Shown: one piece after another, positions 1 to 64,000 of the stretch | Numbering within the stretch: the stretch's first letter is position 1 | Layout of the letters: every line of letters starts with the position of its first letter | Assembly (NCBI GenBank): GCA_963662465.1 | Contig: OY759599.1 | Coordinates: forward strand, 6,624,001-6,688,000 | Reading direction: 5' to 3' | Length of the DNA: 64,000 nt | Source: Desulfatiglandales bacterium | GTDB lineage: Bacteria; Desulfobacterota; DSM-4660; Desulfatiglandales; Desulfatiglandaceae | The notes under the pieces: generated by a model | What the model was told of the DNA's origin: nothing | Seen by the model: the letters and a program-made list of their open reading frames with translations, nothing else | Databases searched by the model: none | Position numbers and translations under genes: made by a program

Positions 1-1
1 A

Positions 2-394
2 GGGAACTGGGGTAAAAACTGGGGCAATACGCGGGGGCTCATCGGCAACAGTATGCCCGCGCTCCTTTCCTCCGCCATCCTTGACAACATGACCATGAAG
101 ATCAACGACGCCGAGACCTACAGCTTCTGGTTGGATGCGTCCTACCGAATTGGCCCCGTTACCCCGCATCTGATCTACGGCCAGATGAAGACCAAAAACG
201 ACTTTCAGAGTGCTGATTTTGAAGCCAGGAGCCAGATGTGGGGGGTGAGCATCCCCATTGACCTGGCCAAGGGGTTCAGGATCAGGCCCGAGTTCATGTG
301 GTATGACGATGGCGACCTCGACATCGAAGGGGTAGAGCCCTTTGGGCTGGGAAAATACGCCATTTACGGCGTTCAGTTTCAGGTCACCTTTTAG
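2..394 (+). CDS. Outer-membrane beta-barrel/porin-like protein, 3' part (5' end outside the window)
   Basis: Frame is open from nt 2 (GNWGKNWGNTRG...). Amphipathic aromatic strands; ends YAIYGVQFQVTF with a C-terminal Phe, the BAM-type signature. Confidence 0.75.
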   Translation, partial: GNWGKNWGNTRGLIGNSMPALLSSAILDNMTMKINDAETYSFWLDASYRIGPVTPHLIYGQMKTKNDFQSADFEARSQMWGVSIPIDLAKGFRIRPEFMWYDDGDLDIEGVEPFGLGKYAIYGVQFQVTF

Positions 395-418
395 CACTTC
401 TTTATATGTGAGGCATTG

Positions 419-441
419 CCGGGTCCGTACAGAAGACCCGG
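419..441 (+). terminator. Stem-loop downstream of the porin (CCGGGTC-9nt-GACCCGG); possible terminator or mRNA-stabilising hairpin
   Basis: Perfect 7-bp inverted repeat without a U-tract; duplicated at 3980-4002. Confidence 0.35.
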
Positions 442-477
442 GAGGAATATTCAACCCTTAAATCAGGAGATGGGTAA

Positions 478-840
478 GTGGACGCGTTCGGCGATCCGGT
501 TTTCACCCTGGGTCCCGGGGAATGCGTCTCCCCCACCATCGAGGAAGGGCGCTACACCCTAATCTTCACCCACGACGGCGCCGGCGGACCGGCCACCTTT
601 GTTCTGGAGCCGGTATCCGGCGAAACGGAGGTTTCCGCAAACTATAGCCAGGAAGATCTGGACCGACTCAAAAATACCAAAAAATGCCCGAATTGTGACT
701 TGAGCGGGGCGGATCTGAGCAAGGTGGATCTGACCGGGGCGAATCTGACCGGGGCGAATCTGGAGCTGACCACATGGCTTGACGGCAGAAAATGCGTGCC
801 TGGGTCTATTGGCATGTGCGTCCGTGGCCGACCCAATTGA
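478..840 (+). pseudogene. Pentapeptide-repeat protein copy 1, 5'-deleted and repeat-contracted (may still be translated from GTG478)
   Basis: Matches copy 3 but lacks the signal peptide, about 95 N-terminal codons and most A(D/N)LXX repeats. Keeps KKCPNCDLSGADL and the WLDGRKC...C cap. AGGAG lies 8 nt upstream of the GTG. Confidence 0.65.
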
Positions 841-1191
841 TTCATTTGATTCCCCCATGGTCTCTTGCCTCCTGTACATTATGCTCTCCTGAGGGTGCCT
901 GCTCTTTTCCGTCCTCAGGGAATGCCGGCGCAATAAAAAAGAATGGGAGGCGGATTAAACACGCATGATCCGGCCGCGGAACAATGCCTCCGTCAACTTT
1001 CCGTTGTGGGAGAGTAAGTCCTGGGTTCAGTAAGCAGTTTTCAGACCCGACAACAACGCTTTTCCAATATTGGCGATCATGCCGTATATCGTGGTTCCCA
1101 TATTTTTGGAGAAACTTGAGATAACCGATCTGAACTATTCCGAGGACTTCAAGATTGAAACGAAGCATTTTGTTTAAAAGGAGGAGGAAAC

Positions 1192-2196
1192 ATGCGGAAC
1201 AATGAAGCGAACACGGCCCCGAAACTGAAGAGATCAGCCATACCCTTGGCAATTCTTCTCACGTCTTTGGTTCTGGTATCGATCGTATGTCTGTTTGCCT
1301 GTTCAGGCGGTGACGATGGAAGCGACACGACACGTGTGGTGCAGGCAATGGTATATTTTGATGAAAATGGTCCTGTTGCCGTGGCGTTTGTTCAGGACGA
1401 AAACAAGAACTACGTATCTGATGCCGTTCTGACCATGAATGACAGGCCCTTTGAAGTCACGTTTGACGAAACCGGCATTCCCGTGTATTACCTGGAACTG
1501 TATGATCTGATGGGCGGGGATTCGTTGACGTTTTTCGCGAAGCGTTTGAACGGTACGACCATCTATGCACCGCCCTCCTCTCAAATTCCGTTGTCCATGG
1601 AACTGCTCGAACCGGTATCCGGTCAAACGGTCCTGCCGGGGGACGAGGTTCTTGTTCGCTGGGCAGGCGGCGATGGGGCAACGCACATAGCGGTCTTCTA
1701 TGGGGATAACGAGAGCAAAAAAGAATACTGGAATGATCAGGAGTATGAAGATGTAACATCCATGACGATCCCGGCAGGCGTCGTCCTTCAAGGCGGAGGC
1801 ATTATCGGTACGGCTGCGCTTTCAGGCGATTACCCCGACTTTGACGCTGAAACCGGTTTCGATGCATTTGAATCCTGGTTTGTTGTATACCAGGATGCTG
1901 TGTTGGCAATAGATGTTCCTGTAGAAAATGGCGCAGTTGACTTCGCACAACAAGGTGACGGGGCGGAATGTCCGAATTCACCCATGGATAAGTCCTCTGC
2001 GTCTGCTGCATGCACCGGTGAGTTCGCTGCAATCGTAGGCGGAATAATATGGGGTACACGCTGGGGGATAGATGCGGGTAAACACCCATATTGTCCAATT
2101 CCTTTCGGCCCCTTTGGTTATTGCATCGAATATTCGAAGCGTTTTTCACACACGGTGTGGGTGAGCGGGTGTGAATGTCCCACGAAGCCGAAGTAA
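1192..2196 (+). CDS. Lipoprotein of unknown function with a C-terminal 6-Cys domain, copy 1
   Basis: Strong RBS AGGAGGAGG; basic N-region and hydrophobic stretch, then LFA-C-SGG lipobox (Cys37); beta-rich body; paralog at 2762-3769. Confidence 0.85.
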   Translation: MRNNEANTAPKLKRSAIPLAILLTSLVLVSIVCLFACSGGDDGSDTTRVVQAMVYFDENGPVAVAFVQDENKNYVSDAVLTMNDRPFEVTFDETGIPVYYLELYDLMGGDSLTFFAKRLNGTTIYAPPSSQIPLSMELLEPVSGQTVLPGDEVLVRWAGGDGATHIAVFYGDNESKKEYWNDQEYEDVTSMTIPAGVVLQGGGIIGTAALSGDYPDFDAETGFDAFESWFVVYQDAVLAIDVPVENGAVDFAQQGDGAECPNSPMDKSSASAACTGEFAAIVGGIIWGTRWGIDAGKHPYCPIPFGPFGYCIEYSKRFSHTVWVSGCECPTKPK

Positions 2197-2220
2197 GACA
2201 TTTTTCAGTGAACTGGGTTT

Positions 2221-2775
2221 AAAGGAGAAAGCTATCAAAGATGGCGCAAGGTTTCGGGCCGCGTTTTGACCTCCTATGACTTCCTGGAAAACGCGGGACT
2301 GACGGCCCAAAATGATGATCTGATAGTGATCTTCCTGGATGGTGCCGGAACCCCGGAGGTGTCCATCCCCTATGAAAACGCGCAGACGCTCACCCGGACC
2401 ATTTGCTGGGATCAGGAGGATTCCTCGCACACGGCCACCCTGGTGGACGCGTTCGGCGAACCGGTTTTCACCCTGGGTCCCGGGGAATGTGTCTCCCCCA
2501 CCATCGAGGAAGGGCGCTACACCCTAATCTTCACCCACGACGGCGGCAGCGGACCGGCCACCTTTGTTCTGGAGCCGGTACCCGGCGAAACGGAGGTTTC
2601 CGCAAACTATAGCCAGGAAGATCTGGACCGACTCAAAAATACCAAAAAATGCCCGAATTGTGACTTGAGCGGGGCATTTCTGGCCGGAGCGAATCTGGAA
2701 AAGGCGAATCTGTGGACTTCAAGATTGAAACGAAGCATTTCATTTAAAAGGAGGAGGAAACATGCGGAACAATGA
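2221..2775 (+). pseudogene. Pentapeptide-repeat protein copy 2, lacking the signal peptide and the 3' repeats and cap
   Basis: Near-identical to copy 3 from GGAGAAAGCTATCAAAGATGG onward. Fused at about 2713 (GGACTTCAAGATTG) to the upstream region of lipoprotein copy 2. Confidence 0.75.
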
Positions 2776-3769
2776 AGCGAACACGGCCCCGAAACTGAAG
2801 AGATCAGCCATACCCTTGGCAATTCTTCTCACGTCTTTGGTTCTGGTATCAATCGTATGTCTGTTTGCCTGTTCAGGCGGTGACGATGGAAGTAACACGA
2901 CACGTGTGGTGCAGGCAATGGTATATTTTGATGAAAATGGTCCTGCTGCCGTGGCGTTTGTTCAGGACGAAAACAAGAACTACGTATCTGATGCCGTTCT
3001 GACCATGAATGACAGGCCCTTTGAAGTCACGTCTGACGAAACCGACATTCCCATTTATTATCTGGAACTGTATGATCTGATGGGCGGGGATTCATTGACG
3101 TTTGTCGCGAAGCGTTTGAACGGTACGACCATCTATGCACCGCCCCCCTCTCAAATTCCGTTGTCCATGGAACTGCTCGAACCGGTATCCGGTCAAACGG
3201 TCCTGCCGGGGGACGAGGTTCTTGTCCGCTGGGCAGGCGGCGATGGGGCAACGCACATCGCGGCCTTCTATGCGGATAACGAGAGCAAAAAAGAATACTG
3301 GAATGATCAGCAGTATGAAGATGTAACATCCATGACGATCCCGGCAGGCGTCGTCCTTCAGGGTGGAGGCATTATCGGTGCGGCCGCGCTTTCAGGCGAT
3401 TATCCCGCGTTTGACGCTGAAACCGGTTTCGATGCATTTGAATCCTGGTTTGTTGTATATCAGGATGCTGTGTTGGCAATAGATGTTCCTGTAGAAAAGG
3501 GCGCGGTTGACTTCGCACAACAAGGTGACGGGGCGGAATGTCCGAATTCACCCATGAATAAGTACGCTGCGGCTGCTGCATGCAGTACTGAGATTGGTGC
3601 AATCGTAGGCGGAATAATATGGGGTATACGCTGGGGGATAGATGCGGGTAAACACCCATATTGTCCAATTCTTTTGGGCCCCATTGGTTATTGCATTGAT
3701 TATTCCACGCGTTTTTCACACACGGTTTGGGTGAGCGGGTGTCTATGTCCCACGAATCCAAAGAAGTAA
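2762..3769 (+). CDS. Lipoprotein of unknown function with a C-terminal 6-Cys domain, copy 2
   Basis: Same RBS and lipobox as copy 1; about 90% aa identical by manual alignment. Confidence 0.85.
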   Translation: MRNNEANTAPKLKRSAIPLAILLTSLVLVSIVCLFACSGGDDGSNTTRVVQAMVYFDENGPAAVAFVQDENKNYVSDAVLTMNDRPFEVTSDETDIPIYYLELYDLMGGDSLTFVAKRLNGTTIYAPPPSQIPLSMELLEPVSGQTVLPGDEVLVRWAGGDGATHIAAFYADNESKKEYWNDQQYEDVTSMTIPAGVVLQGGGIIGAAALSGDYPAFDAETGFDAFESWFVVYQDAVLAIDVPVEKGAVDFAQQGDGAECPNSPMNKYAAAAACSTEIGAIVGGIIWGIRWGIDAGKHPYCPILLGPIGYCIDYSTRFSHTVWVSGCLCPTNPKK

Positions 3770-3890
3770 GACATTTTTCAGTGAACTGGGTTTAAAGGAG
3801 AAAGATATCGTCATTATCGGCCCGTGGCAGCATAGGGATGCCGATGCAGAAAAAAGGCCGGGCCTCCATTGGGTCTGATAGAAAAAGGCG

Positions 3891-4036
3891 GGGGTAGAAC
3901 CCTTTGGGCCGGGAAAATACGCCATTTACGGCGTTCAGTTTCAGGTGATTTTTTAGCGCTTTTTTTATGTGAGGCATTACCGGGTCCGTACAGAAGACCC
4001 GGGGGAAGATTCAACCCTTAAATCAGAAGATGGGTG
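3891..4036 (+). repeat. Duplicate of the porin 3' end, hairpin and start region (copy of about 329-476)
   Basis: GGGGTAGA.CCCTTTGGGC.GGGAAAATACGCCATTTACGGCGTTCAGTTTCAGGT... recurs with few mismatches. Confidence 0.9.
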
Positions 4037-4038
4037 AA

Positions 4039-5068
4039 ATGAAAATTAGAATGACTTTCATGATGGCGCTGCTTGTTTTATCAGGGCTTATCACAAATGT
4101 TTACGGAGAAAGCTATCAAAGATGGCGCAAGGTTTCGGGCCGCGTTTTGACCTCCTATGACTTCCTGGAAAACGCGGGACTGACGGCCCAAAATGATGAT
4201 CTGATAGTGATCTTCCTGGATGGTGCCGGAACCCCGGAGGTGTCCATCCCCTATGAAAACGCCCGGCCCCACACCCGGACCATTTGCTGGGATCAGGAGG
4301 ATTCCTCGCACACGGCGACCCTGGTGGACGCGTTCGGCGAACCGGTTTTCACCCTGGATGGTGGGTCCCGGGGAATGTGATTCTCCCCCACGGTTTTCAT
4401 CGAAGGAAGGGCGCTACACCCTAATCTTCACCCACGACGACGCCGGCGGCCCGGCCACCTTTGTTCTGGAGCCGGTATCCGGCGAAACGGAGGTTTCCGC
4501 AAACTATAGCCAGGAAGATCTGGACCGACTCAAAAATACCAAAAAATGCCCGAATTGTGACTTGAGCGGGGCGGATCTGAGCAAGGCGGATCTGAGCAAG
4601 GCGGATCTGCAAAGAGCGAATCTGACCGATGCGACTCTGACCGGAGCGGATCTGAAATGGGCGGATCTGACCGGGGCGGATCTGCGCGGGGCGGATCTGA
4701 CTGGGGCGGATCTGAAAATCGCGGATCTGTACGATGCGAATCTGACCGGGACGATTCTATACGGGGTGAAGAATCTGAAGAAGACGAGGAATCTGAACTT
4801 GGCGAATCTGACCGGAGCGTATCTGCTTGCGGCGAGTCTGAGTAGGGCGAAACTGACCGGGGCGAATCTGTACAAGGCGAATCTGAAATTCGTGGATCTG
4901 AGCGATGCGAAACTGACCGGGGCGGATCTGCGCTCGGCGGATCTGACATGGGCGGATCTGAGCGATGCGACTCTGCACGGGGCCAGTCTAGAGGGTGCCA
5001 CATGGGTAGACGGCAGAAAATGCGCGGCTGGGTCTATTGGCACGTGCGTCCCTGGCCGACCCAATTGA
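4039..5068 (+). pseudogene. Secreted pentapeptide-repeat protein copy 3, full length but frameshifted at about 4355-4405
   Basis: Signal peptide MKIRMTFMMALLVLSGLITNVYG, N-terminal domain, CPNCDLSG, more than 25 A(D/N)LXX repeats, WVDGRKCAAGSIGTC cap. Split over ORFs 4030-4380 and 4220-5068 by clustered small insertions. Confidence 0.8.
4560..5000 (+). repeat. Degenerate 15-bp tandem repeats (GCG(G/A)ATCTGNNNNNN) encoding the pentapeptide repeats
   Basis: Directly visible periodicity. Confidence 0.9.
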
Positions 5069-5285
5069 TCCATTCGATTCCGCAGGGCCTGTCTCCGGTG
5101 CATTATGCTCTCCCCGCCCGCACTTTTCCGTCCTCAGGGAATAGGACAATAGGGGACAGACCCCATTTTAATTCCCTCACACAAAAGATTTACTTTTCCC
5201 TCGTTCCCACAACGGAACTTGACTAGCGCAGTGCTGCCGTATAAAATAAAGCACAACAATACGTCGTAAGAAAATGGAGAGGACG

Positions 5286-5528
5286 ATGTAAACAAAATTA
5301 ACGCTGCGTTTGGAAAAACAGTTGGTTGAATTGGCAAAAGCGTACGCTTCTACCCAAGGGAAGTCGCTTTCAAAGATGGTCGCCGACTACTTTAAGTTGC
5401 TAAGCGACACTTGAGGGAAACAAAATGATGAATTTACCCCGATAGCCCTGTCTCTAAGAGGATCTTTGGGGAAAACTCAGATTGACGAATCGGATTATAA
5501 AAAGTATTTGCAGGAAAAATATTTGTGA
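5286..5528 (+). pseudogene. DUF6364-type (RHH) antitoxin pseudogene
   Basis: Manual translation: M*TKLTLRLEKQLVELAKAYASTQGKSLSKMVADYFKLLSDT*GKQNDEFTPIALSLRGSLGKTQIDESDYKKYLQEKYL. Two in-frame stops; RBS GGAGAGG. Confidence 0.75.
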
Positions 5529-5542
5529 AAATTTTATTCGAC
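5525..5542 (+). pseudogene. PIN-domain (VapC-like) toxin stub, first 6 codons only
   Basis: GTG overlaps the antitoxin stop (GTGA) and reads MKILFD, a typical PIN start (MKILFDTN). It is cut by the opposite-strand DUF1016 fragment. Confidence 0.55.
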
Positions 5543-5680
5543 TTGCCAGTACGTATCAATGAGTGCGACGTTTACTGCCTGAATAGCTTTATTTTTACCA
5601 TTTTGGATTATTTCCAATACCCTACCAAAATCTGTCTCAGCTATTTTAGTACGTACTGGGTGCTTAATTTCCTTATTCAT
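5540..5680 (-). pseudogene. DUF1016 (YhcG-like) N-terminal fragment
   Basis: MNKEIK...IIQNGKNKAIQAVNVALIDTYWQV resembles the DUF1016 N-terminal AVNxxLxxxYWxIG motif; truncated. Confidence 0.65.
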
Positions 5681-6001
5681 CACCGGCCTCCGTATTTTTA
5701 CCGGATTTGATCTGTTTCGCCGATTCTTTTGGAGGCAGAAATTTTTCACCGGTAAGCACGCTTTTCCCGGTTTTTTCTTCCAGGTCAAGCCGCGCTCTTT
5801 TAGCGATTTTTCCGCCTTGCCCTCTTTTTTGAGGCGGTTTTTTAGTCCTTTCCAGTAATTGCGGGCCGCTTGGTAATCCTTCTGTTGAATCAAAACGACA
5901 ATGATGTCTGCCACCGAAAAAAGCCAGATTTCGGTTTTTTCGTCATATACACGGCGTATCTTGTGGTCTTCGAATACGGCTAAGGCGATTTCTTTTGTCA
6001 T
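5673..6001 (-). pseudogene. Bro-N-domain protein, internally deleted
   Basis: N-terminus FEDHKIRRVYDEKTEIWLFSVADII...ARNYWKGLKNRLKKEG is joined out of frame to the C-terminus GGKIAKRARLDLEEKTGKSVLTGEKFLPP. Confidence 0.7.
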
Positions 6002-6174
6002 TTCAAGTCCTCCGCGCTGCCGACAATCTCTGCCAGCATGGCCACTATCTCCGATTCCAGTTCTTTGACATCGGCGGCAATATCTTCCAGAGCACGGGGC
6101 GGTTCATAGCGATAGAAATGGCGGTTCAGCGGAATCTCATAACCCACCTTGGTTTTGCTGTGATCAATCCATGT
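5998..6174 (-). pseudogene. hsdM: Type I restriction-modification methyltransferase (HsdM) C-terminal fragment
   Basis: WIDHSKTKVGYEIPLNRHFYRYEPPRALEDIAADVKELESEI is a characteristic HsdM C-terminus. Confidence 0.8.
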
Positions 6175-6409
6175 AAGCATACGGCTGCACACTGCAACCG
6201 ATTCCAATATCACTCCAGCCAAGTCGTTCCGCGACTTCCCGATGCTCTGGTGGGAACGCAACAGACCCACATCCAAAAAATTCGCTGACGTAGCTTATAT
6301 TTCGAACTTCACCCTGCTCGTCATTGCTGGACGCTCTCAATGGAACCCAGGTTGCACTAGAGAAGGCTCGGCGAGTTTCCTTTTTTTGGAGAATCCAGTC
6401 TTGCTTCAT
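6175..6409 (-). pseudogene. 5' fragment of a hypothetical protein
   Basis: MKQDWILQKKETRRAFSSATWVPLRAS...FFGCGSVAFP reads like real protein but ends at the hsdM junction. Confidence 0.4.
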
Positions 6410-6800
6410 AGATCATCATTTTCCATCGGCATAACGATTGTGCGGTTTTTTTTGCCATCAAATATCCACTTCTGCATATTAATTGTGCATCACATTATGG
6501 TACGGGGAATCGCGCATCGAGATATATTCAGGGGTAATATAAAAATCGTGCTGCCGGAAACCAAAAGGTCTTGTTATGTTTACCCCCGGCGACGGTGATG
6601 GGGAGGCTTCTAACCGGACATGCAGTCAGTTTTAATCGCTGACACAAGCAACCTTATCCGAGTCCCGAACAGCGCAGGTATGGCCGCCGCCTTCAGAATT
6701 GATACAGGTCAATGGTATACCCGAATGGCTTCAATCTCTATCATTCAGCCAAAAAGGCAGCATGTCAATTTGGAATTTCAATAAAGTGGTTGAACACCAA

Positions 6801-7001
6801 TGTCTATGCGGTTGACCTCCAAAAGGGCTTTTGCTATGATGAAACCATGCACACTGCGGAATGATCAGCGTAATCTGAATGAGGGATATCACAGATGCCC
6901 AAAAACGGCGAGAGCCGCTTTATACCCAAAACTTTGCCGGATTTTCAGAATCACTTCCCAAATGATGAAGCCTGCATTGCGTACTTCTACACCAAGAGAT
7001 T
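6801..7001 (+). mobile_element. IS1595-family remnant: putative left end plus about 35 N-terminal transposase codons (ATG6895)
   Basis: PKTLPDFQNHFPNDEACIAYFYTKRFP matches the IS1595 transposase N-terminus (F...FP.E.AC..YL...RWP). TGTCTATGCGGTTGAC at 6801 is a candidate terminal IR. Confidence 0.65.
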
Positions 7002-7249
7002 CCCCGCCTCAACAACCGGAACACCCACGGCACCGGATGTGCTTTCTCAGCGGCCCTGGCACTCTGGTGCCCCAAGGATGCCCCATGCCCGAGGCGGTGA
7101 GACAGGCCAAACAGTTCATTAACCGGGCCATCGTCCTGGCACTGGATTTCGGGGCCGGGCACGGTCCCACCAACCATTACGCCCATGTGCTTCAATGTAT
7201 TGCGGATAAGGAGAATGACCCATGGCCCTACATGAAAAAGATACCGTAA
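7002..7249 (+). pseudogene. thiD: Hydroxymethylpyrimidine/phosphomethylpyrimidine kinase 3' remnant
   Basis: PRLNNRNTHGTGCAFSAALA, frameshift near 7060, then ...EAVRQAKQFINRAIVLALDFGAGHGPTNHY; carries the ThiD motifs HGTGC and GxGHGP.NH. Confidence 0.8.
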
Positions 7250-8613
7250 GAGCGAATCTTCTGGACGATGTCTATGCCTCCACGGATCTGTCGGTGCGGA
7301 TGCCGAAAACCAAATTTCCCGAAGCTGAACACGACCCCCGTCACGTTTACCAGGTGGTGCATGATGAATTGATGCTGGACGGCAATTCCCGCCAGAACCT
7401 GGCGACCTTCTGTTCCACCTGGATGGAGCCGGAAATCTATCAGCTCATGGATGAGTGTATCGACAAGAACATGATCGACAAGGATGAGTATCCCCAGACC
7501 GCCGAGATCGAAGCCCGGTGTGTGCATATGCTGGCGGATTTGTGGCATTCGCCGGAGGCGGCCAACACCATGGGATGTTCCACTACCGGGTCCAGCGAAG
7601 CGGCCATGTTGGGTGGGATGGCCATGAAGTGGCGGTGGCGGGAGAAGATGCGTGCGCAAGGTAAGGCAACGGACAAACCCAATATGGTTTGCGGTCCGGT
7701 GCAGATCTGCTGGCACAAGTTCGCCCGTTACTGGGATGTGGAACTGCGGGAGATTCCCATGGAAAATGATCGCCTGATCATGACGCCTGAGGAGGTTGTC
7801 AAGCGCTGCGATGAAAACACCATCGGTGTGGTGCCCACCCTGGGGGTCACCTTTACCTGTCAGTATGAACCGGTCAAGGCCGTTGCCGATGCCCTGGAAC
7901 GGCTCCAAAAGGATACGGGCCTGGATATCCCCATCCATGTGGATGGGGCCAGCGGCGGGTTTTTGGCGCCTTTTGCCGATCCTGACCTGGAATGGGATTT
8001 TCGGGTGCCGCGGGTCAAATCCATCAACGCCTCCGGCCACAAGTTCGGTCTGGCGTCGTTGGGGGTCGGCTGGGTGGTCTGGCGAGACAAGGAAGATTTA
8101 CCCGATGATCTGATTTTCCGGGTCAACTATCTGGGGGGTAATATGGCCACCTTTGCCCTGAACTTTTCGCGACCCGGAGGACAGGTCGTTGCCCAGTATT
8201 ACAATTTCTTGCGACTGGGCAAAGAGGGCTACCGCAAGATTCACCAGGCCTGCTATGATACCGCCGCCTATCTGGCCGACGAGATTCGAAAGATGGGACC
8301 GTTCAACGTGATTTATGACGGTCGGGGCGGTATTCCGGCCCTCTGCTGGTCCTTGAAGGAGGGCGTTAATACGGGATTTTCCCTTTATGATCTTGCGGAC
8401 CGGTTGCGAAGTCGCGGGTGGCAGGTCCCGGCCTATTCCATGCCCGCCAACCGGGAGGATCTGGTGATCCAGCGCATTCTGGTGCGTCACGGCGTCAGCC
8501 GGGATCTGGGGGATCTGCTCATGGGCGATCTGCGGCGCTGCATCGATTACTTTGAGAAGAATCCGGTTAGTACGCCGCTGACCGAGGAGGCTGCCGGGGG
8601 CTATCGACATTGA
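7222..8613 (+). CDS. gadB: Glutamate decarboxylase (PLP-dependent)
   Basis: [38 protein letters not shown] and SGHK PLP-lysine motifs. Confidence 0.95.
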
Positions 8614-8650
8614 TGGTTTCACTGATGTCCTGAAGGAAAAGGAGACTGTT

Positions 8651-10282
8651 TTGTTTACGAAAAACGGGTGTTATGCGGTCTGTAACGGGATGAAGAACCG
8701 CGTGAAAAAGGTGTTTGCGGGTTTGACGGTCCTGGCCTGTGTTGTGGGGTTGGCCGGTGGGTGTCAATCCGTGGCGCAACAAGCGCCATTGACCCGGTTG
8801 TCCACGAGTACCGCTGTGCAACAAATGGCGCCGGCCCCTACTTTTGATAACAACCCCCAGCTGGATATGATTCTGACCAATGCCAGGCCCGTTCTTTCCA
8901 TCAAAAATCCGGTGGGGATGACGGACACTTACACCATCACCTATGAAATATCCCCTGACCCTCATTTTTCGCCTCATGAGACCATTGTCTATGAAGGGAT
9001 TCGGCAGCAAAACCGGTATATATCCGAGAAGCAGGTGGAATCTCGGCATCAACTGAAGGATCGCGTCTATTACTGGCGGGCAAAGACCGTTGACCATCAG
9101 GGGTGTGTCAGCGACTGGGTCAAGACGCGGTTTTATGTGGATGTCCAAAACTCCAGGACCTTCTCCGGTTATTTACGCGCCCCGGTTCAACATGTGAGTG
9201 CGTCAACCGGGGAAGACCCTGAAAATATCCTCGACTGGAGTGATCAGGGGCAGATCACCTACTGGAATAATTCCCCGCGTGCGGCAGACGAGCCTTTTTC
9301 CTGGGTGGTGCTGGATATGGGGCGAAAGACGCCCATCACTCGGTTTTGGATGCTCTCAACTCGACAGACCACGCCGGCTCCCGGCTGGTTGACCCATTTT
9401 ATGTGGCAGGGGAGTCATGATGGACGTACCTGGACCGATATCGAGGGAACTGAGAGCAAAAACAATGACACTTATCGAAATATCATCGATTTTAAGCCGG
9501 TGAATACCCGTTACTACCGCCTGCTGATCTATTTTCAGAATGCTCTGCAGGCACAAATCAATGCGATTATTCCCTATGTCAGGGGCGAGCCGGGGGTTCC
9601 GGATGTGCCCCATGGGGATTATGTGTTGATTATCGGCAATCAGATGAACGGGTTTACCTACACGCAGATTGCCAAATTTGTCGAAAGCAGAGGCTATCAG
9701 GCCGTTACGGTTCCCCACCAGGATATATCGCTACCGGTATTGCGTGCTTTAAAAAACAGACCCATGGCTATCATCTTCAGCGGCAACAATGCCGACTGGC
9801 AGTACCTGCCCCTGTTTGAGTTTTACGGCGAGTTTGAGGTTATCAGAAAAATTCATGATATCCCCATGATGGGGATCTGTGCCGGTCATGAATTTTATGC
9901 CATGGCCTACGGCATCAGCTTTGCTCACTGGATGGGTTGGTTTGACGATACCATGTTCCGCCTGACCCGGGGGGAGACGCCGGAAAAGGTGCGGATGATG
10001 CCTTCATTTGTGAATGATCCCATTTATGCGGGTGTGCCGAGTCCCTTCAGGGCCGTTGAAATTCATAGCTGGGCCATTAGTCCGCTTTTTCTTCAGGATG
10101 CGCGGTACCGGGAGTTCCACGTGACGGCCGAGACGTCTTATATTCAAGCCCTTAAAAGCACGAAACGCCCGGCATATTCCGCGCAGTTCCATGGTGCGGT
10201 GGTCAATGATTACAACCAAAGTGGGATGTATCTCTCCAACTTTCTGAAAATTGCGAAAGCGTACAAAGACAGGCATCCGTAA
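8651..10282 (+). CDS. Lipoprotein with FN3-like, discoidin (F5/8 type C) and class I glutamine-amidotransferase-like domains (alternative start ATG8690)
   Basis: LAGG-C lipobox-like site; YYWRAK..D...SDW (FN3-like); WVVLDMG...SHDGRTW...RYYRL (discoidin); GICAGHE and QFHG (GATase1). Confidence 0.8.
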   Translation: MFTKNGCYAVCNGMKNRVKKVFAGLTVLACVVGLAGGCQSVAQQAPLTRLSTSTAVQQMAPAPTFDNNPQLDMILTNARPVLSIKNPVGMTDTYTITYEISPDPHFSPHETIVYEGIRQQNRYISEKQVESRHQLKDRVYYWRAKTVDHQGCVSDWVKTRFYVDVQNSRTFSGYLRAPVQHVSASTGEDPENILDWSDQGQITYWNNSPRAADEPFSWVVLDMGRKTPITRFWMLSTRQTTPAPGWLTHFMWQGSHDGRTWTDIEGTESKNNDTYRNIIDFKPVNTRYYRLLIYFQNALQAQINAIIPYVRGEPGVPDVPHGDYVLIIGNQMNGFTYTQIAKFVESRGYQAVTVPHQDISLPVLRALKNRPMAIIFSGNNADWQYLPLFEFYGEFEVIRKIHDIPMMGICAGHEFYAMAYGISFAHWMGWFDDTMFRLTRGETPEKVRMMPSFVNDPIYAGVPSPFRAVEIHSWAISPLFLQDARYREFHVTAETSYIQALKSTKRPAYSAQFHGAVVNDYNQSGMYLSNFLKIAKAYKDRHP

Positions 10283-10375
10283 TCGGGAATTTTCCCTATG
10301 GAAAACTTCAATGAAAAAAATGCGGTTCTTATGATATAAAAGAAGAGCAACTGCAGCTCTTTATTAAGGGGGACC

Positions 10376-11968
10376 ATGATGGCGGTGCAACGCTTTTTCA
10401 ATACGGAAGGGCCGGTCAACTGTGATGATCACTACTGCCTGGCGCCTCTGGAACGGATTCAACTTTTCGATATCCTGGGGCTTATTGCACAGAAGAAATA
10501 TTTTGTATTGCACGCCCCCCGGCAGACGGGGAAAACCTCCTGCCTGCTGGCGCTGATGGATTACCTTAACCGGCAGGGGGTCTATACCTGCCTTTACATG
10601 AATGCGGAAAAGGGACAGTCGGCCCGGGAGGATGTGACAAGGGGCATGCGGGCGGTGGTGGGAGATTTGGCATCCAGGGCACGGGACTTTCTGCATGATG
10701 ACTTCCCAGTGAAACATATGAACTCAATCCGGGAGGAGTGGGGGGAAGACAGCGTCTTCAGCGAACTGTTGAGCCAGTGGAGTGAACGACTGGACAAGAA
10801 GCTTGTGCTGTTCATCGATGAGGTGGACACGCTGATCGGAGACACGTTGATTTCCCTGCTTCGGCAGATTCGGGCCGGCTATGATAAACGACCCGGCCAT
10901 TTTCCCCAGTCAATCATTCTGTGCGGTGTTCGGGATGTGCGGGACTACCGGATCCATTCCGCCAGGGAAAAAGCCGTGATAACAGGCGGAAGCGCCTTCA
11001 ACATCAAGGCCAAGTCTCTGCGGCTGGGAGACTTTCACCGGGAAGGGATGGTATCTCTTTACCGACAGCATACGGAGGAAACCGGTCAGATTTTTGAACC
11101 GGATGCCTTGTTCCTGGCATGGGACCTGACCCAGGGGCAACCCTGGCTGGTGAATGCATTGGCCTATGAGACTTGTTTTGAGATGGAAGCGGGAAGAGAT
11201 CGCCAACGCCCCATCACCCGCGAAATGATTGAAGACGCCAAGGAAGCCCTGATTCAGAATCGCGCCACCCACCTGGATCAACTGGCCGATAAACTCCAGG
11301 AAGAGCGGGTAAGAAGCGTGGTTTCAAAGATCCTGTCAGGCCTGGAGTCCCCAAAGACAATTCCTGAAGACGATGTTCAATATGTGAGGGATCTGGGCTT
11401 GATAAGGGTGTCGTCAGGCCAGATGGAAATTGCCAATCCCATTTACCGGGAAATCATTCCCAGACAACTCACCTACAGCACCCAGCTCACCATCTCCCAG
11501 CAGGCCGCATGGTATGTGGAACCGGACGGTCGGCTGAACATGAAGAAGCTTCTTTCGGCGTTTCAGGAATTCTTCCGGGAGCATTCAGAACACTGGCTGG
11601 AGCGGTTTCAATATAAAGAAGCCGGTCCTCAGCTACTGATGCAGGCTTTTCTGCAACGGATCATCAACGGCGGTGGACGGGTGGAACGGGAGTACGGTTT
11701 GGGACGCATGCGGACCGACCTGTTGGTGGTATGGCCGTTCCAAGGCGGTATGCAGAAGGTGGTGATCGAACTCAAGGTGCTTCATAAGACCCTGGAGAAG
11801 ACCATTTTTAATGGCCTCTCCCAGACTCACGCCTACATGGACCGGTGCGGAACCTCCGAAGGGAACCTGGTGATCTTTGATCGGAATCCTGATCGGACAT
11901 GGGAGGAAAAGATATTTGTTCGAGAAAAAGAATATGAGGGTAAGAAAGTCACGGTTTGGGGGATGTGA
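10376..11968 (+). CDS. AAA-like P-loop ATPase with a C-terminal PD-(D/E)XK-like domain
   Basis: Walker A HAPRQTGKTS, Walker B LFIDEVD, SAFNIK; C-terminal REYGLGRMRTDL...VVIELK. Confidence 0.85.
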   Translation: MMAVQRFFNTEGPVNCDDHYCLAPLERIQLFDILGLIAQKKYFVLHAPRQTGKTSCLLALMDYLNRQGVYTCLYMNAEKGQSAREDVTRGMRAVVGDLASRARDFLHDDFPVKHMNSIREEWGEDSVFSELLSQWSERLDKKLVLFIDEVDTLIGDTLISLLRQIRAGYDKRPGHFPQSIILCGVRDVRDYRIHSAREKAVITGGSAFNIKAKSLRLGDFHREGMVSLYRQHTEETGQIFEPDALFLAWDLTQGQPWLVNALAYETCFEMEAGRDRQRPITREMIEDAKEALIQNRATHLDQLADKLQEERVRSVVSKILSGLESPKTIPEDDVQYVRDLGLIRVSSGQMEIANPIYREIIPRQLTYSTQLTISQQAAWYVEPDGRLNMKKLLSAFQEFFREHSEHWLERFQYKEAGPQLLMQAFLQRIINGGGRVEREYGLGRMRTDLLVVWPFQGGMQKVVIELKVLHKTLEKTIFNGLSQTHAYMDRCGTSEGNLVIFDRNPDRTWEEKIFVREKEYEGKKVTVWGM

Positions 11969-12165
11969 AGAGAGGCAATTTACGCCTCGATCAAACCGTC
12001 GATATCGAAGTTGTGGGGGGTTATGTGGTTTTGTCTCCAACCCAAAAACCGGTCGAATATTCTCTGGATGAATTGTTAGCGCAATGTAATGGGGATACCA
12101 TGGCGTTGGATGAAGAGGACGAAGAATGGTTGCGTGAAGAACCGGTTGGCAGAGAGATATTTTGA
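11969..12165 (+). pseudogene. mazE: MazE/AbrB antitoxin, 5'-truncated
   Basis: VDIEVVGGYVVLSP...YSLDELLAQC...EEWLREEPVGREIF; the N-terminal KWGNS motif is missing. Confidence 0.75.
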
Positions 12166-12312
12166 AAAGAGCAACCTCAAAATATATTCCACGGCGCGGC
12201 GACATCGTGTGGGTGGATTTTAATCCCGTAAGAGGACACGAGCAGAATGGATTTTATTGCAAGGGGGATAACATTTGCTGAAAAAGCGCCTGAATCGGTG
12301 TCGGATGAGTAG
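12162..12312 (+). pseudogene. mazF: MazF/PemK toxin, internally deleted
   Basis: TTG overlaps the mazE stop. YIPRRGDIVWVDFNPVRGHEQ jumps out of frame to the C-terminal DFIARGITFAEKAPESVSDE*. Confidence 0.8.
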
Positions 12313-12336
12313 GTTATCCTCGATTTCTGAGAAGTC

Positions 12337-13143
12337 ATGAGACTTGTTAAAAGCTGTAAATTCGGGGATGTGAAAGCATATGAACTGGGCTGCTCTCCTG
12401 TAGGCCAACCCATCATGACAGTCCACATTTTTGTGGTGGATGATGTAATGGTGGATACCGGCTTGCGGCACATGCAGCGGGAAGTGCTTGAAATTGCCGG
12501 GGCTGCTCATATTCGAAGGGCTGTTCTGACCCATCATCATGAGGACCACAGCGGAAATGCCGCGGCCCTGAAGCATGCCTTTGGTGTTTCCGTCTATGGA
12601 CATCCTTTGACGGTTTCAAAAATGAAGACGGCGTTTCGCATTCTTCCCTACCAGTATTATATGTGGGGTAAATCCGTTCCCCTTGAGATGGCGGTGATTC
12701 CGGAAGTCATGGAAACGGCCAATTTCAGGCTTAAGGCCATCCACACGCCCGGGCATTCCAGGGATCATGTGGTTTACCATGAACCCAACAGGGGCATTAT
12801 TTTTTCAGGCGATCTGTACCTTTCAGACAGAATTAAATATTTCAGGGCTGACGAGATGATTTCAGATCAGATTGAATCTCTCAAAAAAATCCTTGCTTTG
12901 GATTTCGATGCGGTTTTATGCAATCATCATCCGAAACCCACAAAGGGAAAAGAGCGAATCGCCAAAAAATTGCGGTTTCTGGAAGATCTGTATGGCGGTA
13001 TCAGGCGTCTCTGGGAAAAAGGATACCCGGAAAATCGAATATTTCATGAACTGGGGCTGAAAGAACAGCATTTTGTTAAATGGTTTTGTTTTGGAAATGT
13101 AAGCATGAGAAACGTCGTGCGGTCTGCCATTCGATCATTTTAA
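12337..13143 (+). CDS. MBL-fold metallo-hydrolase
   Basis: VDTG, THHHEDHSG, HTPGHS, FSGD motifs. Confidence 0.9.
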   Translation: MRLVKSCKFGDVKAYELGCSPVGQPIMTVHIFVVDDVMVDTGLRHMQREVLEIAGAAHIRRAVLTHHHEDHSGNAAALKHAFGVSVYGHPLTVSKMKTAFRILPYQYYMWGKSVPLEMAVIPEVMETANFRLKAIHTPGHSRDHVVYHEPNRGIIFSGDLYLSDRIKYFRADEMISDQIESLKKILALDFDAVLCNHHPKPTKGKERIAKKLRFLEDLYGGIRRLWEKGYPENRIFHELGLKEQHFVKWFCFGNVSMRNVVRSAIRSF

Positions 13144-13204
13144 GCGATGCCATTTCGAGCGCCTATAAAGGGCGGGATTATTAGATTAAAAAGGAGATAG
13201 GATT

Positions 13205-14764
13205 ATGGGTCTGAATGAATTGCTTCCCAAGGCGGTTCGTCTTTATCCTGAAAAAGAGGCTGTGGTGTGCGGTGAACTGCGCATGACTTATGGACAGTTT
13301 GCCAAAAGGGTCTGGCGGTTGGCCCATGGGTTGCTGGATTTGGGCATTGGGCAAAACGACCGGGTTGCCATGCTGCATGAAAATACCCATGAGTTTCTCG
13401 AAGTCTATTTTGCGGCCGCCCACCTGGGCATCATTCTGGTGCCGCTCAACTACCGGCTTTCGGCCAAAGAGCTTGCGGGTATTTTAAACGACAGCGAATC
13501 CCGCATGTTGATTGCGCAAGGGGTTTTTTATGAAAAAGCCGTTGACCTTCCAGGCGCTGTGCCAACCCTTGAGAAGATCATCTGGACCAGAAGGGATTCC
13601 AAACCCGGGATTGAGGGAAGCCCGGATTATGAAACCCTTCTCAAAAGTCATCCCAATGAATCGCCCCCGTCCCCTGACATACGGGATGATGATGTGGCCC
13701 ACCTCTACTACACCAGCGGCACCACGGGGCGTCCGAAGGGTGTTATGCTGACCCATCAGAACGTCAAGAGCCACGCCCTGGGAACCATCGCGGAACTGCA
13801 TTTGACGGATCGGGACCGGTGGTTTCATGTGGCCCCGCTTTTCCACCTGGCGGATGCCTGGGCCACCTTTGCGTTGACATGGGTGGGCGGAAAACATGTG
13901 CTTCTGCCTGCCTTTGATGCACTGTCCGTGTGCCGTCTGATCCAGGAAGAACAAATTACCCTCAGCAATCTGATTCCCACCATGCTCAACATGATGGTGA
14001 ACCATCCCGACGTGGGGAAATTCGATTATGCCGGCCTGCGGGTGGTGTTAAGCGGCGGTGCGCCCATAGCGCCCGAGACCGTGCGAAAAATTGTGGATGC
14101 CTTTGGATGCGATTACATTCAAACCTACGGCATGACCGAAACCAGTCCTTATCTGACCCTCTCCATTTTGAAAGATCACCTGAAAACCCTTTCTCCTGAA
14201 GAACAGCTCAGGTTCAAGGCCAAGACCGGGAGGGAATTTATCGGTGTCAGTCTTCGCGTGGTGGACGAAGAGGGGAACGACGTGGCCATGGACGAAAAGC
14301 AGGTGGGTGAGATCATCGTGAAAGGGGATACGGTGACGCCGGGGTACTGGCGTCTGCCGGATGAGACAACAAAGGCCATTCGGGACGGATGGTTGTATAC
14401 CGGGGATCTGGCGGTCATGGATGCGGAGCGGTATGTGAACATCGTGGATCGCAAAAAGGATATGATCCTCACGGGGGGTGAAAACGTCTATTCATCGGAG
14501 GTGGAAAACGTTCTTTACTCCCACCCGGATGTGCTGGAAGCAGCGGTTATTGGGGTTCCGGACAACCATTGGGGAGAAGCGGTCAAGGCTTGCGTGGTGC
14601 TGAAGGAAGGGTGTTCGGCAACCGAGGAAACGATTATTGCCTACTGCCGAAAGGATCTGGCGGGGTATAAAACCCCCAAGAGCGTGGATTTTTTGGAGGC
14701 CCTCCCCAAGACCGGTTCCGGAAAAATCTTTAAAAAAGGGCTCAGATCACCCTATCTAAAATAA
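13205..14764 (+). CDS. Long-chain-fatty-acid/acyl-CoA ligase (AMP-binding)
   Basis: YTSGTTGRPKG, YGMTETSP, WLYTGD, DRKKDMI, PKTGSGK. Confidence 0.93.
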   Translation: MGLNELLPKAVRLYPEKEAVVCGELRMTYGQFAKRVWRLAHGLLDLGIGQNDRVAMLHENTHEFLEVYFAAAHLGIILVPLNYRLSAKELAGILNDSESRMLIAQGVFYEKAVDLPGAVPTLEKIIWTRRDSKPGIEGSPDYETLLKSHPNESPPSPDIRDDDVAHLYYTSGTTGRPKGVMLTHQNVKSHALGTIAELHLTDRDRWFHVAPLFHLADAWATFALTWVGGKHVLLPAFDALSVCRLIQEEQITLSNLIPTMLNMMVNHPDVGKFDYAGLRVVLSGGAPIAPETVRKIVDAFGCDYIQTYGMTETSPYLTLSILKDHLKTLSPEEQLRFKAKTGREFIGVSLRVVDEEGNDVAMDEKQVGEIIVKGDTVTPGYWRLPDETTKAIRDGWLYTGDLAVMDAERYVNIVDRKKDMILTGGENVYSSEVENVLYSHPDVLEAAVIGVPDNHWGEAVKACVVLKEGCSATEETIIAYCRKDLAGYKTPKSVDFLEALPKTGSGKIFKKGLRSPYLK

Positions 14765-14771
14765 GGAGTTT

Positions 14772-16112
14772 TCATTTCACCCTGAACAAATCCATGTCAA
14801 AATCCGGTTTCTCTTCATATTTTTTCATAAAGAATGCCGGAAAATGCTCCTTGGCCGCGAGGATATCGGGACTGATGGGAATGCCCGCATTTTGAAAGAC
14901 TTCCACAATCTGCGTCGTGGAAGGGGGACAACCCTTTACGGCGAACATCTCCCGGATATCCGGATGGCTCTTGTTGGCCTGATACATACACTTGCCGATA
15001 AGGATGGTCTTCTTTTTCCCGGGGGTGGGCGTCATGATTTTTCCGGTCAGCACCTCTATGTCGTCCCACGGTTTGCCCTTCCAGGATTGGGCGATGGCCG
15101 TCAGGATCATGCCATTTAAAAGAGAACAATAGGTACACATGGAATGATCATATTTGCGAAAACTCAACCCCTGGATTCCCATTCGTTTCATGGGAACCGG
15201 GAGGGCCTGGGATTCGTCCGGGGTATAGGGAAAATTGTAATGATGTTTTGATGCCACCGCTTGAATTTTTTCTCCCACCACGTCTGTGTCCGAGAGATCA
15301 ATGGGTCTGCCGGCATCATGGGCTATTTGAACCAGATAGGGTATTTCCGCCGGCTCATAACCGAGTACCCGTGCCCCCACCTTGTCGGCGGAAAGCACAT
15401 CCCGCGAGCCGATGAGCAGGTTTTCACGCCTGATTTTTCCATCGAAGCCGGGGCCCCTTTCATTGGTATAAATGCCGTCAATGAGGGTAAATCCCGTTGG
15501 CAGGACTTCCTGAAATCTGGCGATCATGTAATGGAGGTCTTTTTCAATGTCCGCACTGTGGCATTTTTTTCGAGAATCGATATCCAGGGTCCCTTTGAGA
15601 TTCTTAATTCCCAAAGAGACCACCGTTTGGGCGTGGGTTTTGAGAACTGGAATATTGACGACAAAGTCTGACTTCAGGAAGTCCGTGCTGAAATTAAGCG
15701 TTGTGCCGTCGCGAAACGCCACTTTTTCATAGGGTCGTTCAAAGAGGTTCACCACGCTGATGCCGTACTTCTTTTTCAGGGTGTTGTAGCCGAGGGTCTC
15801 AAAGGCATGAGCGGGTGTTTTCCTGTCCCGTGGGTCAAAAAGTACGATCCCTTCGCCAATGCATATTTTTTCGATGCCGCGTTCCTTGAGCAGGATGACC
15901 ATGTCTTCCACCACCCGGCTCGTGGTAATGACGCCATAGGCGGGAAAGGTTCCGAATCGGGTCCAGAAAACGATGTTGGGTTTGATAAAAACGCACACGT
16001 TTGAGGGAAGAGCATCGAGTCCCTGGCTGAGATCAACCGCTTTTCTTACACTATCCAGTGGCTTTTCATAACGTACAATGGAAACGGTTTGTTTTTTTGA
16101 ATCTGACTTCAT
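14772..16112 (-). CDS. DUF362 domain protein
   Basis: VFIKPN, NIPVLKTH...SLGIKNLKG, IDGI..ERGP; Cys-containing C-terminal extension (CTYC, KGCPP). Confidence 0.8.
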   Translation of the reverse strand: MKSDSKKQTVSIVRYEKPLDSVRKAVDLSQGLDALPSNVCVFIKPNIVFWTRFGTFPAYGVITTSRVVEDMVILLKERGIEKICIGEGIVLFDPRDRKTPAHAFETLGYNTLKKKYGISVVNLFERPYEKVAFRDGTTLNFSTDFLKSDFVVNIPVLKTHAQTVVSLGIKNLKGTLDIDSRKKCHSADIEKDLHYMIARFQEVLPTGFTLIDGIYTNERGPGFDGKIRRENLLIGSRDVLSADKVGARVLGYEPAEIPYLVQIAHDAGRPIDLSDTDVVGEKIQAVASKHHYNFPYTPDESQALPVPMKRMGIQGLSFRKYDHSMCTYCSLLNGMILTAIAQSWKGKPWDDIEVLTGKIMTPTPGKKKTILIGKCMYQANKSHPDIREMFAVKGCPPSTTQIVEVFQNAGIPISPDILAAKEHFPAFFMKKYEEKPDFDMDLFRVK

Positions 16113-16615
16113 GGGGTTGCTCCCTTGAAATGTTCAAACATGGTCAGCATTTCCTCTTTCAGGCTTTGGGAGACGGAAGAAAGCTGATGCTCAGCCAACA
16201 TCACGAACTCACCGCGGCTTCTGACCAGAAGTTTTCCTTCCGTGTCTACAATTTCGCCTTTGACCTCAATTCTTGAGTTGCCCGGTTCATCCAGGATCTT
16301 TCCCCGTGCGGTCAACGGTATTTGCAGGGGAACCGGTTTAATGTACTTGATTTCCATTTTCCGGGTGACCAGGAATGTTCGTTTGAAATAGAGTACGGTC
16401 CAGGACATGACTTCATCCAGGAGTGTTGACAGGATGCCCCCGTGGGCCATGTTTTCCCAGCCTTCATGGTTTCTTTCAAGCGTAATGTCCGAGCAGACCA
16501 TATCTTCCATGCGGTAAAAGCCCATGTTCAGGCCGATGGGATTGTCGGTACCGCAAGCGAAACAATGGTGTCCTTGAAGTTTCCGGATAGGAACCCGGTT
16601 TTCATCTTTGTTCAT
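16109..16615 (-). CDS. PaaI-family thioesterase (hotdog fold)
   Basis: CFACGTDNPIGL, HGGILSTLLDE. Confidence 0.9.
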   Translation of the reverse strand: MNKDENRVPIRKLQGHHCFACGTDNPIGLNMGFYRMEDMVCSDITLERNHEGWENMAHGGILSTLLDEVMSWTVLYFKRTFLVTRKMEIKYIKPVPLQIPLTARGKILDEPGNSRIEVKGEIVDTEGKLLVRSRGEFVMLAEHQLSSVSQSLKEEMLTMFEHFKGATP

Positions 16616-16758
16616 ACGTGAGCCCCGTTTGGGCTTGGTCCGTTTTGGATCAGGCCAACATAATAATGGTATAAGGTTTTTTTCCGTCGCCCCCTTTTAA
16701 CGTTAGGCACTCGATAAAGTCAAGAATGCATAAAATTCATTCTGAGCGAGTATTGATG

Positions 16759-17580
16759 TTAGCTTTTTTCCGCCAGGATGGTATACCAGGTCATGTTATG
16801 ATCCCATTCCCTTAGGGTTTGATATCCCAGGTTTTTCAACTGTGTTTTGAGGTCTCTGGATTGGCTCCGCATTTGCCCTGAAACGATCAGGGTTTGCGGT
16901 TTGGCGGGAGTATTTTTTTTCAGGAAATCTCGAATCACGTCATGCTGGATATTGGCGACCACCAGGTCCGCGTTTTCTTTCGCAAAATCTTCCGCTTTTC
17001 CCTGAACCGCGTGCATCCGGTTTTCCAGACCATTTAGCGCAATGTTTCCGGCAGCGGTTTTGACGCACAGAGGGTTGAAGTCCACGGCCAGAGCCGATTT
17101 GGCGCCCAACAAAACCGCGGCGATGGCTAGAATTCCGGTTCCCGTCCCCAAATCAAGCACATGGTCCATATTGGATTGCTCCGCCACAATGGAAAGCGCC
17201 TCCAGGCAGGTCCGGGTTGTGGGATGCAGGCAGTTGCCGAATACCACCCCGGGATCCAGTAGAATTTTGATGTATCCTTCATGCGCCGGGCTTTCCAGCC
17301 AGGGTGGGACTACCAGGAACGGCTCGATTTTCAGGGTGTCCAACCCCCCGCCCTGCCAGTCTTCATAGGTGAAATGATAGTGGTCCTCAAGGTGGAGTTC
17401 CCGTCGATGGTTTAGCAGTCGCGTTATCTGTTCTTCAGCCGGGGCTTCAAAGAAGAGAAACGCACTGTCTTCTTCCACCCAGTTCCCGATGAAGTCGTCG
17501 CCGAGTGCGGTTTCATCCGCCTCCGTTAATGTACCGCTTACCAGATAGATATGGAGATTTTCGTAAGGCTTTGAAACCAT
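16759..17580 (-). CDS. prmA: Ribosomal protein L11 methyltransferase (PrmA)-like SAM methyltransferase
   Basis: LDPGVVFGNCLHPTT, VLDLGTGTGILA, DLVVANI; start chosen at ATG17580 behind AGAGGAAGG. Confidence 0.75.
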   Translation of the reverse strand: MVSKPYENLHIYLVSGTLTEADETALGDDFIGNWVEEDSAFLFFEAPAEEQITRLLNHRRELHLEDHYHFTYEDWQGGGLDTLKIEPFLVVPPWLESPAHEGYIKILLDPGVVFGNCLHPTTRTCLEALSIVAEQSNMDHVLDLGTGTGILAIAAVLLGAKSALAVDFNPLCVKTAAGNIALNGLENRMHAVQGKAEDFAKENADLVVANIQHDVIRDFLKKNTPAKPQTLIVSGQMRSQSRDLKTQLKNLGYQTLREWDHNMTWYTILAEKS

Positions 17581-17584
17581 GTTG

Positions 17585-53185: not shown

Positions 53186-53725
53186 CTACTCGGTCTCTCC
53201 CGCGAGTTTGAGACCTGTTTCCATGGCTTTTTGGTTCATGGTCATGAAATCGGGGGGGATTTTTTCTTTCAATACCGTAAGGATCGACTCCGGTTTAACC
53301 AGTCCCGTCAATTGAATCAACGCCCCAAGCATACAGATATTGAAAACGATGGGTTTGCCGATTTTTTCCATTACGGCTTCAAACATGTCCAGCTCCACCT
53401 GCCTGGCATCCACTTTGTGATCGATTTTCACATATTTTTTGTCGGTGAGCATGAGGCCCCCGGGCCTCACGATGCCGACATTTTTGTTGTAGGCCGTTTG
53501 TGTCAGGCAGATCAGAATATGCGGATTGATGACCTTGGGGTGGCGGATGGGCGCATCTGAAATAATGACGTCCGCACGGGTGGCGCCGCCGCGAGCCTCC
53601 GGGCCGTAGCTCTGCGTCTGCACCGCATTTAAATTTTCATGTAAGGCGGCTGCCTCGGCGAGGATAATGGCCGCGGTGATGACGCCTTGTCCGCCGGAAC
53701 CGCTGAATACAATGCGTTTATTCAT
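53186..53725 (-). CDS. korC: 2-oxoacid:ferredoxin oxidoreductase gamma subunit
   Basis: SGSGGQG, QTQSYGPEARGG; start at ATG53725. Confidence 0.9.
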   Translation of the reverse strand: MNKRIVFSGSGGQGVITAAIILAEAAALHENLNAVQTQSYGPEARGGATRADVIISDAPIRHPKVINPHILICLTQTAYNKNVGIVRPGGLMLTDKKYVKIDHKVDARQVELDMFEAVMEKIGKPIVFNICMLGALIQLTGLVKPESILTVLKEKIPPDFMTMNQKAMETGLKLAGETE

Positions 53726-54560
53726 GATGTTCCTCTTTGTGGCTGCCTTTATCCTGCGCTGCTGCTTCCTGAAGCTGTTTTGTGAGCATCTGGTAGCTTT
53801 CCACATATTCGGGTTGATTTTCCTTTACGAAAATGCCCCGTTGGATCAGTTCCGGAGATGTTTCCGCTTTTTTTGATCCCCTCTTGACGGTATCTTCACG
53901 AAAAGTTTCCATGATTTCCACGGCGCCGCCGATTTTGTTTTTCCGACCATAGTAGGTGGGACATTGGCTCATGACCTCAACCAGGGAAAACCCCTTGTGC
54001 AGAATGGCTTCCTTGAAAATATCAATCATCTCCCGGACATGGTAGGTGGTGGTTCTGGCCGCAAAGGTGGCGCCGGCGCCCTTTGCCAGCGCCACAACGT
54101 CAAAGGGTTTGGAATCGGTTCCATAAACGGCGGTGGTGGCTTTTTTCCCGGTGGGCGTCAGGGGGGAGTACTGCCCGCCCGTCATGCCGTAGATGCTGTT
54201 GTTCATGATGATGGCGGTGAGATCCACATTCCGCCTGGCCGCATGGATCAGGTGATTTCCGCCGATGGCCAGGGCGTCTCCATCTCCCATGGGAACGATG
54301 ACATTCAGTTCTGGACGACCCATTTTGACCCCCATGGCGAAGGCCAGCGCCCTTCCATGGAGGGTGTGCATGGTATGAAAATCGAGATATCCCGGCATGC
54401 GGGATGAGCATCCAATGCCGGATACCACCACAATGTCATTTTTTTTCAAATGCAACTGGTCAATGGCCCGTATCATATTGCCCATGACGATGCCGTGCCC
54501 GCAGCCGGGGCACCAGATATGCGGCAGAAAGCGTTCCCGGATATAGTCTTTGACCGCCAT
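53718..54560 (-). CDS. korB: 2-oxoacid:ferredoxin oxidoreductase beta subunit
   Basis: WCPGCG, SGIGCS, HTLHGRA, GDGD, YGMTGGQ.SP. Confidence 0.93.
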   Translation of the reverse strand: MAVKDYIRERFLPHIWCPGCGHGIVMGNMIRAIDQLHLKKNDIVVVSGIGCSSRMPGYLDFHTMHTLHGRALAFAMGVKMGRPELNVIVPMGDGDALAIGGNHLIHAARRNVDLTAIIMNNSIYGMTGGQYSPLTPTGKKATTAVYGTDSKPFDVVALAKGAGATFAARTTTYHVREMIDIFKEAILHKGFSLVEVMSQCPTYYGRKNKIGGAVEIMETFREDTVKRGSKKAETSPELIQRGIFVKENQPEYVESYQMLTKQLQEAAAQDKGSHKEEHHE

Positions 54561-54561
54561 T

Positions 54562-55710
54562 TTACACTCCTTTTCCCTGGATCATATTGAGAACGCCTAA
54601 GATATCAGCCGGTGAAATGGACAACCCGTCAAACCGGTTGGCGAGGTATACCCTTTCAGGTCGGGTGACGGCCTTCCTCACTTCCTGGCAGACCTGCCCC
54701 ATGTTCATCTCCACCACCAGTACATGGGTCCTTCCCTTGCACATGCGGCGCACCAGTTGCCTCGGGAATGGCCAGAGAGTCTGCAATTCCAGGAGTCCGA
54801 TTTTCAGACCTCGTTGTCTGCGCGCCTCCACCATGTGCAGGGCGGTTCTGGCCGAACTTCCGAATGAAATCAGCAATATCTCAGCGTCTTCTGTCCAGTA
54901 TTCCTTATAACAGGCCAGTTCGTCGGCCTTGTTTTCAAGCTTGTCCACCAGATGATGCAGCAGGTCATAGGCCACTTTGGGGTCGTTGGAGGGAAACCCC
55001 CACATGTCATGAACCAGACCCGTGACGTTGTATCTGTGGATGCCGCCAAAATCGCTCATGGGAAGCCTGCCGTCTTCACGGGTCAGGTAGGGATGAAAAT
55101 TGATCCCTTCGGGGACCGACGTGCGCAGTCTCTCAACCACGTTAATTTCTCCCGGTTCGGGAATGTGGACCGTTTCACGCATGTGGGCCACCACTTCATC
55201 AAAAAGGAGGATCACCGGTGTCCGGTAGGTTTCCGCCAGGTTAAAAGCCTCCACGGTCATCAGGAAAACGTCTTGCAGGTTGGATGCGGTAAGCGTTATG
55301 ATGCTGTGGTCTCCGTGGGTTCCCCACCTGGCCTGCATGACGTCCCCCTGGGCAACGCCCGTGGGCAACCCGGTACTGGGTCCCCCTCTTTGTACGTTGA
55401 CCACTACGGAGGGCACTTCGGCCATGACCGCATAGCCGATGGCTTCCTGTTTGAGGGAAAAACCGGGACCGCTTGTGGCGGTCATGACCTTCAGTCCGGT
55501 GAGAGAGGCGCCGATGATGGCGCACATGGAAGATATTTCATCTTCCATCTGAAGGAATTTTTGTCCTAGTTTCGGCAGTTTTTCAGACAGTTTTTCGGCG
55601 ATTTCAGTGGAAGGGGTGATGGGATACCCCGCAAAAAACTGCAACCCCGCATAAAGGGCGCCCTGTACAATGGCCTCATTGCCTTGAATAAATGTGGTAC
55701 CGGATTTCAC
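54562..55710 (-). CDS. korA: 2-oxoacid:ferredoxin oxidoreductase alpha subunit
   Basis: GNEA, AGYPITPSTE, QMEDE, TATSGPG, QRGGPSTG; GTG55710 behind GGAGGAG. Confidence 0.93.
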   Translation of the reverse strand: MKSGTTFIQGNEAIVQGALYAGLQFFAGYPITPSTEIAEKLSEKLPKLGQKFLQMEDEISSMCAIIGASLTGLKVMTATSGPGFSLKQEAIGYAVMAEVPSVVVNVQRGGPSTGLPTGVAQGDVMQARWGTHGDHSIITLTASNLQDVFLMTVEAFNLAETYRTPVILLFDEVVAHMRETVHIPEPGEINVVERLRTSVPEGINFHPYLTREDGRLPMSDFGGIHRYNVTGLVHDMWGFPSNDPKVAYDLLHHLVDKLENKADELACYKEYWTEDAEILLISFGSSARTALHMVEARRQRGLKIGLLELQTLWPFPRQLVRRMCKGRTHVLVVEMNMGQVCQEVRKAVTRPERVYLANRFDGLSISPADILGVLNMIQGKGV

Positions 55711-55910
55711 GATGGATTCTCCTCCAGCTCGATGGCCATGTCGGGGCATCTCAATTCACAAAGGCCGCAATTGATGCAGTTTTCGGGATGGGCCCAGCAG
55801 GCCTTGTCCTGATCATCCAGAACCAGAACTTCCTTGGGACAGAAGGCCACGCAGATGCCGCATCCTTTGCACCAGTCTCTGTTGATAATGACGTTTTTTT
55901 TGGGTTCCAT
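55707..55910 (-). CDS. korD: 2x[4Fe-4S] ferredoxin-like delta subunit
   Basis: CKGCGICVAFCP and CINCGLCELRCP. Confidence 0.92.
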   Translation of the reverse strand: MEPKKNVIINRDWCKGCGICVAFCPKEVLVLDDQDKACWAHPENCINCGLCELRCPDMAIELEENPS

Positions 55911-56060
55911 GGTTGTGTCTTTCCGCAGCCTCTATTTTTCCGCGCTTTTTGGGAAATGCTTTTTTGCTGAAAAACCGTTACCGCTTTTCAATATGTGCCC
56001 ATATTAAGGGATGTGCATGAAAAATGCAAGCCCGGCATCATTGGGCGACGAAGCCTTCAA

Positions 56061-57107
56061 TCACACCTGTCCATACCACACCCCCCGCCCGCTGCCATGT
56101 TGGGAAAGATGACCCTCTTTTACCAAATTCCGCAAATGGTGTTTGATGGTATTGCGGTTGGCTTCGGTCAATTGAAGGGCATCGGAGATTGTGAGTCGGC
56201 CATGATCCCGGGCTATCTCAAAGAGCTGCTGAGATAGCGGCGGTAAAGAAAGGAGCCATCGCTCTTTTTCTATTTTGGCAGAAAGCACGTCTTTTTGCCG
56301 GACCAGGCAGGACAAAAAGAAGTCGATCCAGTGGGGCAGACCTTCCTCGTCCCGGTCCAGCGTTTGCTGCGCTGTTCTGAGTGCGAGATAATAACGGTCT
56401 TTGTTGTCTTCAATGACCCGTTCGAGAGAACTGTACGGCACGTAATCGTACCCTGCCCGAAGAAGGAGCAAGGTGGTCAACACGCGGGAGAGTCTGCCGT
56501 TGCCGTCCTGAAAGGGATGGATGGCCAGAAAGCGCACCACGAATACAGCGATGACCAGCAGCGAGTGATGTTCACCGCCTTCAAGCATGTTTTTAATTTC
56601 CGCTGTCAGCAGTTCCATGCGCCGGGGGGTATCAAAGGGTGACGCGGTTTCGAATATGACGCCCAGGCTTTTGCCGTAAGCGTCAAAAGCCTCCACGTGA
56701 TTGGGCAGTGTTTTGTAGTGGCCGCGATGTCGCTGGTCCTTGCCCGAGTATTTGAGCAAAACACCGTGAAGCTGTTTGATGTGGTTTTCCGTCAGATGAA
56801 TTTCCGTCCACGAATGAAACACCATTTCCATGGTTTCAGCGTAGCCCGCCACTTCCTGCTCGTCCCGTGAACGGAAAGAATGAACTTCCAGACCGCGTAA
56901 GAGTCGTTCCACTTCCCTGTTGGACAGCTTTGCACCTTCAATGCGCGTGGATGAACCTACGGATTCAATGGTTGCCACATGCCGCAAGGTTGAAAGACGC
57001 TCCGGCGCGAGCCTCCCCAAAGCCTTCCACTGCCCCTTGAATTCATCGATTTGGGCAATTTGCCGCAGGATGGTCGGGGTGATTTCGAAGTTCTTCAGGC
57101 ATTCCAT
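56061..57107 (-). CDS. Fic-family protein (class II) with a C-terminal HTH
   Basis: Canonical Fic motif HPFQDGNGRLSR; N-terminal SSTRIEG inhibitory helix; start chosen at ATG57107. Confidence 0.9.
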   Translation of the reverse strand: MECLKNFEITPTILRQIAQIDEFKGQWKALGRLAPERLSTLRHVATIESVGSSTRIEGAKLSNREVERLLRGLEVHSFRSRDEQEVAGYAETMEMVFHSWTEIHLTENHIKQLHGVLLKYSGKDQRHRGHYKTLPNHVEAFDAYGKSLGVIFETASPFDTPRRMELLTAEIKNMLEGGEHHSLLVIAVFVVRFLAIHPFQDGNGRLSRVLTTLLLLRAGYDYVPYSSLERVIEDNKDRYYLALRTAQQTLDRDEEGLPHWIDFFLSCLVRQKDVLSAKIEKERWLLSLPPLSQQLFEIARDHGRLTISDALQLTEANRNTIKHHLRNLVKEGHLSQHGSGRGVWYGQV

Positions 57108-57251
57108 ATGGATTGTCCTTTCAATGGATCTTGACCCACAAATTGACCCAATATTACCCAAAAAAACCTTCGTCGTCAAAGGTATCGGGGGTTTTTTTCT
57201 TGACAGGATTAACAAGATCGATGGTCCAGTTGAAATCGGCAGATATGTTCG

Positions 57252-59237
57252 TCATTGTTTCAGCCGGTGACTTGATCCCCATTTCCGAAGGATTTCAAGC
57301 AGCCCCTCTTTGTTGATGGGTTTTACAATATAATCATCCATGCCCGATTCAAGACATTTTTCCCGGTCTCCATTCATGGCCTGACCGGTCATGGCCACAA
57401 TGGGAATCCTGGGAATTGGCGTTTGCCCGCTTTCAAATTTTCGAATGGCTTTGGTTCCGCTAAGGCCATCCATGCCGGGCATTTGAACGTCCATGAAGAT
57501 CAGATCGAAATTTCCAGGGGCATGCCTGTATTTCAACAAGGCTTCTTCGCCGTCATGGGCCATCTCGACCCGGTGACCGGCTTTGGTGAGTATCTTTTCC
57601 GCAAGCTTCCGGTTTACCGGGTTGTCTTCCGCCAAAAGAATATTCAGATGTTGTTCCTGTTTGGCCGGCAGGGGTTTTGAAGATGTGGCAGGTGGAATGT
57701 CGACTCCCATAGGGGCTTTTTCGCTTAGGGAAAACCGCAGGCTGAAACAGGTGCCTTTTTCCACCTCGCTTTTGACTTCCACTGCCACCCCGTGTTTTTC
57801 AAGGATCTCCTTGACGATGGACATGCCTAAGCCCGTTCCCTGCTCGCCGCGGGTGCCGCTTTGGGATGTTTTGGTGAATTGATCAAACAAATAGGGAATT
57901 TTGTCTTCCGGTATGCCGATTCCCGTGTCCGTCACTTTTACCTGTATCAAGTTTTCGGATGCCGATTCAATTTCTATTCGAATGGCGCCGTTTTCCGGGG
58001 TAAATTTGATGGCGTTGCTCAACAGATTGTTAAACACCCGGCCCAATCCGCTGGCATTGGCCATGACGACGGCCCCTTCACATCGGTTTTCAAATTGAAT
58101 TTCCTGACCTTTTGCGGTAGCCATCTGTTTGAGTGAATTGATGCTTGTTTTGATAACCTGGGCGAGGTTGACGGGATCCATTTTCAATTCAGCGGTTTCC
58201 GCTTTGGCCTTGCTGAGATCCAGGATATCATTGATGAGACCGAGCAGTATGTTTCCCGAGGTTTTGATGTGGTCGAGTCCTTCCCTGTCCTCCGGTTCCA
58301 GGTATTCTTTTTCAAGCAGCAGATCCGCAAAGCCCAGGATTCCGTTTAAGGGAGAGCGCAGATCATGGGAGCAGACCGCCAGAAGGTTGTCTTTCATGTG
58401 GTTTAGGTCCGTGAGTTCACGAACCATTGTACGCAGATGTTTGTTGAGCAGATTTCTTTCCAGATGAACCGTGATGCGGGCGAGCAGCTCTTCCTTGGCA
58501 AATGGTTTCATCAAATAGTCGGTGGCGCCCACCTTGAATACCTCCAGCAGTTGGGACTGGTCCGCACTGGCGGTCAGGAAGATAACGGGAAGGTCGGACA
58601 GGTTCAACTCTTGTCTGATTTTCCGGGTCAGTTCACACCCATCCATGTTGGGCATATTCAGGTCGGTAATGACCATATCGATTTCCATGTGCCGTTGCAC
58701 CAGAATGTCATACGCCTGAAGGCCGTCTTCCGCCTGGATCACCGTGAGTCCTTCCCGTCTGAGGTATTCCGATACGATGTGCCGCGCCACCCCGCTGTCA
58801 TCCACCACCAGGGCCGTCAATCCCTGAACCGTTTTTGCGGGTTTCAAAACCTTGTTGACGGCGGAAAGGATGGCGCCCCCGGCAAAGGGTTTGCTGATGA
58901 AGTCCGAGGCCCCCAGCTCAAAGCCCGTTTTGCGGTCTTCCATGGTGTCGTTTCCCGTCACGAAGATGACGGGCATCCGGTTGTCCGGGCAGTGGTTGAA
59001 GAAACGGGCATACCGCTCCCCGCGGAGTTTTCGGCAGGTGTCGAGCCCGTTGAGTTTGGGCATTTCAATGTCCAGGGTAACGAGGTCGGGCGGTGATGGT
59101 ATGGCCAGCCGCGTCAGGGCCTCGAGGCCGTTTTGGGCCTCGGAAACCTCATATCCGCCGGTTTCCAATTCCTTTCGAATGGTTTGCCGGATCATGGGGC
59201 TGTCGTCCACCACCAGAATTTTCATGGATCGGTCCAT
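57252..59237 (-). CDS. Hybrid histidine kinase REC-REC-HisKA-HATPase-REC
   Basis: Three receivers (LDIEMP, TDLNMP, MDVQMP); SHDLRSPL, NLLSNAIKFT, DTGIG, GTGLG. Confidence 0.92.
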   Translation of the reverse strand: MDRSMKILVVDDSPMIRQTIRKELETGGYEVSEAQNGLEALTRLAIPSPPDLVTLDIEMPKLNGLDTCRKLRGERYARFFNHCPDNRMPVIFVTGNDTMEDRKTGFELGASDFISKPFAGGAILSAVNKVLKPAKTVQGLTALVVDDSGVARHIVSEYLRREGLTVIQAEDGLQAYDILVQRHMEIDMVITDLNMPNMDGCELTRKIRQELNLSDLPVIFLTASADQSQLLEVFKVGATDYLMKPFAKEELLARITVHLERNLLNKHLRTMVRELTDLNHMKDNLLAVCSHDLRSPLNGILGFADLLLEKEYLEPEDREGLDHIKTSGNILLGLINDILDLSKAKAETAELKMDPVNLAQVIKTSINSLKQMATAKGQEIQFENRCEGAVVMANASGLGRVFNNLLSNAIKFTPENGAIRIEIESASENLIQVKVTDTGIGIPEDKIPYLFDQFTKTSQSGTRGEQGTGLGMSIVKEILEKHGVAVEVKSEVEKGTCFSLRFSLSEKAPMGVDIPPATSSKPLPAKQEQHLNILLAEDNPVNRKLAEKILTKAGHRVEMAHDGEEALLKYRHAPGNFDLIFMDVQMPGMDGLSGTKAIRKFESGQTPIPRIPIVAMTGQAMNGDREKCLESGMDDYIVKPINKEGLLEILRKWGSSHRLKQ

Positions 59238-60094
59238 GGGTTGTTCTCCGGGTTATTGAGAGGCTGATAAAAAACAGAGCGCAGATACCGTCTGGGGATA
59301 AATCCCGGATCCACATTCATGAGGGATTCCGTGCCGCCGATAATCAGGTATCCGTCTTTTTCCAAAACCGCTGCAATCTTTTTAAAAAGCTTTTTCCGGT
59401 TTTCCATGCTGAAGTATACGCCTACATTTCGGCAGAAAACGATATCAAAGCGGTCCAGGCCCTGAAAGGGTTCCAGGAGATTGATGGTCTTAAACGTGAC
59501 CATGGCCTTGATGTCGTCTCTTATCTTCCAGATGCCGCCGGCATGGTCAAAATACTTTTCCAGTTTATCGTTTGAAAGGCCGCGTTTTATCTCGAATTGA
59601 TTATATTCGCCCCGACGGGCCTGGGCAATGGCCTGGTTGGACAGGTCCGTTCCCAGCAATCGGATTCGGTACCCTGTAAGATCCCCCAAGAGTTCTTTCA
59701 ATACAATGGCGATACTGTAAACCTCCTGACCGGTTGAACAGGCGGCGCTCCAGATGCGAATGGGCGTCGGGAAAAAGCCGGAAGCGCCCGCACGTCTTGC
59801 GTCAATGAGATCGGGAAGAATTTTGTGCTGAAGCAGCTCAAAGGGCCTGGTATCCCTGAAAAAAAGAGTTTCATTGGTTGAAATGCGATCAATGATTTTC
59901 TGTTGGATCACATGGCCGTTGATACTTTCGGTTTTATGGTAAAGTGCCAGAAAGGAGGTGCAGCACTCTTCTTCAAGCAGCCCGGCCAGCCGTGTTTCCA
60001 GAAGATAGGCTTTTTCCCTGCCCAGATGGATGCCCGATATCTTCTCAATATATTGACAAAACAGATCATTTTCTTCCGGTGTAATTTTTATCAT
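59222..60094 (-). CDS. cheR: Chemotaxis methyltransferase CheR
   Basis: TNETLFFRD, IWSAACSTGQE, FDIVFCRNV. Confidence 0.95.
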   Translation of the reverse strand: MIKITPEENDLFCQYIEKISGIHLGREKAYLLETRLAGLLEEECCTSFLALYHKTESINGHVIQQKIIDRISTNETLFFRDTRPFELLQHKILPDLIDARRAGASGFFPTPIRIWSAACSTGQEVYSIAIVLKELLGDLTGYRIRLLGTDLSNQAIAQARRGEYNQFEIKRGLSNDKLEKYFDHAGGIWKIRDDIKAMVTFKTINLLEPFQGLDRFDIVFCRNVGVYFSMENRKKLFKKIAAVLEKDGYLIIGGTESLMNVDPGFIPRRYLRSVFYQPLNNPENNPWTDP

Positions 60095-60113
60095 TCATAT
60101 CTGCCGGTAGTTT

Positions 60114-61220
60114 TCACCGTCTTACGGTGGTGCTCTGAATCTGTTCCGCCATTTTTTCAAGGGGAACGACCACATCGACAATGCCCGCTTCAATGGATTT
60201 TTTGGCCATGCCGAAGACCACGCTGGTGCTTTCGTCCTGTGCAATGATGGTCGCCCCTTTTTCTTTCATCCGTTGCAGCCCCTTTGCTCCGTCGGCGCCC
60301 ATTCCGGTCATGATGACGCCGGTGGCGCAACCGCCGAAAAGTTCCGCCACCGATCTGAAAAGATAGTCAGCCGAAGGGGCGCACCCATTTTCCGGAGGGT
60401 CATCGGTAATCCGAATGATTTTGGCATTTTTGAAGATATCATCAATCACCTTCATCTGCCTGCCCCCCGGCGCGATATAGGCTGTATTGGGCAGAATTTT
60501 TTCGCCATCCACGGCTTCCTTGACTGTAATGGCGCACTGGCGGTCGAGATTTTTCGCAAGGGATGCCGTGAATACCGGGGGCATGTGCTGGGCAATCAAG
60601 AATGGCACTCCCAGATCGCCCGGTATTTTGGGAAGAAAATGGGCCAGGGCCACAGGCCCCCCCGTGGAGATGCCGATGGCCACAATTTCCGATTTATGGT
60701 GAAGGACGGCGGTTCTCACGGGGGTAGCCGGCGGTCTGTGAGAAACGGCGCCGGGCCGTTTACGTGTCGTCATCCCTTTGCCGTTTAAAATTTTTCGGAC
60801 TTCCCTCAGCCGGGCGAAGGCCTTGAGCATGGGCTTGAAGTTTTTTTTCAGTTCGGCCCGGTTTTCTTTCAGGGTGCCATGTTGCGGTTTGAGAATGAAA
60901 TCAAAGGCCCCCAGCTGCAGGGCCGTCATGGTCATGTCACTCCCTTTGCCGGTGTAGGCGCTGAGCATGATGGCGCCCACATTCGGGGCGTCTTTTGCCA
61001 TCCGTCGGAGTACCTCCAGACCGTTCATTTCAGGCATTTCAATGTCAAGGGTGACCAGGTCCGGTTTGAGATCCGCGATTTTGCGCATGGCGATTTTGCC
61101 GTTATGGGCGCTGCCCACAACCCTCACGCCGGGCAATTCGCTCAGCACTTCAGAGACCACCATGCGATATACCACCGTATCATCCACCACAAGGACCCTG
61201 AGATCAGTTTCGTTTTTCAT
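60114..61220 (-). CDS. cheB: Chemotaxis methylesterase CheB
   Basis: REC plus GISTGG, QHMP, MTGMGADG, VVFGM. Confidence 0.95.
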   Translation of the reverse strand: MKNETDLRVLVVDDTVVYRMVVSEVLSELPGVRVVGSAHNGKIAMRKIADLKPDLVTLDIEMPEMNGLEVLRRMAKDAPNVGAIMLSAYTGKGSDMTMTALQLGAFDFILKPQHGTLKENRAELKKNFKPMLKAFARLREVRKILNGKGMTTRKRPGAVSHRPPATPVRTAVLHHKSEIVAIGISTGGPVALAHFLPKIPGDLGVPFLIAQHMPPVFTASLAKNLDRQCAITVKEAVDGEKILPNTAYIAPGGRQMKVIDDIFKNAKIIRITDDPPENGCAPSADYLFRSVAELFGGCATGVIMTGMGADGAKGLQRMKEKGATIIAQDESTSVVFGMAKKSIEAGIVDVVVPLEKMAEQIQSTTVRR

Positions 61221-61244
61221 GTTTTTTTCTCGAATTCGATGATG

Positions 61245-61694
61245 TCAGTCCAATATCTTTTCAATGTCCAAAATCCCAATGAGTCGATCGATGGTTTTGA
61301 TAACCCCATGAAAGAATTCCCCGTGAATGCCGTTCATATTGGCGGGAGGAGACTCCATCTCGTCAAGGGGAACCTCCACCACATCGCTGATTTGTTCCAC
61401 CAGGAGACCGATATATTCTCCCCTGGAACGAATGATGATGTTTCGCCCCTGATCCTCCGGATGGGTGTTGGATAACCCCAGTTTCAACCCGAGATCGATG
61501 ACCGTAACGATTTGCCCGCGAAGGTTCAATATTCCCTGAACGTATGGGGGGGCGCCCGGCACCGGCGTCAGATCGAGAAGTTTGTTGATTTCCTGAATTT
61601 TCAGGATATCGATGCCATATGCGGCGCCGCCAATGGTGAAGGTTGCCAGGTCCACGGTTTTTGCGCCGGCATGGTGTGGTGAAAATCCATTCAT
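61245..61694 (-). CDS. cheW: CheW
   Basis: YGIDILKIQEI, VPGAPPYVQGILNLRGQIVTVIDL. Confidence 0.95.
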   Translation of the reverse strand: MNGFSPHHAGAKTVDLATFTIGGAAYGIDILKIQEINKLLDLTPVPGAPPYVQGILNLRGQIVTVIDLGLKLGLSNTHPEDQGRNIIIRSRGEYIGLLVEQISDVVEVPLDEMESPPANMNGIHGEFFHGVIKTIDRLIGILDIEKILD

Positions 61695-61713
61695 GACGGT
61701 GTATCCCCTTTTC

Positions 61714-63762
61714 TTAAACCTTGAAGCGTTCCGCCATTGCTTTCAGCTGTTCCGCCAGTCGGCTCAGGCTTTCGGCGCTCAGGTTGACCTGACTGCTGCC
61801 GGCGGACATCTCCCTGGCCGCATCATTGACGCCTGCAATATCCCTGGCAATCTCCGCTGCCACCGCGGAACTCTGGGCCACGTTTTCGGTGACTTCCTGA
61901 ATGCCCAATGCCGCCTGGGCCACATTGCCGGCGATATCCCGGGTGGTCACGGATTGTTCCTCCACTGCTGTGGCGATAATGGATACGATTTCATTGACTT
62001 CGTTGATGACCCTGGAAATCTGGTCGATCTGTTTGACGGTGCCGTCGGTGGAATTCTGAATGCCCTCTATTTTGCGCTTGATTTCGTCCGTTGCTTTTGC
62101 CGCCTGCTTGGCCAGTTCCTTGATTTCATTGGCCACCACCGCAAAGCCTCTCCCCGCATCACCGGCACGGGCGGCTTCGATGGTGGCATTCAGGGCCAGA
62201 AGGTTGGTCTGTTCTGAAATCTCCGTGATGGATTCCGTGACTTTTCCGATTTCCCTGGCCGCCTTCCCCAGTTCGTCCACGGTCACCGAAGCGCTTTTGG
62301 CTTCGGATACGGCTTTTTCAGTGATGCTAAGGGCTTTTTCAGTGTTCTGGGCAATTTCGCTGATGGTGGCGGTCATTTCTTCAGAGGCCGCGGCCACCAT
62401 GTTGACGTTGGTGGAGGCCTCCTCCGCGGCGGCGGCCACGGACGACATGTTGGCGCTCATCTCTTCCGCCGCGGTGGAAACCGTATTGGCTTTTTCAGAG
62501 GTCTGCCGGGCGCCGGAAGACATCTGGTGGCTGATGGTGCTGAGTTCCGTGGAGGAGCTTGAAAGGGTGTCCACGCCGTTTGCAATGTCCCGAATCATTT
62601 TCCCCAGGCTCGAAACCATGTTATTGAGGGCCTTGGCCAGGATGCCGATCTCATCTTTCCGGTCAATATCAAGGGTTTCGTTTAAATCACCGTCGGCCAT
62701 TTTTTTGGCGAAAAGGGTCCCTTTCTGAAGGGGTCGGATGATGGATATGCTCAGTAAAATACCTAAGAACAGCGCTGCGCCAAAGCCGATGATCATGCCC
62801 AGGATGGCGGTTATTCTGGCTTTTTTCGAATCCGATCGGGCAGCTTTTTCCTCATTGGCCACAACCGTTTCATTGACCGTAATGATATCATCTAAAAGCC
62901 TGTCCGAAATTTCATGTTTTTCAAGGGAGGTCACCATGGCGTAATGGGCCATGCTGTTGAAGATCTCTTCCGCTTTGGCCGTTTCACCCCGCATTGCTTC
63001 AAGATAGTTGATTATTTTATGCCCCGTAGGCGCCATTTCACTTTCAAAAAGAACACGGGCGCCATTGGTATCGCCTCGTTCCACCAGTTCCCTGATTTTT
63101 CCCACGGCGTCGTGGAATTTTTCGTGATACCCTAAGATGCCTTTTAGGGAGGCCAGTAATTCCGGGTTTGTTGTTTTGAAGGTTGGCGTCCAGTTCGCGA
63201 AAGGGCATGATGCCGTATCGTTTCCCCCGGTGAAAATTTTTCCCGTGAAGATCATTAGCAGGGTTTTTTCCATGAGCTTGTAGTGGTCACCCCTGAATGA
63301 TTCAATTTTGGTCTGCAGCGCCATTGGGTTCAGGATGTCCTTTTTGTCGAGTTCCTCACAGAGGGTAAAAAAGGTTTTGTCCCCCGTCTTGATCTCTTGT
63401 CGGGTGGCCATGAATTCTTTCCACAGTCGGGATTCTTCCGGGGTTTGGGGAAGGGGTTCATAGATTTCCACTGCAGCCTTGAACCGCTTTTCGGCTTCGG
63501 AAAAGTGCTTGTATTGCTGATGGCGGACTGCCATTTCCAGGTTGGGGTCCAGAAGTGTCCGCTGAACTTTGGTCATGCTCTCCATCTGCTCGCTCATGAT
63601 GAGCAAAGCCTTAATGCTGGGGAGGCGCACTTCGCTGATTTCAAGCAGATTGCCGTCAAGATTGCTGATGCTGCGCCATCCCACATATCCGACGATAAGG
63701 GTGATCAGTGCCACGATGGAAAAACCGCCAACCAATTTGACCATCAGCTTCAAATTTTTCAT
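61714..63762 (-). CDS. Methyl-accepting chemotaxis protein (4HB sensor with CZB-like insert, HAMP, MA)
   Basis: Two TM helices, DEIGILA HAMP, QTNLLALNATIEAARAGDAGRGFAVVA. Confidence 0.95.
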   Translation of the reverse strand: MKNLKLMVKLVGGFSIVALITLIVGYVGWRSISNLDGNLLEISEVRLPSIKALLIMSEQMESMTKVQRTLLDPNLEMAVRHQQYKHFSEAEKRFKAAVEIYEPLPQTPEESRLWKEFMATRQEIKTGDKTFFTLCEELDKKDILNPMALQTKIESFRGDHYKLMEKTLLMIFTGKIFTGGNDTASCPFANWTPTFKTTNPELLASLKGILGYHEKFHDAVGKIRELVERGDTNGARVLFESEMAPTGHKIINYLEAMRGETAKAEEIFNSMAHYAMVTSLEKHEISDRLLDDIITVNETVVANEEKAARSDSKKARITAILGMIIGFGAALFLGILLSISIIRPLQKGTLFAKKMADGDLNETLDIDRKDEIGILAKALNNMVSSLGKMIRDIANGVDTLSSSSTELSTISHQMSSGARQTSEKANTVSTAAEEMSANMSSVAAAAEEASTNVNMVAAASEEMTATISEIAQNTEKALSITEKAVSEAKSASVTVDELGKAAREIGKVTESITEISEQTNLLALNATIEAARAGDAGRGFAVVANEIKELAKQAAKATDEIKRKIEGIQNSTDGTVKQIDQISRVINEVNEIVSIIATAVEEQSVTTRDIAGNVAQAALGIQEVTENVAQSSAVAAEIARDIAGVNDAAREMSAGSSQVNLSAESLSRLAEQLKAMAERFKV

Positions 63763-63781
63763 TGTTTTAAACCTCCCTGTT

Positions 63782-64000
63782 TCAAATTTCTTTCATGAAC
63801 CCGTCGATGCTTTCCATGAGCTTCTCTCTATCCAGTTTAAGCTGGTAGTCGTCAATGCCCACTTTTTTCCCCCTAAGCATATCCTCATCTTCCGCCAGAG
63901 TGGTGAGTGCAATGACGGGCAGGTGAGCGTAACGGGTATCGGATTTGATCCTTTGTGTCAGCTCGAATCCGTCCATGTTGGGCATTTCAAGGTCCGTTAC
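63782..64000 (-). CDS. cheA: C-terminal receiver domain, probably of a hybrid CheA (5' part outside the window)
   Basis: VTDLEMPNMDGFEL...LPVIALTTL...DYQLKLDRE; positioned upstream of mcp-cheW-cheB-cheR. Confidence 0.65.
   Translation of the reverse strand, partial: VTDLEMPNMDGFELTQRIKSDTRYAHLPVIALTTLAEDEDMLRGKKVGIDDYQLKLDREKLMESIDGFMKEI

What the first reader, a model, noticed from the sequence alone, without database searches (positions are those of the whole stretch)
1192..3769. Paralogous lipoproteins with a conserved scaffold and a diversified 6-Cys C-terminal domain: candidate polymorphic surface system
Seen: by manual alignment the two lipoproteins differ at about 13 of the first 265 residues (~5%) but at about 16-17 of the last 69 (~24%). 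All six Cys and the hydrophobic Gly-rich AIVGGIIWG core are retained, and many tail changes are multi-base and non-synonymous (SSAS/YAAA, TGEFA/STEIG, PFGPF/LLGPI). Inference: a membrane-anchored carrier displays a disulfide-knotted, bacteriocin/defensin-like or receptor-binding tip under diversifying selection (antagonism, kin recognition, phage or predator evasion). I recognise no family for it.
Basis: partly seen in the sequence, partly recalled or inferred. Interest (0 to 1): 0.72.

Follow-up and report, generated by a model that had tools for sequence, protein, structure and literature searches.

The report
Stalked lipoproteins with fast-changing cysteine tips
Two side-by-side gene copies in a sulfate-reducing bacterium encode predicted membrane-anchored stalks that end in a small cysteine-rich tip; across an unnamed family this tip changes far faster than the stalk and was likely swapped by recombination, which would fit a binding tip caught in an arms race, though its target is untested.

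Summary
In detail: the two lipoproteins differ at 13 of 265 front residues and 16 of 69 tail residues (p=1.7e-5). Silent changes are equal in both parts, so gene conversion does not explain it. Tail dN/dS is about 1.0 against 0.35 in the stalk: not proof of positive selection, but none of the 16 changes hits the 16 family-conserved framework columns. The family has no Pfam or NCBIfam name. An acidic, predicted Ig-like stalk carries a predicted three-helix tip with no structural match. Relatives with 93-96% identical stalks have tips only 39-56% identical. At intermediate distances silent sites are saturated in tips but not stalks (72% vs 35%), pointing to recombination at the boundary. The stalk carries at least three unrelated tip types, but type swaps are rare and old. 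The tip also occurs as a free secreted protein. No immunity gene, DGR or conserved pentapeptide link was found. Best guess: a non-toxic binding (decoy or inhibitor) tip. Function untested.

The parts
1192..2196 (+). Lipoprotein copy A (334 aa): signal peptide 1192-1299, lipobox Cys37 at 1300-1302
   Evidence: ORF with RBS; lipobox LFAC by sequence; C37 invariant in 14 homologues
1327..1923 (+). Acidic stalk of copy A (residues 46-244): predicted beta-sandwich domain 46-133 and a probable second one
   Evidence: AF2 strands, domain 1 pLDDT 50-83, domain 2 low confidence; generic Ig/Fn3-like matches, best Z 8.1, rmsd 2.4, 78 aligned; net charge about -27
1969..2193 (+). Six-Cys tip of copy A (residues 260-334), predicted three helices 267-279, 282-297, 306-317
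   Evidence: tip-only AF2 pLDDT 82.5, pTM 0.71; invariant C, W, Y columns
2762..3769 (+). Lipoprotein copy B (335 aa); stalk 2897-3493, tip 3539-3766
   Evidence: 91% identical to A
1144..2236 (+). Duplicated unit, first copy (48 bp leader with RBS, gene, about 40 bp trailer)
   Evidence: blastn 94.9% over 1096 bp with 2714-3809
2714..3809 (+). Duplicated unit, second copy
2224..2712 (+). Internal fragment of a pentapeptide-repeat gene between the two copies; joins A's trailer at an 8-base shared stretch. Local neighbour, not part of the family
   Evidence: no such gene found in 24 related loci
972..1125 (.). Worn copy of a ~150-bp repeat found at 5-6 other places in the genome; several other copies follow the same junction motif that closes family genes in relatives

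Best explanation
The two genes encode predicted lipid-anchored envelope proteins in which an acidic, predicted Ig-like stalk holds out a small cysteine-stapled three-helix tip that likely binds a changing foreign protein (such as a rival's toxin or lytic enzyme, or a phage part) as a decoy or inhibitor rather than killing anything itself. Shown by sequence: duplication; the lipobox; a fixed Cys/Trp/Tyr framework with variable positions between; tips that diverge much faster than stalks across the family; silent-site saturation confined to tips; unrelated tip types on the same stalk; free secreted forms of the tip; no linked partner gene; shared flanking sequences and a nearby tyrosine recombinase in relatives. 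Predicted: the folds. Inferred: lipidation and envelope location, disulfide pairing, recombination at the stalk-tip boundary, movement as cassette cargo, and an arms race as the cause. Untested: any binding, the target, and the side of the membrane. In this window the variety arose by tandem duplication followed by point change, with B changing mostly in the tip and A in both parts.
For: Tip dN/dS 1.02 vs stalk 0.35 for A/B and 0.84 vs 0.22 for an independent close pair L033/L036, with equal dS in both parts. 0 of 16 A/B tip changes fall in the 16 framework columns of 77 (chance 0.015), and they sit at family-variable columns (p=0.006). The 4 class I pairs (of 528) with stalks over 90% identical have tips 39-79% identical. 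In 5 disjoint intermediate pairs, four-fold silent sites at unchanged residues differ at 133 of 380 stalk codons but 63 of 87 tip codons (saturation 0.74; p=3e-10). Even Cys number in 29 of 33 class I tips. Free Sec-type secreted tips P0176, P0177 (hhalign 98.4%). No shared downstream ORF other than mobile-element remnants among 17 genes. RT-gene remnant downstream of 10 of 19 genes, boundary motifs in 11 of 20 and 9 of 20 flanks, and one recombinase family beside 3 related loci. Patchy spread: stalk in 3 of 11 genomes of the genus, 1 of 401 sampled from the phylum. Recombinase-linked arrays of unpaired defence genes exist (rAID; 10.1101/471110, passages read).
Against: No target, binding or phenotype data. 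dN/dS is not above 1 (tail pN vs pS p=1.0). Copy A also carries about 6 derived changes at stalk columns that are near-constant in relatives, which suggests relaxed selection on A. Tree tests do not reject matching stalk and tip histories (AU p 0.09-0.46). A and B themselves show no recombination signal and lack the boundary motifs and RT remnant. The boundary motifs were picked by eye from the same flanks. The tip matches no known immunity or inhibitor family. No DsbB or VKOR match and no even-Cys bias in 49 lipoprotein-like ORFs of the host (23 even; crude caller), so the cysteines could bind metal instead.
Confidence: 0.4

Rival explanations
1. The tip is a toxic effector (membrane-active or enzyme-blocking) aimed at competitors or grazers, shown on the surface or shed, as in lipoprotein polymorphic toxins; the acidic stalk may mask a basic tip until release.
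For: Conserved N-terminal carrier with unrelated C-termini; stalks net -13 to -37 in nearly all rows, class II and III tips mostly basic (up to +17); free secreted forms; lipobox-carrier toxin systems are described (PMC12419801 section 29; SitA, PMC5562445 abstract).
Against: No cognate immunity gene beside any of 17 genes examined; window tips only +2/+3; no toxin or enzyme fold match; tip types follow the stalk tree with 5 changes against a minimum of 4.
Confidence: 0.2
2. The tip is an adhesin or self-recognition tip: cells bind partners or kin through allele-specific contacts, like TraA or Ig-stalk adhesins.
For: Anchor, Ig-like stalk and variable distal domain; old tip alleles kept on young stalks fit balancing selection.
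Against: Free secreted forms would not tether cells; missing from 8 of 11 genomes of the genus searched, several incomplete; short stalk; no conserved partner gene; surface exposure not shown.
Confidence: 0.17
3. There is no arms race: the tip is a loosely constrained cysteine module (for example a metal- or redox-binding domain) and the A/B contrast is drift after duplication in a decaying, rearranged region.
For: dN/dS about 1, only 5 silent and 17 replacement changes; neighbours are broken duplicates; A has derived changes at conserved stalk columns; no DsbB/VKOR.
Against: Same stalk-tip contrast in an independent pair; framework untouched; both ORFs intact; silent-site saturation confined to tips needs recombination, not drift; class III tips on the same stalk are more conserved than their stalks at most distances.
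Confidence: 0.18
4. The stalk is a DUF4249-like partner (lid) of an outer-membrane barrel, and the tip sets substrate choice.
For: Distant stalk relatives match DUF4249 (P0126 E 1.7e-15; P0138 E 0.0055); a DUF4249 lipoprotein is cofit with a TonB-dependent transporter (10.1101/2023.03.17.533168, one passage); a putative barrel gene ends at window 394.
Against: No DUF4249 match for any of 8 stalk rows; the barrel gene has no match in 24 related loci.
Confidence: 0.05

Closest known systems
Lipoprotein polymorphic toxins: myxobacterial SitA (PMC5562445, abstract and outline seen) and lipobox + Cystatin-like carrier toxins (PMC12419801, section 29 read)
   Same: Lipobox, conserved N-terminal carrier, several unrelated C-terminal domains.
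   Different: No cognate immunity gene; tips are small Cys-rich or beta domains with no toxin match; tip types are rarely swapped; variation is mostly within one tip fold.
rAID-1 recombinase-associated orphan immunity arrays of Bacteroidales (10.1101/471110, passages read)
   Same: Unpaired genes near a tyrosine recombinase with shared intergenic sequences (seen in relatives, not in the window).
   Different: No homology to known immunity families was found; different host group; no protective function tested; RT-gene remnant forms part of the flank.
TraA kin-recognition receptor (search listing and abstract starts only) and Ig-stalk adhesins such as invasin/intimin (recalled, not from a call)
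   Same: Surface anchor, stalk and a polymorphic distal domain.
   Different: Here the Cys-rich part is the variable tip; no TraB-like partner; lipobox anchor; free secreted tips exist.
DUF4249 (PF14054) lipoproteins
   Same: Beta-rich lipoprotein of about 200-270 aa; distant stalk relatives hit the model.
   Different: The window proteins do not match it, and carry an extra tip.
DGR target lipoproteins with hypervariable C-terminal domains (recalled, not from a call)
   Same: Lipoprotein with a variable C-terminal tip.
   Different: No template repeat, changes not limited to adenine.

Membership tests
Polymorphic toxin systems (incl. SitA) | Conserved N-terminal carrier with highly variable C-terminal domain | tested here: met
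   At least three unrelated tip types plus tip-less forms on one stalk
Polymorphic toxin systems (incl. SitA) | Genomically linked cognate immunity gene | tested here: not met
   17 genes examined; the only shared downstream ORFs are the opposite strand of an RT remnant and pentapeptide fragments; several contigs end within 500-750 bp
Polymorphic toxin systems (incl. SitA) | Tip is a recognisable toxin domain | tested here: inconclusive
   No significant Pfam, NCBIfam, PDB or BFVD match
Polymorphic toxin systems (incl. SitA) | Toxic to non-immune cells | not testable with these tools
   needs a bench assay
DGR target protein | Template repeat matching the variable region elsewhere in the genome | tested here: not met
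   blastn of both tips finds only the two genes
DGR target protein | Changes confined to adenine positions | tested here: not met
   22 tip differences involve all four bases in both copies
DUF4249 (PF14054) | Score above the Pfam cut-off | tested here: not met
   no hit for A, B or 8 stalk rows
DUF4249 (PF14054) | Encoded beside a TonB-dependent transporter | tested here: inconclusive
   no conserved neighbour by eye in ORF lists; no dedicated scan
Saposin-like, defensin-like or bacteriocin folds | Structural match of the tip | tested here: inconclusive
   best Z 2.9 (YmgD, rmsd 3.8, 61 aligned); these families not listed among 46 rows
rAID-type recombinase-associated arrays | Adjacent tyrosine recombinase | tested here: inconclusive
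   present beside 3 related loci (L010, L021, L029), not near the window; three full-length copies elsewhere in the genome
rAID-type recombinase-associated arrays | Repeated intergenic sequences between cargo genes | tested here: inconclusive
   motifs in 11 of 20 upstream and 9 of 20 downstream flanks (shuffle means 0.24 and 0.17), absent at A and B; motifs chosen by eye
rAID-type recombinase-associated arrays | Cargo homologous to immunity proteins and protective | not testable with these tools
   no immunity family hit in Pfam or NCBIfam; protection needs a bench assay

The most novel reading that the evidence does not exclude
An unnamed polymorphic display platform of sediment sulfate reducers: one lipid-anchored Ig-like stalk presents a library of cysteine-stapled mini-binders, including a three-helix fold with no solved match, that is diversified by point change and by recombination at the stalk-tip boundary, and is moved between genomes as recombinase cassettes, with no immunity partner: a bacterial natural library of disulfide-rich binding scaffolds used in defence.
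Probability: 0.25. Interest if true: 0.8.

Novelty: new variant of a known kind. Interest (0 to 1): 0.55.

Why it matters
Small hypervariable disulfide-type binders are best known from eukaryotes (my own knowledge); a family of them on a bacterial lipoprotein stalk, in an anaerobe without a recognisable DsbB/VKOR, raises testable questions about what drives their variation and how the cysteines pair. The near-identical A/B pair is a ready experiment: same stalk, 16 tip differences. It also names one kind of cargo for the recombinase cassette system that earlier notes describe in this genome. The function is open, the family is rare and the two copies alone do not prove selection, which limits the score.

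Tried and rejected
Gene conversion of the 5' part as cause of the A/B contrast: silent differences 9/174 vs 3/55 and 4/92 vs 2/30 at four-fold sites, rejected. DGR: rejected. Link to pentapeptide or barrel genes: no tblastn hit in 24 loci, many of them short or duplicates. Frequent swaps of unrelated tip types: 5 changes vs minimum 4 on a 73-row stalk tree. Individual mosaics (P0021, P0027, P0009/P0011) suggested by trees: not supported by AU tests. Saposin-like fold, suggested by Cys spacing: not among VIA rows, inconclusive. Fold searches of the tip: Foldseek PDB and BFVD none at E<=0.001. ESM Atlas: full length best 0.88, unnamed clusters, lead only; tip no usable hit. Genome-contig scans: none for A1; the one hit for P0177 (L041) lies in another gene's frame and was dropped as spurious. 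Viral contigs and plasmids: no match. Rfam on 16 loci: only two tRNAs. IQ-TREE codon models ran but I could not read omega from the output, so only tree lengths were seen. Promoter and terminator scans gave chance-level counts. RNA runs: one 163-nt contig on the stalk of B in X6, small share, no evidence of expression. A salt-lake run X7 holds relatives with 31 differences in 557 stalk bases and 26 in about 190 tip bases; not shown to be one gene. Complex prediction (tip dimer) was not available. Literature searches with no matching paper: 5 papers, none on this family; 0; 0; DUF4249, 3 papers; subscription journals are mostly not covered and bioRxiv supplements were not seen.

Full report
OBSERVATION. 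Copy A (1192-2196, 334 aa) and copy B (2762-3769, 335 aa) lie in a direct duplication of 1,096 bp at 94.9% identity. They differ at 13 of the first 265 and 16 of the last 69 residues (p=1.7e-5). All cysteines are shared. Only 3 of the 16 tail changes are multi-base. By Nei-Gojobori counting the stalk has dN 0.027, dS 0.08 (ratio 0.35) and the tip dN 0.107, dS 0.10 (ratio 1.02) (1.04 with other limits). The excess is in replacement changes (p=1.2e-5), not silent ones (p=0.36), so conversion of the 5' part does not explain it. The tip ratio is not above 1 (p=1.0). A third paralogue at 33% identity lies about 10 kb before the window.

HOST. One 8.16-Mb contig with dsrA above cut-off, LolA and two DsbA-like matches, but no DsbB or VKOR match: a diderm sulfate reducer by gene content.

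ANATOMY. Residues 1-36 are a signal peptide ending in a lipobox; Cys37 is invariant in 14 aligned homologues. The full-length AF2 model is poor (pLDDT 51.7) but shows a beta-rich stalk and a helical tail. Residues 46-133 match generic Ig/Fn3-like sandwiches (best Z 8.1, rmsd 2.4, 78 aligned). A second sandwich is inferred from low-confidence strands and from the second half of the stalk profile matching repeated domains in very large proteins. The tip alone folds with confidence from 15 sequences (pLDDT 82.5): helices 267-279, 282-297, 306-317. It has no match in Foldseek PDB, BFVD or among 48,161 chains by VIA (best Z 2.9), nor in Pfam or NCBIfam. That does not prove a new fold. The stalk is strongly acidic (about -27); the tips carry +2 and +3, weak for a defensin-like peptide.

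FAMILY. A single-sequence search gave 12 proteins. A stalk profile gave 437 hits among 1.84 billion representatives; I read the best 150 and kept those with over 120 profile positions and under 1,000 aa. Their C-termini fall into classes that I assigned by eye: class I (the window's six-Cys core, often with extra Cys-rich appendages), class II (very diverse Cys-rich, mostly basic tips), class III (a nearly Cys-free basic domain of about 110 aa), one other type, and tip-less stalks. One related genome (G005) holds three class II genes and a truncated one; another (G009) a class III gene. On a 73-row stalk tree the classes need 5 changes against a minimum of 4, so whole-type swaps are rare and old. 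The class I tip also occurs without stalk in small proteins with a plain signal peptide (P0176, 161 aa; P0177, 120 aa). The stalk was found in 3 of 11 genomes of the genus and 1 of 401 sampled from the phylum; the class I tip in 1 of 209 genomes of the order; many of these are incomplete.

HOW THE TIP VARIES. Among 33 class I proteins, the 4 pairs (of 528) with stalks over 90% identical have tips 39-79% identical; P0005/P0006/P0007 are 93-96% alike in the stalk and 39-56% in the tip. Class III shows the reverse at most distances. Sixteen of 77 tip columns are conserved in at least 70% of the other rows (six Cys, W287, R290, D294, Y310, Y314, W323 and others; the script's numbering runs one higher); none of the 16 A/B changes hits them (chance 0.015), and the changes favour variable columns (p=0.006). 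An independent close pair, L033/L036, repeats the pattern (0.22 vs 0.84, equal dS). At intermediate distance silent sites behave differently: in five disjoint pairs, four-fold sites at unchanged residues differ at 133 of 380 stalk codons and 63 of 87 tip codons, against 0.74-0.75 at saturation, and DNA identity drops sharply at the boundary (L022/L023: 80% to 49%). Tips are thus older than the stalks that carry them, which I read as recombination near the linker. Against this: AU tests on three candidate mosaics do not reject matching trees (p 0.09-0.46), and not every pair shows the contrast. A and B show no such signal; they diverged by point change. B's stalk branch is 0.005 and A's 0.063, while tip branches are 0.18 and 0.12; A has about 6 derived changes at near-constant stalk columns, a sign of relaxed selection on A. 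Class I tips have an even Cys count in 29 of 33 cases (related rows, so not independent); class II in only 4 of 11. A crude scan finds no even-Cys bias in the host's lipoprotein-like ORFs (23 of 49). Disulfides are likely but unproven.

CONTEXT. In the window the genes sit among broken duplicates of a pentapeptide-repeat gene and a putative outer-membrane barrel gene. Neither has a match in 24 related loci. No conserved partner or immunity-like ORF follows 17 family genes. Instead, 10 of 19 genes with at least 400 bp of downstream DNA are followed, on the opposite strand, by the same 3' remnant of a reverse-transcriptase gene (43% identical to an annotated RT-domain protein on a Serratia plasmid). 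A junction motif closes 9 of 20 downstream flanks and an arm-like motif lies 125-400 bp upstream in 11 of 20 (shuffle means 0.17 and 0.24; motifs chosen by eye). A 293-aa tyrosine recombinase lies upstream of the gene in three related loci (L010, L021, and its start in L029); the own genome has three full-length copies at 75-78% identity elsewhere. A and B lack these flanks; only the worn repeat at 972-1125 ties A to the junction family. Earlier notes e1-8292247 and e1-9895898 describe cassette-like modules in this genome; they gave me this lead and I checked it only in part.

MECHANISM. I commit, at 0.4, to a tethered binding tip in a conflict, acting as decoy or inhibitor. It accounts for the fixed framework with variable surface, old alleles on young stalks, duplication, patchy and mobile occurrence, free secreted forms and the lack of an immunity gene. 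Toxin (0.2), adhesin or kin tip (0.17), drift of a loosely constrained module (0.18) and barrel lid (0.05) remain open. No binding, location or phenotype was tested.

KNOWN SYSTEMS. It is built like lipoprotein polymorphic toxins (PMC5562445, abstract and outline; PMC12419801, passages and section 29) but fails the immunity-gene feature, so I do not file it there. It is not a DGR target and does not match DUF4249 (10.1101/2023.03.17.533168, one passage). Its flanks recall rAID arrays (10.1101/471110, passages). Searches found no paper on this family in the held library; supplements were not read.

VERDICT. Real feature, unnamed family, new variant of a known design (anchor, stalk, polymorphic tip). 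Interest 0.55.

Noticed in passing
window 322-840, 2224-2712, 3891-5068 and L001:13343-14587: Four related copies of a signal-peptide pentapeptide-repeat gene, each of three preceded by the 3' end of the barrel gene; the copy at 4030-5068 is frameshifted near 4350-4400, the copies at 478-840 and 2224-2712 are truncated; its N-terminal domain occurs nowhere else in the genome.
   Followed up: partly
window 1-394 and L001:17105-18394: Putative outer-membrane barrel gene ending in Phe, no Pfam or NCBIfam match, two paralogues at 53-56% elsewhere in the genome; an internally deleted copy at L001:13343-13762.
   Followed up: partly
L001:9857-12469 (genome C1 about 6,615,857-6,618,469): 870-aa lipoprotein right after the third paralogue; only weak, non-significant NCBIfam hits (alpha-xenorhabdolysin subunit A E 0.021).
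   Followed up: no
L001:9153-9369; L040, L036, L022, L023, L024, L025, L031, L010: A 3' remnant of a reverse-transcriptase gene, starting at about the same point each time, lies antisense behind many family genes; no full-length copy was found in the own genome.
   Followed up: partly
P0016, P0050, L012:8801-9934 and about 20 others: Class III tip: a conserved, basic, unnamed domain of about 110 aa, also behind FG-GAP repeats; not folded here.
   Followed up: no
L010:3150-11716: Array in G005 with two class II lipoproteins, a truncated third, and a secreted lamin-tail plus C39-like peptidase protein, next to the tyrosine recombinase.
   Followed up: partly
P0169: Class I stalk and tip behind a short signal region of the class II type, a possible 5' recombinant.
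   Followed up: no
window 5300-6300 and 10376-12165: By eye: remnants of toxin-antitoxin, Bro-N-like and restriction-methylase genes, an AAA-type ATPase and an AbrB-like small gene; a glutamate decarboxylase-like gene at 7222-8613. Labels recalled, not scanned.
   Followed up: no
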